In this document: one piece after another, positions 1 to 64,000 of the stretch
Position numbering within the stretch: the first letter of the stretch is position 1
Layout of the letters: each line of letters begins with the position of its first letter
Source: Escherichia phage LorandFenyves_Bas91
Direction: 5' to 3' (one strand)
DNA: 64,000 nt
Sequence record: PQ850614.1
Notes under the pieces: model-generated
The model's input: the letters and a program-made list of their open reading frames with translations, nothing else
The model's database searches: none
Told to the model about the DNA's origin: nothing
Made by a program: the position numbers and the translations under genes

Positions 1-75
1 CTTGACACTATGCAGGTTGTTCAGAATTTGCTGAAGCGTGTAGAAGAGTTAGAAGCTCAACTGGCTGCTAAGTAA
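1..75 (+). CDS. 3' end of an upstream gene (partial), coiled-coil-like C-terminus
   Basis: Open frame entering the window and ending at TAA 73-75 (...LKRVEELEAQLAAK*). Confidence 0.3.
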   Translation, partial: LDTMQVVQNLLKRVEELEAQLAAK

Positions 76-169
76 AGGATTGCCCCTTCGGGGGCTTTTA
101 GAAGTTAAACTAGTGAATAGGTAATGAAACTAATATATCCCAAGAGGTTAATATATAGGAGACACTCAA

Positions 170-388
170 ATGAAAATGATGAAACAAGCTGCATATGGTT
201 TAATCTGTTTAGGTGCAGGTGTTGTGGTGTCAACCGCAGTTCCTGTAAGCGCAGTTCATCCACTAGTAACTGTCCCTGCTCCAGTAGAGAAGCTTAGCTC
301 TCAATGCAAGCAGAGAACAATTCAAAATAACCTAGTTGTTATTTGTCCTGATGCTGAATCTAACGCTCTAAGAAAGATACTACCTTAA
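170..388 (+). CDS. small membrane/secreted protein, possibly lysis-associated
   Basis: ATG with GGAG upstream; N-terminal hydrophobic segment; immediately precedes the endolysin gene. Confidence 0.4.
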   Translation: MKMMKQAAYGLICLGAGVVVSTAVPVSAVHPLVTVPAPVEKLSSQCKQRTIQNNLVVICPDAESNALRKILP

Positions 389-417
389 TTTAAAGGGACC
401 ACAAAAGGAGGTTAGAA

Positions 418-909
418 ATGGATAACGTCGCATTGCCACCTGTACAATTAAACTTAAGCCCAGCTGGAATGGAATTCATCATGAAGCATGAGGGTATGAG
501 AACAAAGGCTTATAAAGATTCCGCAGGTATCTGGACTATATGTGTAGGGGCTACGCGCGATATGAATGGTTATCCGGTTAGACAAGGATTAACGTATTCT
601 ATAGAGGATTGTCTAGCTCTGCTAGATAGAGACACACAAGACTCTGTTCGTGCTACTCAGAAGAACATAAAGGTTCCTTTACTAGTTCATGAGTTTGATG
701 CACTCACTTCTTTCAACTTCAACGTTGGCAGTGGTGCTTTGAGCACATCTAAGTTAAGGAAAGTAATCAATGGAGATGTTAAGGGAGACGTTTATTCCGA
801 ATTTCTTCGTTGGGATAAAATAACGGTCAAGGGAGAGAAGCAGAGAAGTCAGGGTCTTCATAATAGAAGAGTTGCAGAAGCTAATCTTTACACCGAAGGT
901 AAATATTAA
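418..909 (+). CDS. endolysin, GH24 (T4-lysozyme-like) muramidase
   Basis: AAAGGAGG RBS; HEG...AYKDSAGIWTICVG matches the E/D/T catalytic arrangement of T4-type lysozymes. Confidence 0.85.
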   Translation: MDNVALPPVQLNLSPAGMEFIMKHEGMRTKAYKDSAGIWTICVGATRDMNGYPVRQGLTYSIEDCLALLDRDTQDSVRATQKNIKVPLLVHEFDALTSFNFNVGSGALSTSKLRKVINGDVKGDVYSEFLRWDKITVKGEKQRSQGLHNRRVAEANLYTEGKY

Positions 910-921
910 TGGAGGTGCCTT

Positions 922-1725
922 TTGGCTATCGAAACTAATGCGGTAGTTATTACCGATTTAAACCCACTCTATCCTAGAGACAGGGATTACATCTACGAGG
1001 GGGCGGCTCAAATCCGCCTCATTAAACAAACATTACAGAATACATTCCCCAATGTTACAGAACCAGTTGATATTGATTCTGACACCTTTAAGATTATGTC
1101 AGAGAAGCTCAAGTTTACTGGTGATGCAATGGATGTTGGTGGTCTTATGATCAAGAACGTTACTCCTGGAACTGGCGACAAGGACGTTGTTACTAAAGGC
1201 CAGATGGAAGCGTTCATGAAGAACTGGATGGAGAATAAGCTCTATCGAATTGGTTCTTACTACATCACTGAAGAAGATATTAACCCCGGTGATTCTATCT
1301 CCTTAGGGTTTGGTTCTTGGGCTAAAGTGACTGGTGTCATTATGGGTACTGGTGTAGTAAACCCTGATGGTTCTGTCCCTAATGCTCAGAGAGTTGAGTT
1401 CCAAGCAGGTGGTACTGGTGGTCGTGTCTTCAACACCATTCGAACAGAGAACGTACCTTTGATGACAGTTAATGGCTCCAGCTTCTCCTTATCCAGTAAC
1501 ACCCACAGCCACAATATGGTATTTGGTCGTGGAGATGCTAGTGGTCATAACAGCTCGCCAAACTGGTATAGCCCGGGTGGTGGTTACAGCCAGAGAACTG
1601 ATAATGACACACATACTCATACAATCTCTGGTAGTGTAAGTCTTGGTCGTGATGATATCTCTCGTCAACCTATTAACACTTTGCCACCATTCAGAGCAGC
1701 TCACATTTGGAGACGTATTAGCTAA
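922..1725 (+). CDS. virion/tail-associated protein
   Basis: TTG start 5 nt after GGAGGT; G/S/T/H-rich C-terminus; lies in the structural operon. Confidence 0.5.
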   Translation: MAIETNAVVITDLNPLYPRDRDYIYEGAAQIRLIKQTLQNTFPNVTEPVDIDSDTFKIMSEKLKFTGDAMDVGGLMIKNVTPGTGDKDVVTKGQMEAFMKNWMENKLYRIGSYYITEEDINPGDSISLGFGSWAKVTGVIMGTGVVNPDGSVPNAQRVEFQAGGTGGRVFNTIRTENVPLMTVNGSSFSLSSNTHSHNMVFGRGDASGHNSSPNWYSPGGGYSQRTDNDTHTHTISGSVSLGRDDISRQPINTLPPFRAAHIWRRIS

Positions 1726-1734
1726 GGAGGAATT

Positions 1735-4700
1735 ATGGCGCTGTATCCAATAAAGTCGCTAGGTGCTGTAGGCGTTATCGCTGATCAGGCTCCGACAGAC
1801 TTAGCTCCTAATGCTTTCACTAATGCTATAAATGCTCGATTTGTTGAGCAGAGAGTATTTAAGACGGGGGGCAATGCCCCTCTTTCTTATGTAGACGAAG
1901 ATAAGGATTTAACCCCTCTGTCTTTCGTTTCTATGCCTTTCGATTATTATAGCGCAGGTAATAGCTTTCTTGTTGTAGGTACAGATAAGAAGTTATATAA
2001 ACTGACAGATGAAAGCTTGACTGATATTAGCCGTAAGGTTGCTACAGTCACCAAGAAGGCTTCTGCCTCAATTAAGATTTATCCAGTTGTTTCTCAGATC
2101 GTTCCTAAAGAATCAACTATCTCAATGAACTTCAATCAGACCAAGAATCTAGAGGTTTCTCTTCTCCCTGCCGATGCTAACAATACTGATCTTATTTGGG
2201 AGGTTAGTAATTCATCCTATGGAAGTGTTACGGTAGACCCTAGTGACTCCAAACTTGCTACTCTAACATCTTTTGAGAAAGAGGGTAATCTTGTAGTAAC
2301 TATCTCTACTGCCAATGAATCCGTAGTGGCTCAGATTGCTGTTAATATCATCGATGGTGATTCAGGCATCTTCTTGAGTCAAGATACTGTTACAATTCGT
2401 AAAGGAGGGACTACTACTCTCACGGCTGTTACTGGCAAAACCCCTGTAACTTGGTCCAGCAATAACGCTTCTATTGTATCTGTAACCCCTAACGCCAACT
2501 CTTTAACTGCTGTCATTACAGCGAATGGAGAAGGTAATGTAACAATCACTGCTGATAACGGGACTAAGACTGCTTCTTGTGAGATTGTTTCTATCCCTCA
2601 GATTGATAGTATCTCTTTAAGCCAGTCAGATGTTACTGTGAGTAGAGGTTCTCAGTATATTTTAACTGCCACCCTTTCTCCTGCTAACGCCCCTAATCAA
2701 AACATTACTTGGACCTCTTCTAACCCAAATATTGCAACAGTATCAGGGACTAGCACACAAGGGACAGTAAATGCTTTACTTGCTGGCTTTACTGAGATTA
2801 CAGCTACCACTGAAGAAGGTAATAGAGTTGCTGTCTGTACTGTACGTGTAGATTTAGCTGGAAGGACAATGAGAACAAGTGCTATGGCATTTGCTGCTCC
2901 TGTATCAGAGTCGGTAGAAACTCAAGATGAGGAAGTAGTAACTCCTCCTGAAAGTGAGGAAGTTGTTTATTTTGCTGAGCCTACATCTGGTATAGATACG
3001 TCAGGGATGTATGAAGGTAATAACTTCTATGACTACTCTAACGTGAATGATATTGAAGGTTTTGCAAGAGCTTCTTTACTGGCAACCCCTTTGTCATCTG
3101 TAACCTTAGATATTGTCAGCGCTTCTCTTGATGTTGGTGAAGAGATTGTCATTACAGCCACAGCTTCTCCAGAAGGTGAGTACTCTTATCAGTGGTCTGT
3201 TGATAAAACTGGTTATGTTTCTACAACTTCAGTTACTGGTAAATCTATCAAACTGGTTGCTCTTCGTAAAGGAGATATTAACGTAACATGTACTGTCAGT
3301 CAGATGACTCAGAAAGATTACGATGCTTTTGATGACTATCCTTGGTATCACGCTGTTATCTCTAACTGTGCAGTTGCTACAACTCACTATGAAACTCCTC
3401 AGGTAAAAGAATTCGAATCAGAATACTTTGTAGACCTTCCGGGGTGGGGTGAGCAAACAGTTGTTGATAATGATGGAAACCCTTCAGTCAAGAAGTTTAA
3501 CTGGAAATGTGAGAGAGTGAGATCTTTTAACAACCGTCTTTTTGCCCTGAATATGAGAGAGGCTAATGCTTCTGGTGTTACCACTAACTACCCGCTTCGT
3601 CTTCGTTGGTCTAACTTTGCCAATGAGAACAAGGCTCCTACACTGTGGGATGATTTTGCTTACGATCGTGTTGTGTCTTCGGACTTAGCTTCTAACATCG
3701 TAGGGCAGACTCAGGCTCTAGAGAATGGATATGCTGGTTACATTGATTTAGCTGACTCTAACGGCAGCTTGATTGATATCCTACCTCTTAAAGATTACTT
3801 GTTCGTTTATACAGAGTTTGAAACGTATATAGGTTCTCCGACTAATAACACGTACCAACCTCTAATGTTCAAGAAGCTCTTTAATGACTCTGGTATCCTT
3901 GCTCCTGAGTGTGTGGTTGAAGTAGAAGGTAGTCACTTCGTAGTTACTCAGAACGATGTAATCTTACACAATGGTGCAACCAAGAAGTCAATTGCATCTA
4001 ACCGTGTCAAGAACATGTTGATTAACGAGGTGTGTCTGGTTAACCCTCTAGCAACTCGAGTACACTTGCATCAGGATAAGAAAGAAGTTTGGGTTCTGTA
4101 CGTAGGTCCGGGAGAACCAAAAGAAAGCTTCGCTTGTACTAAAGCTGCTGTATGGAATTATGAGTTTGATACTTGGTCTTTCCGTACTATTCCATATGCT
4201 CAGTGTATCGGTCTTGTTGATCCTCCTGTTTTAGAAAGAGGTCCAATCTGGTCTGACTTCCAAGAAATCACTTGGGATGACCCATCTATTAAAGAACTTG
4301 TTTGGAGAAAGGATGCAACAAACTTCAGACAGAGGGTTACGATAGTAGGTTCGTTCTTGAGGGGATTCTATCAGGTGGATGTAGGTGCTCTTGACTATTT
4401 CTATGACAGGCTAAACGATGTTGTTATAGAGAAGCCTCTGGAAATGAGGTTGGAGAGGACTGGTATAGATTTTGATAATGTGACTAATGAGTGGAATCAG
4501 AAGCATATTAACAGGTTCCGGCCTCAGACAACCGGTTCAGGTATTTACATATTTGAAGCTGGTGGTAGTCAATTCTCAAATGAATATGGACACCCACACA
4601 CATCGAAGACTTATACAATTGGTGTTGACAGGCATGTCTCGGTGAGACTGAACCATCCATACCTTTTCTATAATGTTATAGATAATGATGTTAACAGTAA

Positions 4701-4752
4701 TGCTGCTATCAATGGTTTAACGATAGAGTTTGCTGTTGGCGGGCGGAGATAA
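1735..4752 (+). CDS. tail fibre/adhesin with tandem bacterial Ig-like (Big_2-type) domains
   Basis: AAGGAGG RBS; 1005 aa; several ~80-aa repeats of Big_2 character (e.g. SSNNASIVSVTPNANSLTAVITANGEGNVTITA); distinct C-terminal domain. Confidence 0.75.
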   Translation: MALYPIKSLGAVGVIADQAPTDLAPNAFTNAINARFVEQRVFKTGGNAPLSYVDEDKDLTPLSFVSMPFDYYSAGNSFLVVGTDKKLYKLTDESLTDISRKVATVTKKASASIKIYPVVSQIVPKESTISMNFNQTKNLEVSLLPADANNTDLIWEVSNSSYGSVTVDPSDSKLATLTSFEKEGNLVVTISTANESVVAQIAVNIIDGDSGIFLSQDTVTIRKGGTTTLTAVTGKTPVTWSSNNASIVSVTPNANSLTAVITANGEGNVTITADNGTKTASCEIVSIPQIDSISLSQSDVTVSRGSQYILTATLSPANAPNQNITWTSSNPNIATVSGTSTQGTVNALLAGFTEITATTEEGNRVAVCTVRVDLAGRTMRTSAMAFAAPVSESVETQDEEVVTPPESEEVVYFAEPTSGIDTSGMYEGNNFYDYSNVNDIEGFARASLLATPLSSVTLDIVSASLDVGEEIVITATASPEGEYSYQWSVDKTGYVSTTSVTGKSIKLVALRKGDINVTCTVSQMTQKDYDAFDDYPWYHAVISNCAVATTHYETPQVKEFESEYFVDLPGWGEQTVVDNDGNPSVKKFNWKCERVRSFNNRLFALNMREANASGVTTNYPLRLRWSNFANENKAPTLWDDFAYDRVVSSDLASNIVGQTQALENGYAGYIDLADSNGSLIDILPLKDYLFVYTEFETYIGSPTNNTYQPLMFKKLFNDSGILAPECVVEVEGSHFVVTQNDVILHNGATKKSIASNRVKNMLINEVCLVNPLATRVHLHQDKKEVWVLYVGPGEPKESFACTKAAVWNYEFDTWSFRTIPYAQCIGLVDPPVLERGPIWSDFQEITWDDPSIKELVWRKDATNFRQRVTIVGSFLRGFYQVDVGALDYFYDRLNDVVIEKPLEMRLERTGIDFDNVTNEWNQKHINRFRPQTTGSGIYIFEAGGSQFSNEYGHPHTSKTYTIGVDRHVSVRLNHPYLFYNVIDNDVNSNAAINGLTIEFAVGGRR

Positions 4753-4756
4753 CAAC

Positions 4757-4785
4757 AAGGGGCTTCGTGCCCCTTTTATTGTTTT
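4757..4785 (+). terminator. intrinsic terminator/attenuator hairpin
   Basis: AAGGGGC-TTCGT-GCCCCTT stem-loop followed by TTATTGTTTT, between the tail-fibre gene and the next start. Confidence 0.55.
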
Positions 4786-4795
4786 GGAGGAACTT

Positions 4796-5764
4796 ATGGG
4801 TGCAGGTGGTTTTCGTAAGAATACTGGTCGCAACAACACCACACTCCCGTACAACGTTGGGTTTCTCAATAATGTACAGGACACAGAAACATATAACGTA
4901 GCCGTGTATGATGAATTACAAAAAGTTAGCACAGCTACTAACCAAATGTTCCAAGCTATAGATGAAATTCACGAAGAGATTGATGTTCGTATTAAAGCTC
5001 TTAATGCAATGAATCTACAATTTGATGAGCTTGAGAATAGAATTACTACAGAGATAGAAACAGCTATTGCAGATATCCAAACACAGATGGGGAATCTCTC
5101 CACTGAAGATATTTGGGATAATTCTGTTCAACCTCCTGTAAAATTAGAAAGCACTGTATCTGGCTTTAAAACAAGTATTGAGGGTAACACAACTAAGATT
5201 CAAACGGTAGAAGGTATTGTCAATGACCAAGGTCAAGAGATTGCTTTAGTTCAGACAGAGATTCAAAATATTAATGGAAGCCTATCTCAGTATATGAAGC
5301 TCTCTGAGTATGAAGCTACGTGGGGTGTTAACTCTACAGTAAACGGAAGATATGCTGGGGTCAAGTTAACTAACAACGGAACAAACAGTCAATTCCAAGT
5401 AACAGCTAACAAGTTTATTGTTGGTGATGGCAGCTCTGGTAACACACCTTTTGTGTTTGAGGGTGGTAGGGCTAGAATGGAATTCGCTGACATAAAGAAC
5501 GTCAATATCACAACAGCTCAGATTGCTAACGCTAGAATCCAATGGGCACAGATCGATAACGTATCCATCTCCAATGCTCAGATTCAGAACTTGTCAGCGG
5601 ATAAGATTACTGCTGGCTCTATGTGGGGTTCTAACTGGAGACTTACTGTTGGTGGGGACTTTGTTATGGGTGGCACAGGTGGGGCACAATTGTGGATGAA
5701 TGGTAACAGAATAGACTTCTACGATGGAAGTGGTGCTCTGAGAATCAGGATAGGGAGTTGGTAA
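4796..5764 (+). CDS. tail fibre-like protein (coiled-coil N-terminus, repeat-bearing C-terminus)
   Basis: ATG at 4796 after GGAGG (the ORF track begins at an upstream TTG overlapping the previous gene); IxNAxIQ-type repeats. Confidence 0.6.
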   Translation: MGAGGFRKNTGRNNTTLPYNVGFLNNVQDTETYNVAVYDELQKVSTATNQMFQAIDEIHEEIDVRIKALNAMNLQFDELENRITTEIETAIADIQTQMGNLSTEDIWDNSVQPPVKLESTVSGFKTSIEGNTTKIQTVEGIVNDQGQEIALVQTEIQNINGSLSQYMKLSEYEATWGVNSTVNGRYAGVKLTNNGTNSQFQVTANKFIVGDGSSGNTPFVFEGGRARMEFADIKNVNITTAQIANARIQWAQIDNVSISNAQIQNLSADKITAGSMWGSNWRLTVGGDFVMGGTGGAQLWMNGNRIDFYDGSGALRIRIGSW

Positions 5765-5765
5765 T

Positions 5766-6797
5766 ATGGCATACGGAATATGGACACAACCAGTAGGGCC
5801 GGGGCCAGCAACCCCCGCTCCCTTATTTATTGATAGCGGAAGCACTTTCCCTCAGTTCAAGAATAGTATAAGAGGGAGTTTTAACTTTAATGGGGCTGGG
5901 AGATCTTTCCCTATTAGTGGATGGGATGGCAGTGGTCAGATAGTTATTGTTCCTACCGGTTCTTTATGCTGGCAATGGGAAGTCCCTCCTAACCTAGTTC
6001 CTGATGTTTATTGTGTGAATAATATCTACGTAGAAAACAGTTCCTCTTTTAGAGTTACTCTGAATCAGAACCCCGGCAGTAACCCCTTATTTGACTGTGG
6101 GTTCAACGTATATCAAATATGGCCTAGAGCGGATAGGAATTACGGAATTACCTTTTCTAACACAGCAGACTACTTCTCGATATCTGATAGTGGGGTCGTC
6201 GGTCAATGTATTTGGGCTTGGCAGGGGACCATAAACAATGCCCTTCAGATACCAAATATCGGTGGGTTCAATATGACCAATGCTGTTGTGTTTGCTAATT
6301 GGTCTGATGGAGGGATAGGACTATCTTATACCTCTGATGACAGGGTTATTCGTGTTTATCAGAACAGACCTTACATAAACGGCAACACTAACGAGGGTGG
6401 TTCTGTGTTTGCTAGAGTTGCAGTATTCTGCAATGGAGCAGGAGTTCCGGAACATAATGGAGGTTTGAATATTTATTCTCCGGGTACCACGCAATGTGTC
6501 TTCTCTACTAACAGAACACCTTTCACTGTGGATACTTTTATAGGCTCAGGAGGCGGTAACACTGGAATGGCATACCCTATGATACCTCTTACCTCTGGAA
6601 TAGGTGCGATAAAAGGCCAAGGCAGTGGATGGAGATATCAGCAAATGAGATCTCACACCATGAGTGGTTCTACGATAGGAACGGGCTATGGAAGGTATTT
6701 ATTTCAGTGGGATCAGAATTACGACCTAGGAGCTGATACTGTAGTTAATTTATCAGTTCCTGTAATAAATGCAGCTAAGGTTTTTGCTGGACTATAA
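5766..6797 (+). CDS. structural protein (tail fibre/tip-like), G/S/N-rich
   Basis: Tightly coupled to the preceding gene; beta-rich composition. Confidence 0.5.
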   Translation: MAYGIWTQPVGPGPATPAPLFIDSGSTFPQFKNSIRGSFNFNGAGRSFPISGWDGSGQIVIVPTGSLCWQWEVPPNLVPDVYCVNNIYVENSSSFRVTLNQNPGSNPLFDCGFNVYQIWPRADRNYGITFSNTADYFSISDSGVVGQCIWAWQGTINNALQIPNIGGFNMTNAVVFANWSDGGIGLSYTSDDRVIRVYQNRPYINGNTNEGGSVFARVAVFCNGAGVPEHNGGLNIYSPGTTQCVFSTNRTPFTVDTFIGSGGGNTGMAYPMIPLTSGIGAIKGQGSGWRYQQMRSHTMSGSTIGTGYGRYLFQWDQNYDLGADTVVNLSVPVINAAKVFAGL

Positions 6798-6809
6798 CAA
6801 GGAGATATT

Positions 6810-7592
6810 ATGGCAATTAAGATGGGTATTGAAGAACTAGACCCAATGGTTCAACAGGCTTCAAAGAAGTATGGGATTCCTGCTGCTTTGATTCATGCTG
6901 TAATCCAAAGAGAGTCTAGTGGTCGTCCTACAGTAGCCTCTGGAACTGGTCCTGTAGGCTTAATGCAGATCAGTAAAGGGTTGGCTAAAGACTACGGTTA
7001 CAAACTAGAAGACAGACTTGACCCAGCAAAGAATATTGATATGGGTGCTCGTTATATTCGAGATAACTTAAAGGCTTTTAATGGTGATGTTAAGAAAGCA
7101 ATGGTTGGTTATTCAGAAGGTATTGGTGGAGCTAAGCAAATGTTCGCTGGTAAAAAGGGATTTACACCTCAAGCCCTTGACTCAATGAACAACAAACACT
7201 TTCTTCCTTTCTATGGTGATGCAGCTTCTCAGATTGCTAACCCTATCGGAGCTTTGCAAGCTGTTCAACCAGTTAACCAATTTAGTCCGGATATTCTTGA
7301 TAGAGAGAAGGCTTCTCAAGCTCCAACTCAGGCAGAAATTGCTGCTTCTAAGACTGGTGCTTTAGGTGGTAATCCAGTAGAGTTTTACTCTGATGGGGCA
7401 CAAGAAGGGGAAGATCAGAAGCCTCAGCAGAACTTTGGTAATGCAGTATTAGGGGTAGCTGCTATGCTTGCTGGTAAACCTCCCACCTCTCAAACAGTTC
7501 AGAGGGCAAGTGCACCACATGCAGCAGGTTCTCAGTACAGCCCACAAACACAAGCAGTGCTCCGACGTCTGGCTAGCATTGGTATAAAGTAA
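6810..7592 (+). CDS. virion protein with lytic transglycosylase (SLT) domain
   Basis: AVIQRESSG...GLMQIS matches the SLT catalytic Glu-Ser and GLMQ motifs; position among internal virion genes. Confidence 0.75.
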   Translation: MAIKMGIEELDPMVQQASKKYGIPAALIHAVIQRESSGRPTVASGTGPVGLMQISKGLAKDYGYKLEDRLDPAKNIDMGARYIRDNLKAFNGDVKKAMVGYSEGIGGAKQMFAGKKGFTPQALDSMNNKHFLPFYGDAASQIANPIGALQAVQPVNQFSPDILDREKASQAPTQAEIAASKTGALGGNPVEFYSDGAQEGEDQKPQQNFGNAVLGVAAMLAGKPPTSQTVQRASAPHAAGSQYSPQTQAVLRRLASIGIK

Positions 7593-7611
7593 TAATCTTT
7601 AAGGAGGACTT

Positions 7612-8664
7612 ATGTCTTTATTTGGAAAATCAGCTTCTAGCAAAACCACAGTGGCCCCTTCCTCTCAGGTTGATGCCCTGCTGAAGCAGATTGTTGCTAA
7701 TGCTCAGAATATGCAGAACAACGATCCGGGATTCATCTCCCAACAGCTGGCTGGGTTTAATGGCAATCAACAAGGCGCTCTGAACAACTTAGCAGCTTCT
7801 ACTACTCAGAAGCAATTGGCTGATATGTACACGCCTCGTACACAGCAAGGGTTGGACCAATTAAACTCTCTTGCACAGCAGTATCAGAATATTGTCAACG
7901 GTGGTGGTCTAACTGCTGATGGTGTTAATAACTTCAGTAAAGGATTGAATAACTCAGCTCTTGCTCAAGCGACTAGTAAGGCAGCTTCCAATGTATCTCT
8001 AGGAAATGGTTCTGATTCAGGCTCTCTCCGTAGAGCTGCTGCTCAAGGTGCTGCTCTGAACAGTGCTAACACTAACCTAGCTCGTACTATTAGTGGCAAG
8101 AATATGGGAATCAGTGCTCTTCAACAAGACCAAAACTTCCAGAGGGGATTGCTTGGTGCTCAGTCAGGATTGGCTGGACAGAATCTCAACCTTGGTGCTC
8201 AAGGTGTTCAGGCAACCCAACAAGCTATCCAGAATCAACTCATGGCTGGTAATCTACAACAGCAACAAGCCCAAGCTCAAGCTGATATTAATTGGCAGAA
8301 TGCTATTGGCTCTCAACAGTATGGGTGGAATCAGCTTAACAACCAACTTAATGTATTAAATAGTGTAAGCCCAATGGCTGGGTACACGATTAAGAATGCT
8401 GCTCCGGGGGTTAATACTGGACAACAGCTCCTAGGTGCTGGTATCACTGGATTAGGTATTGCAGGGCGTATGGGTGCTTTCTCTCCTAATCAACAGACTC
8501 AGAATGCTTGGAGTTCCTATAACAACTCAGGTGGGCAATCTGGAATGGCTGGCCCTATGATTGGAGGTTCTAATCTTTCTCAACAGAGAGGTCAGTCTAA
8601 CTGGTTATCCACAGCAGGTAGTAATATCTTAGGTGGTGTTTTAGGGGCATTTGGAGCAAACTAA
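7612..8664 (+). CDS. Q/N/G-rich internal virion protein
   Basis: AAGGAGG RBS; low-complexity Q/N/G/A composition; operon context. Confidence 0.5.
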   Translation: MSLFGKSASSKTTVAPSSQVDALLKQIVANAQNMQNNDPGFISQQLAGFNGNQQGALNNLAASTTQKQLADMYTPRTQQGLDQLNSLAQQYQNIVNGGGLTADGVNNFSKGLNNSALAQATSKAASNVSLGNGSDSGSLRRAAAQGAALNSANTNLARTISGKNMGISALQQDQNFQRGLLGAQSGLAGQNLNLGAQGVQATQQAIQNQLMAGNLQQQQAQAQADINWQNAIGSQQYGWNQLNNQLNVLNSVSPMAGYTIKNAAPGVNTGQQLLGAGITGLGIAGRMGAFSPNQQTQNAWSSYNNSGGQSGMAGPMIGGSNLSQQRGQSNWLSTAGSNILGGVLGAFGAN

Positions 8665-8676
8665 AGGAGATTTGAT

Positions 8677-9645
8677 ATGGGACTTTTCGGAGGAGGGGGT
8701 AGTAAAACTACTTCCCAAATGATTCGCCCTGAATACATTCAACAGTATATTGACCAGCTTAACCAGCAGATCGGTAATACTAGTTCAGGAGATTATGTTT
8801 ATCGAGATAATGTAGGGTTTAATAATAATCAGACAGAGGCACTTAATAACCTAGCACAATCTGGCGCTTTGGGCACGCTCTCACAGCAATATATGGATGC
8901 AGCAGGTCAAGGCTTGGGCTATCTAGATAATGCCTATAAAGGCTATCAGAGCCTCTCTGGACAAGGTGGGATTACTGGAGAACAGATTGGTGCTCTCGCT
9001 GGTCAACTGTATGATGATGACGCTGTGCAAGCAGCCATTACAGCTAATAATGAACAGGTTCAACAAAACTTGGCACGTAATGCTCTTCCTCAGTTAGCTC
9101 AACAGTTTGCTGGTCAACAAGGTTCAGGTGCTCGTATGGCTAAGTCTTTTGCCCAAGGCGATGCTCTGAATCAGATGCAGGGCCAAGCAACAGATATCAC
9201 CAATAGTGCCTATAACTCGGCTATTAGCCAAGCTGAAAGCATCCTCTCTGGTAATAGACAGAATCAGGCAGCTGCTCTCTCTGGTCTTTCTAATATTGGT
9301 TCTAACCTTTCTAACCTAGGTCAGCAGGGTGCTAATTTGTCTCAACAGCAAATAATGAATCAATGGAATGCAGGGTTGCAGCAACAACAGCAACAACAGA
9401 ATGAATATGATAATGCCTACCAGAATGCTCAGAACGCAGCTAATTGGGGATGGCAAGATATCAATAACCAACTCGGTGCAGCAGGTGTACTTAACGGTGC
9501 TCTCGGACAAACTACAACTACTAAAACATCTGGTGGCAAAGGTGGTTTCCTTGGTGGAGCTATGAGTGGTGCAGCAGCTGGCTCTTCCTTTGGACCTTGG
9601 GGTGCATTAGCTGGGGGTGTAATCGGTGGGTTGGCTAGTACTTAA
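8677..9645 (+). CDS. Q/N/G-rich internal virion protein (compositional paralogue of the preceding gene)
   Basis: AAAGGAG RBS; same compositional type; poly-Q stretch; glycine-rich C-terminus. Confidence 0.5.
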   Translation: MGLFGGGGSKTTSQMIRPEYIQQYIDQLNQQIGNTSSGDYVYRDNVGFNNNQTEALNNLAQSGALGTLSQQYMDAAGQGLGYLDNAYKGYQSLSGQGGITGEQIGALAGQLYDDDAVQAAITANNEQVQQNLARNALPQLAQQFAGQQGSGARMAKSFAQGDALNQMQGQATDITNSAYNSAISQAESILSGNRQNQAAALSGLSNIGSNLSNLGQQGANLSQQQIMNQWNAGLQQQQQQQNEYDNAYQNAQNAANWGWQDINNQLGAAGVLNGALGQTTTTKTSGGKGGFLGGAMSGAAAGSSFGPWGALAGGVIGGLAST

Positions 9646-9658
9646 TTAGGAGATAAAT

Positions 9659-11308
9659 ATGCAACAGACAACTTACGCTCAGGTCAGAAGTCGTGACCCG
9701 AGAAATACTTTCTATGGTGTTAATCCGGGAGCGGCTTCGGCCTCTCCTTATATGGCTAGACCAACTCAGACAGCAGATATTTCTATGTATCAACGTCCTG
9801 CTGTACCTGCTGGGATTTCCTCTCTTGTAGGTCAAACTTCAGTAGATTATCAGAATATGTTGAATCCCGTTCAGAGTAATGGTCTTCCTTCTGATATCCC
9901 AAATGATGTACAACCTCAAGCACAACAGGCTGTAACTCTTCCTGAGTTTGAGAATCAAGAAACCATGCAAGCTGCTGGACTTTCTCCTTCTTCTATTCCT
10001 CCAGAATCAGAACCTCTTCCGGTAACACCTCCTACTAAACCGTTAGAAGCTGGTCCTATGGAGTTTACTCCTTCTCAGGTGGAACAGGCACAAGGTGTGA
10101 TTAATACTCTTGCTCAAGGACAAGACGCTGGTGATGGAATGACTGCTGCTACTCGTGCTAAAGATCAGGAACGCGTCAACAACGATATCTTGCAAGTTGC
10201 GAAAGCTAAAGACCCTTCGGAAGCTTGGAACAAACTACAGAAAGAACCATTCTATCAGAACTCTAGTTTCTACACAGGTTTGATGGGTGTAGGTCTTTCC
10301 ATTATGTCAGGTAAGTCTCCTATTGAAGCTTTCCAGATTGGTCAGGGAATGGCTAATCAAGATGAGACTAAGAAGCAACTGGAAGCTAACCGTGATGCTC
10401 TGATTGAACAAGGCTTCTCTCAAGACTCGATCGCAGCTGCTATTGCTAACGGAGACCCATCTCTACTGAAGATGAGAGCTGTAGACCCTGCTCAGAAAGA
10501 AGCGCTGTATGCTGCTCGTGAAGAACGACAAAATGCTGAATGGGATAGACGTCAACAGATTCAAGAGCAAACTATGCGTGAGCGTGCTGATGAAACTCGT
10601 CGTGCCGCTGAAGAAAGAGCTAACATGAACTTTGAACGTCAGAAAGAGTTGATTGGTTATCGTGATAAGGTTAAGGCTGAACGTGCTGAACAAGCTGCTC
10701 AGAGTTTTAACTTTAACCCGAAAGAAGTTCGTCTTGCTCAGAATACAGCTGAAGGTACGGTTGCTAAGCAGTGGGCAGAGAAAGGTGGCCTGTTTAACCA
10801 GTCTAACAAAGACTTGGATTTGGCTGACAAGGCTGTTAAGGATAAAGACTATCAGACAGCTCGTTCTGCTTACATGCAGGCTATCATGAACTCCGCAAGG
10901 GCTGAAATCGGTGCTACTCGTTCTCTTACCGAAGAAGACTTGGGGCACTTTGCAGAAGACCCATCAATCTTCGTTCGTGTTGGCAACAAGTTTGCACTGA
11001 AATCTGGATGGCGTCCTACTGATTCTGCTCTTGCTTATGCTCGTAAGCAAGCTAACGTTGGTCACACCTCTGCAATGAAAGGTGTTGCTGATGCTAAGAG
11101 AGCTACGATTGAAGCTTACATCGGTTCTGGTATGGATAAGAAGAGAGCTACTGCATTGGTTAACCGTGCAATCCCTTCTGGTGGTTTCTATGACCCTCTA
11201 GGTGTTTTCTCTGAACAAGCAGAAGAAGCAGTTGGTGGTGCAGCAACCAATCCTAAGCTTAATGGTGCTTTATCAGCTGTCGAAGACACTAGCTGGTTTA
11301 CTCAATAA
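9659..11308 (+). CDS. internal virion protein
   Basis: AGGAG RBS; 549 aa; P/Q-rich N-terminus and charged helical C-terminus. Confidence 0.5.
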   Translation: MQQTTYAQVRSRDPRNTFYGVNPGAASASPYMARPTQTADISMYQRPAVPAGISSLVGQTSVDYQNMLNPVQSNGLPSDIPNDVQPQAQQAVTLPEFENQETMQAAGLSPSSIPPESEPLPVTPPTKPLEAGPMEFTPSQVEQAQGVINTLAQGQDAGDGMTAATRAKDQERVNNDILQVAKAKDPSEAWNKLQKEPFYQNSSFYTGLMGVGLSIMSGKSPIEAFQIGQGMANQDETKKQLEANRDALIEQGFSQDSIAAAIANGDPSLLKMRAVDPAQKEALYAAREERQNAEWDRRQQIQEQTMRERADETRRAAEERANMNFERQKELIGYRDKVKAERAEQAAQSFNFNPKEVRLAQNTAEGTVAKQWAEKGGLFNQSNKDLDLADKAVKDKDYQTARSAYMQAIMNSARAEIGATRSLTEEDLGHFAEDPSIFVRVGNKFALKSGWRPTDSALAYARKQANVGHTSAMKGVADAKRATIEAYIGSGMDKKRATALVNRAIPSGGFYDPLGVFSEQAEEAVGGAATNPKLNGALSAVEDTSWFTQ

Positions 11309-11328
11309 GACCTAAGTCCTGCCTTCTA

Positions 11329-11337
11329 TAATGTATA
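11329..11337 (+). promoter_or_regulatory. TAATGTATA motif (candidate phage-sigma-dependent promoter element)
   Basis: Exact 9-mer about 39 nt upstream of the probable start at 11376; the same 9-mer recurs upstream of other genes. Confidence 0.5.
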
Positions 11338-11375
11338 TAGGGGGTAGGACATTTTTATTTATAAAAGGAGACGTT

Positions 11376-14300
11376 ATGGCTAACATTAAACCGTGGGAAG
11401 AAGCTTCCAAAGCTCCTGCGTATCTGAATGCCTCTCCGGAGCAACAAGCTCAAATGAGAGAACAATATAAGGCAGCAGGTGGCTCTATTCCTGAGGAACA
11501 ACCAGTAGCACAACCACAACAAGAAGAACGTGGTGCTATAGGTGAGTTTGCTCAAGGTGTGTCAAATGCTCTTCAATCTGGTGGTGCAAATATTGCAGCT
11601 AGTGCTGCTAAAGGTATTGGTGGTTTAGTTGAGATTGGTGAGAATCTAGCTGGAGCACAAACTAGTTATGGTAAGCGTATCCAAGAGAACTCTCAGAATC
11701 TTCTGAAAGAACGTATGGATAAGATTGAGGATGGGATTGGTAAAACTGTAGGTCAGTATGCTGGCGTTGCTGGTGATATTGGTATGACTGTTGCTAACCC
11801 ATTGGCTGCTGCTGCTATCATCGCAGGTCGTGAGACAGGTCGTGCATATGCAGACCAAACCCCTGAAGAGGGAGAAGATAAGTCTATTCTAGATGCAGCC
11901 TTAGTTGGTGGTGCTAACTATGCGGCTCAGAGAATCCTTCCGGGTGCTGTCGGTACAGCTGAGTCCACACTTGGACGTATTGTTCAGAACGTTGCTAGTA
12001 ACGCAGTGGCTGGTGCTAAAGGTGGTGCTCTTGTGGGTGCTGCTGAAGCTCAGAATAAGCACGGAGATGACACAACCTTTGCTAATGTATTAGAAGGTGC
12101 TATCGAAGAAGGTGCTATGGGTGCTGCATTCGGTGGTGCAGTTGGTGGGGTTCATGGTTTGATTAGCCGTCCGGATTCTGCTGTCTTCAAGAATACTCCA
12201 GAGTATGCGAAGACTGATATTGCTGCTGATGATGAACTAATTCGTAGTGCTAAGAATATTGATGAACTGAAAGAAGCTTACTCTAAAGCTGAAACTGCTA
12301 ACGCTGCTTCTGCTCTTAACCTTCTGGATGAGAATGGATTCCGTATTACAGATGCTGTTGCTGTAGATTCTCCTGCTGCTCAGCGTATTCTTAATACTGA
12401 CCAAGCTCGTGCTGAGAAAGCTGCTTCTGTTCAGAAAGAACATTCCAACATTCCGGGCCTTAATCCTTTAGCTTCTCCTGCTAAGACTCGTGGTAAAGCA
12501 TTTGCTGATAATGAGCACAACCAGAAGCAGGCTGTTGCTATGAAGGATGCAATGGCTGACTACACCAAAGACAACACGAAAGCTCTTACAGATGTTCTAG
12601 ATAACCTAGACCGTGAATTAACTTCTCTCCGAGCTTCTGGTGATTTTACTGGTAGTCCGATTGATATTAAGAATCGTACACAAGCTGACCGTGATTTCAT
12701 TGATGCTTACAAGACTTTCTACAATGAAGCAAATCGATTCAAAGCTCGTGATGGTGAAGACTTTAATAACTTTGTAGAGAAAGCTGCTGAACTACAGAAG
12801 ATGGCTGATAATGTTTCTCCAGAGATGAAGAAAGCTATTGGTGGGTTGAAGAAACTGAAAGGTATGCCTGAAGGTTTTAATCCTATTCAAGATGCTTATA
12901 CTCTGAACAATACAGCTAAATTCATGAGCAACCAAGATCGTGGTTGGACTTCCTTGACTGATGATGGATTCCGTGAAGCTTCTTCACCTAGTCTGGTAAT
13001 GAACACTCTTGGTGCTGCTAAGTATGCTCTGAATCGCTTCTCTTCTCAGCGTGCTCGTTCTCAACGTGTTAAGCAACAAGAATCTAACAGTGAAACTATC
13101 CGCTCTCTTGCTCGTGGTGATTTGGAAGTTGCTCGTGCTAAATCTACTGCTGATGAAGCTCGTGCTAAGATGGAAGAAGAACCAGTTGTTGATGACATTA
13201 AATTTAAGACGCAAAATGACGTGGAAACCGAACCGGTTCGGGAGCCTTCTTCTAGTACTGTGACGGAAGAAAATCTTCCTTCTTCTACTCCTCAAGAAAC
13301 CCCTCTCACAGCTCGTGATTTAGTTGCGCAAAGACGCGCTATCCGTCAGGCTGAACAGCGTCGCGCTGAAGAAGAGGCATTGGCTGCTCAAGAAGCTCCG
13401 GTCGAACAAGCTCCACAGGCTGAACCTCTCCCTGCTCGTAATCCTCTAGAGGAGCGTCGTGCAATGGAACAGCAACGTGCTCAAGAAGAGGCCGCACAGG
13501 CTCCAGAACCAACCGTAGAGGAACCAACAGTCAAAGCTGAGCCATTACCTGCTCGTGCTCCTAAAGCTCCTAAGGAAGCTGTACAGGACGTTAAACCGGC
13601 AAGTGGTGTAGAACGTTTAGCTGCTATGTCTAGTGCTGCTCGTCAGGCTACTAAAGATCGTGCAGAACGCTTTGCTCGTTCTCTGTACTCTAAGGCTGCT
13701 AAAGCTAAAGCTACTGCTGAAAACTTCTTGGCTTATAAAGGCGATCCTAAGGAACTGATGCGTCGTATTCGTCAGGAAGATAATGCTATCAACACTGAAC
13801 GTCATGAAGAAATGGCTCGTAACCAGCTGGCCTCTCAGCAAGGTATTGCTACTGCTAAGAACAACACTGTACGAACTAATTTTGCTGAATGGGTTAAAGA
13901 ACGTGGTCTGCCAGAAGACATTGCTACTAAGGCATTACGTGCTGAAGAGAAAGGTTTAGGTGGGAACGTAACTAACTTGGATAGTCTGAAACGTCGTGCT
14001 GAAAGGTTGTATCAGAAGCAGCGTGAGGATGAGTTTGATAGACTGTACCAACAAGCTCTAGAAGAGAACAAAGCTTTCGATAAGAAAGATGCTCCTAAAC
14101 TGGTTGATCAGAAGAAAGAGCTTCAGTCTGAGATTGATGCTTTGATTGATTCAGAACCTTTACGTCCTGCTCAGAAAGATGCTATGCGTAAGCTGATGAA
14201 TGACTTTGTAGATGGGAAGTTTAAATCTTCAGAGAAGGCTGGTAGGGAAGAGGCTTTGGAAGTTGGTCAGATGAAGGATATTTGGGATGGGTTTATTAAC

Positions 14301-15797
14301 ACCTACAACAGAGAAGTGAATGCCTTCAACAAAGCTAACAAGAACTCTCAGTACGAAGCTGCTGCTAAGCACTTACAGGCTCGTGAAGAACGTCTTGCTA
14401 CCCTCAGGAAAAAGGCTCAGGCTCGTTCAGATGCTAAGGCTGCTGTTGAGAATGAACGTAAAACTTTAGAGGCTATTGCAGCTCAGAAGAGTGAGATTGA
14501 GAAGATGATGGAAGGTTTACCTAAACCTGTTCGTGAGGCTCAGGAATCTCGTACATTGAAACAGTTGGCTGCTCACCATGATAAGAACTCTCCAGTTCCT
14601 CCAGAGAAGTTCCGTAGTTACATTGAACGTATCCACAACGCCGAGTCAGATTACCTTGATCGTCAGCGTCGTTTAACTGACGCAGAGGAAGATGCTCGTC
14701 AGGCCAAGTGGAACAAGATGTACGAGCAAGCGGAAGAGATGAACCGTAAGTTTGATGTGGACAAGAGAGTTAAGCGCAGTGAAGAGCTTAAAGCGGCCCA
14801 AGAGCGTGAGAATGACCTTATGGCAGTACAACGTCAACGTGATGACATTCATCGCCGCCTGATGCGTACTATGGAAGATAAGGGCATATCTAGAGAGGAT
14901 GCTGAAGCATTTGCTGGTTCCTATATGGACAACCGTTATGCACTTCTTGAGAAGCCTATGACTCCCACTGAACATCAGAATGCTCGTTCTCGTATCGAAG
15001 CTGATGTTGAGAAGTTTGCTAAGAAGTACGAATCAATGACTCCTATCGAGAAAGAGATTGTTAAGGTTACTGGAGATACTGAAGGTAAGCTTGATAACTT
15101 GGATGCGGATACTAGGAAGGCTATTGAGGAGGCTCAGAAGGTTGACTCTGATATTAAGAAACTGCAAGAGGAGGAGTTGGAGATGGAGAAGATTCGTTCT
15201 GCTCTGCCTGATGATGAAAGATCTCAAGCAAATTCTGATATCTTGGAAAGCATTAAACAACAGGAAGAGGTCTTTGCTGATAAAGTAGAGAAAGCTTTCT
15301 TGAGTGGGAAGAGCTTGGATGAGTTGGCTAGTGTGGCTGAAGTTTTAGACAGGGTTCATGGTGCAGATAAGGCTGGTAACAACCGTCGCTTTGTACGTGC
15401 ATTGCAGACTGCTGCTGAAAACAAGAAGAAGTATGGTGATAATCCAGTAGCTTGGTTTAGTGCTGATGATTACTCTGCCATTGCTAAACTTGGTGCTTCT
15501 TCCGCAGGTGGTAACAAATCCAGAGCACTGGAGAAGATCTTTGGTTCTACAGCTGAACAGGCTAAGAGTAAGTTGCTTGGTAGGGATGATGTAGCGAAGA
15601 TGAGACGTGTAATTGAAGAGAACCCTGATATTAAGATTCCTTCTTACAAGACAACGAATCGTACTGAGTACTTGCAGTTCTTGGAGAAGTTTAATGACGA
15701 AGGGAAGCCTAAGATTAAACGTGGCTCATTGTCAGAGAAGCTTGAACGCAGTAAGCGTCAATCGAGACTCCGTGTAAGAGTTCGACCTAAGGAGTGA
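11376..15797 (+). CDS. large internal virion/ejection-type protein (~1470 aa)
   Basis: ATG at 11376 after AAAAGGAG (track start 11331 lies inside the promoter motif); Gly/Ala-rich N-terminus, long E/R/K/A-rich coiled-coil centre. Confidence 0.6.
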   Translation: MANIKPWEEASKAPAYLNASPEQQAQMREQYKAAGGSIPEEQPVAQPQQEERGAIGEFAQGVSNALQSGGANIAASAAKGIGGLVEIGENLAGAQTSYGKRIQENSQNLLKERMDKIEDGIGKTVGQYAGVAGDIGMTVANPLAAAAIIAGRETGRAYADQTPEEGEDKSILDAALVGGANYAAQRILPGAVGTAESTLGRIVQNVASNAVAGAKGGALVGAAEAQNKHGDDTTFANVLEGAIEEGAMGAAFGGAVGGVHGLISRPDSAVFKNTPEYAKTDIAADDELIRSAKNIDELKEAYSKAETANAASALNLLDENGFRITDAVAVDSPAAQRILNTDQARAEKAASVQKEHSNIPGLNPLASPAKTRGKAFADNEHNQKQAVAMKDAMADYTKDNTKALTDVLDNLDRELTSLRASGDFTGSPIDIKNRTQADRDFIDAYKTFYNEANRFKARDGEDFNNFVEKAAELQKMADNVSPEMKKAIGGLKKLKGMPEGFNPIQDAYTLNNTAKFMSNQDRGWTSLTDDGFREASSPSLVMNTLGAAKYALNRFSSQRARSQRVKQQESNSETIRSLARGDLEVARAKSTADEARAKMEEEPVVDDIKFKTQNDVETEPVREPSSSTVTEENLPSSTPQETPLTARDLVAQRRAIRQAEQRRAEEEALAAQEAPVEQAPQAEPLPARNPLEERRAMEQQRAQEEAAQAPEPTVEEPTVKAEPLPARAPKAPKEAVQDVKPASGVERLAAMSSAARQATKDRAERFARSLYSKAAKAKATAENFLAYKGDPKELMRRIRQEDNAINTERHEEMARNQLASQQGIATAKNNTVRTNFAEWVKERGLPEDIATKALRAEEKGLGGNVTNLDSLKRRAERLYQKQREDEFDRLYQQALEENKAFDKKDAPKLVDQKKELQSEIDALIDSEPLRPAQKDAMRKLMNDFVDGKFKSSEKAGREEALEVGQMKDIWDGFINTYNREVNAFNKANKNSQYEAAAKHLQAREERLATLRKKAQARSDAKAAVENERKTLEAIAAQKSEIEKMMEGLPKPVREAQESRTLKQLAAHHDKNSPVPPEKFRSYIERIHNAESDYLDRQRRLTDAEEDARQAKWNKMYEQAEEMNRKFDVDKRVKRSEELKAAQERENDLMAVQRQRDDIHRRLMRTMEDKGISREDAEAFAGSYMDNRYALLEKPMTPTEHQNARSRIEADVEKFAKKYESMTPIEKEIVKVTGDTEGKLDNLDADTRKAIEEAQKVDSDIKKLQEEELEMEKIRSALPDDERSQANSDILESIKQQEEVFADKVEKAFLSGKSLDELASVAEVLDRVHGADKAGNNRRFVRALQTAAENKKKYGDNPVAWFSADDYSAIAKLGASSAGGNKSRALEKIFGSTAEQAKSKLLGRDDVAKMRRVIEENPDIKIPSYKTTNRTEYLQFLEKFNDEGKPKIKRGSLSEKLERSKRQSRLRVRVRPKE

Positions 15798-15804
15798 TAA
15801 AAGA

Positions 15805-15840
15805 AAAGCCCCAACCGAAAGGAAGGGGCTTTATTTGTTT
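15805..15840. terminator. bidirectional intrinsic terminator at the convergence point
   Basis: AAAGCCCC...GGGGCTTT hairpin with T-runs on both strands, between the last plus-strand and last minus-strand genes. Confidence 0.65.
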
Positions 15841-16156
15841 CTAAGTTTTAAAAACCATCAAATTCGTCATACATCCCAATTCTCTTCAGAAGTCTGGATG
15901 TTCATCTTTAAAGCATCCTGAGATACCCCCATAGAACCAATCTGATTTACTTCCAAGGATAACAACTTCTTCATTCATATACCCTCCTAGATTGTGTTTA
16001 TAAAATTAGTAAGTTTCTCTTCACTTTCATCAAAAGCTTTTCCAGCTGCTTCCATCTCCCAAGTATCGGCATTGTCAATAAAGCTCTGAGCTTCTAATAG
16101 GTCGTGGATTAAGTCGAAGAGTTTATTTTTATCTGCTTGTGTGATCATGTCAGTTC

Positions 16157-16384
16157 CTAGATTAAATCGTAATACTGAATAATGTCAGAGAGTTTGAACT
16201 CTCGAATCTCATCTTTCTCTACATCTATCGCTGTCATAATCCAACAAGGTTTACCACCATTATGAAAACGGGAGCTAGCAACGGAGGTTCGGAGTGGAAT
16301 AACGGACCGGTCAGCAACCTCGCCTCTCCAATTGCGATAGCGAAAGCGAAGCACTTGTTGCGTAGATTTTTGATCATCACTCAT
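16157..16384 (-). CDS. hypothetical protein
   Basis: Internal ATG (MSDDQK...) overlapping the upstream stop; the longer track ORF overlaps the HNH gene. Confidence 0.35.
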   Translation of the reverse strand: MSDDQKSTQQVLRFRYRNWRGEVADRSVIPLRTSVASSRFHNGGKPCWIMTAIDVEKDEIREFKLSDIIQYYDLI

Positions 16385-16778
16385 TTCCTTTTTTGAATTG
16401 TTTTCTTGCATCATTCTCTTCTTTTGTTTTAATCTTATGACAAGGGTCTTTACACAGAACCTGAAAACCTTCTTTCTCACACAGAGCACGAGAGATGATT
16501 TCATCCCAAGTTGCTTCATGATCTAAGGGAACTATAGGCTCTATGTGGTCAATAGCCATATCCTTTACAGGGTGGTCAGAACCACACATGGCACACTTAA
16601 AGTGCATTGCCAGTCTGCCTGTCTTTGGATTAATCTTCTGCTCTGTCTTGGCGTCTGCTAGTGCATCGAACATGGGCTTCCACTTTCTAGTCAGAGAACG
16701 AATCCCTGACTTGATGAAAGAGTTGTAACGAGCTTCAGTCCACATTCCACTACAGCGAGTCTTCTCAGACTTCGCCAT
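16377..16778 (-). CDS. HNH endonuclease
   Basis: DHIEPI...CHKIK HNH-type motif with Cys-rich N-terminal region. Confidence 0.6.
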   Translation of the reverse strand: MAKSEKTRCSGMWTEARYNSFIKSGIRSLTRKWKPMFDALADAKTEQKINPKTGRLAMHFKCAMCGSDHPVKDMAIDHIEPIVPLDHEATWDEIISRALCEKEGFQVLCKDPCHKIKTKEENDARKQFKKGNE

Positions 16779-16944
16779 AATCAGCTTCTTCCCAAACTCG
16801 TTTGTTTACACGATGGCTTACTTTACCCTCACGAGGAATACGACCAGTCCGCTGATCAAACAGTTGATGTTTAATCTTTTGGTCTTTACGAGATTCACGA
16901 TTGGAGGAGTTTTCATCATATGAACGATAATCAAATTTACCCAT
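16765..16944 (-). CDS. small basic protein (59 aa)
   Basis: ATG-initiated ORF below the track threshold filling the gap before the exonuclease gene. Confidence 0.3.
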   Translation of the reverse strand: MGKFDYRSYDENSSNRESRKDQKIKHQLFDQRTGRIPREGKVSHRVNKRVWEEADYGEV

Positions 16945-16957
16945 TATAATATCCTTA

Positions 16958-17776
16958 TTACCAAGATTTATCTAACCATGTCCAGTCGAACAGGTCTTCC
17001 GGAGTCTGACCAACAAAGAGAAGCCGAGCATTCTCGAGCATCTTCTCTTCATCTTCAGTATCGAACTTCTTATAATATTCCATTCGTACTATATGATACA
17101 TGGTCCACTTATCTGTAACACCAGCCAACAGTTTAGCTGCTGCTTTCTTCCCTATTCCTTGACGTCGAAGCTGGAGCTTACCACCCCACATAACTTCTTT
17201 ACGTTCTCCGCATCCGGGGATATTATCTGTACCGTCTCCAACCAGCATCTGATAGAAGAAATTTTGCCATGAAACTAAATCAGACACGTAGTGAGGGGGA
17301 ACCTCTTTCTGTCTTTCTCCACAAGCCCAACGATAATGCCATCCGGGAGTTATCAACAAATCTTTGTCTCTAGTACAGATGATAGTGTTCTTATCTCTGC
17401 GTTGCCTTTCAGCTAGTGCATCATCAGCCTCTCTCCCAAATACGTCTATGTATTCATATTTACCTTTAATGTAATCACCAACGTTTTGCCAGTGAAAAGG
17501 TCTTTCTCCGGGAGGTCTATTTGCTTTGTAGTCTTGCTGCTTAGCAACATCAAAACGGAAGTTACCACCTTCGCTGAAGTAGAACACAACCTTACTACAA
17601 CCTGAGCGAGCTATGATTGTATCAATCTTGTACTGAAGTCGTTCAATCATGAAATTGTAGTCAACTGGAACACGTCCTGTGTCAAGGAAGGGATGCTCCT
17701 GAGTAAGAGCACCCACTTCATATCGAAGAACGTCAGCATCCACTATAGCTACTTCAGGGAGCTTAACGTCTTCCAT
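16958..17776 (-). CDS. 5'-3' exonuclease (T7 gp6-like, FEN-family)
   Basis: DYKANR, TRDKDL and GDGTDNIPG motifs align by eye with T7 gene 6 exonuclease. Confidence 0.8.
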   Translation of the reverse strand: MEDVKLPEVAIVDADVLRYEVGALTQEHPFLDTGRVPVDYNFMIERLQYKIDTIIARSGCSKVVFYFSEGGNFRFDVAKQQDYKANRPPGERPFHWQNVGDYIKGKYEYIDVFGREADDALAERQRRDKNTIICTRDKDLLITPGWHYRWACGERQKEVPPHYVSDLVSWQNFFYQMLVGDGTDNIPGCGERKEVMWGGKLQLRRQGIGKKAAAKLLAGVTDKWTMYHIVRMEYYKKFDTEDEEKMLENARLLFVGQTPEDLFDWTWLDKSW

Positions 17777-17777
17777 A

Positions 17778-18304
17778 TTATTCTCCTAACAGCTTACGGA
17801 TTTCATTACGGAAGTTATCATACTCTTCAGGGTATTCAAACCCACATTCGAGAAGAGCGTAGTGAACAACCTTCAACAAATCCTGAGCCTTATTCTTATC
17901 CTTGTGTCGATAAGCATATTTGATCATGTTGGTTTGTTGGAAGTTCAACTGAGGGTTTGCATGGTAAAACTCAACAGGTTGAATGATTTTAGATTCAGGG
18001 TTATAATGTGCACCACCAACCATAGTGTCTAAAGCTGGACTCCTTTTGCTGGTTTGTTCAGTTGTAGCTTTAAAGCTGACTACAGGAACAGAGGAATAAA
18101 TTGGATACGCTTCACCTACTGGTGGTTTTACTATCAATCTTTTCATTGCAAATCGAATTTCTGTATCAGCGGAACATGAAGAGATTTCTTCAACAGATTT
18201 ACGATAACTGTCAATAACTGCACGTAGCATAGAGACTGTCTTAGTCTTCTCTTTTAATTTCTCTGTTAGTACAATAACTTCTGCTTTTTTGGATTCAAAC
18301 TCGT

Positions 18305-18314
<10 letters not shown>
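17778..18314 (-). CDS. hypothetical protein (DUF3310-like C-terminus)
   Basis: C-terminal GGAHYNPE...NMIKYAYRHKDK...DLLK pattern resembles a phage-specific domain of unknown function (from memory). Confidence 0.45.
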
Positions 18315-19800
<1,486 letters not shown>

Positions 19801-19801
<1 letters not shown>

Positions 19802-20061
19802 TATTTTATTCCACGTTCTTTCAGAGCTTCTAACAATCCATTGTGATTGGCAGCACATTCTGTGTACTGGTCCTGATACCACTCCAACGTAGTGGCTAGT
19901 GCTTTTCCTTGAGCACTTTCTAAAAGAGGTAGGTCAACCCTACATTCAGCTTTTAGGTTTGTTGGTAAGGGCATTGATTGCCTGCTGTTGTCGCTCATTG
20001 AACAAGCTGACAAACTCATCGCTAGCGCAGACATTATAAAAAACTGGTTTAGTTTTCTCAT
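19801..20061 (-). CDS. lipoprotein, candidate outer-membrane spanin
   Basis: Internal ATG gives MRKLNQFFIMSALAMSLSAC (signal peptide plus LSAC lipobox); reading frame overlaps the 3' part of the next gene. Confidence 0.45.
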
Positions 20062-20296
20062 AATGCATCTCTTTATAAATAGTTTCCGTGTTCTTCTTCC
20101 AGTTAGATAAACCGGTAAGAACCCTCTGAGCAACTTCATCAGCTGCCCTACTTCTTTCAATCTCTAACTCTTGCTGGTGCTTCTCTTTGTCCAGATTACT
20201 GCTGTCTGTTTGGTACTCGTTAAACTTCATACCACCAAAGAATACAAGAGCTGAGAAAACGATAAACCCTAAGTTATCACTTAATGTGTTTTGCAT
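19946..20296 (-). CDS. candidate inner-membrane spanin (N-terminal TMD plus periplasmic helical domain)
   Basis: ATG at 20296 just past the terminator; LGFIVFSALVFFGG TMD then charged helical region; overlapped by the lipoprotein ORF. Confidence 0.45.
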   Translation of the reverse strand: MQNTLSDNLGFIVFSALVFFGGMKFNEYQTDSSNLDKEKHQQELEIERSRAADEVAQRVLTGLSNWKKNTETIYKEMHYEKTKPVFYNVCASDEFVSLFNERQQQAINALTNKPKS

Positions 20297-20304
20297 GTTG
20301 TCTC

Positions 20305-20332
20305 CAACGAAAAAAGCCACCCGGAGGTGGCT
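20305..20332 (-). terminator. intrinsic terminator after the SSB gene
   Basis: AGCCACC-CGGA-GGTGGCT hairpin followed on the minus strand by TTTTTT. Confidence 0.6.
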
Positions 20333-20353
20333 AAGCTATAACAAGGAGAGTTA

Positions 20354-21100
20354 TTAGAACGGGCTAGAGTCGTCATCTTCATAAGTAGAAGCTGGTTCTT
20401 TGTCAATCGTAGGGATTGAAGGAGTAGCTTCTTTCTGCTCTGTTTCAGAAGCACGAGTAATTTCACGACCAGCCAGAGGCATGTTCTTAGCGTCATTAGC
20501 TTGAGTAAGCAGGTTGCGCTGGAACGGGAACATCAGTTGATAGGATGCTACGTTCTCATCGGTTTCAGCATACGGTTCGAAAAATACCAGAGGGCTACGA
20601 GCTTCACCAACTGCTGCACGATATTTGGTTGGGATTGGAGAAATGGTTTTGATGGAGTTTTTAACTTCACCAGCTTTGTTAGTGTAAGAGTTAACCAGAA
20701 TGTTAACAGGCTGACCTAACAGCACATCCTTGAACCAAGACAGATCACCTTTCAGTGCTTGAATACTTGGGTCAATCATCTTGCAAAGATCAAGAATACC
20801 AGAGTTCTTAGCTCGTGGGTTTACATCATAACTCTTGAACTGGCAAGCCGGACGTGGTTCTAATGCCTTACCATCGGAATCTTTACCAGTAGCATCAACA
20901 CCAATCAGCTCGAAAGCCAAATCCATACGGAAAGCCGGATTCTTAGGAGTTACTGCTTTGGTCTTCGGGTCAATCCAAGGGTCACGATTGTGAACACCCA
21001 AACCTACTACACGAACGATACGTGCTTCGTATTCACCATCAGGGATTACATCGTAGTTGGATTTACGGGAAGCAGTTGCGATAGTTGGAATCATAGACAT
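20354..21100 (-). CDS. single-stranded DNA-binding protein
   Basis: 248 aa ending in the acidic tail EDDDSSPF (acidic C-terminus ending in Phe, as in SSB and T7 gp2.5). Confidence 0.6.
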   Translation of the reverse strand: MSMIPTIATASRKSNYDVIPDGEYEARIVRVVGLGVHNRDPWIDPKTKAVTPKNPAFRMDLAFELIGVDATGKDSDGKALEPRPACQFKSYDVNPRAKNSGILDLCKMIDPSIQALKGDLSWFKDVLLGQPVNILVNSYTNKAGEVKNSIKTISPIPTKYRAAVGEARSPLVFFEPYAETDENVASYQLMFPFQRNLLTQANDAKNMPLAGREITRASETEQKEATPSIPTIDKEPASTYEDDDSSPF

Positions 21101-21159
21101 ATTTTAATTTCCTTATTTAATTTGAAAGATTGTTGCTCTCTTTGAGCGGTTATGTATAG

Positions 21160-21168
21160 TATACATTA
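21160..21168 (-). promoter_or_regulatory. TAATGTATA motif upstream of SSB
   Basis: Exact 9-mer on the minus strand ~60 nt upstream of the SSB start; a near-copy faces it on the plus strand. Confidence 0.45.
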
Positions 21169-21231
21169 CGCTTATACCGATAAGAGTACTATATAATATA
21201 AGTATCTTTGGTAGTAGATATAACACACTAG

Positions 21232-21240
21232 TAATGTATA
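21232..21240 (+). promoter_or_regulatory. TAATGTATA motif, plus orientation (antisense to neighbouring genes)
   Basis: Exact 9-mer in the 400-bp AT-rich intergenic region upstream of SSB. Confidence 0.35.
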
Positions 21241-21516
21241 TATTGTATAGCTGATAAAGTTATTGCAGGCTTGTATATTGGGCAATTCACAGAATCCCTT
21301 GCAAGTACCGAAGGGCAGGAGCCACCTGCGAGATAAAAATAGAGAATTAAGGAATCCTTGATTTAGGTTGTAGGGACTCCTAGGGACTTTGATTCTCTAT
21401 TTAAAAGAATATTAATTACTTATTACCTAAATAATTAACTAACTTACTTAAACCAAATTCAAGAATAATAGATAAAAAGATTATTCCTAAGAAAGCTAAA
21501 AAGTAAAGGATATAAG

Positions 21517-21699
21517 TTACCATTCAAGTAAACCTTTAAAGTTAGTTTGTTCTACTATCCTCTGATAATGAAGATTAGAATCAGCTTGTTTCTTTAACAT
21601 CTCATTATATTGATCTCTGATAGAGTCTTTATAAACTACAGGTTCTTTAAATACTGAGATCTTCTTTTTCTCAGAGTTCAGAGGTATATTTTCTTTCAT
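21517..21699 (-). CDS. hypothetical small protein
   Basis: 60-aa ORF; overlaps the next gene's 3' end. Confidence 0.3.
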   Translation of the reverse strand: MKENIPLNSEKKKISVFKEPVVYKDSIRDQYNEMLKKQADSNLHYQRIVEQTNFKGLLEW

Positions 21700-22153
21700 A
21701 TTCCACTCTATTTTTAGTTGCTTCTTCTAAAGTATCAAAAGACCCTAAGTACTTAGTTCTACCCTTAATTGAGATGTTTGATATGTATTTACCCTTTCTG
21801 TTTAGATAAACACCTTTTACACCAGAGGTGTTATTAATGTTCAACCCTTTATTCCAAGAGTTTACTTCATTATTAACTTCCCTTAGATTAGAGATAGAGT
21901 CATTTGAAGGGTTTCTATCAATATGGTCTATCTGATCTTCAGGTAAATAACCCTTAGCAGAGTACCAAATCACATGATACCTGTACACTTGATGGCCTTT
22001 AATCCTTATCAGGCATCTTCCGTCTTTTCTGATAGACCCTACTTCCATTCCTTTCCTACATTTTGTCCCGTTATGAACCTTCCAGAAAACTTTCCCAGAA
22101 GATAAATCACAATCAAAATATTTGTCAAGGAGTTCCTCTATCATATCAAACAT
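21671..22153 (-). CDS. HNH homing endonuclease with AP2-like DNA-binding domain
   Basis: YHVIWYSAKGYLPEDQIDHIDRNPSNDSISNLREV (HNH) plus SGVKGVYLNRKGKYISNISIKGRTKYLGSFDTLEEA (AP2-like). Confidence 0.65.
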   Translation of the reverse strand: MFDMIEELLDKYFDCDLSSGKVFWKVHNGTKCRKGMEVGSIRKDGRCLIRIKGHQVYRYHVIWYSAKGYLPEDQIDHIDRNPSNDSISNLREVNNEVNSWNKGLNINNTSGVKGVYLNRKGKYISNISIKGRTKYLGSFDTLEEATKNRVEYERKYTSEL

Positions 22154-22356
22154 CCATCACAGGTAAGATCTCCGAGAAGGGACAGTGATAACAAACGAGA
22201 CTGCTCATCGCTATACAGTTGATCAATCTCTTCTTTAAGTTTTGCCAACTCAATGAAATTGATAAGTTGACCATGTTCAAGACAGTCTGTTTTTAGTATA
22301 AATAAAACTTCAGCGTCTGTTGAATCTTCACTTGAATATTTATCAATGTATTCCAT
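22141..22356 (-). CDS. hypothetical protein
   Basis: Coding-like ORF in tight operon context. Confidence 0.35.
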   Translation of the reverse strand: MEYIDKYSSEDSTDAEVLFILKTDCLEHGQLINFIELAKLKEEIDQLYSDEQSRLLSLSLLGDLTCDGCLI

Positions 22357-22358
22357 TT

Positions 22359-22580
22359 TTATGCCACATCTCCTTGTTTGTTGTTAATAACATCCAGTGC
22401 TGTATACGCTTTACCTGTTCCTAAGTATTCTAGAACTGGAGGACTCTTCTTTTCTTCAGCGACTACATAAGGTGTGATCTTCCCTTTCAGTACAGCCTGA
22501 GATGCTTTAGCACTGTCTTCAGATATGTGAATAGTAGTAAGCCCTTTCTTTCCAATTCTATAAGTGTGAACCCAAATCAT
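22359..22580 (-). CDS. hypothetical protein
   Basis: Coding-like ORF in tight operon context. Confidence 0.35.
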   Translation of the reverse strand: MIWVHTYRIGKKGLTTIHISEDSAKASQAVLKGKITPYVVAEEKKSPPVLEYLGTGKAYTALDVINNKQGDVA

Positions 22581-22777
22581 ACTTCTTCCTTATATTCCCA
22601 ATTTCTTTCATAATACCCAGAGTTGTAGTTTAGGGCGCACCTCTCGGCCTCTTCTATGTCGTCAGTGTTTAGGATATTTACCCATCCTCCAACTTCATCA
22701 AAACCTTCTTCTACTTCGTTAACCCATACACTATACTTTTTCATCGAGAAGTTCTTCCCCAATCTTTTACATAGCAT
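22577..22777 (-). CDS. hypothetical protein
   Basis: Coding-like ORF in tight operon context. Confidence 0.35.
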   Translation of the reverse strand: MLCKRLGKNFSMKKYSVWVNEVEEGFDEVGGWVNILNTDDIEEAERCALNYNSGYYERNWEYKEEV

Positions 22778-22913
22778 CGACCGTTAACCCACTTTGTCTC
22801 TGACTTAAATTCTTGAGACAATCTCACTTCACAGTCTTCTCTACTGGCATCTCCTCCGATATCAATCAGATACAGGAATAGAGCTATACCTAAAGCCCAA
22901 AGAATTATCTTCT

Positions 22914-23306
22914 TCATCGAATCACCAAAGGCTCTTCAGAGTACACAGGAGCGGCTATTTCTACAGGAGGTGCTGCCCTAAGGTCATTAAGTCTTACGCC
23001 CTTCAGCATACCGTCTAGGTGGTCCTTTTTGGGGATTCCAACAGGGAAGTCGTCAATCCAGATATCTACAAAGAAACCTAGCTGTCGGCATACCTCATCC
23101 TTCTGGACACCATTACAAAAGATGATAGGAATCTGCAAACACTCTGCATCAATCTTGATGTCATGATTATCGTACCCATTAGGCTCTGCAAAGCGATAAG
23201 TTACAAAGCGTACATCATAGCCCTTTTCTTGCATTAATGCCACCACAGAGCGCCACAGCTTTTTATCTGAGGTGTAAGTGTCATCGTAATCTAAACCAAT
23301 ATTCAT
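22914..23306 (-). CDS. HAD-superfamily-like phosphatase/nucleotidase
   Basis: ATG at 23306 after AAAGGA; N-terminal MNIGLDYDDT fits HAD motif I (DxDxT). Confidence 0.45.
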   Translation of the reverse strand: MNIGLDYDDTYTSDKKLWRSVVALMQEKGYDVRFVTYRFAEPNGYDNHDIKIDAECLQIPIIFCNGVQKDEVCRQLGFFVDIWIDDFPVGIPKKDHLDGMLKGVRLNDLRAAPPVEIAAPVYSEEPLVIR

Positions 23307-23319
23307 GTCAAATCCTTTA

Positions 23320-23347
23320 GACAAGAAAAGCCGCCCGAAGGCAGCTT
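23320..23347 (-). terminator. intrinsic terminator (UUCG-loop hairpin)
   Basis: Minus-strand RNA AAGCUGCC-UUCG-GGCGGCUU followed by a U-run; same hairpin core as at 52577. Confidence 0.55.
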
Positions 23348-23538
23348 CTTATTTAACTGTTCACTTTAGCTTCAAGTGTTTCGTTTTCAATACTCAAGTC
23401 AATCACTACACCAGTAAGCTCAACGACTGCTTGGCGAAGGGCATCTTTACCCATAGAGTGTACTTGAGATAAGAAGAAAGCTTTACCTTCTTCAGTGGAT
23501 AGGGTTTCTTTTAATTCAGAAGCAGTCATTGATATTCC

Positions 23539-23733
23539 TTATGTTATGTTATAAATTCGCATGATTGTACCACCATTGGCTTCAATAGCAGCAACCATTT
23601 GGTTTCGTTCTTCATCCGTGTAAACTAACACACTTCTAAACTCACCTGTTGCATCAGTATAAAGGATGTTATATTTCGGAGGTGGCTTACGGTAAATACC
23701 TTCCATCACTCTTTCTCCTCTCGCTCTTTCCAC
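23539..23733 (-). CDS. hypothetical protein
   Basis: Coding-like ORF. Confidence 0.35.
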   Translation of the reverse strand: MERARGERVMEGIYRKPPPKYNILYTDATGEFRSVLVYTDEERNQMVAAIEANGGTIMRIYNIT

Positions 23734-23889
23734 AGTTCGGCTAGCTCTAGATAGAACTCAGCCTCATCAGGACGACCTTGTTCATTACAGATGGCGCTCT
23801 GACGATAACACCAATCCGATGGCATCTCTTCCACTTCAATCTCCTTGTTACGAACCAATCAATAAGAATAGTTCATTCGTCTTATTTAT

Positions 23890-24084
23890 TCACTCTACCA
23901 ATGCAGGTACTTCTATCCTTTTAACTGTGAATGTCTTGTTTGGAAACTTTCGAACTAGCTCTGCTGCTTTGGTTATTGCTAAGTTCTCTGTCTCAAAGAT
24001 ACACAGTTGACCATTTAATGCTACGAGAGTGGAGCCACCGCTGAAGACGGCCCAAGATTCATAATAACCACGAACACTCATCAC
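23890..24084 (-). CDS. hypothetical protein
   Basis: Coding-like ORF. Confidence 0.35.
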   Translation of the reverse strand: MMSVRGYYESWAVFSGGSTLVALNGQLCIFETENLAITKAAELVRKFPNKTFTVKRIEVPALVE

Positions 24085-24449
24085 TCAACCTCGATACTAT
24101 ATAGAGTTTTCAGTGTATCTTTAATCCAAGCCCGTCGTTTTGGATTCTTATGATGTGCCCCGTTTTCCCTATCTCTAAAATACTGATCACATCCGAATGG
24201 GTATGTTGGGTCCAAAAACTTTTCTTGATTAAACATATTCTTCATGTCGTCAATATCTAAATGCTTTGTGAAATAGTAATACCTCTTATAACAGCGAAAG
24301 TTGAAGCATAATCCGTGATCTTCACTAAACCATTTTGGATAAATTCCAGTCTTAGTTATTTCATAATATTGGAGGAGGAAATCCTCCATCCCCCTCTCTT
24401 TAGCTAAACATCTCAATGTTCTGTAGATGATATTGGTTTCTTTCATCAC
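24081..24449 (-). CDS. hypothetical protein
   Basis: 122-aa ORF directly downstream of the polymerase gene. Confidence 0.4.
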   Translation of the reverse strand: MMKETNIIYRTLRCLAKERGMEDFLLQYYEITKTGIYPKWFSEDHGLCFNFRCYKRYYYFTKHLDIDDMKNMFNQEKFLDPTYPFGCDQYFRDRENGAHHKNPKRRAWIKDTLKTLYSIEVE

Positions 24450-24454
24450 TCACC

Positions 24455-26299
24455 TTAGTGTGTATGCATCCAGTTAAGTCCAATCTGACAATCAGATGCC
24501 AGAGGACATTCCATATTCAGATACTCGCCAGCTTTCTTAACACAAAGCTCGGTGTGCTCTTTGAGTTTCTGTACATCATTACGGTTTACTGAGAATTGAC
24601 CTTCATCGTGCATATCAATTACCTTAGCACAACGAACCTTATCTTTCTCAATCCACTTGTTAAGGAACATCATAGCATATTTCATAACAACAGCACCAGC
24701 ACATTGCAGGAGTGTGTTAAGGGCTTTATGAACCATAACCTTACCAGTGGCATCCCGTCTCATTGTAATCTTACGACCATCAACTCCAATCAAGTATCCT
24801 TGAGCAGCTTTCTCTGTCATACGATCAATGAGGATTGCAATACATGGATTCTCTGCCAAGAAACGTGCTCGCATCACTGAACCTTCGTCAGCCCCACCAC
24901 CTACAATTGAACCAAGCTTAGCGTCGCCAGCACCATAGTTAAATGCATAGATAAACGTCTTAGCGTTGTCACGAGTAGGAAGACCAGCAAGTTTCTGGTT
25001 GTGGGAGTGGATATCACCTTCAAGGAGAATATCACGATACATAATAGCAGAAGCTAAACCACGTTCTGCCAGAGCTTTCTTAGCTGGGTTGTTCTCTTCG
25101 ATTGCCTCAGCAAGCATATCCCTACACTCTTTAATGAGGTAGTGAGCGAGCATACGAAGTTCAAGTCCAGAACCATCATACCCTAAGAATACTTCTTTAC
25201 CAGCGGGTATGTAATATTTGTAAGCGCCTACAGGTTTGTCTTTCTTCCCCGGCTTACCTTTCTCGTAAATTACGTTAGTACCTTTTCGTATATAACAACC
25301 ATCAGGAACAACGTTAGTAATAACGAAAGGACGAGAGTGATCACTGTCTGAGTTATAGTCAGACTCAAACAAACTGCGACACTCGTGACCAAACAGACCA
25401 CGGGAGGGAATATTAACCACGATACGATGTTTGAATCGAAAAGTCGGCGTAGCGCAGCTGTTAGCTTCTGCCGAAAGTTTACCATCTTCGCGTTCCTTTG
25501 CTATGAGTCCACTGATAAGACCTAGCCTGTGAGCCGCTACAACGCGTCTCTTAAGCAAACTTCCGACACTCCCTAGCTCACCCCCTAACCCTTCTTCAAG
25601 AGTCTCCTCGAGGTTTGTAGGAGCTGTAGGCCACTTGTTTGATGTGGCTAGTGCTTTCTTAATCTCATCAAACGTTACAGGATTACGGCGATTAGGGTTC
25701 AACCCCAAACCAAATACGTAAGCCTTCATGTAATTCTTAGTCTTAAACCTGAAATGCTTTTCTAAGAACTTCTTAATATCAGCGTCAACCATCTCGGCTG
25801 TCTGCTTCTGCTTAGCATTGCCTCGCATCCAAGCAGTATACCATGCTTGGTATGTTCCATACTTTCTCATATCTTTCTTAATTTCGAAAGTATTCCAAGG
25901 CTTCTTAGATACGTTAAACTCTGGAGGAAGAAAGCCCTCATCCATAAGAGCTTCTTTAACTCGTGCATCTTTCGATGGGTCAAAGTCTACGTATTCGACA
26001 CAGGTGAAAGCTCCACCAATATCTTCTCTCTTCAGCCCAACCCTATCACAATAGGCTTGAGGCCACTTCTGTAAAGCTCCAGACTTCTTAAATGGCTTCA
26101 TGTAAGTAGAGCCATCTAATCTCATCTTAGGTAAGAGAGGAATCAACTCTCTGTCAATATTAACAATAATCTCTTTAAGGAGGTGAACATACCACCGAGC
26201 ATTTCTTCGGTTGAAACTCACTCCGTGCTTTGCTTGCTTAGAGATTATATCAGCGACAGTCATCTCTGTCAAAAATGGAAGAGCGTCCGGGTTGCTCAC
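24455..26299 (-). CDS. DNA polymerase, family A polymerase domain
   Basis: Motif A (GYDGSGLELRMLAHY), motif B (RDNAKTFIYAFNYGAGDAKLG) and motif C (VIDMHDEGQF) all present. Confidence 0.9.
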   Translation of the reverse strand: MSNPDALPFLTEMTVADIISKQAKHGVSFNRRNARWYVHLLKEIIVNIDRELIPLLPKMRLDGSTYMKPFKKSGALQKWPQAYCDRVGLKREDIGGAFTCVEYVDFDPSKDARVKEALMDEGFLPPEFNVSKKPWNTFEIKKDMRKYGTYQAWYTAWMRGNAKQKQTAEMVDADIKKFLEKHFRFKTKNYMKAYVFGLGLNPNRRNPVTFDEIKKALATSNKWPTAPTNLEETLEEGLGGELGSVGSLLKRRVVAAHRLGLISGLIAKEREDGKLSAEANSCATPTFRFKHRIVVNIPSRGLFGHECRSLFESDYNSDSDHSRPFVITNVVPDGCYIRKGTNVIYEKGKPGKKDKPVGAYKYYIPAGKEVFLGYDGSGLELRMLAHYLIKECRDMLAEAIEENNPAKKALAERGLASAIMYRDILLEGDIHSHNQKLAGLPTRDNAKTFIYAFNYGAGDAKLGSIVGGGADEGSVMRARFLAENPCIAILIDRMTEKAAQGYLIGVDGRKITMRRDATGKVMVHKALNTLLQCAGAVVMKYAMMFLNKWIEKDKVRCAKVIDMHDEGQFSVNRNDVQKLKEHTELCVKKAGEYLNMECPLASDCQIGLNWMHTH

Positions 26300-26315
26300 T
26301 TTATACTCCTTTAAA

Positions 26316-26738
26316 TTATTGGTAAAGTAAATCTGTAAATGCTTGGTTATCTTCTACTACATTCAACATGGTAGCTTCATCACTATAAGCCCTAACCGTC
26401 CCGTTGACAACTGTCCAAGGAGGAGGTGGAGGTGGTGTATGGTTAGCCCTAGCTTCACGAGGTTGCTCTCGTACTAAATGAGCCACAACCCTTTGGTTAG
26501 CGACTTCTTCTCTTTCTCTAATAGCTCTCTGGATATAGGCCAGCTTCATGCCCCAAGCTTCTTCAAACTCTTGAGGATGCTTATCACTGATAACCACATA
26601 CTGACGTTCAGAAATACCAGAGCGAATCTCTGATAATAATTCATGGAACAAATCTAGTTCGTGCTCAGTGAGATTCATTTCAATATCATCCCACTTTAGA
26701 ACTAGGAAACGGTTTTGGTGTCTAGCTGGTAATGGCAT
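26316..26738 (-). CDS. hypothetical protein
   Basis: 140-aa ORF with poly-proline tract. Confidence 0.4.
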   Translation of the reverse strand: MPLPARHQNRFLVLKWDDIEMNLTEHELDLFHELLSEIRSGISERQYVVISDKHPQEFEEAWGMKLAYIQRAIREREEVANQRVVAHLVREQPREARANHTPPPPPPWTVVNGTVRAYSDEATMLNVVEDNQAFTDLLYQ

Positions 26739-26741
26739 AAC

Positions 26742-27026
26742 TCAACCTCTTGGGAATGGCATCAAAAATTCCACAGCAGATTTAATTTCACTATTGATTC
26801 TTGAATCACGATAAGAGATAAACTTACCTTTGCTATCACGTAACATCACATGAGTTCTGGCTGTTTTGTGAGGGAGTAGTGTGACACTAGTTGGGATAGT
26901 ATCAATCCCTACAGCGTATTTGTCAATAGTCTTACTTTCAGCCAACAGATAAGACCAAGTACGCGGTTTCTTCTCCGGGCGGTTGGGGTATGTGTCTCGA
27001 ATCTGTACCATAGCTAACTTATTCAT
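26742..27026 (-). CDS. hypothetical protein (tandem paralogue of the next gene)
   Basis: Shares ...TART.V.LR...GKFISY...FPxG with 27028-27282. Confidence 0.45.
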   Translation of the reverse strand: MNKLAMVQIRDTYPNRPEKKPRTWSYLLAESKTIDKYAVGIDTIPTSVTLLPHKTARTHVMLRDSKGKFISYRDSRINSEIKSAVEFLMPFPRG

Positions 27027-27027
27027 A

Positions 27028-27282
27028 TTAAACTCCTTTAGGGAATGGAATGAGATTTTCTACTGCAACACGGAAAGATTTTTCTACGTTCTTATTCTTA
27101 TAAGAGATAAATTTTCCATCAGCTCCGCGAAGGAGTACGTTAGTGCGAGCTGTTTTTGGGTTAATCTCAATCATCCGTTCGATGATCTTGTTTGATTTGT
27201 TGTGGTGGTTAGTGAAAGTCCACTTAACAACCTTGCCATCTCTGGTTACATCAAAAATATTTACGATTTTTACAATAGACAT
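27028..27282 (-). CDS. hypothetical protein (tandem paralogue)
   Basis: See 26742-27026. Confidence 0.45.
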   Translation of the reverse strand: MSIVKIVNIFDVTRDGKVVKWTFTNHHNKSNKIIERMIEINPKTARTNVLLRGADGKFISYKNKNVEKSFRVAVENLIPFPKGV

Positions 27283-27350
27283 ACTTATTACCTAGGAAGT
27301 TTAGTTTGGTTTATATAAAAGAAAAGGCCACCCATTTGGGTAGCCTTATA

Positions 27351-27668
27351 TTACGATGAGCTTAAAGCTCCTTTGCGTGCTCCAGCTGCTTTTCCAGCTC
27401 GATCACCACTTTTGCCGCCGTTTGAACGGTTTGAGCTGACTGATTCAACACGTAAGTTGCTTGACGCATTAGAGCCTCCAGACTTGACAGCTCGTTTGTG
27501 TCCAACGTCTTTACCTCTGACAGCAGCTTTTCCATCGCGCTTTTCAACGATGCGACGTGCACGGTGGCGCTGAGCATCTCCGCTCTTGCTCCCAACGCCT
27601 GTCTCACCACGGGCAATTGCGGTACGTCTTTCTTGTGCATAATCTCTCTTTCCTACATGGTCTGCCAT
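27351..27668 (-). CDS. basic G/K/R/S-rich low-complexity protein (possible nucleic-acid binder)
   Basis: AAGGAG RBS 7 nt upstream; TAATGTATA motif ~40 nt upstream; chosen over the overlapping alternative frame 27362-27640. Confidence 0.5.
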   Translation of the reverse strand: MADHVGKRDYAQERRTAIARGETGVGSKSGDAQRHRARRIVEKRDGKAAVRGKDVGHKRAVKSGGSNASSNLRVESVSSNRSNGGKSGDRAGKAAGARKGALSSS

Positions 27669-27704
27669 TTAGAACTCCTTAATATATCAGTGTACACTAA
27701 GGAG

Positions 27705-27713
27705 TATACATTA
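27705..27713 (-). promoter_or_regulatory. TAATGTATA motif
   Basis: Exact 9-mer on the minus strand ~40 nt upstream of the 27668 start. Confidence 0.5.
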
Positions 27714-27724
27714 TAAGTTACTGT

Positions 27725-28462
27725 TTAAGCTTTCTTTTCCATTGCTTTAACAATCGCCTTACAGAAACCAGAACGAACAATATCATCCGATTCACCGTCT
27801 ACAATCTCAGCAAACTCATACAGATCATGTTCATCAATAAAGTTGGTAGCCCAAGTAAGACCACTCTCACGACCACGCATATCATGCTGGTTAGTATCAC
27901 CCATGCAGAACAGCTGAGAGGTTTCTCCCAATCGAGTCATGATTGAGAAGGCTTCATCTTTAGTGGTGTTCTGGAACTCATCAACAATAACAATAGCATC
28001 ATTGAAAGAACGACCACGGAGATATTCCAGAGGTACGAACTCAATGTTGCTATTACCAAGTTGGCATTCATAGAACCCCTTACCATATCGCTGAGTGATA
28101 ACATCAATGATAGGCATCAGGTATGGTTCAAACTTCTCACGCATTCCTCCCGGAAGTAACCCAAGAGAGTTGCCCATGCCAACCGAAGGGCGACTCAGAA
28201 TGATCTTCTGAATCTTACCACTCTTCAGTGCATCAATAACCGTGGAAGTGATTACAAAGGTCTTACCACAGCCCGCAGGAGCGTCTGTGAACACAACTTG
28301 TTTAGTCTTAATAGCATTGAGTAGCTCAGACTGAAACTGGTTCTGAGGGACTACAGGCTTTGCTAAAAGCACCTCTTCATACTCTCGCTTACCTTTACGA
28401 GTAACAAGTGCTTCCCGACGAAGGTCTTTCCGTGATTCTTTCCGTGATTGACGACGACTCAT
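27725..28462 (-). CDS. phoH: PhoH-like ATPase
   Basis: Walker A APAGCGKTF; LSRPSVGMGNSLGLLPGG; VIVDEFQNTT...GDTNQHD match PhoH conserved blocks. Confidence 0.8.
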   Translation of the reverse strand: MSRRQSRKESRKDLRREALVTRKGKREYEEVLLAKPVVPQNQFQSELLNAIKTKQVVFTDAPAGCGKTFVITSTVIDALKSGKIQKIILSRPSVGMGNSLGLLPGGMREKFEPYLMPIIDVITQRYGKGFYECQLGNSNIEFVPLEYLRGRSFNDAIVIVDEFQNTTKDEAFSIMTRLGETSQLFCMGDTNQHDMRGRESGLTWATNFIDEHDLYEFAEIVDGESDDIVRSGFCKAIVKAMEKKA

Positions 28463-28644
28463 TTACGCTCTCCAATTTCTTCGTAATGACACTCAGTAGT
28501 TAAGCAGTCTTTACAGATTGCTGTATAAACCCTGACGTTAGTAAATCGTTTATTCTTCCCTTTGGTTGGAGAGCCTTTGGCAAGCTCTCTGATAACCTTG
28601 TTACTTAAATGAAGGTTTGTTCCTTCACATCTAGAGCACTTCAT
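28459..28644 (-). CDS. small zinc-ribbon protein
   Basis: CxxC...CxxC spacing in 61 aa. Confidence 0.4.
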   Translation of the reverse strand: MKCSRCEGTNLHLSNKVIRELAKGSPTKGKNKRFTNVRVYTAICKDCLTTECHYEEIGERK

Positions 28645-28960
28645 GGTTCATATCTTTATGAATCCTGTAAACAGCTGTCGCCATACAAGCAACAGCCTCA
28701 TTATGTGGGAGGTGCATTCCTGTAGAACCATCCCAATCTTTGAACTCAGCGTCAAAGACTCCGGTAGGCTCTGGATACAGAGCTTGCAGCTCCACTAGAT
28801 CATTAGCAACTTGTTGCCATTTATCATCAGACCAGATAGGGTCATCCAACCAGTAATACAAATAGGAATGGATGATCAATTGCCTTCTATACCGATTGAT
28901 TACTTCAGCTGGACTTATCTCACTTCCATTTGAAGTCCTAAATGTATTACCGTCGATCAT
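28631..28960 (-). CDS. hypothetical protein
   Basis: 109-aa ORF. Confidence 0.4.
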   Translation of the reverse strand: MIDGNTFRTSNGSEISPAEVINRYRRQLIIHSYLYYWLDDPIWSDDKWQQVANDLVELQALYPEPTGVFDAEFKDWDGSTGMHLPHNEAVACMATAVYRIHKDMNHEVL

Positions 28961-29163
28961 TATGAAAATTTCCGTTCTGTTAAAAAGTATATAACTTCAC
29001 CATCCGGAGACCGAACTTTCTCTCCGTTTACCAACTTCTTGGCGTCTTCATATGAAGAACAATCTAAAGCAGGGTTATCAGGTGTTGGTTTCCTTAGGAA
29101 ATATTTCCAAGTCCAACGCTCTCCGTCATCGTCTTGGCAGTCAAGAGTCCACAAAGTTTTCAT
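28960..29163 (-). CDS. hypothetical protein
   Basis: 67-aa ORF. Confidence 0.35.
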   Translation of the reverse strand: MKTLWTLDCQDDDGERWTWKYFLRKPTPDNPALDCSSYEDAKKLVNGEKVRSPDGEVIYFLTERKFS

Positions 29164-29408
29164 TTCACAACCTTAAATTTGAATGTTGTTGGGTGATAAT
29201 AGTGCAACCTGTTAATGGTGTGCTTTGTTTCAAGATATATCCTACAAGAGTGACACATGACATGAGACAGACCAGTCACAGAGTTGGGTTTGAAGTTGGC
29301 GATAGGCTTCTCTTTCTTACAGAAGCTACAGACTTTCTTTTCCATCTTTTCTCCAGTGATCAACGAATTGCTGAAACACTTTACGGTCAAATGTGAAATT
29401 ACGAGCAA
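29160..29408 (-). CDS. small Cys-rich (zinc-binding-like) protein
   Basis: CSFCKK...CHSCR pattern. Confidence 0.4.
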   Translation of the reverse strand: MLVISHLTVKCFSNSLITGEKMEKKVCSFCKKEKPIANFKPNSVTGLSHVMCHSCRIYLETKHTINRLHYYHPTTFKFKVVK

Positions 29409-29559
29409 TTCCGCATTCTCTAAAAGTGGCAGGCATATAATCTACATCACCTTCAGATGTATGATCATAGACTTGAATAAGCTTTTTAATCTTATCCTTC
29501 TCTCTTCGAGGAAGCATCCTAAATGCCTCCTGAATATCTGTAATGTGTTTGATTTTCAT
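29326..29559 (-). CDS. hypothetical protein
   Basis: 77-aa ORF. Confidence 0.35.
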   Translation of the reverse strand: MKIKHITDIQEAFRMLPRREKDKIKKLIQVYDHTSEGDVDYMPATFRECGIARNFTFDRKVFQQFVDHWRKDGKESL

Positions 29560-29708
29560 CAGAAATTCCTGCTAATCCTCTGAGTTGTGGGAACAGCAAT
29601 ATTCACATACTCCACAACAAGGGCAAATTTCTACACTTGGGTCGTATGCATCATCAACTGTCATCCCACACTTAGTGCAGAACACATCATCATCTTCCTC
29701 TTCCAATA

Positions 29709-30365
29709 TTAACTCTCCAAAGTTTTCTTCAGGGCTGCCCATGAGATTGGGTAAAGTTTAGCCATCTCTTCATCCAGAGATTGAGCAAACACTCGAACTT
29801 CGTATTGAGCGTGAGAGGAGAGTCGCTGACGACACAACTCAAACCAGCCATATAAAGAACCAGTCCACACCCACTCAGTGATCATTCCCTGAGGAAGAAC
29901 AAATCGGGCTTGCTCTGGTGCAACGAATTCGATTAACTTGTCATATGCTGCTAGAGAAGCTTCATATGCATCGTTAATCAACATTAATGCTTCAGCTCGT
30001 TCTCCATCGATGAGTTGAACCCCTGAACCTGCATGGAGGTCCGAAGGTCTCGCAAAAATCTCTTTAGGGATGAAGACTTCAACTGCTCCATCTTTATACC
30101 GCCGGGACATTTCGTTCCACGAGAATCCAACCTGATGCTTGCCCAACTGTCTCGCAATTGCGATAGGTGCTTTGCATCGGAAACTGACTTGCGGGTGTCG
30201 GAATGGGGTAACATGCTTCTCTCTTGCGAGGAAGTTGATGAGACGTTCATCACGTTCATTTAAATCACCTTCACGGGTTACGCCAAAGGAAACTCGAGCT
30301 GCGTTTACTACGCTACGATCACTTCCCATAGCTTCGATTAATGTTGCTTGTAGTTGTTCATTCAT
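29709..30365 (-). CDS. thyX: flavin-dependent thymidylate synthase (ThyX-like)
   Basis: HVTPFRHPQVSFRCKAPIAIARQ...KHQ...SWNEMSRRY resembles the ThyX RHR...SxxxSxRY signature region. Confidence 0.65.
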   Translation of the reverse strand: MNEQLQATLIEAMGSDRSVVNAARVSFGVTREGDLNERDERLINFLAREKHVTPFRHPQVSFRCKAPIAIARQLGKHQVGFSWNEMSRRYKDGAVEVFIPKEIFARPSDLHAGSGVQLIDGERAEALMLINDAYEASLAAYDKLIEFVAPEQARFVLPQGMITEWVWTGSLYGWFELCRQRLSSHAQYEVRVFAQSLDEEMAKLYPISWAALKKTLES

Positions 30366-30380
30366 CCGTGAATATCCTTA

Positions 30381-30656
30381 TTACTTATTGCTCAGGGCTG
30401 TGTCCAAAAATGCTTTCAGGTTTGCTTCGGTCTGCATACCAGAGAGGCTGTAGTGTGCACCACTGTTACGGTCAGGCACAACAAAAGCAGGGATGCTTCG
30501 TACACCATACTTAACAGCTTGCTCACGACCATCACCTTCAAGGATGTTAATCTCTTCCACTTCTACATCAAACTCCTTAACAACCTTCTCAAAGGTAGGA
30601 GCCATTGCTTTACATGGAGCACACTGATCACTATAAAACTTAATTACTTTAGACAT
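30381..30656 (-). CDS. thioredoxin
   Basis: CAPC active site; KYGVRSIP and LKAFLD parallel E. coli TrxA blocks. Confidence 0.8.
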   Translation of the reverse strand: MSKVIKFYSDQCAPCKAMAPTFEKVVKEFDVEVEEINILEGDGREQAVKYGVRSIPAFVVPDRNSGAHYSLSGMQTEANLKAFLDTALSNK

Positions 30657-30664
30657 GTAAATCC

Positions 30665-30844
30665 TTATGCGGTCAGGAGGTGAAGCAGGAACGGGATAAC
30701 AACAGCTACGATAACCATGATAGTTGATGCTGTTTGAATCTCACCTTTCTTATCAGGAGTTTCTTCAATAAGCTTACCAGAAGCCCAATAAATACCACCA
30801 CCAATAAAGATAGCCCAAATACCCCATACGATTGCTGATAACAT
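30665..30844 (-). CDS. small two-TMD membrane protein (59 aa)
   Basis: AAGGA RBS; two hydrophobic helices; preferred over the overlapping alternative-frame ORF 30706-30978. Confidence 0.35.
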   Translation of the reverse strand: MLSAIVWGIWAIFIGGGIYWASGKLIEETPDKKGEIQTASTIMVIVAVVIPFLLHLLTA

Positions 30845-30904
30845 ATATCTATATCCTTATAAATAAGTTCGCCCCACCTCGGGTTAGGAGACAGGGCGGA
30901 GGTT

Positions 30905-31516
30905 TTAGTAAGACACATCACCACTTGAATGGGACATGTTGCTCTTGACGAAGTAGCAATACTTGCCAAGACCTTCATTAATTTCTTGAAGCATACTCTG
31001 ATCGACAGGGTAAGTGGCTAAATCGCCATCAAACTCATCCATCTTCTCAATAATACACATCAAGGTCATGCACATATCAGAGAGCATACCGTCCATGTCT
31101 AGATCAGCATTACCCTCTGAGAACCAAGCATGAGAGAGGTAGTTAGCTGCTGTAGCATCCACTTTAACACAGTGATAACGCATACGTTCAGCAATACGAT
31201 CTCCTACTTGTCGTGCGTAATTTTCCAACTCATCAAACATACCATGAACACCCTGAAATCCTGCACCAGAGACATTCCAGTGGTAGTTTTTAGCTTTGAT
31301 ATGCAAGAGTTCCATATTAGCTTGTAAGCAGCTCAGGATGTGTTCTAGGCTGTTTCCGCTAATCATACCCTGCATCGTTTCAAGGCGAGAGATTGAAAGC
31401 TCTGACCGATCTAACATATTATAGTCGGCACGACCAATATCAGGTAAATCAAAGACATTCTTATGCATTTGGGTTTTCTCCATCAAGTTCAACTGAGTTA
31501 GCAACGTTACGTGCAA
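30905..31516 (-). CDS. Dps-like (ferritin-superfamily) protein
   Basis: KNYHWNVSGAGFQGVHGMFDE...DRIAERM and C-terminal YFVKSNM parallel Dps conserved blocks; exact start uncertain. Confidence 0.55.
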   Translation of the reverse strand: MHVTLLTQLNLMEKTQMHKNVFDLPDIGRADYNMLDRSELSISRLETMQGMISGNSLEHILSCLQANMELLHIKAKNYHWNVSGAGFQGVHGMFDELENYARQVGDRIAERMRYHCVKVDATAANYLSHAWFSEGNADLDMDGMLSDMCMTLMCIIEKMDEFDGDLATYPVDQSMLQEINEGLGKYCYFVKSNMSHSSGDVSY

Positions 31517-39712: not shown

Positions 39713-41743
39713 TTAACCTCTATTCAATGAACATTTAGGGGAATTACAATAAACTTGATTCATAGAACCAAGCGTACAACTTTCAGCATCGCGCCACGGA
39801 ATCTGCTTAAAACACTCTGAGCAGTATCCGAGGGTTGACCACATGGCTTTGGTGAAGTCAGTGCTTCGGTTTCCGTCGAAGCTGACAACAGTTTTGCGGA
39901 GAGCTGTTCGTGATTCAGGAAACACACCTGCTTTCTCAGCAGGTTCCTCCTTTTTTGGCTTAGTTGAGATTGCAAAAATACTGTTGCTACGTTTCTCAAC
40001 ATAAGCATCAACAACATCCTCCAGAGTGATGCCTGTCTGTTTCGCTGAGGAAGGTAATACAGTCATACGACCAATCATTTCTTCAGTTACACGTAAAGCA
40101 AATTCAGGACGACGGGCGTTTGTTGTATCTGTTGCTTTAATCCATACATAACCATCTTTGATCGTAGCATTAGATACTTTCTTCTTTACTTCTACAGCGC
40201 AGACTTTACAGATATCTTCTCCACGAAGACGACTAAGCTCATCATCGAACTCATTCTCTGTTTTAACTTCACCACAGATTTCACAAACACCAATAGGAGT
40301 CTCCTCCTCTTCTTCCTCTTTAGGTTTAGTCAAACCTTCCAGACATTCAGGATGCCAGTAGCACTGATATGCGAAGACTGCTTTAGGTGCATCCTTCCAG
40401 TCAATGTGCTTGTCACAACCACCACAATCACCATGAGAGTGTGCTTCCCAGAATTTACGAGTGATAGTAACGCCATTCTTGTTGACGAAACTATCATTCA
40501 TATCAAAAGGGATATCATCATCGAAGTCAGCAGTAGTTGACTCAGGCTCCTTTTTCTCCAGAGACGGGTCAACAAAACGACCTGCTGTGATCACTAAACG
40601 AACCATAGCATTAACTTCGGAGATGCAGGATACTGTCCCACGGTAAACAATTTTAGGGTCTTTCAGTGCGTCCTGATAAGCCTTAATGTCTACGTTATGA
40701 ACATCACCTTCGATGTATTCTTGAGATTTCTCATCGTAGATATAGCCAATCATCTTACCACGAGAAGGAACAGCACCAGCAGTCGCATAAGGAACAAACT
40801 CATGTGGTGTGATTTCCACAGTCATATCGCGGCGGATATCAATGTTTCGATCGCTTGCGATTTTGTTTTGACTTACCACTGCGTTTCTTCGACGAACGTC
40901 TGCCGCTGTCACACCCGGCTTCGTGTCGTAAGGATTGCTTGTATTGCTTTTTGAGGAACTTTGATAGTTGCTTTGGCTGTAGTTGTTCGAGTAATAACTG
41001 CCCCAACGATTGGCTACCGTAAAAACCGGAAGCTCGTGGGCGACCTCTTCAACCAGAGTCATGCTGTTGTTTGACATATCAAAGATATATTCTGTACCAA
41101 CTTTACATTCAAAATGCTCGTCAATACGGTTCTTATGGGACTTAGAACGCTTCAGAATCCACATCAACATATCTTCTTCAGAAGCACCAAACCAATCTCT
41201 GTTACAACGTGCGAGATGGAAAGGACGCTCTTCGTTACGAATGATATGAAGGCGGTTATCAGAAGCATCATGCCAGATTAAGGTGAAAGCACCATCCAGC
41301 TTTTGAATAGTCTCTGCTGCACCAATAGTGTTAATAGAGTGGCAGATGTTCTCACTGTCTACCTCGAAGTTTTTGCTGTCAGGTAACAGATCTTGGTCCA
41401 TCAAGGTTCCATTATGAACCAGAGTGATGTTACCATGTTGGAAAGGATGGGCGTTCTTGGCGTTAACTGCACCTTTCGTTGCATGACGACTGTGACCAAC
41501 AATCCATGAAGGTGCTACAGTGTAAGCTGTTTCACCAGTGGTGTGCTTCTTGTACTCATCTTGTAGGATGAATGCGAAAGAAGGAAGAGCTTCTTTATAA
41601 GTGAAGACTTCCTTAGTACTTTTACGCTGACCAAAGATACCGGAGGAATGTTGTCCTCGGAATACTCCAGCATAAAAGAGTTGGTTAAATACGTCTAAAT
41701 CAGTGCTTGACAGATTACCGCCAGCTAATACGATGCCACAAAT
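39713..41743 (-). CDS. class-II (Ntn) glutamine amidotransferase domain protein with Cys-rich C-terminal region; probable ATT start
   Basis: Frame is open ~340 nt upstream of the track start and encodes (start)CGIVLAGG...GHSRHATKGAVNAKNAHPF (GlmS-like). The only codon between the upstream stop and Cys is ATT, with AGGTGG ~8 nt upstream. Confidence 0.65.
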   Translation of the reverse strand: MCGIVLAGGNLSSTDLDVFNQLFYAGVFRGQHSSGIFGQRKSTKEVFTYKEALPSFAFILQDEYKKHTTGETAYTVAPSWIVGHSRHATKGAVNAKNAHPFQHGNITLVHNGTLMDQDLLPDSKNFEVDSENICHSINTIGAAETIQKLDGAFTLIWHDASDNRLHIIRNEERPFHLARCNRDWFGASEEDMLMWILKRSKSHKNRIDEHFECKVGTEYIFDMSNNSMTLVEEVAHELPVFTVANRWGSYYSNNYSQSNYQSSSKSNTSNPYDTKPGVTAADVRRRNAVVSQNKIASDRNIDIRRDMTVEITPHEFVPYATAGAVPSRGKMIGYIYDEKSQEYIEGDVHNVDIKAYQDALKDPKIVYRGTVSCISEVNAMVRLVITAGRFVDPSLEKKEPESTTADFDDDIPFDMNDSFVNKNGVTITRKFWEAHSHGDCGGCDKHIDWKDAPKAVFAYQCYWHPECLEGLTKPKEEEEEETPIGVCEICGEVKTENEFDDELSRLRGEDICKVCAVEVKKKVSNATIKDGYVWIKATDTTNARRPEFALRVTEEMIGRMTVLPSSAKQTGITLEDVVDAYVEKRSNSIFAISTKPKKEEPAEKAGVFPESRTALRKTVVSFDGNRSTDFTKAMWSTLGYCSECFKQIPWRDAESCTLGSMNQVYCNSPKCSLNRG

Positions 41744-41794
41744 TTTCTAATCCACCTGAAGGGTAAACCCTTTCATCTAATTAACCTTTAAATT

Positions 41795-41815
41795 GTGCCC
41801 CTTTATCAGAGGCAC
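41795..41815 (-). terminator. hairpin after the amidoligase gene (weak terminator)
   Basis: GTGCC...GGCAC stem with a weak T-run on the minus strand. Confidence 0.3.
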
Positions 41816-41822
41816 CCATTGA

Positions 41823-42926
41823 TTACAGCGCTTGCTCTAACTGATTTTCCAGATGGTCTGGAATGTACCCTGTGATATTGCTATCACTGTGACCAGACTC
41901 ACGTAGTAAGTCAAAAATAGCACGAATACGTTGTTCTGGAGCGTGTCTTACTTGAGATAGGTCTGCTGTACGAAGCATAACCAAAATCTCTTGATACAAG
42001 TTGTTAGCGTTCCCTCGAACATATCCAAGGAATCCATAGAAGTCTGACATAAGACGTAAGTCAACAAGAACCTCTCCGTTGGAGTTGGTTCGACGTAAAC
42101 GAATACGACCAGACTGTTCTACTTCATGAGAACGGCAATACAAAACATCACGGGCCATACAATACCCTGAATGCAAATCAGATTCATCCAGATTGTAATC
42201 CAGAGGAAGGTAAGGAAGCATTGGGGCAAATCGTACAGTATTTAAGTGCTCAATAAACTGATCATTGCTCATATCTGCGTTATCTAAAGCCAGCTTCTTC
42301 AACATCAAGAAGCGGTTAACCAGATTGAGAAGTTGACCACGTTTCCACTTAGGCTCACTGATACGGAACTCAATTGAACCGTATTGGGCAAGTGGCAGAA
42401 GGTTCAGAGATGTATATTTATCCCATGAACGAACCAGACGGTTGAAGAATTCTTCACCATCGTAGTTAAATGCGTCAGAGGCATTCATTACCTGTGCTTG
42501 TACCACTGCAAACGCAGGGCAGAAATTGCTACGGTAACGATGGTAGCCTGAACACTTGAACAGCATCTTTTCATAGAAGGTCCAAGCAAGGATGGTCTTC
42601 TTGAGGATATTACTATCAGCATCCCTCATATCCATATGAACGTGAGTAGAGCAACGCCAAGTCCCCTCGGCGTGCGATTCAGCTACTGCTTCACTCAGGT
42701 TGTTGATAGCGTCTAACAACTCCTGTCCGTTGTAAGGTCGTGAACATACCATTTCACAACCGTTACGCAGGGAACCATCCTCTGTGCAATCCCACATATC
42801 TGCTTCGATATGTTCAGAACCTTCGAGTTCAAGCTCAATACCGACACCGCACTGAAGTGCAATTGAACTATGCGCCTCAGTTAAACGACCTTCTCGATAT
42901 CCAAAAGTTTGCGCTACAGTTGTCAT
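41823..42926 (-). CDS. amidoligase (glutamine-synthetase-like fold)
   Basis: GVGIELELEG, EDGSL..GCEMV and STHVHMD resemble carboxylate-amine ligase motifs. Confidence 0.55.
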   Translation of the reverse strand: MTTVAQTFGYREGRLTEAHSSIALQCGVGIELELEGSEHIEADMWDCTEDGSLRNGCEMVCSRPYNGQELLDAINNLSEAVAESHAEGTWRCSTHVHMDMRDADSNILKKTILAWTFYEKMLFKCSGYHRYRSNFCPAFAVVQAQVMNASDAFNYDGEEFFNRLVRSWDKYTSLNLLPLAQYGSIEFRISEPKWKRGQLLNLVNRFLMLKKLALDNADMSNDQFIEHLNTVRFAPMLPYLPLDYNLDESDLHSGYCMARDVLYCRSHEVEQSGRIRLRRTNSNGEVLVDLRLMSDFYGFLGYVRGNANNLYQEILVMLRTADLSQVRHAPEQRIRAIFDLLRESGHSDSNITGYIPDHLENQLEQAL

Positions 42927-43540
42927 AACGAATCCACCAACGTAATATTATAATTGCTAAGGTTTTCAGAAATGTGATGAAAGTGTTCCAGAAGTCGCAT
43001 CGGTTGCTGACCGTAAGAGTCACGAGGTGCTTCCAGATCTACTTGTCCTACCAGTGCACCTTTATAATGCACTTTACCATCTGTAGGATTGATGTAAATA
43101 TAACGAGTAACCAATCCATCAAATTCAGGATTGAACAGACTGTAAACCATTTCACCAGAGATCGAACGACCAATCCCCGGAGCGTTTCGAATCTTGTTAC
43201 CCATCAAACCCTTCGCTCTCTGACGAACAGGATTGATATGAGTCCAGCTTACAGTGTTACCGTTATGGAACAGATAACCAACATCAGGTGATTCAAGAAT
43301 CAAGGTTGGGTCGAACACTGGAATATTCATCGTAGTGTTTCGGAGATTCCCATGCTCGTTCTTGTACCACTGCTCTACAACAAAATACAGAGCCTGTTCT
43401 GCTTCATGCGAGAAGTCATCGCTGCGGAAGTTACCGCTCTGCTCAACACCAATCACAAAACACGGAAGGTTGATATTGCCTGCTCGTTTAGCAATCCATG
43501 TACCATTATAGTAATGAGAAAAATCAGCTACTAAGCTCAC
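42923..43540 (-). CDS. hypothetical protein (amide-ligase cluster)
   Basis: 205-aa ORF translationally coupled to neighbours. Confidence 0.45.
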   Translation of the reverse strand: MSLVADFSHYYNGTWIAKRAGNINLPCFVIGVEQSGNFRSDDFSHEAEQALYFVVEQWYKNEHGNLRNTTMNIPVFDPTLILESPDVGYLFHNGNTVSWTHINPVRQRAKGLMGNKIRNAPGIGRSISGEMVYSLFNPEFDGLVTRYIYINPTDGKVHYKGALVGQVDLEAPRDSYGQQPMRLLEHFHHISENLSNYNITLVDSL

Positions 43541-43549
43541 GATAACCTC

Positions 43550-44356
43550 TTATGCTACCTGAAGGAGTTTGATCTGCTGGTCAGCTTCTTTAACGTTGTT
43601 CCCGTTAATGATTTCATGAAGCTTCTCAATCGGAAGGCGAGAGTGCAATGCCATCAGAGTGGACATATCACACTGCTGAACAACCTTGTCAACCTGATCG
43701 TAAACAAACTTACGGTTTTCACGATCACTAATCCAGAAGTTAGACAGAGAACGGTATTCAATACCATAGTCTTTATAACGGATTGCAGATGCTTTACCGT
43801 AGAGTTCTTTACGGCGAGTATCTTTGTCCATAATTACTGCTGGGAGAGACAGGAAGTAGTCACACAGCACACCCAGCATCATCTGAGTTTGCAGAGTGAT
43901 ATCCAAAGCACCAACTACGCCAAGATGTACGTGACCACCGGCAGTACGAAGTCCCTTATTCTGAGAAGTCGGGGATGGGTTTTTCTGACCAGTGAAGGCG
44001 TTGAAATCAGGAGTGCACCCGAAGATGAACGCTGATTCATTAAAGGTCTTCATCTCTTCTTCAGTGAAGATGTGAGAGCTAACACCCGGAGCTGTTTCCA
44101 TGTCCAGTTTGTTCAGGACATTATTGGTGAGATCAATACCACGTTGCATGTTATCGTTAAACGCTTCAAAACCGCTCTGTGGGTCAATATCAAACTCAGC
44201 CAGTACGTTGTCCTCTTGGAGACGAACATCCTTAGCCAGAGCGATCTTATCGTCCTTAGAGCAGCCTAATAAACCGGCTACAGAAGTGATGATACCATTG
44301 CTAGTACGAACAAACATTTCAGGGTCAGAGCCGATAAGGAATTTGCGCTTAGTCAT
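43550..44356 (-). CDS. second putative amide ligase (COOH-NH2 ligase-like)
   Basis: N-terminal FLIGSDPEMFV and RTAGGHVHLG resemble the ligase motifs of the neighbouring gene; assignment from memory. Confidence 0.4.
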   Translation of the reverse strand: MTKRKFLIGSDPEMFVRTSNGIITSVAGLLGCSKDDKIALAKDVRLQEDNVLAEFDIDPQSGFEAFNDNMQRGIDLTNNVLNKLDMETAPGVSSHIFTEEEMKTFNESAFIFGCTPDFNAFTGQKNPSPTSQNKGLRTAGGHVHLGVVGALDITLQTQMMLGVLCDYFLSLPAVIMDKDTRRKELYGKASAIRYKDYGIEYRSLSNFWISDRENRKFVYDQVDKVVQQCDMSTLMALHSRLPIEKLHEIINGNNVKEADQQIKLLQVA

Positions 44357-45320
44357 TATAATACTCCACTAGTTCAGAAAAGAGAGATGAGATTGTGTTA
44401 CCAACTTCTTCAAGAGTAAGACCGGAATCTGCTCCAGTTCTTTGAATCAGTCGGGCTGTAAAGTTTTGTACTGTAATGTTTCCCAACTTGTCGTCTATTG
44501 CTTCACGTTTGTGACCATAACAGTTGGACCAGAGTCTTAACCACTCTGACATTGTTTCATACTCGTCCGGGTCTTGATCTTTAGCACGAGCAAATCTTCG
44601 TAAGGCATCTTGGTTATGGTTACGAACATAACCATTCTCGTTGTCGCCAACACCGAAGGGGTTTTGAACCCATACTTGCTTCGTGTATTCATCAGAGTCT
44701 ACAACCAAAGGAAGGAATGCTGCTGCTGACATATTGTTGTTAATAACAATAGAGGTGCTCTCGCTACTCCCATTGGCTCTTCCTCGTTGAGACCATCCAC
44801 CGAAGAAGTCACGACCCAACCCAGCTAACACTAGAGCGATGCCGATGCGTTTACGCTTCAGCCACTCTTCCCTGTCTTCAATTCCTTCTGCTAGGAAATC
44901 CATTCCACGATATTGCCCTTCCAGAATACTACGAAAGAGCATAAGTCCTGTGAAGATCTGATCTGCTGGATGCTCACGAAGGTTGACAGCAACACTATTC
45001 GCTGAAGTGATCGTAAATACGTCACGATAGCAAGACATGGAGTTCATAATGTCTGCTGTTTCAACCAAGTTCTTTTCAATATCAGATGCAACATGACCGT
45101 GAAAAGAGTGAGTCCAGTAATTCAACATCTCCAGTTGCAAGTTGATATCACGGTTGAAGCGACGATAACGCCCTTCTTCCGAGATAACTTCACCATTAAT
45201 GTCATTTACACACTGGCCTTGCATGTAGTTGTGGATACCGAAGCACCCACGACCTAAGAACTTCTGTTCCCCTAAATCCTGTTGAAGATTAAGAGGTACG
45301 ATCGTTGTGGAGATTGACAT
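44349..45320 (-). CDS. hypothetical protein (amide-ligase cluster)
   Basis: 323-aa ORF. Confidence 0.45.
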   Translation of the reverse strand: MSISTTIVPLNLQQDLGEQKFLGRGCFGIHNYMQGQCVNDINGEVISEEGRYRRFNRDINLQLEMLNYWTHSFHGHVASDIEKNLVETADIMNSMSCYRDVFTITSANSVAVNLREHPADQIFTGLMLFRSILEGQYRGMDFLAEGIEDREEWLKRKRIGIALVLAGLGRDFFGGWSQRGRANGSSESTSIVINNNMSAAAFLPLVVDSDEYTKQVWVQNPFGVGDNENGYVRNHNQDALRRFARAKDQDPDEYETMSEWLRLWSNCYGHKREAIDDKLGNITVQNFTARLIQRTGADSGLTLEEVGNTISSLFSELVEYYND

Positions 45321-45330
45321 AACTAACCTT

Positions 45331-46527
45331 TTATTTTCCTAAAAATAATCCGCTCATAATACCATCCCACTCAGAGGACGGAATCACTGAATACTCCGAA
45401 CTTTGGTCCAGAGTTCCGCTACTGAATCGCTGAACAATATTATAAATATTGAACATATCTTTAGTCTCAGCGCGATAAGCGTAGACTAATCTGTCAGCTG
45501 TTCTTTCATCTTTAGATACCCGACGAGCAAAGGTAACCAGAAGGTTGTCACCTTTGAGTATTTCTGACTCATCTTTTACTAGATCAGGGTGCATAACCGG
45601 CAAGAACATTGAGTTGTTCACTCGTAACTCTGCTGTTTCATCATTCTCATAATGAATCCATTTAAAATCTTCATCACGAAAGTGACCGCATCCATCTCTG
45701 TATGACTGTTGACGCCAAGGCACTTGAAATGCTTCAGCGTATTTATCAGCCATGCCAACCGTAAATAGTGACGCTGGGAAAATACAAGCATCCCAATCGT
45801 TACCAACCAGAGTTGCTTTCTTTTCGCTCAAGAGGTTAGTGTAAGTGCTAACCATTCGTGAGTAAACATAAGCCTGAAGGATTGTCCAGCCTTCAACCAA
45901 CCATTTATGGAGGAAGGTTTCAACTTGACTCTCTTCATCTTCACAATAGAAGGTTCGGTCTAACATCAAATAGAACAGACAACGATCAGCAGGGATATTC
46001 TCAGTTGCTACCCCCATAAAACCTTTATCGTGCCAGCGTAAACAGGAGGGACGATCTTTGTCCACAAATGCTTCCATAGCTTCCAGTACAGCACGAGGTG
46101 TGGTTCGGTGTTCAGGGTTTTTGTCGTTCCAACGTTCGATGTTATTTTTAGGAGGTGTGTCTTCATCTTCATATGAACACCAACTCAAAGCTTCAGCTAC
46201 GTGCTTTTCATCACGCCAACGTCTAAAGCCTAACATCTTCATATGAGTTCCAGAGTTCCAGATATGCTTAATACTGCTCATATCCATCTCTCGACTTAAT
46301 AAGAACTCTTCCCCATCAGCACTACGAACGTTAGCATCTTCATGCCACACTCGAACGTGCATGTTCCATCCATGAGTTGCCTCATACATGTTAGGGTCGA
46401 AGTAGTCATCATCTTCGTCGTCTTCATCAACGCCACCATTATAGTTGCGAAGCTGAAGGAACCCATAACAAGGAGGGTTGACCGTTAAAACATTACCTTC
46501 AGTATCTTCTAATGTTACTGGAAACAT
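45331..46527 (-). CDS. hypothetical protein (amide-ligase cluster)
   Basis: 398-aa ORF with acidic insert. Confidence 0.45.
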   Translation of the reverse strand: MFPVTLEDTEGNVLTVNPPCYGFLQLRNYNGGVDEDDEDDDYFDPNMYEATHGWNMHVRVWHEDANVRSADGEEFLLSREMDMSSIKHIWNSGTHMKMLGFRRWRDEKHVAEALSWCSYEDEDTPPKNNIERWNDKNPEHRTTPRAVLEAMEAFVDKDRPSCLRWHDKGFMGVATENIPADRCLFYLMLDRTFYCEDEESQVETFLHKWLVEGWTILQAYVYSRMVSTYTNLLSEKKATLVGNDWDACIFPASLFTVGMADKYAEAFQVPWRQQSYRDGCGHFRDEDFKWIHYENDETAELRVNNSMFLPVMHPDLVKDESEILKGDNLLVTFARRVSKDERTADRLVYAYRAETKDMFNIYNIVQRFSSGTLDQSSEYSVIPSSEWDGIMSGLFLGK

Positions 46528-46538
46528 TATACCAACCT

Positions 46539-46901
46539 CTATTGGTTTTTAATCAACTCAATCGACTTACGGATATAAAGAATATCTCGGAAGTTTCGAT
46601 AGTTGTTCATAAATTGGTGCTTCTGGAAAGTAGCTTCTTCCAGCGCTTTCTTTGCTTCTGCGTAGCTTTTACGGGCAAGATGTACAACCCGTTCTGGTAA
46701 CATGTTTGCATGACGGATGACATACTTGTGAGCTTTCATGTTGCTTTGCTCACGAGCAATCTTACCTTTAGCAACTTTGATACCATTTGCAATCCAAGCA
46801 AGTTCTTGCTCAAGCTCATCGTTGGACATTCCACCGAGGTTTGATGCAACCTTGTTCAGAGTTTCAATATTAACGTTGCCCTTGATGGGACGTGTATTCA
46901 T
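46539..46901 (-). CDS. hypothetical protein
   Basis: 120-aa ORF. Confidence 0.4.
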   Translation of the reverse strand: MNTRPIKGNVNIETLNKVASNLGGMSNDELEQELAWIANGIKVAKGKIAREQSNMKAHKYVIRHANMLPERVVHLARKSYAEAKKALEEATFQKHQFMNNYRNFRDILYIRKSIELIKNQ

Positions 46902-47073
46902 ACTTACTCCTGTTGTTTACACTCGTCAATAACCCACTGATAAGTGGATTGCCCAGAAAAGAAACACTGAATAAATCCAGATGTTCTCTGCGTTACCAGT
47001 GCTAGTGCACAAATCACTATCGCTGCTGCTAGCAGTTTTAAATCTAATTTAGACATATTCCCTCTCGTTGAAT

Positions 47074-47100
47074 TTAAAAAAGGACTCTCCGAAAAGAGTC
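47074..47100 (-). terminator. intrinsic terminator
   Basis: GACTCT-CCGAAA-AGAGTC hairpin followed on the minus strand by TTTTTT. Confidence 0.5.
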
Positions 47101-47162
47101 AAGCTTTAAATACAAAAAGATATTACCCAATATCTGTGGATAACCTGCTCTTAAAATATCTA

Positions 47163-47213
47163 TCCGACGGATGTTCGAGGGATGTTCCTCTCCCTAGCAT
47201 CGGCCCCATACGG
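47163..47213. repeat. conserved intergenic element, copy A
   Basis: CGGATGTTCGAG-(hairpin)-CTCTCCCTAGC flanked by a closing stem and a second hairpin; counterpart at 53183-53229. Confidence 0.6.
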
Positions 47214-47282
47214 GAAATATATTAAGATTAGGTTAGTTGAGTCAGAATAACTCATATAGCCCTCCGAAGAAGGCTATAGATG

Positions 47283-47750
47283 TTACTCTATCTTAACTGA
47301 AGGACAATACTTCTCTTTCTTGCTGCGATACATAACAACAATCCAGTTTGAATCACGACGCTCTTTCTTACGTCGTTTCTTTTCAGCACGAGTTTCATAT
47401 GTGCTAGTTCGGTGGTCACGGTATATTCCACGAAGTTCATAAAATGCCCAACCACCACCAAACACTACACCAGCCAAAGCAGCCAAAGATGAGGCACCAA
47501 GAGCAGGGGCAGCGAACCATGTCCACCAGTCAAAGGTTGACACGTCGTTGTGCCCGAGGAGTGTCCCACCTACTCCAGTAAGTGCCGCACATATAACAGA
47601 TAAGAATCCAGACAGTATAACAAAACGCAAAACTGTTCGCCAGAAGTATTCACAAAAGTTAGTCATGTTGTCCCAATAGGAATCAGAGAGACTTGACGTA
47701 GCTTTGTTGAATCTGTGCAACCATCCGTTCTTATTAACCTTAATCATCAT
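47283..47750 (-). CDS. membrane protein (two TMDs, basic C-terminus)
   Basis: Hydrophobic helices VLRFVILSGFLSVICAALTGV and WFAAPALGASSLAALAGVVFGG. Confidence 0.4.
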   Translation of the reverse strand: MMIKVNKNGWLHRFNKATSSLSDSYWDNMTNFCEYFWRTVLRFVILSGFLSVICAALTGVGGTLLGHNDVSTFDWWTWFAAPALGASSLAALAGVVFGGGWAFYELRGIYRDHRTSTYETRAEKKRRKKERRDSNWIVVMYRSKKEKYCPSVKIE

Positions 47751-47980
47751 TCGCCTTTCTTAGCACGATCTTTGGCAGTTTTACCGGTGCGAATGCGATG
47801 GGAAACGTTAACCAGAGTGCCACCATCAACTACGGTAACGCTCTTGTTTTTAGCCAGATCGAACACAGTTTTCTCCGTGCCACCCAAGCGAATTTGCTTA
47901 GGCTCACTGAAGGTTTGGGTTGATTTGGATTGGAACTGGAACGGTTGACGGATTGCATCAATTGCACTTACTTTAGACAT
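47747..47980 (-). CDS. hypothetical protein
   Basis: 77-aa ORF. Confidence 0.35.
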   Translation of the reverse strand: MSKVSAIDAIRQPFQFQSKSTQTFSEPKQIRLGGTEKTVFDLAKNKSVTVVDGGTLVNVSHRIRTGKTAKDRAKKGE

Positions 47981-48040
47981 AGGGGAAATTCCTTAAAAAG
48001 TCATGGCTGCGTAGAGGGAATTCCCTACGCAAATTGGGCC

Positions 48041-48070
48041 GCCCACAGAGAGGCGTCATAGTACTAAAAG
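48041..48070. repeat. conserved element with TAGTACTA palindrome, copy 1
   Basis: ACAGAGAGGCGTCATAGTACTAAAAGGAGG; 18-nt identity with 55307-55324; preceded by a hairpin. Confidence 0.55.
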
Positions 48071-48199
48071 GAGGAGAGAAGAGGGCTTATTTAGCTACCT
48101 TTTTCTGTCCGTTTACGAACCAGATAATTGAACCGTCAGGCTGTCGTTGACCGAAGCCTTTCTGGTTAATCATATCGTCATAAGAATATGCTTTACGTC

Positions 48200-48460
48200 T
48201 CATTTGTTTTCCTGTGGAGTTAAGATAATTTCAGCTTTACTAAACTTCTCACCAACAACCATATCACCAGAGATGACACGCAGTTCTCCAGTGCCTAAGT
48301 TAACAGCTCCAGCAGGTTGACAGCCCCTGCTCTTAGCTGTAAGCATATAAATCTTTTGATCCTTACATTCTTGGAGTGTGAATACGTCAGCCATGCTTAG
48401 GTCTTTAACATGGAGGATTATTTCCTCCTTGCTTTTAACTTTAATGTGAATAGTGCTCAT
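48200..48460 (-). CDS. small protein, member of an expanded paralogous family
   Basis: Shares a loose GD.F...[FYW]...(C/V)VNL..G pattern with at least seven other small ORFs. Confidence 0.4.
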   Translation of the reverse strand: MSTIHIKVKSKEEIILHVKDLSMADVFTLQECKDQKIYMLTAKSRGCQPAGAVNLGTGELRVISGDMVVGEKFSKAEIILTPQENK

Positions 48461-48462
48461 GA

Positions 48463-48708
48463 TTACTCCTGAACCACTGACATACGAATCACTTCAACTG
48501 GGGCATCACTTTTCATAACACCTAATACACCAGTAAGAAGATTAACTGTCGTAATCCAACCATCTTCTACAGAGATTTTGTTGGACACATTATTGACACG
48601 GATGTAATACTGAGGGGATGCCGTTCCTCTCTGAACTACGAAAGGGTTTCCGGGAATAATTGTAGCCAGTGAAACCGTGTTATCTTTAATCTTTGGGATG
48701 ATCTTCAT
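48463..48708 (-). CDS. small protein, expanded family member
   Basis: See 48200-48460. Confidence 0.4.
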   Translation of the reverse strand: MKIIPKIKDNTVSLATIIPGNPFVVQRGTASPQYYIRVNNVSNKISVEDGWITTVNLLTGVLGVMKSDAPVEVIRMSVVQE

Positions 48709-48959
48709 TTAGAGTCCTTAATAACGTTAGCTTCAACCTTAACAGGAATAACAGAGATACCCTCTACCGGAGCACTTAGGAATCCATCTTCTAGATTGAC
48801 ACACACAACTCGATCTCGTGCAACTTCTACCCAATCAGTGCATTCCGCAGTACAAACCATATGCACTACACCGTCTTCTTTCAATCTAAAGGTATCACCC
48901 TTCTTCAGAGTGCGGAGCTTTGCCGTCTTGATGGTTTTGTTCAACTCGTTAACTTTCAT
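48705..48959 (-). CDS. small protein, expanded family member
   Basis: LKKGDTFRLKEDG...VVCVNLEDGFL. Confidence 0.4.
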   Translation of the reverse strand: MKVNELNKTIKTAKLRTLKKGDTFRLKEDGVVHMVCTAECTDWVEVARDRVVCVNLEDGFLSAPVEGISVIPVKVEANVIKDSK

Positions 48960-48967
48960 ATTGATTC

Positions 48968-49279
48968 CTATTTAAGTTTGAGGCTAATATTAAGGTGCAT
49001 ACATGCCCTGTTCTGTACAGCAGCATAACTTCTACCGAGCATGTCAGCCATTCTCTGAATAGACATGAACCCAGCATTACGGATAAGGAACTGGTCTTCT
49101 TCTTCAGACCACTTAACTCGGATTGAAGCTCTTGATATTCCGAACTTAGTGCAAGCTGTGTTAACAGCATTCTCCGTTACATTCATAATCTGAGCAACTT
49201 CTTGAACCGAGTACTCTTTGATCAATCTCCGAAGATTTTCAATCTGCATCGGAGTCCATATAGTTCTTCGTGCTTTCAT
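48968..49279 (-). CDS. DNA-binding protein with two HTH-like repeats (putative regulator)
   Basis: ATG at 49279 after GGAGGA; two repeats of an E.A..M.V....V..R.....I-type helix-turn-helix pattern. Confidence 0.45.
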   Translation of the reverse strand: MKARRTIWTPMQIENLRRLIKEYSVQEVAQIMNVTENAVNTACTKFGISRASIRVKWSEEEDQFLIRNAGFMSIQRMADMLGRSYAAVQNRACMHLNISLKLK

Positions 49280-49710
49280 ACATCCTCCAATTAAACATTT
49301 ATATAAGACTTGCTTAGATAAAGATTCAATAAAATAGGGGGAGGGGACGAATCCTCCCATATCCTATTAATTAAGTTTGCATGTAAGATCTAACAATCGG
49401 TTGCCTTTGTAGGAATAGGTGTAAAGCCAATCCAGCACTAAACTCCCGCCCCCTTAGTGGGCTGGGTTATTAAAGGGTAACGCCCTTATGGGCTAGTTAC
49501 ATGAATGTTAGTTTGATAGGAGATCTGAAGTCCTATCTCAAAGGACTCTCGTAAGAATCCTTCACGATATTACTTATTCATTTTTCGTCGGCTATCTCTC
49601 CAAGCCAACCAAGTGTAGGTTTTCAACTCTTCTAAACTTTCTGGAGTGAATAGGTATTCTTTGAAGGTGTCACTAAACCACTCTAAAAATTCTTCAGTCA
49701 TAATAACATC

Positions 49711-49956
49711 TCATTTCTTAGGTAGAATAATATCCCACAGCCATGCCCACAAAATAAGTGATATAAAAATCACAGCAATGATGGGCCATAGAAAAACTAT
49801 AATTGCTATCTTTGATAAGTTTGGTTCGTTATCCCACCCTCTGAACTCGATACTGCCCTTTACATCAAGATATCTTACCAGAGCTGAAACTATCACAATA
49901 CCTATCAGGTAAACAATCAAGACACTAACAGGACTGATCACAAGGTTGATCTCCAC
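49711..49956 (-). CDS. small integral membrane protein
   Basis: 81 aa, two to three hydrophobic helices. Confidence 0.45.
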   Translation of the reverse strand: MEINLVISPVSVLIVYLIGIVIVSALVRYLDVKGSIEFRGWDNEPNLSKIAIIVFLWPIIAVIFISLILWAWLWDIILPKK

Positions 49957-50107
49957 ATGTTTTACAAATCACTGGTGAATAACTACAGGCAGGATATACT
50001 GACACACCATCAAACGTTTCACACCTACAATCAGGGCACTCACCATTGGATTCCATGTCATCATCATCATACACTTCTCCACCACCATAACAGCTCATAT
50101 GAACTCC

Positions 50108-50329
50108 TTAGTAAACTAAACCTATAGCCTTTGCATCAGGCTGAGGGACTACTTTTGCACTAGGGCGATAGCCATCCACTGAGCCATTCCAAAGATTGAC
50201 ACAGGTGATATACCCATCGTTCAAGTAGTCTGTTTTAATCCAGAAGTGTTTATCATGACCAAAAATACTTCCGTTTGGCAGAGTGGACAGCTCAACGGTT
50301 TTAAGCGACTGCTTAGAGTCTAGTTTCAT
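50108..50329 (-). CDS. small protein, expanded family member
   Basis: LPNGSIFGHDKHFW...ITCVNLWNGSV. Confidence 0.4.
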   Translation of the reverse strand: MKLDSKQSLKTVELSTLPNGSIFGHDKHFWIKTDYLNDGYITCVNLWNGSVDGYRPSAKVVPQPDAKAIGLVY

Positions 50330-50336
50330 AATAACC

Positions 50337-50585
50337 TCAATTATCGTAGCATGTATTCCAATACATGTAGTTAACGTACGTTCTCGGTTTGATTCCGTAC
50401 ATGATGAAGTGAGTCTTCTTAATCCTTTCCTTCAGCGTGTAATAAAGGCCATCACTGAAGTTACCAATCTTTACTTGGAAGCGTAAGGAGCGAGCATCCA
50501 TTCGAAGCATAGAGATTAGCTGTACCCTACTACCTCCAGCCATCTCTTCAAGAAGCTTCTTTGTATTCCAATAATGAGCTGTCAT
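50337..50585 (-). CDS. hypothetical protein
   Basis: 82-aa ORF. Confidence 0.35.
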   Translation of the reverse strand: MTAHYWNTKKLLEEMAGGSRVQLISMLRMDARSLRFQVKIGNFSDGLYYTLKERIKKTHFIMYGIKPRTYVNYMYWNTCYDN

Positions 50586-50586
50586 A

Positions 50587-50868
50587 TTACCACTCCTTAC
50601 CGGTTGTTGTTACAGAACCACCACACCACTGCGCATCGGATAAGGTTTTAGTCTCCTCATCTACTGCTGCACCATTCAGGCATGAGATACCACTGTAACG
50701 CATATCAATTTCACCAGAAGGAACCTTCTCGCCCTTATGCCAGCGAGAAACACAAACACCTTCCACTGCTACTGCACACCATCCATCAGGACGGCTCTGT
50801 ACGCAGCCTGTAAGGGCCACACAGACAAGGAAGATACAGATTAAGGATATTACACCACCCCAACTCAT
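50587..50868 (-). CDS. lipoprotein (Cys-rich)
   Basis: Signal peptide with lipobox LTGC. Confidence 0.45.
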   Translation of the reverse strand: MSWGGVISLICIFLVCVALTGCVQSRPDGWCAVAVEGVCVSRWHKGEKVPSGEIDMRYSGISCLNGAAVDEETKTLSDAQWCGGSVTTTGKEW

Positions 50869-51013
50869 AACTACCTCCTATTTGATTTGGTGGACTATCT
50901 GGAATCGAACCAGAAGCTCACTAAGAAAGTAATTCCCACTGTTATAAAAGCACTTGCCTCAACAGGGATACACTAACTCTGGTGCCGTACCCATACTAGC
51001 CCTTGTTTAAAAT

Positions 51014-51089
51014 TGGTCGGGACGGAAGGATTCGAACCCTCGTAAGGCGAGTTAGAAGCTCGCTGCCTGTTCCACTAGACTACGCCCCG
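51014..51089 (-). tRNA. tRNA-Arg (anticodon UCU), CCA encoded
   Basis: Hand-folded cloverleaf: acceptor CGGGGCG/CGTCCCG, D-stem GTCT/AGGC, anticodon stem GCGAG/CTCGC with loop CTTCTAA, T-arm GAGGG-TTCGAAT-CCTTC, discriminator A plus CCA. Confidence 0.85.
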
Positions 51090-51502
51090 ATAGATTTGAA
51101 ACCGTTATACTTACCTGCACATGATCTGTTACAAAAAGAATTTGCATATTTAACATTTCGCTTTTCTTTTTCAAAAGATCTTCCACAATAAGAGCAAACA
51201 ACTGAAATCATTGTTCTTCCAGTAGTTGCTTCTAATGTTGACTTCTTTCTGTGATTTTCTATGGAAAGTATCTGAAGATTAGATATGTCATCATTAGTTT
51301 TATTTCTGTCAATATGATCAACCTCCTCGTCTTCAGTTAGGTACCTGCCTATGTGACAAGACATTAAATATCTTGCGTAAGAAATGGTTGTCCTCTCCGT
51401 GTCGGTATTATACAAATCAACACGCTTCCTACCATCTCTGCTTGTTCTTAAGTAGCCCAATCGCCAGTCATTAACGAAGGGGTATTCTAACTCTATCTTC
51501 AA
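51080..51502 (-). CDS. HNH endonuclease (start uncertain)
   Basis: EVDHIDRNKTNDDISNLQILSIENHRKK HNH motif; track 3' end overlaps the tRNA by ~10 nt. Confidence 0.55.
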   Translation of the reverse strand: MKIELEYPFVNDWRLGYLRTSRDGRKRVDLYNTDTERTTISYARYLMSCHIGRYLTEDEEVDHIDRNKTNDDISNLQILSIENHRKKSTLEATTGRTMISVVCSYCGRSFEKEKRNVKYANSFCNRSCAGKYNGFKSIGA

Positions 51503-51536
51503 AACCCCTCCATTGAGCTAAGGGTGCTGAGTTTGT

Positions 51537-51788
51537 TTAACTAAAGATACGCAAGGCCACATCGTGACCGATATGACCGGGAACTTTATGCTGTTCTATT
51601 TTCAAACAGCGCTTACAGACACGAGATACACGAGACTCTTTTCTCTCGACTGGAGTGTCTTTAGCGTGAGTGATTTGAAGGTTTTCAGTGATCACCCACT
51701 CGTGTTTACATCCAGAATCTTCGGGCTTTTTCTTACGAAAGAACATAACACCCCTTAGATCAGATCTGTTTTCTTGTGCAGACCACAA
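51537..51788 (-). CDS. small Cys/His-rich protein
   Basis: GCKHEW...VCKRC pattern shared with two neighbouring small ORFs. Confidence 0.35.
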   Translation of the reverse strand: MWSAQENRSDLRGVMFFRKKKPEDSGCKHEWVITENLQITHAKDTPVERKESRVSRVCKRCLKIEQHKVPGHIGHDVALRIFS

Positions 51789-51928
51789 ACTTTACAGCGA
51801 GAGTAGATACGCAACCCTTGTCGCTCTCTGTCAGTAAGTTTATTTGTGATCGTCAGTTCATAAGTAGAAAGATCTTCCCACTCATGGAAATGAAAGAAGC
51901 GTTTGAACCATTTGATCATAATGATTCC

Positions 51929-52150
51929 TTAGATTACATCACGATGACTAACATCACCACACACCTTACACTGAATAACGTAACGTGTGCCCTTGTCATT
52001 ATTCCCATCTGAATCTGTATAGACCAGAGGGCGAGTATCAATAATCTTCCAATCATGACAATGAAAGACACGCTTTAGCCACTTGAACATATTAACCTCA
52101 AGCACAAGCAGGGAGTGTGATGATCTTATACTTACCATCAAACTCTCCAA
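51929..52150 (-). CDS. small Cys/His-rich protein
   Basis: Internal MFKWLKRVFHCHDW...CKVCG; paralogue of a 54-aa ORF at ~51755-51919. Confidence 0.35.
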   Translation of the reverse strand: MESLMVSIRSSHSLLVLEVNMFKWLKRVFHCHDWKIIDTRPLVYTDSDGNNDKGTRYVIQCKVCGDVSHRDVI

Positions 52151-52349
52151 ATAAACCTAAGAATGTAGGACTGTAAGTACCAGTACAAACAAACTCATCA
52201 AACAATGCGTTATAGCTAGGCTTAATCTTCCAAGCCCATACATAACCCATCTTGTCAATTGCAATGTAACGAGTGTTCAGAGGAACAGTCATTATTACAC
52301 CATCAACTTCGATCACTTTAGTTATTGGTGCAGCTTGAAAGTTTTTCAT
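52098..52349 (-). CDS. hypothetical protein
   Basis: 83-aa ORF. Confidence 0.35.
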   Translation of the reverse strand: MKNFQAAPITKVIEVDGVIMTVPLNTRYIAIDKMGYVWAWKIKPSYNALFDEFVCTGTYSPTFLGLFGEFDGKYKIITLPACA

Positions 52350-52564
52350 ACTTTACCTTTAATGAAAATGTCATTACCACATACACAGCATGAACGAACA
52401 ACAGTAGCGCCGCGCTGAACGATACGAACCTCTTCTTTAACCAGATTGACACGAGCACTACAACAAGGAGAGTTAACATAAGAGTAACCAGCTTGTGTAT
52501 TCTTGATTGTTTGCTTAGACATTTGAGCTTCCTCTTGTTAGTTTAAGTAAGAGCTGACCCTTAA

Positions 52565-52596
52565 TTAAAACAACAAAGGCCGCCCGAAGGCAGCCT
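52565..52596 (-). terminator. intrinsic terminator (UUCG-loop hairpin)
   Basis: Minus-strand RNA AGGCUGCC-UUCG-GGCGGCCU followed by UUUGUUGUUUU; same core as at 23328. Confidence 0.55.
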
Positions 52597-52600
52597 CTCT

Positions 52601-52852
52601 TTATTGACTAACACCACGAATCAGATGATTCTGTAGCATTTCATCTTCTGCATTATACAGGAATGCAAACATCAACTCCTTAGCCACATCTCTTGAGCAA
52701 TTAAGACACTTAGAGATTTGCGTTAGTTGCATGTTGCGTTCTGTGTGTTCCATCAAGGCAATGCGAATGATCTCTCGCATACCTATCACATGGGTTGTCT
52801 TAACCGGCATAGGTCCAATTGCCTTGTTTGTTACGGATGGCTGACATTGCAT
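52601..52852 (-). CDS. hypothetical protein
   Basis: 83-aa ORF; a 46-aa ORF overlaps its 5' end in another frame. Confidence 0.4.
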   Translation of the reverse strand: MQCQPSVTNKAIGPMPVKTTHVIGMREIIRIALMEHTERNMQLTQISKCLNCSRDVAKELMFAFLYNAEDEMLQNHLIRGVSQ

Positions 52853-53182
52853 GAATCCAGAAGCCTTCCAGTTTCAGAGCACCATTAGCTACTGCATCCA
52901 TACGTTCAGGGCGGTTCATACGTTTGGTTGATACTTTCATACCTATCTCTCTTTGTTAGTGGAGGCATTATTGCCAGTTGATATAAGGGATAGCCCTAGT
53001 CAGTAGACTAATCCTGACCGCGTACTCATTGCCGACCTTCTCTGCCTAAGAGTTCAGGTTCTAGAGCTATCTCTTATTCCAACTGGTGAAGACTCCCTAC
53101 CCCTAGGAAGTCTCCTGAATCCCAAACCAATACGTACCCCTACATATCGGAAAGTCTTTCGAAAATTAACAGGTTTTAGTCT

Positions 53183-53229
53183 AACACCGGATGTTCGAGC
53201 AAGCTCTCCCTAGCGGTGTGGCATATGCC
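53183..53229. repeat. conserved intergenic element, copy B
   Basis: ACACCGGATGTTCGAG-CAAG-CTCTCCCTAGC-GGTGTG plus GGCATATGCC hairpin; counterpart of 47163-47213. Confidence 0.6.
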
Positions 53230-53298
53230 TGAATTAATAAGTTAATGAGGAACACCCTCACATAGCCCTCTGATAAACACAAGGGCTATAAGTCGGTG

Positions 53299-53517
53299 TT
53301 ACTTTTGGGATAAACACAGATCAGGGCGTGGCATAACAGTGGTTGATAGACCGAAAACTTCAACAGAACCACTATTCAGATTAGCGGCCTTGCACAAACC
53401 ATCAGGAGTTTTATCTTCTAACATTAGCCAGAAACGTCTATCGTAGGAGAAAACATCACCACTTTTAACATCTTCTGCATTTGCATATTTAGGATAATCA
53501 ACTACTTTAATTTCCAT
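53299..53517 (-). CDS. small protein, expanded family member
   Basis: VKSGDVFSYDRRFW...LCKAANLNSGSV. Confidence 0.4.
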   Translation of the reverse strand: MEIKVVDYPKYANAEDVKSGDVFSYDRRFWLMLEDKTPDGLCKAANLNSGSVEVFGLSTTVMPRPDLCLSQK

Positions 53518-53527
53518 CTACTTACCC

Positions 53528-53746
53528 TTATTGGTTGATGGTTAGGTGAACTAGCTTATTCACATGAGCGAAGTTAGGTAGGATTTGCATTTCATTATTG
53601 AAGATATTAAAACAACGAACCCCGCCCTCTACAGCATAAGCAGATTTCTGAAACAGACTACCTCCCCACACAAATACATCATGTGTTTCAAGAGATCGTA
53701 ACTGAACAGCCTCGTCAACAACCTTCTTTTCAATGTTCATAATCAC
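53528..53746 (-). CDS. small protein, expanded family member
   Basis: LETHDVFVWGGSLF...VRCFNIFNNEM. Confidence 0.4.
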   Translation of the reverse strand: MIMNIEKKVVDEAVQLRSLETHDVFVWGGSLFQKSAYAVEGGVRCFNIFNNEMQILPNFAHVNKLVHLTINQ

Positions 53747-53997
53747 TTCCGATTAGTAATAACAACGTCATGAAGAAGAACAACCTTGCTTTTCGAGCTG
53801 AGCTTAAGGACTTGCTTGTTTGTTAGACTAAGGACGACACAACCACCATCAGAAGGCTTAGTCTCCTCGACCTGCGATCTAAACAGGTGAACAACCATGT
53901 AGAAATCTGCTCGTGTTTCCCTGATTTGGAATACATCTCCAAGTTTGAGATCACCAACACACAAAGACGGTTCATTTACTTCAAGATTAATCTTCAT
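53743..53997 (-). CDS. small protein, expanded family member
   Basis: LKLGDVFQIRETRADFY...GGCVVLSLTNKQV. Confidence 0.4.
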   Translation of the reverse strand: MKINLEVNEPSLCVGDLKLGDVFQIRETRADFYMVVHLFRSQVEETKPSDGGCVVLSLTNKQVLKLSSKSKVVLLHDVVITNRK

Positions 53998-54250
53998 CTT
54001 TAACCTCTACCTCTACGTTGGTTATGTGGAGATCGTTACGAACTTGGCAGACCTCATTTCGGTTAATAGGGACAAGCTTTCCATAGACCACATCAACGCA
54101 TTTAACATGATAATCAGATGTTGAGTCTGTTCTGATATAGAGTTTTTCTCGGAAAGAAAACAAAACTCCCGGCCTCATGTTATTTAAACGAAGGTGATGG
54201 CCTGTTTCTTGGATATTAACTTTCACTGTTGATCTCCTGCTGTTTAGCAA
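53987..54250 (-). CDS. small protein, expanded family member
   Basis: MRPGVLFSFREKLY...VKCVDVVYGKL. Confidence 0.4.
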   Translation of the reverse strand: MLNSRRSTVKVNIQETGHHLRLNNMRPGVLFSFREKLYIRTDSTSDYHVKCVDVVYGKLVPINRNEVCQVRNDLHITNVEVEVKDED

Positions 54251-54512
54251 TAGCTACTCGCAAGTCTTCATTAGCACGAGCAAGGCGTTTAACTTCATGA
54301 TCAAGGCTGATAAGGCGCTTGTTTCTGTCTTCAACTTGCATAATAAGATCGTTGAGTGTTACTTTAACTTTCTCATTATACATCTCATCTACTCGGACAA
54401 GAGATTTATACATTCTCTCCCAGCTTGCTGCTTTGTTTCTTAGGATAATAAATCCTAGAACGCTGATAGTTAAACAGATTACAAAAAGGAATTTATATAC
54501 TTCTAAAGTCAT
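54216..54512 (-). CDS. bitopic membrane protein (N-terminal TMD plus coiled coil)
   Basis: FLFVICLTISVLGFIIL followed by a charged helical segment. Confidence 0.4.
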   Translation of the reverse strand: MTLEVYKFLFVICLTISVLGFIILRNKAASWERMYKSLVRVDEMYNEKVKVTLNDLIMQVEDRNKRLISLDHEVKRLARANEDLRVAIAKQQEINSES

Positions 54513-54711
54513 ATTATTTACCCTTTATCAGAGATTAAAAGTAATATTATTTAAGTAAGTTATATTTAGTAAATTTATTTTCTAAGAAATTTTCAAAGGG
54601 TCTATATACAGAGCATTACCCATAGTCCCAGAATACTGCCATCTTTTTCAATAAATTTACTAAGTGGTTGGTTTATAAAGGAATTTAGTTTGTTAAATCT
54701 GGCACTAGAGA

Positions 54712-55101
54712 TTATTCCCTAGAGCTATTATCGAACACTAAATCACCACAATACATAGGATTGGCATACCATTTTGGCACCCCTTCGCTCTTACTCTGAA
54801 AGTAAGTCCCACTATAAAGCGGAACATAATTCTTCGTAAGGGCACGTTTAGCTAGCCGCTCGCTTTCTCCAATGGCTTGCTTAGTCATCGGATTTTTATC
54901 ACGAATCAGCTTTACATAACGTTTATAAGGTTTCTCCTGTTTTAATAGTACCGAAATCCACTCAAACTGGTTCTTTTGTCTTATCACCTGTTCAGCGGTC
55001 AGTTTTCGTTGGGCCATTCTATTTATCACGGTATCCGCAACTAAAGCCTTACATGCGGTTGGCTGATTCCCTGCCTCATAATAAATAGTCAATGTCAACA
55101 T
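54712..55101 (-). CDS. cell-wall hydrolase (SleB/CwlJ-type domain)
   Basis: LTIYYEAGNQPTACKALVADTVINRMA...NQFEW parallels the IYxEA...VAxVVxNR...QFxxW pattern. Confidence 0.6.
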   Translation of the reverse strand: MLTLTIYYEAGNQPTACKALVADTVINRMAQRKLTAEQVIRQKNQFEWISVLLKQEKPYKRYVKLIRDKNPMTKQAIGESERLAKRALTKNYVPLYSGTYFQSKSEGVPKWYANPMYCGDLVFDNSSRE

Positions 55102-55144
55102 TAGCTGTGCCGTTGTTATCAGAACTTGATACCTCCTGTTTTAC

Positions 55145-55176
55145 GGGCATAAAAAAGCCCCAGCCGTAGCCGGGGC
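55145..55176 (-). terminator. intrinsic terminator
   Basis: Minus-strand RNA GCCCCGGC-UACG-GCUGGGGC followed by UUUUUU. Confidence 0.6.
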
Positions 55177-55290
55177 AAACCTGAAAGCAACACATGACCG
55201 TTGCTATAAATACACTCGCAAATGCACTTATAGCAACGCAAAAAGCCGCTCAAAGGCGGCTATGCGGAAGCTTCAAATGGGGAGAGGGCA

Positions 55291-55324
55291 CGACGCTACA
55301 GAAAGAGCGTCATAGTACTAAAAG
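55291..55324. repeat. conserved element with TAGTACTA palindrome, copy 2
   Basis: GACGCTACAGAAAGAGCGTCATAGTACTAAAAGAGG; hairpin GACGCT-ACAGAAAG-AGCGTC overlaps the conserved core. Confidence 0.55.
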
Positions 55325-55341
55325 AGGGGGCTATATTCCTA

Positions 55342-55785
55342 CTACTTAACCCTTGCCTCTTTGATGGGGTCAATGTATTTTTCAACGCCCCACTTGTGTT
55401 TACTATCTGCGTAGAAAACATCAGGTGCACACTGGCTTGTCTTAGGGAAAGCCTGCGGGTCTTTCGTGCTACCCTTAAACTTCTGTTTACCACGGGTGCG
55501 ACCATTACAGAAGATTTCTAACTTCTTCTCTTCTTCTGTTTTAGCGCCCCCGCTCTGTAACAAAGAACGTTTATGATCAGCTAATAACAACGCATCAGCA
55601 CGATGGACACGATGGCCTACACGTTTTGCCACACTGGAAGGAACATGGGATTCAGCCTCAGCCTTTGCAGCACGACGTTTTAAACTACGCTTACTAACGT
55701 GATTAGCTGCCTTCGGTTTCTCTTTCTCTAGTTCAGAGATAGCAAAACAACGCCCGCCCTTCATGCTGATTTTAGATTTAGCCAC
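55342..55785 (-). CDS. basic (K/R/A-rich) protein
   Basis: 147-aa ORF; the overlapping ORF 55296-55505 is considered spurious. Confidence 0.45.
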   Translation of the reverse strand: MAKSKISMKGGRCFAISELEKEKPKAANHVSKRSLKRRAAKAEAESHVPSSVAKRVGHRVHRADALLLADHKRSLLQSGGAKTEEEKKLEIFCNGRTRGKQKFKGSTKDPQAFPKTSQCAPDVFYADSKHKWGVEKYIDPIKEARVK

Positions 55786-55854
55786 AATCTTATTCCTTTT
55801 AGTGATAAATTATATCGGGCAAGCCCATCAAGGTGACAGGCTTGAACAAATAAC

Positions 55855-56064
55855 TTAATCGAGTAAACTAAATGACTTCCAACTGCGTAGCAGGATTGTA
55901 CCATCATCCATAGCCACGCATAACTTTAACAGCTTCTTGTTAGCACTACTCACCGTTGTAATTCGTCCGGTTGTACATTTACCTTTATTGCTATAAAGAT
56001 ACACTACACGACGACCTAACAGACGAGAGGGAGCTTTCTTAAACTCTGAAATATTAGTGATCAT
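55855..56064 (-). CDS. small protein (possibly related to the expanded family)
   Basis: 69-aa ORF. Confidence 0.35.
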   Translation of the reverse strand: MITNISEFKKAPSRLLGRRVVYLYSNKGKCTTGRITTVSSANKKLLKLCVAMDDGTILLRSWKSFSLLD

Positions 56065-56285
56065 AATGCTTGATACCTTTGAATATGTTCAATACGGGTG
56101 GATTGAGCAAATGACGCTTTAACAGCCATTTTCCTAACTTCTTCTTTACGCTGGTTAGTGTGTACAGTATCCCAATGATTGTTATCACGTTGGCGCTGTA
56201 ATATCTTACTACATTTGCGATGGTTTCCCGTGCTGCGATGTTTCTCGCAAATAGGACACTTGCCAAAATTATTACTGAATATCAT
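56061..56285 (-). CDS. small basic Cys/His-containing protein
   Basis: CPICEKH...HRKC pattern; preferred over the overlapping frame 56054-56266. Confidence 0.35.
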   Translation of the reverse strand: MIFSNNFGKCPICEKHRSTGNHRKCSKILQRQRDNNHWDTVHTNQRKEEVRKMAVKASFAQSTRIEHIQRYQAL

Positions 56286-56509
56286 TTTCTCAATCCCAAC
56301 TTTCTTAAGATACGGCCTAACGTTGTTTCTTGCGTGATAATATAGCTGATCGCTTCACGTTCCAATGTTTCAATCTTCATTGGTGACGGATACCATTCAC
56401 CGGTAATAACACATTTACATTCAACGCCATACTTTTTAGATAGGCGGTAATGTTGACCGTTGACAAGATTCCGATAAATCGTGGTATGCGTAATTAACAT
56501 GATCATCAC
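56282..56509 (-). CDS. hypothetical protein
   Basis: 75-aa ORF. Confidence 0.4.
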   Translation of the reverse strand: MMIMLITHTTIYRNLVNGQHYRLSKKYGVECKCVITGEWYPSPMKIETLEREAISYIITQETTLGRILRKLGLRK

Positions 56510-56611
56510 CTTTGATTAGATTCTTTGATTAATGCACTGAATCAATGCACTGATAAAAGAAAAGGCGCTACCCGTTAAGATAGCGCCTTATGTTTATTCA
56601 AATTGTCTTAC

Positions 56612-57511
56612 TTATGCCGCCTGACGTGCCGCCATAATTTCAGCCGCTTTACGCAATACTTCTTCCTCTTCTGCTTTCGCCGCTTGTTCGGTACGGGTAG
56701 CAACCGTTGAAGAGATACGACCGCGCAGACTTTCTAACTTCTCCTGCATAGCTGCAACAGTCTTTTCCATTTCATCAGCATATGAATCGAGTGATTCTAA
56801 TTCCTTGCTTGATGCGTTCATCAGGTAGTTATCAGAGATCGCTACCGTTGAGGCCGTGACTTTCTTGATGAGTGAATCAAAGGACTTTTTAACCTTGCCT
56901 ACTTCTTCACTTAAGGCAATGGTGTTATCACTAGTTGCGCCGTTGCGCTCATCAGCCAGTAATTTGGCTTCAATACGGATTGCATTCAAGCGTTCAACCA
57001 AAGCGTAAATATCTTGGTTAAAATCTTCCTTGTTTTTCGCCGGAATTTGCAGGTGTGCCGCCACGTTGTCATTACAACCCTTGTAAAAGTTAGGATTATC
57101 GACTTCAATTTCACGGCCTAAAGCAAAGTTTTCGAAAGCGTTTGACCAGCGAGCGCGGTTTTGTTCCATTTTGGTTTTAATTTGCGCTTCTTTCGCGTCT
57201 TCTTTAGCTTTCGCCTCACCTTCCAGATTAATCCACTTTTTACGACCATTTGCCGCATCGGTGTTAAACTTGATAGGAGTTAAGAAAGTAATTGCGGTAG
57301 CGATAACATCCATATCACGGAAACGTTCGGTTAACAGGAAGTCAACCGCCGCCTGCAATACATCTAACTTCTTACCATTACTGCGGAAGTGCTGTAAGTG
57401 CCCTAACAGGAAGTTAGAAACATCTTGTTTGATCGCCGCGTTATTGCTACGAATGTTGTTAGCCAGTGCATTAAAACCGGATTCGTTAACCAGAGTAAAG
57501 ATTTTAGCCAT
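56612..57511 (-). CDS. early protein with coiled-coil C-terminal half
   Basis: ATG at 57511 after AAAGGTGA; first gene downstream of the ORF-free promoter region. Confidence 0.5.
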   Translation of the reverse strand: MAKIFTLVNESGFNALANNIRSNNAAIKQDVSNFLLGHLQHFRSNGKKLDVLQAAVDFLLTERFRDMDVIATAITFLTPIKFNTDAANGRKKWINLEGEAKAKEDAKEAQIKTKMEQNRARWSNAFENFALGREIEVDNPNFYKGCNDNVAAHLQIPAKNKEDFNQDIYALVERLNAIRIEAKLLADERNGATSDNTIALSEEVGKVKKSFDSLIKKVTASTVAISDNYLMNASSKELESLDSYADEMEKTVAAMQEKLESLRGRISSTVATRTEQAAKAEEEEVLRKAAEIMAARQAA

Positions 57512-58433
57512 AATATTCACCTTTCAATTGTAAGGGCGCTATTGCCCCGCTCTCTATGAGCTTGTTTAAGTCACTATTAACTTATCTCTAACCACTCACT
57601 TTTTAAGTAGTTACAGGTAAGCGAGGCGGTCTTATCAGGAGTTAACCTTGCCGCCTCCTTATCCGTGATGTTTCATCTGGTATCTTTAATTAGTCGCTAT
57701 AAACGAAGCCGACCTGATAGCGATGATCAATCATCACAATAAGGCAGTGCGTCCGACTCTAATTAGTTACGTTATTGTAACCGTCGGCAATATCGTTTAC
57801 TTTGCTTTCGCTCTCGCCTATCCTTTTGTATCAACTCTCAATCGCTAGTCATCGCCCACTACGGGATACTATTGCGAAAGAGTCATTGACCGTCTAATGT
57901 TCCGACGTTTTATATCTTTCGGCAAGTTTACTACATAAACCGACTATGTACTTTCATCATAAGATGAATCTCAAGCCGTTCACATCGTAAACGTTCACAC
58001 TAAACCTTATTGTTAAATAGCAATTTGCCACTTTTTAACCACTCCCCGCCGCTCTCAATTGAGCGTTAATTCGTCGGGATTGCCTACCCTGATTAACTTC
58101 TTTCACCGTAGCACCGTTTTAGCGATGACCGCCGCTACCCTTAACCGTGGGCGATTAGCTTAAGTCTTTGCGTGTACTCGATGAATCCGTTTTATCAGTG
58201 GTGACGTTTCCAGTAAGGGAATGTAAGATTGTTTTCTCTGATAGTTTAGAGAATCTTACACCGTTTTATCTGGTATGTTATCTGATGGTTATTATCATCT
58301 AACATATTCAACCGATATAGGAGAATGTTTAAATTATTAAAGAGCGGTAAATCTGTCAGTGTGCTTTCTCACACTACGCAACTGTTAGCCGTTGTTACGC
58401 TTTCCTTAAGCGGTGATTTGCTTAAGTGTGCTC

Positions 58434-58462
58434 ATTATGAATCATGTTGTTTTCGCTGTCAA
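58434..58462 (-). promoter_or_regulatory. sigma70-type promoter (TTGACA-N17-CATAAT) with A-tract UP element
   Basis: Minus strand reads AAAAAAGTGG-TTGACA-GCGAAAACAACATGATT-CATAAT-GAGCA. Confidence 0.6.
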
Positions 58463-58919
58463 CCACTTTTTTAATCTTTTTCGTCGTTCCCGCTATTGGG
58501 AGGATATATCAATCAGCTTTATTTGATTGAAGACTAAGCGGTGATGCTTATCTTATGATTCATATTGTTAAAGAGCGGTTACTACATTTACAGCTTAACA
58601 CATCGTGTTAGCTTGTCAACTCTTTTTATCATCTTCTTTTAATTCCTTTCCCTTGTCTCGCGTGAATCTATGCGAAAGGGCAAGATGATAAGTCTGATTT
58701 GTCTTTTAGGAATCTAGTGCGCTTTCAAGCATTGACCATTTGAAAGTATCGAACAAATGAGGCTTATTTTGTTGCTCATCGTCCGCCTGTTCACGTATGA
58801 ATCAGGAATCAATTCTAGTGGTCAACTAAGCGCCTTATAGTAATGACGTTCCCGCCACCTGTAAGACAAATCATATTTTTAAAGAGCTGGATGTTTCACG
58901 TCATCGCTGACTTATGCTC

Positions 58920-58948
58920 ATTATGTATCAGGCTTTTTCTAGTGTCAA
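58920..58948 (-). promoter_or_regulatory. sigma70-type promoter (TTGACA-N17-CATAAT) with A-tract UP element
   Basis: Minus strand reads TTGAAAAAGAGTA-TTGACA-CTAGAAAAAGCCTGATA-CATAAT-GAGCA. Confidence 0.6.
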
Positions 58949-59045
58949 TACTCTTTTTCAAGTATTTTCACTTTCTAGCCTGATTTTTAAAGAGCGGGGC
59001 AATTTCTTGCCTTGTATGTTTTACATCGTACCCGATGAAATGAAG

Positions 59046-59054
59046 TATACATTA
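59046..59054 (-). promoter_or_regulatory. TAATGTATA motif at the upstream edge of the ORF-free region
   Basis: Exact 9-mer on the minus strand. Confidence 0.4.
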
Positions 59055-59227
59055 ATCAGATGAGGTTGCAATAGGGTAAAGCAAATTATTTTAAACTTTT
59101 TTTGAAAGGTGGGAAGTATAAGAGAATGCGCGCGGGATAACATACGCAAAACAGGCTGTAAATCACTTTCTAACGTCCTGTAAGCCATTCTAACGAGCTA
59201 AAAGGGAGTAAGGTATACAATCACCTT

Positions 59228-59257
59228 AGAAAAGAAAAAAGCCTCATAGTGAGGCTT
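59228..59257 (-). terminator. intrinsic terminator
   Basis: AAGCCTC-ATAGT-GAGGCTT hairpin followed on the minus strand by TTTTTTCTTTTC. Confidence 0.6.
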
Positions 59258-59333
59258 ATAGGAAGGATTTAAAGCATCAGATAAATTATGACCATAGGCA
59301 TGACTACGGCACAATAAAGAAGAAAGATTAAGC

Positions 59334-59699
59334 CTATGGATTTACACATTGACCGTTACCGGATGCCATTTCATTCATGGACTCATCAAAGAGCGTCAAC
59401 GATGAGCGCATCAAGTGATCCACCGTAATTTGTTTACCGGTAGTTTCATTTACCAGTTGAATAGTTTTAGCGTATGATTGTACATGTTCAAAATCATCAA
59501 CATGCAAAATAATAACTTTAGGTGACTGTTTACCAGTTTCATAGTTTTCTATCAAATAGGTGCACTGTAAACCGTCAACCATATCAGGGGAGAATGTTGC
59601 AGCCTTTACACTACCCATAGCCGATAGCAGGACACCTAACAGGAGAACAACCAGAAAGAAGCCTACAACCGTTTTAACGACGAATTTAATAAACCACAT
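59334..59699 (-). CDS. membrane-anchored/secreted protein
   Basis: N-terminal hydrophobic anchor FFLVVLLLGVLLSAMG. Confidence 0.45.
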   Translation of the reverse strand: MWFIKFVVKTVVGFFLVVLLLGVLLSAMGSVKAATFSPDMVDGLQCTYLIENYETGKQSPKVIILHVDDFEHVQSYAKTIQLVNETTGKQITVDHLMRSSLTLFDESMNEMASGNGQCVNP

Positions 59700-59794
59700 A
59701 GCAATAAACCTTTAGTTAGAAAACGTAAGAATACATCATATCAGTAATGAACAGCAGGAAGGTCGCACCAAACAAGCAACGCCAAAAATAATCA

Positions 59795-60073
59795 CTATTC
59801 ATCGTTGCTATTCTCGCCAAAAAATGCTACGCTAATCTGTTCCACTTCTTCCAGCGACAGGAGAATCCCGCGTTGGGCTAAATACTTCCCAACAGTTAGA
59901 TAATCTTGCACTAAGCAGACAATAGGAAAGCGGATAGTTTGTATCTCACCTTTGGAAAGAAAAGACAAATAACCAACGTCGGTTGATTCATCAAAGGATA
60001 GTGTAACGCCACCGTAATTATGCGTAGCAATTAACGCAATAGTTTCATTTCCCATAACGTTTCCAATCCTCAT
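59795..60073 (-). CDS. hypothetical small protein
   Basis: 92-aa ORF. Confidence 0.4.
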   Translation of the reverse strand: MRIGNVMGNETIALIATHNYGGVTLSFDESTDVGYLSFLSKGEIQTIRFPIVCLVQDYLTVGKYLAQRGILLSLEEVEQISVAFFGENSNDE

Positions 60074-60275
60074 AATGATTAACTAGTGCCTGATAATCGT
60101 CAGATGATAACTCACCGCCTAAATAGGCAACGGTTATGCGTGCTTTGTATTCTGACAAACTGCATAGCGCGGGAGCGGATAACCTGCTTTCGCCATAACA
60201 TCCTAGCACTTCAACGATACAACCGTTTAAAGATACTGATTTATTAATCACGATATGGTTAGCCATTAATATCAT
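60045..60275 (-). CDS. hypothetical small protein
   Basis: 76-aa ORF overlapping neighbours by short junctions. Confidence 0.4.
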   Translation of the reverse strand: MILMANHIVINKSVSLNGCIVEVLGCYGESRLSAPALCSLSEYKARITVAYLGGELSSDDYQALVNHYEDWKRYGK

Positions 60276-60522
60276 CCTTAATTAGCCCATGATTGAGCAG
60301 GTTAGCCAGTGATAAGCCACCGTCAAAATAAACAGAACGAAAATCAGCGCGGGTAATTTCAAGGCCAGCAAACTTCAACCAGTTTTTAGCTGATTGAAAA
60401 TCCATTTTGCAAAAAGTAATAATAGGAACAGTAAGCTGACCATCGAGCGTATTAAACATAATAGCGGTATCGCCAATAAAACAAGAAAAGCCACTAGATA
60501 ATCTAATTTCTTTAATAGCCAT
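60259..60522 (-). CDS. hypothetical small protein
   Basis: 87-aa ORF. Confidence 0.4.
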   Translation of the reverse strand: MAIKEIRLSSGFSCFIGDTAIMFNTLDGQLTVPIITFCKMDFQSAKNWLKFAGLEITRADFRSVYFDGGLSLANLLNHGLIKDDING

Positions 60523-60558
60523 TATTTATACTCCCAAAAGATTGGCAAATTAATTTAT

Positions 60559-61431
60559 TCACTTACTAGCCTTAATACAGTTGGCTAAATTAACGTGAAC
60601 GGTATAAACAGCGTTATCAGCGTTATTGTAAACAGTCGTGGCGATCATCGACTCATTGATCGGGCCATAGCTAACAAGGTTAGTAACGGCTTTAACGTCT
60701 TCATAACGTTGTACAGTGCCGAAAGTCACCATATCCGCATCGTTATCAGTACGCTTAAGCACTAAATCACTGTTAGGCTGATTATCTAACGTTTTAGATT
60801 GAAAGAGAACGCCATCATTAGTAACGTTGCTAAATTTCATCTTTAGCACGATATTATTGCCGTCACTATCCGCACCGTTGCAAATCATCCAACCCTTATT
60901 GATGGAACTAGAGAAGACACTAGCGGCATCAGTTGCAGGAGCAGGACTAGCGATAGCCTTATCAGAAAGAGATGTGACCAGTGCACTAACACCAATAGCT
61001 GCAACCAGTGCATAACTTGCCAGATTAACAGACTTCATAATCTTACTTGCAACAGTAGGCTTGATTGGCTGTTTCTTGTTTTTCTTATTCCATGCTTCAA
61101 CCATGACAGACAAGCGGGATAATTCAGCTTTCACATCGCGGCATGACTCAGGCCAATCCTTCTGATTCCAGCTATCTAAATTTGCTTGAATGTAGCAATT
61201 AATAGCGTCCTGCATATCGGTAAAACCGTTCTCTTTGAACGTGCTTTCATCTTCACACTGTAAAGCGTTCGCAGTAGAGTTAATGATCAAGCAAGCCAGC
61301 ATTACAGAGTTTTTGAATCCTTTACGTGCACTTTCGTTTTCCATCCACGCATCAGGACTACCAACGGTTAAGCCTAAAGAGGAAAGGCTTTCGTTTGCTT
61401 TGTTCAAGTGGTTAATTGCTACTTTAGACAT
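60559..61431 (-). CDS. bitopic membrane protein (cytoplasmic N-domain, one TMD, periplasmic C-domain); first early gene
   Basis: AAGGAA RBS; TMD SYALVAAIGVSALVTSL; sigma70-type promoter ~40 nt upstream. Confidence 0.5.
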   Translation of the reverse strand: MSKVAINHLNKANESLSSLGLTVGSPDAWMENESARKGFKNSVMLACLIINSTANALQCEDESTFKENGFTDMQDAINCYIQANLDSWNQKDWPESCRDVKAELSRLSVMVEAWNKKNKKQPIKPTVASKIMKSVNLASYALVAAIGVSALVTSLSDKAIASPAPATDAASVFSSSINKGWMICNGADSDGNNIVLKMKFSNVTNDGVLFQSKTLDNQPNSDLVLKRTDNDADMVTFGTVQRYEDVKAVTNLVSYGPINESMIATTVYNNADNAVYTVHVNLANCIKASK

Positions 61432-61475
61432 TTGATATTCCTTCTGGTTGATGAAAACTACAAACTACACTCGCA

Positions 61476-61503
61476 ACTATATATTAAAGGAAAAGGCTGT
61501 CAA
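61476..61503 (-). promoter_or_regulatory. sigma70-type promoter (TTGACA-N16-TATAGT)
   Basis: Minus strand reads GAAAATAAATGG-TTGACA-GCCTTTTCCTTTAATA-TATAGT; shares GGTTGACAGC with the 58462 promoter. Confidence 0.55.
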
Positions 61504-61620
61504 CCATTTATTTTCTAACTTTCTTGCATCCTACTGAAAACTAAAGGAATTTAATTTACTAAACTTTCTATACTCAGGGTATCAGCTTACTAGCTATTGT
61601 TACTTTATAACACCAATTCT

Positions 61621-62070
61621 ACGGGCAGCAGACCAACAGACCAGGACACGGGGAGCATACAACCGCAGGACAGACCACGGGGAAATATAGCAAGATAGTG
61701 CGGTAATAATATACCACTTAAATAATTGTATAACTCAAACATCAAAGACGTTCGTACTTCGTACTCACAAAGGCACGCTGAAAAAGAAAGTAATAAAAGA
61801 AACAATTAAAAGAAATACAATCATCCACTTAATTAATACATATATCATTATTGCACTCATAATCATTACTATTGAAACTATTATCAACGTAACTATGGGG
61901 AGCTGAACGGTAACAATACGGTATTATTAGACCTGTTATTATCACGCCTTAACAGACCGTTATCAGAGTATAGCCTTTCTCTCACTCTTTAAAGGGGAAC
62001 TAAATAAACGGGTAGCTAATGTATTGGGTAGTATACACGGGGAAATAATTACGGGGAGTAGGCACGGGGA
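61621..62070 (+). repeat. array of direct heptamer repeats (C/T)ACGGGGA(A/G)
   Basis: Exact ACGGGGA at ~61648, 61677, 62037, 62051, 62064 (and 62294), all same orientation, plus degenerate copies. Confidence 0.65.
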
Positions 62071-62521
62071 ACGCTGGAACGTTGAAAGGGAAGGTAAAGG
62101 CATTGCCAATAACCCTTTTTTAAATGAGGACTCCCCCTTTTTAGGAAACGCGCGGCGAGCGGCTAGCCCCATTAGGTCAAATCAGAATTTTAAACTCTTA
62201 TATATAAGGTTGAAAGAGAACTTATGTGGAAAATTAAGTTAATCATTAAGCAATTCAAATGTGATCATGAGTACTATCGGATACGCAAAGCTTACGGGGA
62301 TGAAAGAGTTCACACCCTTTATAAGTCCACTTGGAGATGTAGTAAATGTGGTAAGCTTAAACACAGCACATGGATGGATAGGCCTTAACGTGACATGGCC
62401 TTTATGGGGGTGCCTTTATGACAAGCCCTTTACTTCAGCGTACACGGGTTGTTGGTATGGGGTGGCCTTTACGGGTTAGATATGCCTAGCCCTTTATACT
62501 CTTATTCAGAGGAGAAGAATT

Positions 62522-62776
62522 ATGAATTTAGTATTAGACTTTCTATCAGAGATGGTGCCTCGGTTTAGAACGGAGACATACGCTTTCGTGGTCAATAGTG
62601 ACTCTGAAGAAGGGATGGAAGCTACATGCTTAGGTCGTCTTGTTGATTTAGATGATGAAACAGATTTCGATATTACAATTGATGTAAGTAGTTTTGGTTG
62701 GCTCTTCTTCAGAGCATTCCGCACTTACAGAAAAGAAACATACAAAGATTACAGCAAGGGAGATACAAATGAATAA
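62522..62776 (+). CDS. small acidic protein
   Basis: GGAGAAG RBS; 84 aa, D/E-rich. Confidence 0.45.
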   Translation: MNLVLDFLSEMVPRFRTETYAFVVNSDSEEGMEATCLGRLVDLDDETDFDITIDVSSFGWLFFRAFRTYRKETYKDYSKGDTNE

Positions 62777-63401
62777 TTTAATCCAAGCGATGGACCTTAA
62801 CGAGTACAATTCACAGCTATGTCGTTCTGGTTGTAGCTTACAGCATTTAGAAACTATGGGAAATGTTTCAGGATTGGCTGTACAAGATTTATATAGTGGA
62901 AGTATTCTTAAACCAACTATTACGGAGAAGAAAGATATGATGAGTTTAGTAGAACAATACCGTGGACTTCAAGTCGGTACTATTGGTGATAAATATGAGA
63001 ACTACTACAAAGATCGCTCAAAAGTACTTGAAGAAGTTGCACGGGCTAAGCCTTCTACTCTGGAGGTAGTTGAATATGAATCTACTAAACATGATCACCT
63101 CCCTGATTATGCTCGCGCAATGATTGAGATGATTGAAGAAGCTGAATATGAAATGCTCCATGATTACATTACCTCCAAAGATGAATGGCATCGTGATGTT
63201 CGAATCGAAGAAGATGGTACAGAAACAATTACGTGGATTCACAAGAGTGAGTTAGTAGACGACGCACTGCGAGACTACGAAAAATTTTTGGTCGACGGCT
63301 CTATTCTTTTAGAGGAAGAGAAGGGTGCAGAACTTCCGTGGGAAGGTGAGACGATTGCTCTAGGTAAGATGTTTAACCTGTCCGTTGGTGATTGTAAGTA
63401 A
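62769..63401 (+). CDS. hypothetical protein
   Basis: ATG at 62769 after AAGGGAG (track start 62694 overlaps the previous gene); 210 aa. Confidence 0.45.
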   Translation: MNNLIQAMDLNEYNSQLCRSGCSLQHLETMGNVSGLAVQDLYSGSILKPTITEKKDMMSLVEQYRGLQVGTIGDKYENYYKDRSKVLEEVARAKPSTLEVVEYESTKHDHLPDYARAMIEMIEEAEYEMLHDYITSKDEWHRDVRIEEDGTETITWIHKSELVDDALRDYEKFLVDGSILLEEEKGAELPWEGETIALGKMFNLSVGDCK

Positions 63402-63457
63402 TATTTGCCTCCGTTGGGAGGCTTTTTGTGTTGTTGATAATGTAGAAGGAGTATAAA

Positions 63458-63931
63458 ATGTTTGGAGAAAACGGAGAACTCACGCCTGCACAGGTAGCTG
63501 AGATTACAGGAAGATTACCCGGAGTAACGGAAGAACTCGAAAGCCGTGGTATGAACCCAAGCAATGGGAAGTTTCAAAAGGGAAATAAATTCGGACGACC
63601 CAGAGGTAGTAGAGGTAAACTGACACAATTAATGTTGGACCGTGTTGCTGCAAGTCATTTGTCTCCTGATGAAGTGTTAATTCAAATTTACGAAGATCCT
63701 AATATTCCACCTGATCTTAGATTCAAGGCTGCATCAAAAGTTGCAGATCTGGTATATCCTAAGGCGGCCTCTGTTGAAGTTAAGATTGAGGAAGAGAATG
63801 TAATCAACGAAGAATCATTGAATGCACAAATCAAGGACTTCTTGACTGGAGCACTTGGTATCGACGTTATGCCTCCAGAAGAAGACAACTCTGAGGACGC
63901 TGAAAAGGGGGAGGAAGCGGACGAGAGTTAA
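63458..63931 (+). CDS. hypothetical protein (basic N-terminus, acidic C-terminal tail)
   Basis: GAAGGAG RBS; KGNKFGRPRGSRGK then PEEDNSEDAEKGEEADES. Confidence 0.45.
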   Translation: MFGENGELTPAQVAEITGRLPGVTEELESRGMNPSNGKFQKGNKFGRPRGSRGKLTQLMLDRVAASHLSPDEVLIQIYEDPNIPPDLRFKAASKVADLVYPKAASVEVKIEEENVINEESLNAQIKDFLTGALGIDVMPPEEDNSEDAEKGEEADES

Positions 63932-64000
63932 GTAAAGGAAAGAAGGGGAGGTTCTTTGACGAAGGGACTTTCCCTTTTCTATTTTTAAACTGGAGGAAGC

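Follow-up and report, generated by a model that had tools for sequence, protein, structure and literature searches.

A near-invariant tRNA-like module between tRNA-Arg and a lipoprotein gene of Kuravirus coliphages as a candidate non-coding RNA gene

A T-arm-like sequence downstream of tRNA-Arg(UCU) in Escherichia phage LorandFenyves_Bas91 (PQ850614.1) is the 3′ portion of a discrete 116-nt module on the minus strand (51003→50888), not a fragment. From its sequence, predicted fold, and conservation, we put the probability at roughly 0.55 that this module (hereafter the element) encodes a tRNA-like non-coding RNA and is neither a tRNA gene nor the decaying remnant of one; the mature RNA is predicted to run, likely, from 51002 to 50888. 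All coordinates refer to the 64,000-nt stretch of DNA that was analysed (the window), and the source phage belongs to Kuravirus, a group of phiEco32/SU10-like coliphages that are podoviruses of the Gordonclarkvirinae. The three features noted in an initial annotation of the region are all genuine and all on the minus strand: tRNA-Arg(UCU) occupies 51014-51089, the T-arm 50898-50914, and an HNH open reading frame 51080-51502. The tRNA, here called the type A allele, was recovered by ARAGORN (tct, minus strand) with an encoded A-CCA, as had been claimed, and scored 52.9 bits in Rfam, and the T-arm-like sequence is indeed perfect (GGTTCGATTCC at 50901-50911, minus strand). The distance between the two had been given as about 50 nt, whereas ∼100 nt separate the T-arm (50914) from the 3′ end of the tRNA (51014).

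Although it had been stated that no cloverleaf could be completed around the T-arm, a cloverleaf-like frame was found by direct reading and constrained folding (element position p corresponds to window coordinate 51004 - p). An acceptor-like 5′ strand, GGGCUA (positions 2-7; 50997-51002), pairs with UAGUCC (50892-50897), which directly follows the T-arm and is itself followed by an unpaired A (50891) and an encoded CCA (50888-50890); the resulting pairs, G-C, G-C, G.U, C-G, U-A, and A-U, are fixed in 7/7 haplotypes. A D-like arm (positions 11-24; 50980-50993; constrained fold) consists of a 3-bp UGG/CCA stem and the loop GURCGGCA, which contains GG and has a purine where R15 would lie, and a U occupies the U8-equivalent. 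The canonical T-arm, UCUGG-UUCGAUU-CCAGA (positions 90-106; 50898-50914), is invariant in relatives. The place of the anticodon arm is taken by an irregular 57-nt hairpin (positions 25-81; 50923-50979), recovered in both constrained and free folds, which ends in a 4-nt tip (apical loop A/G-AGU) with no 7-nt anticodon loop containing U33, so the RNA cannot decode. The element thus has the T-Psi-C-type T-arm loop and the GG of the D-loop of a canonical tRNA; it has neither a 7-bp acceptor on a 5-bp T-stem nor the 5-bp stem and 7-nt loop of an anticodon arm, and its 6-bp acceptor and 5-bp T-stem form a helix of 11 bp, as against the canonical 12. An alternative small hairpin with the loop UUUCUUA can be drawn, with U at 37, which leaves a variable region of only 2 nt.

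The motif GGTTCGANTCC occurs twice in the 64 kb when both strands are counted, once in the tRNA and once in the element, where 0.03 occurrences are expected by chance. The composite frame, defined as a T-arm followed by a 6/7-nt strand and NCCA, with a complementary 5′ strand 35-125 nt upstream, was also found twice in the window (tRNA-Arg and the element), compared with a mean of 0.015 in random 64-kb sequences. Both figures are far above chance, so the frame of the element is not a chance arrangement. Standard tools nevertheless pass over it. ARAGORN, run with its defaults and again in intron mode without lowering the threshold, called tRNA-Arg only and missed the element, and its tmRNA search of the element returned 0 hits. 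The element matched no Rfam family at E ≤ 10, either within 2.5 kb or as a 138-nt stretch alone; the sole tRNA-clan alignments were to tmRNA 3′ ends, partial and non-significant, at ∼7 bits over the element 3′ end only, compared with gathering scores of 47-84. It is annotated in none of the GenBank records. By comparison, a cloverleaf-based covariance model built from the seven haplotypes recognised one copy in the window (146 bits), and genuine tRNA-Arg genes can be aligned to this model along its whole length. The initial annotation had proposed tRNA-finding software and comparison with relatives as the way to settle the matter, and the outcome was divided: no program called a second tRNA, while the T-arm, together with the whole module, is kept in 29 relatives.

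These results also bear on whether the element could be a decoding tRNA, for example Arg-UCU or Asn-GUU, from which an intron or insertion is removed to leave a tRNA of ∼71 nt, a reading that we regard as extremely improbable. The length is suggestive, since 116 nt can be divided into a tRNA-like skeleton of ∼71 nt plus ∼45 nt, and ARAGORN with introns allowed proposed a tRNA-Asn(gtt) with a 22-nt intron once its threshold was lowered to ≤80% of the default. At the default threshold no such call was made, however, and the low-score models contradict one another, one being Asn-gtt, which has a variable arm of 26 nt besides the 22-nt intron, and the other a 66-nt Arg-tct. Furthermore, 5/5 in-silico deletions of the insert went unrecognised as tRNA, and the only candidate anticodon loop is the U37-containing one described above, with its 2-nt variable region. 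An insert of 45 nt is far below the size needed for a self-splicing group I intron, and we know of no tRNA splicing endonuclease in bacteria. A small peptide gene was considered separately, in the form of an 11-codon open reading frame (AUG at 50994-50992, stop at 50961-50959), and was ruled out; both polymorphisms within it are non-synonymous first-position changes, and it has no convincing Shine-Dalgarno sequence.

Every pair (100%) of the cloverleaf-like model can form in each of the seven haplotypes, whereas in a rod-shaped alternative of minimum free energy the G25A change breaks pairing in 2/7. Folding without constraints gives a structure more stable than the cloverleaf by 4.5 kcal/mol, and the z-score overall is only -1.9. 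No two-sided covariation was found among the known copies, which are all ≥96.6% identical, so support for the fold comes from thermodynamics and two one-sided changes. These are the stem variants at 50979 (G.U↔A-U) and 50930 (U-A↔U.G), both of which keep the pairing. Across the 20 copies read, 112/116 positions were invariant, and the other variable sites were 50988 in the D-like loop (A/G) and 50955 in the apical loop; all four are A↔G exchanges in loops or at pair-preserving positions. Paired and unpaired positions are alike near-invariant, which is unusual for an RNA, and homing endonucleases are active directly beside the element, both of which would suit a DNA-level role as a protein-binding, recombination, or homing-target site whose tRNA-like features are incidental and due to ancestry. 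We hold this to be very unlikely, given that insertions within the element were seen in 0/20 copies, that its stem polymorphisms preserve pairing, and that its RNA features (T-loop, complementary acceptor strands, and CCA) lie so far above chance.

In 50,697 phage records searched with blastn, all copies of the element were ≥95% identical. It was present in 29 records from three genera, Kuravirus, Suseptimavirus, and Nieuwekanaalvirus. BLAST matches stop at 51003 in most of the 29 and, in EP335, also at 50888, and sequence variation between relatives resumes right after the element CCA. Among 10 genomes, identity within the element was 96.6-100% (mean 98.5%), compared with 57-97% (mean 82%) over the next 330 bp, and the element varies no more than the adjoining bona fide tRNA. 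It is found beside either of two tRNA-Arg alleles, which are unrelated to each other, and ahead of several different genes. Such near-invariance beside diverged flanks counts against a decaying pseudogene. Of the two options in the initial annotation, a second tRNA in decay or an element resembling a tRNA, the latter stands; degradation does not fit the 112 invariant positions and the intact acceptor strands and CCA. The four variable sites form seven haplotypes in the 20 copies, with all four gametes present for several site pairs, which indicates recurrent change or recombination at tolerated sites and not a single recent sweep.

A neutral relic would have to be a dead tRNA gene left by repeated insertion and deletion of HNH cassettes at this locus, its apparent conservation the result of hitch-hiking, by way of co-conversion or a recent horizontal sweep, on the homing site in tRNA-Arg. 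The locus does gather tRNA fragments (51509-51527 here; 5′ and 3′ fragments in TH38), and the 3′ half of the element has an Arg-like hairpin, that with the UUUCUUA loop, from which ARAGORN at a very low threshold made its 66-nt "tRNA-Arg(tct)"; the lack of known diverged homologues and the accessory status of the element, described below, point the same way. We nonetheless consider a relic unlikely. The variation begins immediately outside both ends of the element, and the sharp stop at the CCA counts against a co-conversion gradient; the adjoining tRNA alleles have unrelated sequences, and divergence is far greater over the downstream 330 bp; and the combinations among the four polymorphic sites are unlike the product of one recent sweep. 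In addition, both acceptor strands and the T-arm are intact along with the CCA, and the element is unlike every tRNA-Arg allele seen at the locus.

No diverged homologues were recovered from IMG/VR (scanned by DNA patterns and by lipoprotein neighbour), GTDB species representatives, E. coli genomes, or nine metagenomic relatives reached through the neighbouring lipoprotein gene, and the element was present in 0/15 related loci from IMG/VR and the lipoprotein-guided metagenome search. Thus, it may still be a young, horizontally spreading sequence. The element is accessory, because phiEco32 and most Gordonclarkvirinae lack it. Two possible sources were tried and rejected. For a host or other bacterial tRNA, BLAST of 5,426 E. 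coli genomes gave 0 matches, and the one 20-mer match among GTDB representatives fell within a Marinobacter coding region and was attributed to chance. For a remnant of a phiEco32-type tRNA-Arg, an initial BLAST alignment had reached the T-arm and overlapped the annotated tRNA of phiEco32; only the T-loop is held in common, the stems and acceptor differ, and phiEco32 does not carry the element.

The element and tRNA-Arg are co-oriented, and the element begins 10 nt beyond the tRNA CCA, from which it is separated by an A/U-rich spacer (AUUUUAAACA, 51004-51013, minus strand) that is shortened to 5 nt (CAUUU) in relatives bearing the other tRNA allele. Downstream lies a phage lipoprotein gene on the same strand (50587-50868; Pfam Phage_lipoprotein, 124 bits), whose Shine-Dalgarno sequence is 10-15 nt past the element CCA. 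A promoter/terminator consensus scan found none flanking the element or between the tRNA and the element, phage sigma-factor promoters being outside the scanned consensus. In phiEco32, the CCA of tRNA-Arg, not the element, stands at this same lipoprotein junction (AAUCAAAUAGGAGG). The position of the CCA close before the Shine-Dalgarno sequence, and the exact coincidence with the phiEco32 junction, would be expected if the fold served as a cis-acting processing signal only, recruiting RNase P and RNase E to part tRNA-Arg from the lipoprotein mRNA, or to define or stabilise the 5′ end of that mRNA, with the excised RNA having no role. This reading also appears improbable to us. A tRNA by itself suffices in phiEco32, which makes an extra 116-nt module superfluous, and a different gene follows the element in UKE3, SR02, TH42, and HC-25922. 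Punctuation of this kind would constrain the acceptor/T region, yet the 57-nt hairpin is also kept, except at 50979, 50955, and 50930.

On the other side of tRNA-Arg, the HNH open reading frame (140 aa, TTG start) abuts the tRNA as initially described and in fact overlaps its 5′ end by 10 nt. It encodes a free-standing endonuclease matching Pfam HNH_3 (27.5 bits, cut-off 24.8; E = 2.4e-6). The suggestion that it is mobile was borne out by comparison with close relatives, among which it is variably present at a fixed site (missing from SU10, UKE3, EP335, and others) and always accompanied by its own tRNA-Arg allele, type A standing beside this HNH family in every case read (the window, CHD5UKE1, YF01, and O18-011). 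The same region is covered in KM01, and TH42 and HC-25922 carry the same tRNA-Arg allele with its spacer. Just upstream of the HNH start, a 19-nt fragment (GCACCCUUAGCUCAAUGGA, 51509-51527, minus strand) comprising an acceptor 5′ strand and the start of a D-arm aligns with the 5′ end of the tRNA gene that is intact in UKE3 and SU10, where the HNH gene is missing, and longer versions of this displaced 5′ piece occur in O18-011, Bas93, and TH38. The tRNA-Arg allele of the cassette differs in the anticodon stem and is presumably a resistant variant target. With an HNH domain, target-gene remnants, and a variant target allele at hand, the HNH gene and tRNA-Arg are, as judged from these comparisons, a probable homing cassette, a module separate from the element, that appears to have landed within an older tRNA-Arg gene and taken its place. 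The true tRNA remnant of the locus is therefore the fragment at 51509-51527 and not the sequence at 50888-50915, and the Kuravirus tRNA-Arg locus can be viewed as a hotspot at which HNH cassettes swap in their own tRNA allele.

If the element is a non-coding RNA gene, the layout suggests that it would be transcribed within a long minus-strand early-gene transcript, after tRNA-Arg(UCU) and before the lipoprotein gene. Its acceptor-like stem, D-like arm, and T-arm would present a tRNA elbow to the host tRNA-processing machinery, whereupon RNase P would be predicted to cut at or beside G51002, and RNase E and 3′ exonucleases to trim to the CCA at 50888. In E. coli tRNA precursors, RNase P cleaves at the 5′ end and RNase E just past the encoded CCA (PMC2190699). 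Processing would free a stable RNA of ∼115 nt, comparable to T4 RNAC and RNAD beside T4 tRNA-Arg, and this RNA, with its 57-nt hairpin, would then serve as a tRNA mimic.

Counted from G51002, the acceptor top reads G-C, G-C, G.U, and then A-CCA, which matches the alanine identity set common to tRNA-Ala and tmRNA. G3.U70 and A73 are reportedly enough for recognition by AlaRS, even in minihelices. With a 5′ end at G51002, G1-C72, G2-C71, G3.U70, and A73 are all present, whereas a cut before A51003 places the wobble at 4:69; the 11-bp rather than 12-bp acceptor/T helix makes the RNase P cut, and so the placement of the G.U pair at 3:70 or 4:69, uncertain. Because the acceptor top, so counted, equals the alanine identity set, AlaRS may charge the RNA, which is a guess from the sequence. 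Speculatively, the RNA may accept alanine; alternatively, it may bind, or titrate away, a host factor that binds tRNA, for example SmpB, EF-Tu, or a defence nuclease directed at tRNA. The fullest version, in which the element would be an anticodon-less, alanine-accepting tRNA mimic, a free-standing tmRNA-like domain charged by AlaRS that acts as a decoy or interferer of a host tRNA-dependent process, is a long shot. The host processes named for an alanylated mimic are ribosome rescue through SmpB/EF-Tu and a tRNA-targeting anti-phage nuclease.

Phage tRNAs are currently of interest as counter-measures to tRNA-cleaving defence systems, and a conserved tRNA mimic is a plausible candidate for a role in anti-defence or in modulating translation. 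The alanine identity elements on a non-decoding RNA offer a sharp hypothesis in this respect, and E. coli K-12 or laboratory strains support the growth of SU10 and the phages of the BASEL collection. Standard annotation assigns one tRNA to each Kuravirus genome (PMC9965538). This "one tRNA per genome" view overlooks tRNA-like genes such as the one proposed here.

Several known systems resemble the element in part. Like a canonical phage tRNA (RF00005), it has an acceptor, a GG-bearing D-like arm, a UUCGAUU T-loop, an encoded CCA, and a tRNA-operon position; it differs in its 57-nt hairpin, which compares with a 17-nt anticodon arm, in its 6-bp acceptor, and in the absence of a usable anticodon loop. 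With the tRNA-like domain of tmRNA and with tRNA-Ala minihelices it shares the acceptor top G-C, G-C, G.U, A-CCA (taking the 5′ end as G51002), and with tmRNA also a T-arm containing GGUUCGAUUCC, a long helix in place of the anticodon arm, and the absence of an anticodon. Unlike tmRNA, which is ∼250-400 nt long with a tag reading frame and pseudoknots, the element is 116 nt and has none of these; its 6-bp acceptor is one pair below that of tRNA-Ala and tmRNA, and it has a D-stem, which tmRNA lacks. Y-RNA-like mimics of the YrlA type provide a non-coding parallel, since YrlA is reported to mimic the tRNA elbow by means of a T-arm and D-arm, as predicted for the element, and such a mimic is expected to be a target of tRNA-processing enzymes. 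The ends of YrlA, however, form a Ro-binding stem, in contrast to the acceptor stem with CCA seen here, and the element had no Rfam match to the YrlA family at E ≤ 10 and no rsr/Ro gene context at the locus.

That small stable RNAs are encoded in the tRNA regions of phages has been recognised since the 1970s. The examples are T4 RNAC (139 nt, species 1) and RNAD (119 nt, species 2), which match the element in gene order and strand logic. In T4, the homing endonuclease gene segB is followed by tRNA-Arg and then, within a few nt of the tRNA, by the 119-139-nt RNAs. Like the element, these RNAs follow tRNA-Arg immediately and in the same orientation, within a tRNA transcription unit that is accompanied by a homing endonuclease. 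Close to its 3′ end RNAC has a T-arm-like CCGGGUUCGAAUCCCGG, and the last nucleotides of RNAD are CACCA. The role of both is still unexplained (PMC3014915; PMC9697503). Homology to rnaC/rnaD was tried and not upheld: alignment was uninformative, and the covariance model scored rnaC at 12.7 bits (E = 0.26) and did not match rnaD. The endonuclease families also differ (HNH here, GIY-YIG in T4), as do the phages (a podovirus of Gordonclarkvirinae here, Straboviridae for T4). SegB and the HNH cassette are alike in that the endonuclease gene adjoins tRNA-Arg, a likeness that concerns the cassette and not the tRNA-like RNA; SegB is present or absent among close relatives with its flanks co-inherited (PMC2988022), as is the HNH cassette, which sits inside a disrupted tRNA-Arg with a complete substitute allele, whereas SegB lies between tRNA genes. 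An unrelated phage family would thus have its own unannotated, near-invariant, tRNA-shaped RNA beside tRNA-Arg and a homing endonuclease, providing a second, independent, and tractable system for probing the role of such RNAs, with a frame that is fuller than that of T4 RNAC/RNAD in its D-like arm, perfect acceptor pairing, and encoded ACCA.

The 1.1 kb around the tRNA-like module (51003->50888, minus strand; hereafter the element) was 99.8% identical to Escherichia phage vB_EcoP-CHD5UKE1 and matched 118 phage records, nearly all Gordonclarkvirinae (phiEco32/SU10-like podoviruses). The genes of this region all lie on the minus strand, in the order HNH, tRNA-Arg, a 10-nt A/U spacer, the element, and, 10–15 nt further, the Shine-Dalgarno of a lipoprotein gene; a consensus scan found no sigma-70 promoter or intrinsic terminator between these genes. 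The only tRNA that ARAGORN identified across the 64 kb was the tRNA-Arg(tct) gene (51014-51089, minus strand), which scored 52.9 bits with the Rfam tRNA model and ends in an encoded A-CCA; the ORF at 51080-51502 (-) overlaps its first 10 nt and has a Pfam HNH_3 match that exceeds the curated threshold. The initial annotation had described both and was largely right; the T-arm-like motif it reported is also real, although it lies ∼100 nt from the tRNA rather than ∼50 nt. Specifically, GGTTCGATTCC at 50901-50911 (-) is part of a perfect T-arm (UCUGG-UUCGAUU-CCAGA, 50898-50914), and GGTTCGANTCC has only two occurrences in the window, one in the tRNA and one in the element, versus 0.03 expected. 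Upstream on the same strand, a strong terminator-like hairpin at 52575-52598 (-) (10 bp, six G-C pairs, GTTGTTTT tail) may delimit the transcription unit of the HNH gene, tRNA, and tRNA-like RNA. Just upstream of the tRNA locus, at 51537-52150 (-), lie three small ORFs in tandem (83, 54, and 73 aa) with the shared motif pattern (F/W)xKRxFHxHxW ... CK(V/R)CG; they resemble a set of paralogs encoding small zinc-ribbon-like proteins, and the first had no Pfam match.

A cloverleaf-like frame, which the initial annotation could not complete around this T-arm, does close. Reading along the minus strand, UAGUCC-A-CCA (50897->50888) comes directly after the T-arm, and GGGCUA (51002->50997) pairs along its full length with the UAGUCC strand, one pair being G.U. 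A scan of the whole window for this arrangement, defined as a 5-bp T-stem closing a TTCRANN loop, then a strand of 6 or 7 nt and NCCA, plus a complementary 5' strand 35–125 nt upstream, gave exactly two instances, the tRNA-Arg and 50888-51002, versus 0.015 per random 64-kb sequence. With element positions numbered as 51004 minus the window coordinate, a fold constrained to contain the acceptor, T-arm, and a 3-bp D-like stem (-31.2 kcal/mol) comprises an acceptor (2-7 with 107-112), a D-like arm with loop GURCGGCA (11-24), a 57-nt irregular hairpin with a 4-nt end loop (25-81), eight unpaired nt (82-89), the T-arm (90-106), and ACCA (113-116). The unconstrained minimum free energy structure is a rod (-35.7 kcal/mol) in which the T-arm is destroyed, with a z-score against shuffles of only -1.9. 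No full second tRNA was called at the element by ARAGORN, either by default or with introns at the default threshold, and no Rfam family matched at E <= 10, even with the element alone as query; the only tRNA-clan alignments, at ∼7 bits, involved the 3' ends of tmRNA models. Low-threshold ARAGORN models were rejected as inconsistent with one another. A covariance model of the element recovered one copy in the window and aligned true tRNA-Arg genes over the full length, at low scores (19 and 15 bits), with a normal anticodon arm in place of the long hairpin, which confirms the frame as tRNA-like.

A blastn search of 50,697 phage records matched the element in 29, all at ≥95% identity and none annotating it, from Kuravirus, Suseptimavirus, and Nieuwekanaalvirus. 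Most homology blocks end exactly at 51003, and the EP335 match spans exactly 50888-51003; because matches stop at its ends, the element is a discrete module. It is absent from phiEco32, in which the same AAUCAAAUAGGAGG junction, ahead of the lipoprotein gene, directly adjoins the CCA of tRNA-Arg; an initial BLAST overlap with the phiEco32 tRNA was rejected, as only the T-loop is shared. Variation among 20 copies, one from the window and 19 from GenBank phages, is confined to four sites (element 16, 25, 49, and 74; window 50988, 50979, 50955, and 50930), all A<->G, forming seven haplotypes with all four gametes at several site pairs. In a comparison of 10 of these genomes, identity was 96.6–100% for the element (mean 98.5%) and 57–97% for the next 330 bp (mean 82%); differences among relatives begin directly after its CCA and directly before its first A. 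Its neighbors include two unrelated tRNA-Arg(UCU) alleles on one side and several different genes downstream. A neutral relic, such as the degraded second tRNA proposed earlier, would be expected to diverge no more slowly than the coding sequence around it, and the element does not; conservation through co-conversion from a nearby homing site would leave a gradient that would not stop sharply at both ends. The degraded-tRNA reading is not supported, and the pattern is interpreted as the result of purifying selection at nearly all positions. An 11-codon ORF inside the element (MGTAPELVYPC, 50959-50994, minus strand) was rejected; it is probably non-coding, since both internal polymorphisms are non-synonymous, at first positions.

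The variants also bear on the fold. In the cloverleaf-like model, which is 100% paired in all seven haplotypes, two variable sites fall in loops and two in stems, where pairing is kept (G25.U81<->A-U; U32-A74<->U.G). The rod pairs G25 with C91, a pair broken by G25A in two of the seven haplotypes, which mildly favors the tRNA-like fold. Two-sided covariation is absent, as no diverged copy is known: four DNA patterns retrieved none from IMG/VR, no copy was found in 5,426 E. coli genomes or in GTDB species representatives (a single 20-mer match, inside a Marinobacter ORF, was attributed to chance), and all six IMG/VR and nine metagenomic relatives reached through the neighboring lipoprotein gene were without it.

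The adjacent HNH gene belongs to a separate module. It is absent from SU10, UKE3, EP335, SkaterBoy, ShigP1, and others, all with the type B tRNA-Arg allele; wherever this HNH family is present, its own intact tRNA-Arg (type A) follows, as checked in the window, CHD5UKE1, YF01, and O18-011, with the same region covered in KM01. The HNH start is immediately preceded by the 5' fragment of an older tRNA, which in the window is GCACCCUUAGCUCAAUGGA at 51509-51527 (-), 19 nt comprising the acceptor strand and D-arm start and merging into the HNH Shine-Dalgarno GGAGGGG. The fragment is 27 nt in Bas93 and 30 nt in O18-011, extending there to the anticodon stem, and it lies at the exact start of the intact tRNA in HNH-less relatives; by sequence comparison, the cassette is an insertion into a tRNA gene, marked by this fragment. 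In TH38 (L019, MT446410.1, region 850-1360), an unrelated HNH gene in opposite orientation with a third tRNA-Arg(tct) allele (935-1009) sits in the type B tRNA-Arg, of which two pieces are left, a 5' fragment at ∼1345-1370 and, at ∼855-900, a 3' fragment beginning with the anticodon loop; the element follows unchanged. Such fragments across phages indicate that the tRNA-Arg gene is a recurrent homing target, and each cassette carries a substitute allele that is presumably cleavage-resistant. Since O18-011 has the cassette and no element, the cassette and tRNA-like RNA are independent modules.

Other sequences are found at this locus elsewhere. In O18-011 (locus L020), a 480-nt ORF (584-1063, minus strand) takes the place of the element between the cassette tRNA-Arg, noted in GenBank as 'anticodon TTC' versus tct by ARAGORN, and the lipoprotein gene. 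In IMGVR_UViG_2595698804 (L008), a ∼100-nt insert between tRNA-Arg and the next ORF (2248-2350), with a long terminal stem (CCCUAAGAUGC...GCAUCUUGGGG) and ending in ...CUACCA, may be a different small RNA in the position of the element. In AidaStucki_Bas93 (L021, ∼690-800, minus strand) and the phage loci L029 (∼1395-1495) and L022 (upstream), a ∼100-nt structured tRNA-Arg-like RNA after a homologous HNH gene replaces the normal tRNA; it has a T-arm, CUUCUAA as its anticodon-type loop, and a terminal stem extended to as many as 18 bp, and it lacks CCA. Its 7-bp acceptor shows covariation from phage to phage (GAGGAUG/CAUCCUC versus GGGGAUU/AAUCCCC). Its fold z-scores were -5.8 and -3.1, and ARAGORN made no call for it in these loci.

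Together, conservation and modeled folding support the element, earlier suggested to be a tRNA-like element among other readings, as a strongly constrained, tRNA-shaped non-coding RNA gene that was previously unannotated. It has tRNA elbow features and an encoded CCA, and would share one transcript with the tRNA; RNase P would free its 5' side, and RNase E and exonucleases would trim to CCA, the standard E. coli tRNA pathway (PMC2190699). It would then accumulate as a stable ∼115-nt RNA and, without an anticodon loop and thus unable to decode, would have to act as a tRNA mimic. With G51002 as position 1, the top of the helix reads G1-C72, G2-C71, G3.U70, A73, CCA. These features are the identity set by which AlaRS recognizes tRNA-Ala, tmRNA, and even minihelices, and the element is, speculatively, a candidate AlaRS substrate or alanine-tRNA mimic. 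The RNase P site is uncertain because the acceptor/T helix has 11 bp rather than 12, and cleavage before A51003 would shift the wobble pair to 4:69.

The 3' ends of tRNA-Ala and tmRNA resemble that of the element (GGUUCGAUUCC..AUAG-UCCACCA), which has one base pair fewer. In Kuravirus genome papers whose annotation used tRNAscan-SE and ARAGORN, one tRNA is listed and the element goes unmentioned (PMC9965538; PMC4281155). The nearest precedent is T4, which shares this layout: there segB (a homing endonuclease) is followed by tRNA-Arg, rnaD (119 nt), and rnaC (139 nt), small stable RNAs whose roles are still described as unknown (PMC3014915; PMC9697503). T4 rnaC also carries a T-arm-like sequence. 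Neither T4 RNA has detectable sequence homology to the element, whose covariance model scored rnaC at 12.7 bits (E = 0.26), and the element is thus a variant of the same kind rather than a member of the T4 families.

Follow-up and report, generated by a model that had tools for sequence, protein, structure and literature searches.

Exact rrn-type boxA matches and a conserved structured leader RNA suggest an rRNA operon-like early transcription unit in a phiEco32-like phage

The rRNA operons of Escherichia coli are transcribed from the promoters P1 and P2, which carry UP elements and are followed by a boxB hairpin and by boxA, the loading site of NusB/S10 in these operons; an antitermination complex of NusA, NusB, NusE, NusG, SuhB, and S4 is formed. 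The functional boxA consensus of gamma-proteobacteria is GYTCTTTAANA (PMC5725501). For rRNA and CRISPR arrays alike, it is established that long untranslated RNA is protected against Rho in a boxA-dependent manner (PMC6614801; PMC7665894). Among the phiEco32-like phages, the promoter array of SU10 was published (PMC4281155, text and S2 Table), with the remark that it is 'like phiEco32'; the promoter array itself is already known. The related phage 7-11 must antiterminate its early transcription by a strategy that was left undefined (Lavysh et al., PMC8948821). In the literature covered, no mention of boxA was found jointly with phiEco32, Kuravirus, or SU10, although the two original phiEco32 papers (Savalia 2008; Pavlova 2012) may already have noted it.

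We analyzed a 64-kb stretch of DNA of phage LorandFenyves_Bas91, here called the window. The whole window showed 99.3% identity to Kuravirus CHD5UKE1, and judged by its sequence LorandFenyves_Bas91 is a Kuravirus, that is, a phiEco32-like podophage. A gene-free spacer of about 1.8 to 1.9 kb separates gene 125 from gene 124; both are transcribed from right to left, the flanking genes being located on the minus strand. An initial sequence-only reading had claimed that about 1.8 kb of this region lack any open reading frame (ORF) of at least 60 amino acids, and this was confirmed, the longest ORF in any frame between positions 57540 and 59330 having 55 amino acids. The GC content of the spacer was 0.36 to 0.43 throughout, without an AT-rich block. 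Gene 124, the first ORF after the spacer, truly starts with the ATG at 57511 and not with the GTG at 57520. Searches with its product, gp124, in Pfam and PADLOC gave only weak sub-threshold matches of the coiled-coil type, no PDB relative was found, and the single-sequence AlphaFold model was all-helical with low confidence (pLDDT 50.7). The features of the region are listed in Table 1.

Table 1. Features of the spacer between genes 125 and 124 and of its surroundings (coordinates refer to the window)
Feature	Coordinates	Strand	Sequence or description	Basis or remark
Terminator of the upstream 128-125 operon	59239..59257	-	Intrinsic; AAGCCTCACTATGAGGCTT, then T-run	Scan; annotated in SU10, S2 Table
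Pa	59044..59071	-	Putative weaker promoter, TTGCAA-16-TATACT, 9/12, A-tract upstream	Promoter scan
Hairpin before boxA-1	58998..59011	-	GGCAA-GAAA-UUGCC, ends 2 nt before boxA-1	Local fold
boxA-1	58985..58995	-	GCTCTTTAAAA	Exact consensus match; unpaired in local fold
Pb	58920..58948	-	Strong promoter, TTGACA-17-CATAAT, 11/12	Scan; SU10 S2 Table entry 73996
boxA-2	58877..58887	-	GCTCTTTAAAA	Exact consensus match
Optional module	58690..58878	-	Structured RNA of ~190 nt with long closing stem	Inverted repeat; consensus fold
Pc	58592..58619	-	Promoter, TTGACA-16-TAAGCT	SU10 S2 Table entry 73668
boxA-3	58566..58576	-	GCTCTTTAACA	Exact consensus match
Pd	58434..58462	-	Strong promoter, TTGACA-17-CATAAT, 11/12, A-tract upstream	SU10 S2 Table entry 73511
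Hairpin before boxA-4 (helix 1)	58358..58375	-	AGUGUG-AGAAAG-CACACU, covarying, 12 nt before boxA-4	Compensatory changes at 3/6 pairs; loop nearly invariant
boxA-4	58335..58345	-	GCTCTTTAATA	Exact consensus match; invariant in 15 relatives
Leader RNA	57512..58427	-	Large conserved structured RNA, predicted Pd start to gene 124 AUG	Folded core roughly 58334-57530
Degenerate boxA-like site	58005..58021	-	GCTATTTAACAATAAGG	Invariant in relatives; fails consensus at position 4
Hairpin with covarying stem (helices 34, 35)	57623..57658	-	Loop CAAGGUUAACUCCUGAUAAGA	Loop nearly invariant (2/21 columns variable in 15 relatives)
3' arm of the 13/16-nt inverted pair	57541..57556	-		Overlaps local hairpins 57561-57549 and 57548-57534
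Gene 124	56612..57511	-	299 aa, first ORF after leader	PHROG 13018
Terminator 3' of gene 124	56562..56589	-	Strong, intrinsic, directly 3' of gene 124; 12-bp stem, then T-run	Scan; annotated in SU7

Two minus-strand sigma-70 promoters, Pb and Pd, have the sequence CATAATGAGCA in common, and A-tracts are located upstream of each -35 hexamer. At least two near-consensus promoters on this strand, with A-tracts and a shared sequence, had been claimed from the sequence and were thus borne out. Promoter-like sites overall were found in the area as often as expected (19 versus 19.1), and only the two sites matching at 11 of 12 positions stand out. The notion of a strong early sigma-70 array like T7 A1-A3 was supported as well, as Pb, Pc, and Pd are the promoters listed for SU10. 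Pa is absent from the list of the SU10 paper and is therefore uncertain. Among 15 relatives the -10 hexamer of Pd was invariant and its -35 hexamer was TTGACA or TTGACG, and at the position of Pc some relatives contained TTGACA-16-TAGAAT.

The repeated motif of the spacer reads GCTCTTTAA[A/C/T]A on the transcribed strand. Its core 9-mer TTAAAGAGC (minus strand GCTCTTTAA) occurred five times in the window compared to 0.76 occurrences expected, a number reached in none of 100 shuffles, and four of these copies are located in the same orientation at 58337, 58568, 58879, and 58987. These positions agree with the earlier reading; the 11-mer TTAAAGAGCGG given there is exact in only three copies, the one at 58879 being TTAAAGAGCTG. 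All four spacer copies match GYTCTTTAANA exactly. In the window this consensus was found five times (0.66 expected), with four matches forming the spacer cluster, all on the transcribed strand. By its sequence, the repeated motif is a perfect rrn-type boxA, at which Nus factors would be loaded. This identity had been missed before, although an antitermination signal had been considered for the downstream motif, and that idea is now supported. boxA-3 together with its 3' flank reads GCTCTTTAACAATATGAATCA, close to GCTCTTTAACAATTTATCA of rrn.

The boxA copies are located about 10 to 90 nt from predicted transcription starts and are followed by 0.83 kb or more of ORF-free sequence. Local folds showed a hairpin 5' of boxA-1 and of boxA-4, whereas the hairpin preceding boxA-2 was weak. 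The order of hairpin and boxA at boxA-1 is that of the rrn leader, for which the rrnH leader was compared, and in MN05 the stem of this hairpin contains an inserted G-C pair. boxA-1, -3, and -4 were unpaired in the local folds, whereas the first three bases of boxA-2 were paired in a weak fold (z-score -0.08); when the RNA was folded globally, the ribosome-binding region of gene 124 paired with two boxA-4 bases and with the 5' flank of boxA-4. No boxC-like UGUGUGGG was recognized 3' of the boxA copies. The degenerate boxA-like site is base-paired within the leader (helices 17 and 18) and therefore probably does not serve as a Nus site.

In 15 relatives from three genera we found 65 exact boxA copies, four to five in each, though their flanks are unrelated between the lineages. 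A promoter match of at least 10/12 was present within 140 nt upstream of 45% of these 65 copies, compared to 0.85% of control windows. As about half of the copies in the relatives have no strong promoter directly upstream, a rule of one boxA per promoter does not hold strictly. The extended boxA-3 cassette was also present in PJNS034, in TacPo2, and in a temperate-type IMG/VR contig. In the latter the extended cassette CGCTCTTTAACAATATGAATCA follows an early promoter and lies next to an ORF of 63 amino acids, whose translation suggests a Cro-like protein. The right end of phage 7-11 contained no boxA, and the mechanism therefore does not extend to the 7-11 subgroup.

Of the known systems, the rrn leader of E. 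coli is among the closest. There, TGCTCTTTAACAATTTATCAG... was present in all 5426 of 5426 genomes, at a median of seven places, about 97 nt before 16S and with a hairpin ahead. Common to both loci are tandem strong sigma-70 promoters with A-rich tracts upstream, a hairpin ending 2 to 3 nt before boxA, the core GCTCTTTAA(C)AAT, more than one boxA per unit, and, further downstream, a long untranslated RNA that is highly folded and whose two ends are predicted to be joined by a closing helix. In contrast to the rrn operons, the RNA of this virulent phage is not an rRNA and has no E. coli homolog, four or five boxA copies are present with up to one per promoter, a boxC-like element was not seen, and a protein-coding operon follows the RNA. 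In phage T7, exact GCTCTTTAACAA was found 63 nt after the A3 start and before the first gene, which makes the T7 analogy closer than the sequence-only reading could know. The early genes of T7 are driven by the promoters A1, A2, and A3, which are of the host type and stand in tandem close to a genome end, with boxA and the leader of gene 0.3 after them; tandem sigma-70 promoters followed by boxA near the genome end are seen here as well. In T7, transcription from the array also draws the genome into the cell. The differences are that T7 has one boxA for three promoters, that its leader comprises about 110 nt and then an RNase III site rather than a 0.85-kb structured RNA, and that its array is located at the extreme genome end, whereas the array described here is preceded by a short operon and a terminator.

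The nut sites of lambdoid phages, composed of boxA and boxB and dependent on N protein, have the boxA core in common with the spacer, and CGCTCTTTAACAATATGAATCA is also present in the temperate-type contig; in the spacer, however, the hairpins are located 5' of boxA without a boxB 3' of it, and the phage is virulent. No conserved hairpin of the lambda boxB type was found directly 3' of the boxA copies, and neither inspection of gp125 to gp128 for an N-like arginine-rich early protein nor Pfam and PHROGs searches for an antiterminator gave a match. The spacer does not match a lambda-type N/nut system. At chromosomal boxA loci, boxA conforms to the same consensus and is placed where an untranslated transcript of unusual length begins, counteracting premature Rho termination; here it is phage-borne, repeated, and joined to very strong promoters.

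The final ~0.85 kb of the spacer, adjoining gene 124, specify a conserved structured RNA that was previously undescribed. Its consensus fold comprises 39 helices. Of the 238 predicted pairs, 76 showed compensatory changes; the share of paired cells was 98.7%, with far lower values in shuffled and slid controls. The strand is defined as well: 98.7% pairing was obtained for the sense strand compared to 88.4% for the antisense strand, and the folding z-score was -12.35 for the leader, -4.42 for the antisense strand, and -0.91 for gene 124. Substitutions in the leader tolerate G-U but not A-C (383 versus 13 cells). At the nucleotide level, the leader is 85.3% identical compared to 84.2% for the adjacent gene 124, and it lacks codon periodicity. 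Non-coding leader RNAs had been suggested from the sequence, with a covariance search across relatives as a check; the strong covariation bears this out, while one large folded RNA covering about half of the region had not been noticed.

No match to the spacer was obtained with the 4227 families of Rfam 15, an E-value limit of 5 giving only two sub-threshold chance matches, and at the gathering score the whole window contained only a tRNA-Arg far from the spacer. A known RNA family was ruled out by this result even at an E-value of 5. Neither the 5426 E. coli genomes nor the plasmids of PLSDB contained a homolog of the leader, an nhmmer comparison with PJNS034, TacPo2, 7-11, and the temperate-type contig recovered the boxA segment only, and scans of IMG/VR and metagenomes with the nearly invariant loop CAAGGUUAACUCCUGAUAAGA returned close Kuravirus relatives only. 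In size class (0.5 to 1 kb), dense covariation-supported structure, phage association, and unusual class of function the RNA resembles GOLLD, ROOL, OLE, and the phi29 pRNA, a likeness of kind only, since it has no Rfam match and forms the 5' leader directly upstream of a gene.

The optional module upstream was present in some relatives only and is common to the unrelated phage PJNS034; compensatory changes were found in its closing stem. Two inverted motif copies had been noted in addition, CCGCTCTCTAT at 57547 and CCGCTCTCAAT at 58049. They differ from the motif by two and three mismatches and were rejected as boxA, as they are the 3' halves of two leader hairpins and lie on the wrong strand; the corresponding helix 38 showed no sequence variation and helix 16 covaries at one pair. 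The AGAGCGGGGCAAT pair said to bracket the region is real. It is an inverted pair with 16-nt arms at 57541-57556 and 58988-59003 that are 94% complementary, but its significance is marginal, an exact 13-mer inverted repeat being present in 7 of 300 shuffles, and it is not conserved, its 5' arm being absent or replaced in phiEco32, SU10, and EK010. An rRNA-like processing stem was rejected for this pair, which also lies outside the consensus fold.

With its early promoters, four boxA copies, and a folded leader of ~0.85 kb, the phage seems to imitate the layout of bacterial rRNA operons. We consider it probable that early transcription of this phiEco32-like phage is controlled mainly from the region, as an rRNA operon-like, Nus-modified unit headed by a large non-coding RNA. 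Polymerase arriving from the 128-125 operon would be halted at the terminator, and host sigma-70 polymerase would initiate leftward at Pb, Pd, and one or two weaker promoters (Pc and Pa), all with A-rich tracts upstream. Each transcript would carry a boxA, GCUCUUUAA[A/C/U]A, shortly after its predicted start, with a hairpin just upstream in three of the four copies. We infer that boxA binds host NusB-S10 and that, with NusA, NusG, and SuhB, a Rho-resistant elongation complex of the rrn type arises, which would also help the RNA to fold. Such a modification would be needed because polymerase has to cross 0.9 to 1.5 kb of untranslated RNA before gene 124; the final ~0.85 kb of this untranslated RNA is the conserved structure of about 39 helices. 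The leader transcript is G-rich and tightly folded, and its C-rich rut-like windows are few and located mainly at 58300-58220, so Rho may not load efficiently anyway. Polymerase may also need to pass the gene 124 terminator to reach the remaining early genes. Complexes of the rrn type are known mainly for Rho resistance and not for passing strong intrinsic terminators like this one.

A different emphasis, which we regard as possible but hold only tentatively, is that the structured RNA is the real product, a stand-alone, abundant, trans-acting early ncRNA serving as a decoy or inhibitor of host or defense factors or as a partner of gp124. The promoters and boxA copies would then exist mainly to make this RNA, as they do in rrn for rRNA. 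The 39 helices, the 76 covarying pairs, the nearly invariant loops, and a z-score of -12.4 exceed the needs of a passive leader, the leader is as conserved as gene 124, and promoters, RNA, gene 124, and strong terminator look self-contained. Spacer DNA was found in 98 phage records and gp124 in 97, essentially the same ones, and, as a circumstantial point, Gordonclarkvirinae were reported to be unusually restriction resistant with no known inhibitor (PMC11990801). However, neither a 3' end nor a processing site was found, no terminator-like site is present on the minus strand between the RNA and gene 124, similarity to Rfam families, host, or plasmids that would hint at a target is lacking, and the structure model of gp124 is uninformative. 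If the leader instead acted in cis as a 5' untranslated region that stabilizes the early mRNA and gates translation of gene 124, a long-range helix between AUUUACC, just 5' of boxA-4, and the Shine-Dalgarno region GGUGAAU of gene 124 would mediate the gating. This closing helix is predicted by the consensus fold, where columns 41-51 pair with 914-924, and by the minimum-free-energy fold of the single sequence, and by manual reading GGUAAAU at the gene 124 ribosome-binding site of TH34 and Bas88 would pair perfectly with AUUUACC, a one-sided G-to-A change that keeps the helix. In the tool alignment the rows of these two phages are offset by one base and score as unpaired. Since the helix shows no compensatory double changes, 7 to 9 bp across 830 nt are weak by themselves, and about 800 nt of elaborate covarying structure would be left unexplained, we consider the cis-acting reading unlikely.

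The remaining readings concern the DNA, the boxA copies, or protein-coding genes. A large non-coding region with strong promoters, a transcript that is G-rich at 57860-58180 and could favor RNA-DNA hybrids, and the short repeats GATAAAACGG and ACCAGAT(A/G)AAAC, two copies each, are what a replication origin might show whose synthesis is primed or activated by transcripts, as at the primary origin of T7 or by RNA II of ColE1. It is nevertheless very unlikely that the spacer is or contains such an origin: the direct repeats are short, chance-like two-copy families, an AT-rich unwinding block is missing, cumulative GC skew has no local turning point, and the G-U-tolerant covariation (383 versus 13 cells) and long-range helices match an RNA fold rather than an element of duplex DNA, a primer-RNA role being compatible with them. 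An iteron-type origin, which would show multiple direct repeats of about 17 to 22 bp beside an AT-rich unwinding region, was rejected, as the repeats apart from boxA are short with only two or three copies and no AT-rich block is present. With four to five perfect boxA copies each, the phages could also use the transcripts of very strong promoters as a sponge that titrates NusB/S10 off the host rrn operons and aids host shut-off, rather than to modify the polymerase that transcribes the phage. We regard this as highly improbable, because rrn operons likewise carry more than one boxA, because a boxA that closely follows promoters and precedes a long untranslated RNA has the position classically associated with action in cis, and because the phage already has a dedicated inhibitor of host transcription, gp79. 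Finally, the repeats could belong to small protein-coding genes overlooked by most annotators. The CHD5UKE1 record (MZ234028) annotates 10 to 11 coding sequences for hypothetical proteins under the match, and SU7, NJ01, and MN05 have one small coding sequence each in the variable half of the spacer, whereas most records annotate nothing here. The motif spacings of 108, 311, and 231 nt do not keep the copies in one frame, and the variable columns of the leader are distributed over the three phases as 118/117/119 compared to 77/53/236 in gene 124, substitutions preserving base pairs and not codons. The spacer contained no conserved ORF with third-position-biased substitutions, and none of the kind named earlier as an alternative source of the repeats; given this, the absent codon periodicity, and the lack of any ORF of at least 60 amino acids, small ORFs as the basis of the region were ruled out, and this explanation deserves hardly any credence.

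For annotation, the results bear on the fact that one record packs the spacer with 10 to 11 spurious proteins while others leave it empty. Large structured RNAs supported by covariation are seldom found, and new examples have tended to lead to new biology. As the family is genetically tractable, with nine isolates plating on K-12 (BASEL Bas86-94), deletion, compensatory mutagenesis, probing, and cryo-EM are feasible. Gordonclarkvirinae may, as one conceivable outcome that we would not yet bet on, encode a new class of structured ncRNA of ~0.85 kb with very high early output from an rRNA operon-like cassette of UP-type promoters and boxA and with a role beyond that of a leader; if true, such an RNA might be a host-takeover or anti-defense RNA or the RNA subunit of a gp124 complex. 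For the phiEco32 group, boxA offers a concrete and cheaply testable answer to the question of antitermination, in which the rRNA machinery of the host would be borrowed and no phage protein would be needed.

The spacer, a gene-free stretch of ~1.9 kb around window 57540-59330 between genes 125 and 124, is surrounded by genes that all lie on the minus strand, and transcription therefore runs from right to left. The 2 kb around the spacer share 99.3% identity with Escherichia phage vB_EcoP-CHD5UKE1 and 90-96% identity with phiEco32, SU10, and ~95 other Gordonclarkvirinae podophages (E. coli, Shigella). As the sequence-only reading had noticed, the region is free of ORFs, the longest in any frame inside 57540-59330 comprising 55 amino acids. 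Most deposited records leave the spacer without annotation. In the CHD5UKE1 record (MZ234028 / NC_070989), 10-11 hypothetical proteins were called within positions 72922-74732, equivalent to window 57521-59333, and these are almost certainly over-calls, since a coding signal is absent. The start of gene 124 is placed by a mechanical ORF call at a GTG (57520); according to all relatives the real start is the ATG 9 nt downstream, which is preceded by AAAGGUGAAUAU and yields the 299-aa protein annotated in phiEco32.

Features in and around the spacer (window coordinates)
Feature	Position	Strand	Remarks
Gene 125 (phiEco32 numbering)	59334-59699	minus	
boxA-1	58987	minus	
Promoter TTGACA-17-CATAAT	58948-58920	minus	11/12
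boxA-2	58879	minus	
Structured RNA module, ~190 nt	58690-58878	minus	directly after boxA-2; PJNS034 locus 3001-3192
boxA-3	58568	minus	
Promoter TTGACA-17-CATAAT	58462-58434	minus	11/12
boxA-4	58337	minus	
Gene 124 (phiEco32 numbering)	56612-57511	minus	first ORF after leader
Strong intrinsic terminator	56589-56562	minus	directly after gene 124; 12-bp stem, 6 G-C pairs, T-run

Elsewhere in the window, a tRNA-Arg (anticodon TCT; 51014-51089, minus) is the sole tRNA and the sole Rfam match at gathering score. All six TCCCCGT heptamers of the 64 kb fall within ~650 bp of noncoding DNA (61648-62300, minus) that separates the promoter of gene 128 (61503) from where the plus-strand genes start, together with direct repeats of 18-19 nt containing CACGGGGA; this is presumably the genome end or a terminal repeat.

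The two near-consensus promoters were confirmed with A-tracts upstream of both, and in both the sequence goes on with CATAATGAGCA. Only these two stand out among the promoter-like sites of the area, of which 19 were found and 19.1 expected. The proposed sigma70 promoter array is correct and already published, because S2 Table of the SU10 paper holds sequences corresponding to the window promoters 58948, 58619, and 58462, as well as a terminator corresponding to 59257-59239 (PMC4281155). The spacer is not discussed in the BASEL and taxonomy papers.

From its match to a known consensus, we identify the repeated motif as boxA. GCTCTTTAA occurs 5 times in the 64 kb (0.76 expected; 5 reached in 0/100 shuffles), with four copies on the minus strand within 660 bp. 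Three of them contain the previously described 11-mer exactly, and the remaining one deviates from it at a single position. On the transcribed strand the copies read GCTCTTTAAAA (twice), GCTCTTTAACA, and GCTCTTTAATA, and all four match exactly GYTCTTTAANA, the functional boxA consensus for gamma-proteobacteria derived by Baniulyte et al. (PMC5725501), which has 5 matches in the window versus 0.66 expected. The two supposed inverted copies did not hold up: they deviate at 2-3 positions, lie on the nontranscribed sense, and represent the 3′ strands of helices 16 and 38 in the consensus fold of the leader, the structured RNA preceding gene 124. In the host, checked directly, sequences beginning with TGCTCTTTAACAATTTATCAGACAATCTGTGTGGG are present in 5426/5426 complete E. 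coli genomes (median 7 places each), ~97 nt upstream of 16S rRNA. In the E. coli rrnH leader, boxA follows 3 nt after a hairpin that itself follows promoter P2, and the same hairpin-then-boxA order is seen at boxA-1, boxA-4, and, weakly, boxA-2. Local folds leave boxA-1, boxA-3, and boxA-4 unpaired and pair the first three bases of boxA-2 in a weak structure; a degenerate "fifth boxA", GCUAUUUAACAAUAAGG, is base-paired within the leader fold. No joint mention of boxA with phiEco32, Kuravirus, or SU10 was found in the literature searched, which did not include the two primary phiEco32 papers. By sequence, the boxA copies add a new member to a well-known class of signals, here in a family of virulent phages.

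The spacers of 15 relatives (Kuravirus, Suseptimavirus, and Nieuwekanaalvirus) each contained 4-5 exact boxA copies (65 in total), although the 45 nt preceding any one copy are often entirely different from one lineage to another as a result of module swapping. For 45% of the copies, a promoter matching at 10/12 or better was present in the 140 nt upstream, compared to 0.85% of control windows. The downstream half of the spacer is conserved in all relatives, and the upstream half (59340 to ~58690) is mosaic. The ~190-nt RNA module, closed by a stem of ~11-14 pairs, is present in the window, phiEco32, SU10, MN05, Bas93, EK010, and KBNP1711, is cleanly absent from NC-B, SU7, LAMP, NJ01, O18-011, and IMEP8, and recurs with 73-76% identity in PJNS034, an unrelated phage of 65.7 kb. 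Its behavior is that of a mobile or optional RNA cassette.

The extended cassette GCTCTTTAACAATATGAATCA was also found downstream of promoters in PJNS034 and TacPo2, unrelated phages of 65 kb, and downstream of the early promoter in a temperate-type IMG/VR contig with a small ORF. In PJNS034 (locus 2372-4195) and Pantoea phage TacPo2 (locus 2500-4123), 1.6-1.8 kb without ORFs between divergent gene blocks contain promoter and boxA cassettes plus a second promoter, TTGACA-17-TATAAT; their leaders (~600 nt) have 22 compensatory pairs when the two phages are compared and show no detectable sequence homology to the Kuravirus leader except boxA. The two phages have the same design in a different lineage. 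In the contig (3300036802_000026, 48 kb), TTGACA...CGCTCTTTAACAATATGAATCAG at 4250-4340 faces a divergent 63-aa ORF, a Cro-like candidate judging from the translated sequence; the extended boxA flank AATATGAATCA, being found there, is common to temperate-type and virulent phages. At the early end of Salmonella phage 7-11, boxA is missing. In T7, an exact GCTCTTTAACAA occupies 813-824; this places it ahead of gene 0.3 and 63 nt downstream of the A3 start, and therefore the analogy drawn earlier with T7 A1-A3 extends to the motif itself. The exact CGCTCTTTAACAA (812-824) lies just before the hairpin region preceding gene 0.3. No discussion of this site was found in the literature searched; it provides a sequence-level precedent for the Kuravirus boxA.

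The 15 leaders were aligned over the interval that opens immediately upstream of boxA-4 and closes where gene 124 starts (939 columns; mean column identity, 86%). Folding of this alignment with RNAalifold gave 238 pairs; in 76 of these, both sides have changed and pairing is kept, versus 37 in column shuffles (0/500 reached the observed value). Standard pairs made up 98.7% of cells, versus 92.3% in shuffles (0/500). Pairing was strand-specific, dropping to 88.4% when the opposite strand was read, with 383 G-U versus 13 A-C cells; sliding the structure by 1-3 columns left only 8-11 covarying pairs. The single-sequence fold reached -281.8 kcal/mol versus -218.7 ± 5.1 for shuffles (z-score -12.35; gene 124 mRNA, -0.91; antisense strand, -4.42). 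A number of loops vary little or not at all, e.g., CAAGGUUAACUCCUGAUAAGA at ~57650-57630. The 13-nt AGAGCGGGGCAAT pair reported to bracket the region exists as an inverted repeat; an exact 13-mer also arose in 7/300 shuffles, the pair is not in the consensus fold, and its 5′ arm is absent in phiEco32, SU10, and EK010. The leader matched no Rfam family even at an E-value of 5, homologs were absent from the E. coli chromosomes and plasmids searched, and IMG/VR and metagenome scans with the nearly invariant loop returned close Kuravirus relatives only. The gene 124 product and the spacer DNA occur in essentially the same phage records (97 versus 98); a structure model of the protein was uninformative.

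A long, structured and untranslated RNA lies between the strong promoter sequences and the first ORF, and the boxA sites are perfect, selectively maintained, and located on the transcribed strand. In other systems it is established that boxA RNA recruits NusB/S10 and that, with NusA, NusG, SuhB, and S4, polymerase becomes Rho-resistant and RNA folding is assisted (PMC6614801); other long untranslated transcripts, e.g., CRISPR arrays, also use boxA (PMC7665894). We infer that the phage borrows this host machinery, which would let polymerase traverse an untranslated stretch of 0.9-1.5 kb and then continue into the early genes. A caveat is that the leader is G-rich and rut-poor. No obvious sigma-70 promoter was seen before gene 123, and the terminator after gene 124 means either that readthrough is needed or that promoters, RNA, gene 124, and terminator form a self-contained unit. 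Strong readthrough at intrinsic terminators is not a known property of rrn-type complexes. The terminator after gene 124 is missing from SU10's list of four; in SU7, one is annotated at the corresponding position.

The RNA itself may act in trans early in infection, with the boxA promoters as its production system as in rrn operons; it may be a cis-regulatory leader, for which a predicted but non-covarying helix joining the Shine-Dalgarno sequence of gene 124 to AUUUACC next to boxA-4 would argue; or it may be a primer or activator for replication. A role as NusB/S10 sponge is unlikely, as are hidden small genes: a conserved small-protein ORF was looked for, and variable columns showed no codon phase in the leader (118/117/119) versus 77/53/236 in gene 124, at similar conservation (85.3% versus 84.2%). 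The initial observation was largely right, and its interpretation as a noncoding leader RNA with antitermination signals is supported by the exact boxA consensus and the covarying leader. The covariation-supported RNA of ~0.85 kb seems not to have been described before and is the part deserving follow-up.

Follow-up and report, generated by a model that had tools for sequence, protein, structure and literature searches.

The five minus-strand genes that lie close to the right genome end of Escherichia phage LorandFenyves_Bas91 (Bas91; record PQ850614.1, analysed here as a window of 64,000 nucleotides) raise two questions, i.e., what their products may do in the infected cell and whether the genes were acquired separately from the rest of the genome. 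The window belongs to a Kuravirus. By megablast, the region 57500-62300 shares 99.3% identity with vB_EcoP-CHD5UKE1, 95.7% with SU10, and 91.8% with phiEco32, and nucleotide and protein identity together with a conserved gene order, from the genome end to the homologue of gp124, support this membership. In the alignment of the records, the genomes of phiEco32 and SU10 have their physical right end at window position 62164. The direct terminal repeat has a length of 193 bp according to the SU10 paper (PMC4281155), and we infer that a single copy of it occupies positions 61972..62164 (no strand).

The block itself (59334-61431) corresponds to genes 128-125 of phiEco32 and to CDS125-121 of SU10, with which both the gene tables and the gene order agree. 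Its DNA is 89-95% identical to that of these phages, and the orthologues of its first protein (A) are 98-100% identical. The block is the already annotated promoter-proximal early accessory operon of phiEco32/SU10-like E. coli phages: five genes (A to E) on the minus strand, one sigma70-type promoter (TTGACA-16-TATAGT, 61476..61503, minus strand, 11/12 consensus matches), and its own intrinsic terminator (AAGCCTCAcTATGAGGCTT followed by a T-run; 59229..59257, minus strand), which a scan detected as an 8-bp stem with a T-run at 59257-59239. The initial annotation had placed the promoter, the five ORFs, and the terminator at these positions, and each of them was found there, on the minus strand. 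The architecture is not new, as it was published before for SU10, where a single sigma70 promoter precedes CDS125 and a terminator follows CDS121 (PMC4281155). The phiEco32 125-128 and SU10 CDS121-125 genes are orthologous and syntenic, with identical promoter and terminator and the same early class; the phiEco32 record differs in the missing annotation of gene C, and otherwise there is essentially no difference from the Bas91 operon. In the phiEco32 and SU10 records all the operon products are named hypothetical, and the accessible literature does not mention export signals, domain fusion, or composition.

The operon genes have been assigned to the early class, transcribed by the host sigma70 RNA polymerase (PMC4281155, PMC8948821). 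This agrees with part of the previous description of these genes as the earliest ones; that they are also the first to be transcribed had been deduced from position alone. Such a first place for the operon is not supported, because three further strong sigma70 promoters are located 2.5-3 kb downstream of the operon promoter and others ahead of the left-end genes, and either genome end might enter the cell first. The operon promoter can be aligned in SU7, where its counterpart is annotated as a promoter, and in Bas86, and it is conserved across genera; apart from it (window 61461-61520, 86.7%), nothing of the block matches any longer in Bas86. Promoter-like matches as a whole are not above chance in the region (21 found by the scan vs 20.2 expected). 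The terminator is annotated in SU10 and SU7 and is 83.6% conserved in SU7 and Bas86.

Gene A (60559..61431, minus strand; phiEco32 gp128, SU10_0125) is an ORF of 290 aa whose product appears to have three parts: an N-domain predicted to be cytoplasmic (residues 1-120; 61072-61431), a hydrophobic segment that looks like a former signal peptide with an AIA|S site (residues 134-156; 60964-61032), and an 8-stranded beta-barrel predicted to be periplasmic (residues 162-290; 60562-60948), all encoded on the minus strand. The hydrophobic segment is the only one in the protein and is preceded by basic residues (KIMKS + VNLASYALVAAIGVSALVTSLS + AIA|S). It is rich in Ala/Gly/Ser and weakly hydrophobic (mean Kyte-Doolittle score 1.8-1.9). 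The -3/-1 AXA motif and the Cys pair 184/285 are invariant among the orthologues. The model of the C-domain shows an N-helix followed by eight strands (pLDDT ~75), and a fold search matched it to up-and-down barrels, with de novo designs as the best matches, i.e., a generic fold. The 8-stranded barrels of lipocalin/avidin-like proteins, of the CBASS effector Cap15, and of PliC-type PhiA share 5-14% sequence identity with that of A. Cap15-type effectors are defined by a pair of transmembrane helices at the N-terminus and a nucleotide-binding barrel in the cytoplasm, whereas A has one transmembrane segment and a barrel that is predicted to be periplasmic and disulfide-bonded, which makes a role related to cyclic nucleotides unlikely.

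The N-domain of A, whose structural model has low confidence, has a different distribution. A profile search retrieved 48 representatives, most of which have only residues 1-120 in common and continue with unrelated C-termini, and tblastn located the domain in Webervirus-like, Phapecoctavirus, Avunavirus, Pantoea, and other phages, the closest one outside the subfamily sharing 58% protein identity. A might be a fusion in which a cytoplasmic N-domain, one that moves between unrelated virulent enterobacterial phages, is joined to an anchor and a periplasmic, disulfide-bonded barrel. The former Sec signal peptide would now serve as the signal-anchor, with cleavage at AIA|S perhaps still taking place.

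Gene E (59334..59699, minus strand; phiEco32 gp125), delimited by its ORF and by hydrophobicity, encodes a 121-aa protein with an N-terminal signal peptide or anchor (residues 1-33, with K5/K9, a 19-aa h-region, and VKA|A) followed by an 88-aa beta-rich domain, predicted to be periplasmic. The cleavage motif and the Cys46/Cys118 pair are invariant among the orthologues, and those of Bas86 and 101114BS3 carry a classic signal peptide, MKIKLAVCAALFAVSSVSHA|AV. The E family is restricted to this subfamily (26 clusters). Its AF2 model was poor (pLDDT 52) and unfit for a fold search, and the 'terminase' label attached to E is a PHROG artefact. A and E are not paralogues (hhalign probability 0.14%). 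We propose that E could be a small disulfide-bonded beta-protein exported via its signal peptide or anchor. Next to gene E there is a small hydrophobic ORF (59716..59820, minus strand; 34 aa, or 28 aa from the ATG) with a DYFWRxLFxAT motif that matches the N-terminus of the protein E variant P0145 (MIRDYFWRVLFVATVALF...), and this ORF is probably a relic of an alternative signal peptide.

Cleavage and topology were assigned by applying sequence rules by hand. Both A and E show the basic n-region, the h-region, and the small-X-small residues at -3/-1 of Sec signal peptides, and in relatives the textbook signal peptides MAIKAMQAINLASYALVAAIGVSAIATNVQA|K and MKIKLAVCAALFAVSSVSHA|A precede equivalent mature domains. 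The two proteins had been described as membrane proteins; they do contain hydrophobic segments and appear to be envelope-targeted, but both segments look like Sec signal peptides. The conserved AXA cleavage sites and the textbook signal peptides of the relatives make it more likely that A and E are periplasmic than that they are integral membrane proteins, and the conserved Cys pairs lend indirect support to the predicted export.

The three genes between A and E are small. Gene B (60259..60522, minus strand; 87 aa; phiEco32 gp127) is an ORF with a GGGAG ribosome-binding site, and its product has a pI of 5.6. Its alleles are hypervariable, since the 76 records detected by tblastn mostly share 60-80% identity, even where D is ~95% identical, and the gene is missing from SU7/Bas86-type operons. 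B gave no Pfam, NCBIfam, or PADLOC match, and its 'polymerase' label derives from a PHROG name alone and is spurious. Gene C (60045..60275, minus strand; SU10_0123) is an ORF of 76 aa, or 73 aa from the likely start at 60266, that encodes a protein of pI 6.0; it is annotated in SU10 and CHD5UKE1, but not in phiEco32, and a distantly related counterpart occurs in SU7, Bas86, and 101114BS3 (35-40% identity, E 2e-5). Gene D (59795..60073, minus strand; phiEco32 gp126) is an ORF of 92 aa, or 86 aa from the likely start at 60055. Its product is mildly acidic (pI 4.4; 12 acidic vs 5 basic residues), has no PDB sequence match, and shares 42% identity with SU7 gp102; in the 77 records detected by tblastn its identity is bimodal, either 90-99% or <60%. 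Judged by their sequences, B, C, and D appear to be small cytoplasmic orphans. Searches of Pfam, NCBIfam, PADLOC, and PDB sequences with the five operon proteins and gp124 yielded no significant match, and the PHROGs returned for them only same-family matches of unknown function; an 'ABC transporter' label among these results is spurious.

The outline of the operon is kept across Gordonclarkvirinae, with synteny conserved across genera, and its proteins diverge much faster than the neighbouring gp124 (35-59% vs 79% amino acid identity). Compared with SU7/Bas86-type phages, the barrel of A, which lacks the N-domain fusion there, shares 42-43% identity, C 35-40%, D 42%, and E 57-59%. Of the 109 matching records, only 29 contain at least 80% of the block DNA, in comparison with 97/97 for the neighbouring spacer. 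Horizontal exchange is supported by this mosaic, hypervariable operon and by an N-domain common to unrelated phages, and the operon may have evolved by rapid divergence combined with the swapping of alleles and domains, as arms-race genes do.

By eye, the block and the adjacent ORF-free region had seemed richer in CpG than the remaining window, and the computation bears this out: the observed/expected (o/e) ratio of CpG reaches 1.05 for the block and 1.20 for the ORF-free spacer, compared with 0.70 window-wide. The value of the block exceeds those of all 1053 same-size windows outside 54.7-62.2 kb (maximum 0.99). The GC content is slightly lower (0.40 vs 0.42). The high-CpG zone extends over ~7.5 kb (54.7-62.2 kb) and takes in gp120-124, with o/e values of up to 1.57; the Poisson P values of block, spacer, and zone are 2e-4, 5e-6, and 1e-14, respectively. 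The extra CpGs are found at codon positions 3-1 and 2-3 and not in CGN arginine codons. The same enrichment is seen again in phiEco32, SU10, and SU7, whose corresponding loci have o/e values of 1.04-1.07. Outside the zone, CGCG and GCGC are much rarer than expected (o/e 0.15 and 0.34), and inside it they are not (1.05 and 1.45); this right-terminal domain escapes the strong suppression of CpG, CGCG, and GCGC that marks the remaining genome. Since CCGG and TCGA do not follow this pattern, restriction-site avoidance as its cause is suggestive only.

The compositional check led to a large covarying RNA behind rRNA-type boxA elements in the apparently empty DNA next to the block. Pattern matching and the promoter scan revealed at 58009..58995 (minus strand) five rrn-type boxA-like elements interleaved with three sigma70 promoters. 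Four of the elements are exact copies of GCTCTTTAAHAAT (58995-58983, 58887-58875, 58576-58564, and 58345-58333, minus strand) and the fifth has one mismatch (58021-58009, minus strand). These five are the only matches in the 64 kb, against 0.55 expected, and the number and order of all five are conserved in phiEco32, SU10, SU7, Bas86, and 101114BS3; in phage 7-11 no boxA was found. The full rrn boxA 13-mer is UGCUCUUUAACAA. The spacer copies, (C/A/T)GCTCTTTAA(A/C/T)AAT, match this 13-mer at 11-12/13 positions, and all of them lie on the transcribed strand of an untranslated leader. Their closest known counterparts are the antitermination signals of the E. coli rrn leader (boxB-boxA-boxC) and the lambda nut sites. 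PMC3177189 lists base differences from which the first nine boxA bases, UGCUCUUUA, can be deduced. The spacer promoters are located on the minus strand at 58948-58920, about 58619-58592, and 58462-58434; the outer two come from the scan and the middle one was read by eye (TTGACA-16-TGtTAAGCT), which is consistent with the three promoters of this spacer in the SU10 paper (PMC4281155). As in rrn operons, the boxA copies are downstream of strong promoters, and the one after the third promoter is preceded by a covarying hairpin, i.e., in the boxB-then-boxA order of rrn. In contrast to rrn and nut, there are five phage-borne copies in ~1 kb and no boxC was identified. To our knowledge, no N-like protein is known for this phage system.

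Between the third spacer promoter and the gp124 homologue, conservation and covariation delimit a structured untranslated leader RNA of ~0.9 kb (57512..58427, minus strand), which makes up the main part of the CpG-rich ORF-free region. It is present in all 97 Gordonclarkvirinae records with 75-99% identity, and is conserved to the level of the gp124 coding sequence and almost without indels; among the non-coding elements of the subfamily, none is more conserved. Its consensus comprises 249 pairs in 40 helices (in the control, 98.8% of cells are paired), and 71 pairs show compensatory changes, compared with 33.9±3.5 in shuffles (0/500 reach the observed number) and 5-10 when the partners are slid. 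The MFE z-score is -8.3. Rfam 15, including GOLLD, ROOL, introns, RNase P, tmRNA, and 6S, gave no match at E<=1 in 57300-59400, and over the whole window the sole gathering-threshold match was a tRNA. A one-domain covariance model, even when run with filters off, had no hit in the leader of phage 7-11 or in ORF-free gaps beside the N-domain genes of rV5-like phages, blastn found no homologues elsewhere, and an exact-pattern scan of IMG/VR yielded three ~77-kb contigs only. A host origin of the spacer was rejected, as there was no blastn match in 5,426 E. coli genomes. We found no published description of the spacer boxA or RNA, with the proviso that Savalia 2008 and Pavlova 2012 may mention boxA motifs. 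The RNA resembles GOLLD and ROOL in being long, multi-helical, phage-borne, and supported by covariation; it differs from them in matching no Rfam family, in being the 5' leader of the main early unit, and in its occurrence, so far, in Gordonclarkvirinae only.

These data led us to propose, as an evenly balanced possibility, that the right end of Gordonclarkvirinae is a mimic of an rRNA operon that would recruit the host Nus/SuhB antitermination machinery and that contains a new RNA class. The mimic would consist of the three strong sigma70 promoters with their A-rich upstream tracts, the boxB-like hairpin, the boxA elements, and the ~0.9-kb RNA. BoxA protects long untranslated RNA from Rho, as a principle (PMC7665894), and the recruited machinery might shield the long leader in this way and allow processive early transcription over tens of kilobases. 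The RNA could then represent a new class of large phage non-coding RNA acting as a decoy, as a scaffold, or as a regulator of gp124 translation, and the variable secreted-protein operon upstream would be a separate add-on cassette. If the boxA elements work as predicted, a virulent phage borrows ribosomal antitermination for its early programme, and this would answer the question posed for this phage group, whose 'antitermination strategy remains to be defined'.

The composition had also been taken as a hint that the block was acquired separately, that is, by recent horizontal transfer from a CpG-neutral donor. This explanation would account for a CpG o/e of 1.05 in the block against 0.70 in the window, and both the mosaic operon and the N-domain common to unrelated phages would fit it. 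However, the anomaly covers ~7.5 kb that include gp120-124 and the structured RNA present in all 97 relatives, the synteny of the operon is kept across genera, SU7 is equally CpG-enriched, E. coli genomes contain no similar DNA, and the 58% protein identity of the closest N-domain outside the subfamily also speaks against a recent donor. We consider this origin largely refuted and improbable. As the zone spans 54.7-62.2 kb and recurs in SU7-type phages, the high CpG is a maintained property of the genome end and not the footprint of a recent acquisition of the block.

Concerning the function, an anti-defence or superinfection-exclusion role of the block is a plausible hypothesis. Our tentative proposal, which we rate slightly below an even chance, is that of an envelope-directed early operon, in which the exported A and E would serve for exclusion or protection, and B, C, and D would be candidates for host takeover or anti-defence. 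Right after infection, A and E might act on the envelope and cause superinfection exclusion, protect against lysis from without, or mask an envelope component. T4 Imm and Spackle and T5 Llp are small early proteins of the inner membrane or periplasm, expressed from host-type promoters and variable between relatives. The operon proteins resemble them in being small, early, envelope-targeted, and variable among relatives; they differ in that no sequence or fold relationship was detected and in that the Bas91 proteins have no lipobox. The Pfam, PHROG-function, PDB, and fold searches indicated no homology to a characterised superinfection-exclusion protein (T4 Imm/Sp, T5 Llp), and we know of no exclusion phenotype for these operon proteins.

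Instead, the operon could be mainly a cytoplasmic anti-defence cassette, with one or more of B, C, and D inhibiting restriction-modification or another defence during DNA entry, in the manner of T7 Ocr, and the exported proteins being secondary, which we judge unlikely. In the class I early region of T7, the first gene behind promoters A1-A3 is 0.3, which encodes the restriction inhibitor Ocr. Bas91 is similar in having a group of strong sigma70 promoters at one end of its genome and first products that might neutralise host defences, and it differs in that the first unit is separately terminated and dominated by exported proteins, in the lack of homology to Ocr, and in a promoter cluster that leads into the boxA elements and the 0.9-kb untranslated RNA. 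The operon genes lie close to the promoter and belong to the early class, B and D fall into divergent allelic classes like arms-race genes, D is acidic, and Gordonclarkvirinae resist restriction-modification without any known modification or inhibitor. However, the acidity of D is mild, the pI values of B, C, and D and the lack of a family or PDB sequence match do not correspond to an anti-restriction DNA mimic such as Ocr or ArdA, and no similarity to known anti-restriction or other families was detected. Moreover, B and the N-domain fusion are unlikely to be general resistance factors, because both are absent in SU7/Bas86-type operons and the whole subfamily is reported to be resistant. The resistance of Gordonclarkvirinae to restriction-modification systems is described as striking and of not known mechanism, and the BASEL authors suspect instead that the DNA is modified, with a dCTP deaminase and a nucleotidyltransferase taking part (PMC11990801).

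Two further roles appear far less probable. Rather than in exclusion, the exported proteins might act in lysis timing, either as RI-like antiholins or as lysis-inhibition factors, after release from a signal-anchor of weak hydrophobicity. The segment of A, with its composition and low hydrophobicity, resembles the signal-anchor-release (SAR) domain of T4 RI, and the products are early and predicted to be periplasmic; this role is nevertheless very unlikely, given the lack of homology to RI, holins, and spanins, the distance of the block from any lysis gene, and the conserved AXA sites, which favour ordinary cleavage by signal peptidase. T5 makes the pre-early proteins A1 and A2, which are needed for the second-step transfer of its DNA. 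By analogy, early envelope proteins of Bas91 might help to import the remaining genome, the CpG-rich 7.5 kb being the 'first-step' segment, and it is true that a distinct terminal segment of ~10% of the genome carries strong host promoters and that envelope proteins are made first. Still, two-step entry has no support in this group, there is no homology to A1 or A2, and the operon seems too variable for a core entry function, as the coverage of its DNA in 29/109 records shows; we hold this role to be, if anything, marginally less probable still.

By itself, the block offers a few concrete candidates with which to explore the early biology of a group of E. coli phages that is common but has received little study: a pair of exported proteins, the three small cytoplasmic ones, and a widely shared N-domain. 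Restriction resistance and O-antigen dependence are traits of this group, and its members are used in therapy cocktails.

The 57500-62300 region of Escherichia phage LorandFenyves_Bas91 matched 98 phage records by megablast, nearly all of them E. coli/Shigella podophages of the Gordonclarkvirinae, with vB_EcoP-CHD5UKE1 (99.3%), SU10 (95.7%), and phiEco32 (91.8%) as the best matches. The ORFs of the early block (59334-61431, minus strand) correspond to genes 128, 127, 126, and 125 of phiEco32 and to CDS125-121 of SU10, and they are annotated as hypothetical throughout. The phiEco32 and SU10 records both end at position 62164, and thus the window extends across the physical ends of the genome; a terminal repeat of 193 bp has been reported there (PMC4281155). 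The six copies of the TCCCCGTR motif in the window all cluster round the genome terminus and the terminal repeat (61647-62300, minus strand). This number, against 1.8 expected in 64 kb, was reached in 0 of 100 shuffles, and the motifs are candidate packaging or end-recognition sites.

The block encodes five proteins, A to E. The promoter, ORFs, and terminator described in the initial annotation were all recovered in place on the minus strand: a promoter scan located a sigma70 promoter (TTGACA-16-TATAGT) at 61503-61476, an ORF search yielded ORFs of 290 (A; 60559-61431), 87 (B; 60259-60522), 76 (C; 60045-60275), 92 (D; 59795-60073), and 121 aa (E; 59334-59699), and a scan found a terminator consisting of a stem-loop and a T-run at 59257-59239. 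The ribosome-binding sites and the SU10/CHD5UKE1 annotation place the likely start of C at 60266 (73 aa) and that of D at 60055 (86 aa). Promoter-like matches as a class were not enriched in the region scanned (21 vs 20.2 expected). The operon promoter site is kept across genera, being the only part of the block that still matches in Bas86, and its counterpart in SU7 is an annotated promoter. The SU10 paper (PMC4281155) places a single sigma70 promoter before CDS125 and a terminator behind CDS121, and the genes of the block are experimentally early in phiEco32, as stated in the paper on phage 7-11 (PMC8948821); therefore, the operon architecture was already known. The block is an already annotated early operon, correctly described. 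A 34-codon hydrophobic ORF located between D and E (59716-59820, minus strand) carries a DYFWRxLFxAT motif. In a metagenomic relative (P0145), protein E occurs in an alternative form with this motif as its N-terminus; judging by the motif, the ORF is probably what is left of a swapped signal peptide. A tRNA gene is found amid the early genes at 51017-51089, minus strand (Rfam, 52.9 bits).

The CpG richness of the block and of the adjacent ORF-free spacer, first noticed by eye, was borne out by the observed/expected (o/e) ratios, which are 1.05 for the block and 1.20 for the spacer, compared with 0.70 for the whole window. The late structural genes have ratios of 0.22-0.66, most genes up to ~54 kb have ratios of 0.4-0.9, with a few short ORFs above 1.0, and the genes at 54.7-62.2 kb have ratios of 0.88-1.57. 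The block exceeds all 1053 windows of the same size lying outside 54.7-62.2 kb, and its surplus CpGs occupy codon positions 3-1 and 2-3 rather than CGN codons. The lowest ratios (0.22-0.34) are those of the 6.8-9.6 kb genes, likely to encode the major structural proteins. The GpC o/e is 1.32 in the 54.7-62.2 kb zone vs 0.95 outside it, and the strong avoidance of CGCG (1.05 in the zone vs 0.15 in 1-54700) and GCGC (1.45 vs 0.34) is limited to the bulk of the genome. A GC trough (0.32), 1 kb wide, is located at 21001-22000.

The hint given by the composition was real but attributed to the wrong thing. Separate acquisition of the block, at which the initial annotation had hinted, is unsupported, since the anomaly spans the whole right-terminal domain, including the non-coding DNA that is best conserved in the subfamily, and the phiEco32, SU10, and SU7 loci show the same CpG enrichment. 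The anomaly is a maintained property of this entire domain. Its upkeep might reflect relaxed codon-level selection in weakly expressed early genes or RNA-structure constraints within the spacer, or else the zone might escape an agent that suppresses CGCG and GCGC in the rest of the genome. The authors of the BASEL study suspect an undescribed DNA modification in the Gordonclarkvirinae (PMC11990801).

The block alone is moderately interesting, and the more novel biology lies in the spacer between its terminator and the gp124 homologue. This spacer is CpG-rich, as had been claimed, but calling it ORF-free and CpG-rich missed a cluster of boxA elements and a structured RNA, both discovered because the CpG lead was followed into the ORF-free DNA. 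The GCTCTTTAAHAAT pattern is present between 58995 and 58009 as four exact copies and one single-mismatch copy, all on the transcribed strand, and it has no copy elsewhere in the 64-kb window (0.55 expected). Interspersed among these five rrn-type boxA-like elements (58995-58983, 58887-58875, 58576-58564, 58345-58333, and 58021-58009, minus strand) are three sigma70 promoters bearing A-rich upstream tracts, and three of the copies sit ~15-90 nt beyond the promoters. The fourth copy, which is the one following the third promoter, comes after a covarying boxB-like hairpin, GTGTGAGAAAGCACAC (~58370-58355). The number and order of the five copies are kept in phiEco32, SU10, SU7, Bas86, and 101114BS3. 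The full 13-mer of the E. coli rrn BoxA is UGCUCUUUAACAA. Its start, UGCUCUUUA, can be deduced from the base changes given in PMC3177189. Long untranslated transcripts are terminated by Rho, and BoxA/Nus complexes shield them (PMC7665894); therefore, a 0.9-kb untranslated leader behind boxA signals is mechanistically sensible. The boxA cluster may direct antitermination of early transcription. The antitermination strategy of the relative 7-11 "remains to be defined" (PMC8948821).

The untranslated leader RNA, of ~0.9 kb, extends from the third spacer promoter to the gp124 homologue (57512-58427, minus strand). The 57521-58700 sequence was found in 97 of 97 subfamily records with 75-99% identity, and between the third promoter and the start of gp124 it is conserved to the same degree as the coding sequence of gp124, indels being nearly absent. 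The RNA consensus, derived from an 11-sequence alignment, comprises 249 pairs in 40 helices, and compensatory double changes are observed at 71 of these pairs, against 33.9±3.5 in shuffled alignments and 5-10 in a control in which the pairing partners were slid by 1-3 columns. Likewise, 98.8% of the cells are paired (shuffles, 92.4±0.3%; slid partners, 34-46%) and the covariation score is 0.276 (shuffles, 0.141±0.005; slid partners, 0.04-0.08); the observed value was reached in 0 of 500 shuffles for each of these measures. The folded strand is the minus strand, because several G-U pairs are invariant. The minimum free energy of the single leader sequence is -281.8 kcal/mol vs -221±7 for shuffles (z-score -8.3). 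This structure, like the boxA cluster, is a firm feature of the spacer.

No Rfam family matched the leader RNA at E<=1, and a covariance model of one RNA domain had no match in 7-11 or in rV5-like phages. A literature search whose scope lay outside the two primary phiEco32 papers turned up no paper that connects phiEco32 with boxA, or Kuravirus with a non-coding RNA. An ORF-free leader, of ~1.15 kb, is likewise present in the Salmonella phage 7-11, where it runs from validated sigma70 early promoters to gene 151 (L012 65-1117 plus L011 1-100, two stretches of the phage DNA). This leader is more stably folded than shuffles (z = -4.1), but it contains no canonical boxA and does not match the Kuravirus RNA domain. 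Two long-range complementarities bracket the spacer: a 16-nt inverted repeat (15/16 matching) that joins the first boxA region (58988-59003) to a site just upstream of gp124 (57541-57556), and a predicted closing helix between the boxA region after the third promoter and the gp124 Shine-Dalgarno region (alignment A3, columns 96-106 with 936-946). Covariation was detected in neither of them, and they could possibly constitute a processing stem or a translational switch.

Protein A (290 aa) contains a single hydrophobic segment, at residues 134-156, with lysine-rich sequence ahead of it. When 20 relatives were aligned, residues ~128-290 were also seen as a stand-alone protein of 163-166 aa, whose N-terminus is a textbook signal peptide, e.g., MAIKAMQAINLASYALVAAIGVSAIATNVQA|KD in SU7. 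Since the signal peptide of the relatives lies at the same place, the putative transmembrane helix of A is a former signal peptide, after which AIA|S is still present, and A is a domain fusion. Cysteines 184 and 285, in the domain beyond this segment, are invariant. The AlphaFold model of the C-terminal domain has eight strands after an N-terminal helix (pLDDT ~75), and that of the N-domain is helical with low confidence; a BFVD fold search with A matched uncharacterised phage proteins only. The N-terminal hydrophobic segment of protein E (121 aa) is long and ends in an invariant VKA|A; cysteines 46 and 118 of E are invariant as well, and its orthologues in Bas86 and 101114BS3 carry a classic signal peptide, MKIKLAVCAALFAVSSVSHA|AV. 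These features suggest a periplasmic location for both the A barrel and E, and the exported proteins might have an early envelope-directed function such as exclusion or protection. No relatedness between A and E was detectable.

Virulent enterobacterial phages carry the N-domain of A (phrog_15368) as a mobile module. An exhaustive profile search recovered 48 representatives. In most of them only residues 1-120 are shared, and the C-terminal region that follows (0 to ~440 residues) is unrelated and in many cases contains repeats of AHxEALxMN-like motifs; by tblastn, the domain is present in Webervirus-like Klebsiella phages, Phapecoctavirus, Avunavirus, Pantoea phages, and others. In rV5-like myophages, an ORF-free gap of 1.6-1.9 kb directly follows a stand-alone N-domain homologue (L005 3370-4978 in phage anhysbys; L006 3370-5232 in phage 24-2-1). 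These gaps contain no tRNAs and resemble neither the Kuravirus spacer nor its RNA model, and the parallel in layout may be a coincidence.

SU7, Bas86, and 101114BS3 keep the layout of the window phage, i.e., promoter, secreted barrel protein, C-like, D-like, and E-like genes, terminator, ~1.8-kb spacer, and gp124, and lack both the N-domain fusion and gene B. The orthology of these operons is clear, and so is their fast divergence: their proteins share 42-43% (A barrel), 35-40% (C), 42% (D), and 57-59% (E) amino acid identity with those of the window phage, and 79% for gp124. At the DNA level, at least 80% of 59200-61520 is covered in only 29 of 109 matching records, the lowest coverage being 3%, and the B alleles are mostly 60-80% identical even among phages with ~95% identical D. 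Given this patchy coverage and the divergent B alleles, the operon is a conserved slot with fast-evolving, recombining contents.

Proteins B, C, and D lack hydrophobic segments, and searches of Pfam, NCBIfam, PADLOC, and PDB sequences assigned them to no family, with PHROGs matching only at the level of function-less families of their own kind; they could be candidates for takeover or anti-defence functions. The BASEL study reported the O-antigen dependence of the Gordonclarkvirinae and the resistance of the whole subfamily to restriction-modification systems (PMC11990801), and thus the early orphan proteins are worth testing. The absence of B and the N-domain fusion from SU7/Bas86-type operons argues against either being a general resistance factor, because the subfamily is resistant as a whole. 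The labels "terminase" for the 121-aa secreted protein (59334-59699), "polymerase / DNA polymerase B region" for the 87-aa protein (60259-60522), and "ABC transporter" for a 235-aa protein (62694-63401) have no Pfam/NCBIfam backing. These three labels have been propagated via PHROG names into many GenBank records.

Follow-up and report, generated by a model that had tools for sequence, protein, structure and literature searches.

Six copies of the heptamer ACGGGGA lie in one orientation at the divergent region of the genome of Escherichia phage LorandFenyves_Bas91 (GenBank accession number PQ850614.1), raising the question of whether such a cluster marks the physical end of the genome, a packaging signal or a replication origin. 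We addressed this question in the whole stretch of 64,000 nucleotides analysed here (referred to below as the window) and in the genomes of related phages.

Distribution of the heptamers

A first, sequence-only reading of this DNA had counted at least six copies of ACGGGGA on one strand within about 650 bp. We found exactly six, all on the plus strand and starting at positions 61648, 61677, 62037, 62051, 62064 and 62294, whereas no copy was found on either strand in the rest of the window, outside 61648-62300. The total is unremarkable when compared with the 2.6 copies expected window-wide; it is the clustering that is remarkable. The underlying motif is A[CT]GGG[GT]A, and between positions 61600 and 62500 its core, A[CT]GGG, was present 13 times on the plus strand and once on the minus strand, compared with 0.94 expected per strand (Poisson P ~3e-11, a value that is only indicative, since the motif was chosen after inspecting the sequence). 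Base composition is not the cause of this excess, because ACGGG outnumbered its same-composition anagrams by a factor of 4-25 and the G/C skew of the region was just 0.026.

The motif copies fall into several groups (Table 1). The three members of the upstream, or right-end, array are situated 290-350 nt left of the terminal repeat described below, in the right-end unique region and just beyond a strong leftward promoter, and those at 61648 and 61677 are each contained in an 18-nt unit, CAGACC..ACGGGGA (family D1). Sites 2 to 4 are three close ACGGGGA copies inside the terminal repeat, and their spacings of 14 and 13 bp agree with the 13-14 bp given for them previously. The sixth ACGGGGA (62294-62300) is located inside the gene-1 homologue, where it forms part of the codons for AYGDE; it is retained in Kuravirus, Bas93, Bas89 and 4E8 but is missing from the SU7 clade. 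Tandem Repeats Finder left the arrays undetected, reporting just three trivial short repeats, and no known RNA family of Rfam was matched within 61300-62700.

Table 1. Positions of the repeats and neighbouring features in the window
Feature	Position	Strand	Remarks
Leftward sigma-70-type early promoter, TTGACA-16-TATAGT	61476..61503	-	11/12 consensus matches; putative function
Upstream (right-end) array: ACGGGCA 61621, ACGGGGA 61648, ACGGGGA 61677	61621..61683	+	Spacings 27 and 29 bp
AT-rich spacer between the two arrays	61685..61884		27% G+C; third most AT-rich 200 bp in the window
Lone ATGGGGA	61895..61901	+	77 nt left of terminal repeat; conserved context aaactATGGGG
GCCTTAAC box	61946..61953	+	19-26 nt left of left cut site; conserved in relatives
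Direct terminal repeat (DTR), 193 bp	61972..62164	+	Single copy in this permuted assembly; termini by homology
Site 1, ACGGGTA	62008..62014	+	Terminal-repeat position 37
Sites 2-4, ACGGGGA at 62037, 62051 and 62064	62037..62070	+	Repeat positions 66, 80 and 93
Most conserved terminal-repeat block, CCCTTTTTTAAATGAGGACTCCCCCTTTTTAGG	62113..62145	+	Includes core TGAGGACTCCCC
Gene-1 homologue, 54 aa	62224..62388	+	C-x-H...C-x-x-C pattern; phrog_7696
Six GCC(C)TT(T/A)A boxes: 62382, 62398, 62412, 62425, 62465, 62489	62382..62497	+	0.11 expected
Putative small terminase subunit (TerS candidate), 157 aa	63458..63931	+	Directly before large terminase in relatives

Location of the arrays at the genome ends

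About 95 GenBank phages matched the flagged region, nearly all of them Escherichia/Shigella podophages of the phiEco32 group (Gordonclarkvirinae, Kuravirus and neighbours), and the replication module was 98% identical to those of CHD5UKE1 and SU10. The window is the genome of a Kuravirus (phiEco32-like) podophage in a circularly permuted assembly with one copy of the terminal repeat, since the phiEco32 ends and the CCCTTTTTTA repeat described in SU10 map internally. Specifically, 61972-62164 aligned end to end with positions 1-193 of phiEco32 (94% identity), a phage whose 193-bp direct terminal repeats have been experimentally determined; concordant termini were reported for SU10 (read drop-off, blunt ends), Paul (PhageTerm) and YF01 (whole-genome nanopore reads) (PMC4281155, PMC9965538). 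Position 61973 aligned to base 2 of the phiEco32, SU10, Paul, YF01, WFI101126, CHD5UKE1 and IME267 records, at least seven distinct records thus being deposited from the same start base (61972 in the window). By homology, the left and right termini of the virion DNA would be 61972 and 62164, respectively. The context of the cut at both ends was (C/A)T before the cut and AG(C/G)C after it, and the repeat boundaries were conserved across clades, with exact repeats bearing the same boundary words verified in 4E8 (206 bp) and NC-B (250 bp).

Because copies sit inside and beside the 193-bp terminal repeat, the ACGGGGA words, judged by homology, mark the physical genome end. The sequence-only reading had proposed such a genome-end signature, which the mapping of the phiEco32 left end to 61972 and of the repeat end to 62164 bears out; its placement of the array beside the terminal repeat holds for the upstream array, which is outside, but not for the tight triple array, which is inside.

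From gene orientation and GC skew, genes are on the minus strand up to 61431 and on the plus strand from 62224, and the region containing the arrays is therefore an 800-bp divergent non-coding stretch. A gene-128 homologue (60559-61431) is located to the left of the terminal repeat and homologues of genes 1, 4, 5 and 6 to the right. The leftward promoter precedes the gene-128 homologue, at the inner edge of the non-coding right-end region, and a promoter is annotated at the homologous place in the 4E8 record. As for an early promoter just downstream of the array, which had also been claimed, our consensus scan called none, although one is predicted there in the records of, and papers on, related phages.

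Two further elements of the region are conserved. In the terminal repeat, the core TGAGGACTCCCC (62125-62136) begins 40 nt ahead of the right terminus and is likely the right-end maturation signal; the surrounding 62113-62145 block also holds the CCCTTTTTTA-N10-CCCTTTTTTA repeat reported 21 nt from the terminal-repeat end (PMC4281155) and the sequences corresponding to the terminal-repeat region 130-170, reported as conserved (PMC9965538). In the AT-rich spacer, an alignment of 10 genomes revealed a palindrome-like block, GGTAATAATATACC (61702-61715), and an invariant 15-mer, ACGCTGAAAAAGAAA (61775-61789). Scanning IMG/VR with the 15-mer gave 31 loci, the only genuine ones being those of phiEco32 and of a single relative (L032). 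When we looked for hijacking of the signal by satellites or plasmids, neither 5,426 E. coli genomes nor the PLSDB plasmids contained a match to the terminal repeat, a result that speaks neither for nor against hijacking.

A second repeat family to the right of the terminal repeat

The sequence-only reading had also noted five repeats of GCCTTTA(T/C)GGGG filling a 72-aa ORF. Of the 12-mer GCCTTTAYGGGG, only one exact copy (62398) and one with a single mismatch (62465) were found; what does recur is a shorter box, GCC(C)TT(T/A)A, present six times (Table 1). These boxes are partly on a 13-14 bp lattice and are interleaved with A[CT]GGG cores at 62404, 62444, 62457 and 62471, four of the six boxes abutting a core. 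The cluster, which comprises repeat families D5, D6 and D10, is situated in the variable early region that separates genes 1 and 4, and homologous boxes are present ahead of genes 2 and 4 in phiEco32. The GCCTTAAC box near the left cut site belongs to the same family. The ORF itself is present (62261-62479) but is probably not a gene, as it overlaps the conserved gene-1 homologue in a different frame.

Conservation in related phages

We compared 15 genomes representing four clades, namely Kuravirus, Bas93, the EP335/Bas89/4E8 group and the SU7-like group (including NC-B). The array was found in all 15. The upstream array was represented by 2-7 copies lying 290-460 nt left of the terminal repeat, and every genome had further motif copies among the downstream boxes. 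Altogether, 193 A[CT]GGG cores were on the plus strand versus 5 on the minus strand.

Two sites inside the terminal repeat were invariantly placed. The ACGGG core of site 1 was found at repeat position 37, and A[CT]GGG of site 2 at position 66 or 67, in 15/15 genomes, with the sites starting 36 nt and 65-66 nt, respectively, inside the left terminus; the core of site 1 was invariant and is recognisable even in distant relatives. The 36 nt preceding site 1 have been largely rewritten between clades, with zero indels. Sites 3 and 4, on the other hand, differed between clades in number, flavour and spacing, and the repeats were 193, 205-206 or 249-250 bp long, with the length differences confined to the segment from site 2 to the right-hand core. 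In the left 125 nt, counting ungapped columns only, invariance was seen at 58% of the motif positions versus 19% of the others (Mann-Whitney P = 0.008), and conservation was confined to a heptamer core of 5-7 bp, the flanks not being conserved. These comparisons indicate that the A[CT]GGG cores are under purifying selection.

Spacing between neighbouring copies was quantised, with steps of about 14.5 and 29 bp: over the 15 genomes, 34 spacings were 12-16 bp and 44 were 27-32 bp, with only 3 at 17-26 bp, although, the genomes being related, these counts amount to closer to 20 independent observations. The motif came in clade-specific flavours: Kuravirus has ACGGGGA, the SU7 group ATGGGTA, and the 4E8 group a mixture. 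In distant relatives with genomes of 88-100 kb and a TerS candidate of 63-75% identity, the TGAGGACTCCCC block was exact, sites 1 and 2 persisted (aaatACGGGTA and tttatACGGGAT), and the upstream array persisted in one lineage.

Neither the A[CT]GGG[GT]A arrays nor the fixed offsets of their sites, nor the array upstream of the repeat, are mentioned in the papers that we consulted, which leave aside the original phiEco32 ones (PMC2587145, PMC3275717).

A candidate small terminase

The TerS candidate is encoded 1.3 kb downstream. Its homologue in YF01 was assigned as a small terminase by HHpred (PMC9965538), and when we searched PDB with a profile of 45 homologues, the two best matches were small terminases, 7joq (E 0.003) and that of PaP3, 6w7t (E 0.04), the matches spanning the oligomerisation core only. 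A search of PDB with the single sequence gave no match, Pfam gave nothing significant, and with an AlphaFold model of pLDDT 69, Foldseek ranked PaP3 TerS just 24th. We consider this protein to be the leading candidate, and the most plausible one, for a reader of the terminal-repeat signals. Another candidate binder, the zinc-ribbon-like protein of gene 1, was set aside; its sequence types do not follow the flavour of the motif, NJ01 and 4E8 sharing a type yet differing in their motif mix.

Across lineages, no covariation was found between the TerS candidate and the flavour of the motif. The protein is nearly identical in Kuravirus (P0008) and the SU7 clade (P0038), whereas their repeats are ACGGGGA and ATGGGTA, respectively; since the protein is virtually the same despite the difference in flavour, covariation singles out no role for it. 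Were the heptamers read by this protein, recognition could, from this comparison, be through the A[CT]GGG core common to both flavours.

Possible functions of the repeats

The reading that we favour, to which we would give somewhat less than an even chance, is that the heptamers act in cis as repeats recognised by a protein for the maturation of concatemers and their packaging, where binding, binder and purpose are what we infer. In replicating DNA, one copy of the 193-bp terminal repeat would lie between successive genomes, and it would be cut at both edges and duplicated, leaving a copy at each end of the virion DNA. A protein oligomer, most plausibly of a small-terminase-like protein, may assemble head to tail on the same-strand A[CT]GGG cores along the lattice of about 14.5 bp. 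Sites 1 and 2 would then serve as a ruler, positioning the left-end cut 36 and 65 nt away, and the TGAGGACTCCCC block would position the right-end cut, while cooperative loading or wrapping may be assisted by the extra copies within the repeat, by the second array, some 300 nt further left, and by the right-hand boxes that carry the motif. The fixed offsets, conservation, strict orientation and lattice point to a regular protein array marking the junction, of which the quantised spacings would be expected. The role in maturation is further consistent with the position of the array in and beside a terminal repeat at whose exact first base, 61972, deposited genomes begin, with the adjoining of the TerS-like gene to the large terminase gene, with the persistence of sites 1 and 2 and of the upstream array where the TerS candidate is only 63-75% identical, and with the analogous same-strand lattices in the unrelated exact-DTR phages T7 and SP6. 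Against it are the constancy of the TerS candidate across the change of flavour, and the finding that its conservation is tracked best by the TGAGGACTCCCC block, not by the heptamers. In addition, a 14.5-bp lattice does not match the spacing of about one helical turn between HTH domains round small-terminase rings (PMC4737164), and in LUZ24, a phage from the clade of the structural homologue of the TerS candidate, the ends showed no array above shuffle level.

Could the repeats belong instead to a replication origin? Iterons bound by a phage initiator or primase-helicase, with the same-strand arrays flanking an AT-rich unwinding region, would start replication near the genome end, and direct repeats (61621-61683 and 62008-62070) do occur on both sides of the AT-rich spacer, which holds invariant blocks; the same-strand orientation would also suit single-stranded recognition. 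Typical iterons, however, are 17-22 bp long, phased with the DNA helix and often accompanied by DnaA boxes, whereas the repeats described here have cores of 5-7 bp on a 14.5-bp lattice. No DnaA box was found in 61016-62224 allowing one mismatch, boxes being at chance level window-wide; no recognisable initiator gene adjoins the region; and two places in the genome are more AT-rich than the spacer. An origin would also leave unexplained why site 1 still starts exactly 36 nt from the terminus even though the preceding sequence has changed. We therefore regard an origin as improbable.

A link to transcription seems doubtful to us as well. On this view, a phage regulator would bind the repeats, or RNA polymerase would pause at them; this would govern the two divergent early promoters or else tie maturation to late transcription across the junction, as happens in T7, where pausing of the polymerase at the concatemer junction initiates maturation (PMC3276506). 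The region does lie between the strong leftward promoter and a rightward early promoter predicted in the 4E8 record and in published work (PMC4281155), but the arrays are 105-180 bp from either promoter, and their orientation is constant whatever the direction of the promoter. Directly after the upstream array, three other clades and distant relatives have TATAATGTA(T/A), which resembles the tAATGTATA of promoters used by the phage sigma factor gp36 (consensus from PMC4281155); this element is absent there in Kuravirus, the window included. A related sequence, TAATGTATT, is present at 62017-62025, inside the terminal repeat, but matches to the gp36 consensus were at chance level window-wide, and none of the six mapped gp36-dependent promoters of phiEco32 is located there (PMC8948821). 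We rejected a gp36 promoter in the repeat, TAATGTATT being one of 20 chance-level near-matches, with TAATGAAT in its place in phiEco32.

The repeats might also act at the physical end of the mature linear DNA rather than in cutting, for example by contacting portal, tail or ejection proteins or staging the entry of the genome. Sites 1 and 2 are at a fixed distance from the terminus, and the leftward early promoter is about 660 bp from the right end, comparable to the A1-A3 promoters, 500-750 bp from the left end of T7. Such handling of the ends is in our view quite improbable; neither the downstream boxes nor the upstream array, which is some 480-540 nt away from the right end, keeps a fixed distance to either end. 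Least credible, and in our view very nearly negligible, is that the repeats are functionless relics of local duplication or slippage: copy number and flavour do vary by clade, and neighbouring copies do share longer units, such as those of 18-19 nt in families D1 and D3, which local duplication would produce, but the cores are conserved over four clades and distant relatives while the spacers change, and neither the strand bias of 193 to 5 nor the quantised spacing fits.

Three other candidates were discarded. A G-quadruplex was rejected because the pattern of G-runs is not conserved, the runs being 9-17 nt apart in Kuravirus but more than 25 nt apart and GGG only in the SU7 clade. An RNA sponge of the CsrA type, with GGA cores, does not fit the ATGGGTA clade, which is without GGA. 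Strand-specific nick sites of the T5, phiKMV and tf type, which are dispersed along the genome, are unlikely, as all exact copies here are within 650 bp.

The phiEco32 group, with about 100 sequenced relatives, known termini and two invariantly placed sites, together with variable extra copies and a clade-wide change of flavour, represents a clean natural experiment, and the role of the array is therefore directly testable. The array signature also locates the true ends in the many Kuravirus-like records deposited in permuted or 'circular' form, and defines the cis-elements that have to be retained when therapeutic phages of this group are engineered.

Comparison with known systems

The sequence-only reading had likened the array to the short repeats beside the terminal repeats of T7-like genomes, an analogy that is right at the level of architecture, since the ends of both T7 and SP6 show same-strand lattices. 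When we examined the T7 ends directly, 13 exact copies of CCTAAAG were found on one strand (13 vs 0) in and around the 160-bp repeat: two to the left, three inside (positions 17, 41 and 60) and eight to the right, with spacings of 13 and 25-26 bp. T7 and the phage studied here thus share exact one-strand heptamers left of, inside and right of the terminal repeat, quantised spacing (about 14.5 and 29 bp here), and the setting of an exact-DTR enterobacterial podophage whose early promoters lie within several hundred bp of the end. They differ in that most T7 copies are to the right of the repeat, whereas in our phage the best conserved copies occupy positions within the repeat that are fixed relative to the left terminus, and a second array is situated outside it, about 300 nt to its left. 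They differ also in transcription, T7 using its own RNA polymerase and our phage the host polymerase with a phage sigma factor. As the words (A[CT]GGG[GT]A and CCTAAAG) and the phage families (Gordonclarkvirinae and Autographiviridae) are unrelated, the likeness is one of analogy and not homology, and common descent with the T7 arrays is not supported, no sequence homology being found between the motifs. We know of no established function for the T7 arrays. SP6 contained 14 same-strand copies of CTTAGT versus 0 on the other strand, on a lattice of 11-12 bp (also 22 bp) around its 174-bp terminal repeat, but with only one copy inside the repeat, unlike the phiEco32 group, to which SP6 is unrelated in both motif sequence and phage family.

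Small terminases are known to recognise repeats in other phages, such as the R sites of lambda cosB, for which binding has been demonstrated, and the pac hexamers of P1. These repeats, together with SPP1 pac, likewise consist of clusters of short words beside the cut, with the small-terminase gene close by, although small-terminase binding is contested for SPP1/SF6 (PMC4737164). Lambda, SPP1 and P1 use a single cut, of the cos or headful type, whereas here two cuts 193 bp apart, as judged from the sequence, would generate the terminal repeat.

The arrays of the phiEco32 group are apparently an undescribed addition to the junction repeat arrays of the T7 type, one whose comparative signatures are unusually clear. 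Packaging with DTRs is the least understood packaging strategy (PMC13595956), and it is conceivable, though on balance unlikely, that same-strand words on a 12-15 bp lattice are a general cis-element to which the exact-DTR phages T7, SP6 and the phiEco32 group have converged. Such an element may represent the missing recognition or pausing signal that directs the two staggered cuts and the duplication of the repeat, and the first site, through its constant 36-nt offset, would then act as the molecular ruler for the left cut in the phiEco32 group.

Terminal-repeat edges and conserved non-coding elements

Both edges of the terminal repeat (the 193-bp direct repeat) were found to share the context ...(C/A)T|AG(C/G)C, and in many relatives the palindrome GCT|AGC is present at each edge. 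This shared context would fit one nuclease specificity making both cuts, and would also be consistent with the report of blunt ends in SU10. The right-end non-coding region contains two further elements, the 15-mer ACGCTGAAAAAGAAA, which was identical in 10 of the 10 aligned genomes, representing four clades, and a palindrome-like GGTAAT..ATTACC element, GGTAATAATATACC in the window, which was also kept among the aligned genomes.

Positions of the sequence features in the window
Feature	Position	Strand	Remark
AT-rich stretches	21081-21804, 54447-54715		20-25% G+C
GGTAAT..ATTACC element	61702-61715		right-end non-coding region
ACGCTGAAAAAGAAA	61775-61789		right-end non-coding region
Terminal-repeat edges	61965-61979, 62157-62171
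TAATGTATT	62017-62025
Gene-1 homologue	62224-62388	+	54-aa protein
TAATGTAGA	63438-63446

Early region

The gene-1 homologue, whose product has a zinc-ribbon-like C-x-H...C-x-x-C pattern, is conserved beside the terminal repeat in all clades; the sixth ACGGGGA heptamer is formed by its AYGDE codons, the third positions of which are kept in most clades. Genes 2 and 3 of phiEco32 are missing from the window (62389-62521 versus 420-697 in locus L003). GCCTTTA-type boxes, followed by ...TTTAT(A/G)(C/T)CT..TCAGAGG, are repeated ahead of each small early gene and, because of this recurrence, may represent promoter/regulatory cassettes or, alternatively, points at which genes are gained and lost by recombination.

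Distant relatives and AT-rich stretches

At the equivalent place, the relatives of 88-100 kb (L048-L053) have a divergent non-coding gap of 1.7-3 kb, at about 3100-5000 in each locus. An exact TGAGGACTCCCC block lies about 100-150 nt upstream of the first rightward gene in L048-L051, and was absent from the equivalent gap in L052 and L053. In one distant relative, the portal gene is split by a GIY-YIG homing-endonuclease gene (L049, 9722-10243). Candidate promoter or origin regions are also seen in the two stretches with the highest AT content in the window; the first contains three exact TAATGTATA elements (at 21160, 21232 and, nearby, 21150-21249).

Promoter-like elements and comparison with known systems

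The upstream array (same-strand A[CT]GGG[GT]A copies left of the terminal repeat) of the non-Kuravirus clades and of distant relatives is terminated by TATAATGTA(T/A), oriented towards the genome end and located immediately right of the array in L009, L044/L045, L046/L047, L010-L012 and L048-L049. No TATAATGTA(T/A) was found right of the array in the window, where TAATGTATT lies inside the terminal repeat instead. TAATGTAGA, 12 nt 5' of the start of the TerS candidate (putative small terminase subunit), corresponds in position to the mapped gp36-dependent promoter that precedes phiEco32 gene 6 (PMC8948821).

In SP6, 14 CTTAGT copies lie on one strand around the 174-bp terminal repeat. Five of these copies, 86-134 nt right of the repeat, are arranged as a perfect 12-bp ladder. 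The TATAATGTA(T/A) of the relatives is similar to the tAATGTATA element of promoters dependent on gp36, the phage sigma factor of phiEco32, and is reminiscent of T7 phiOR.
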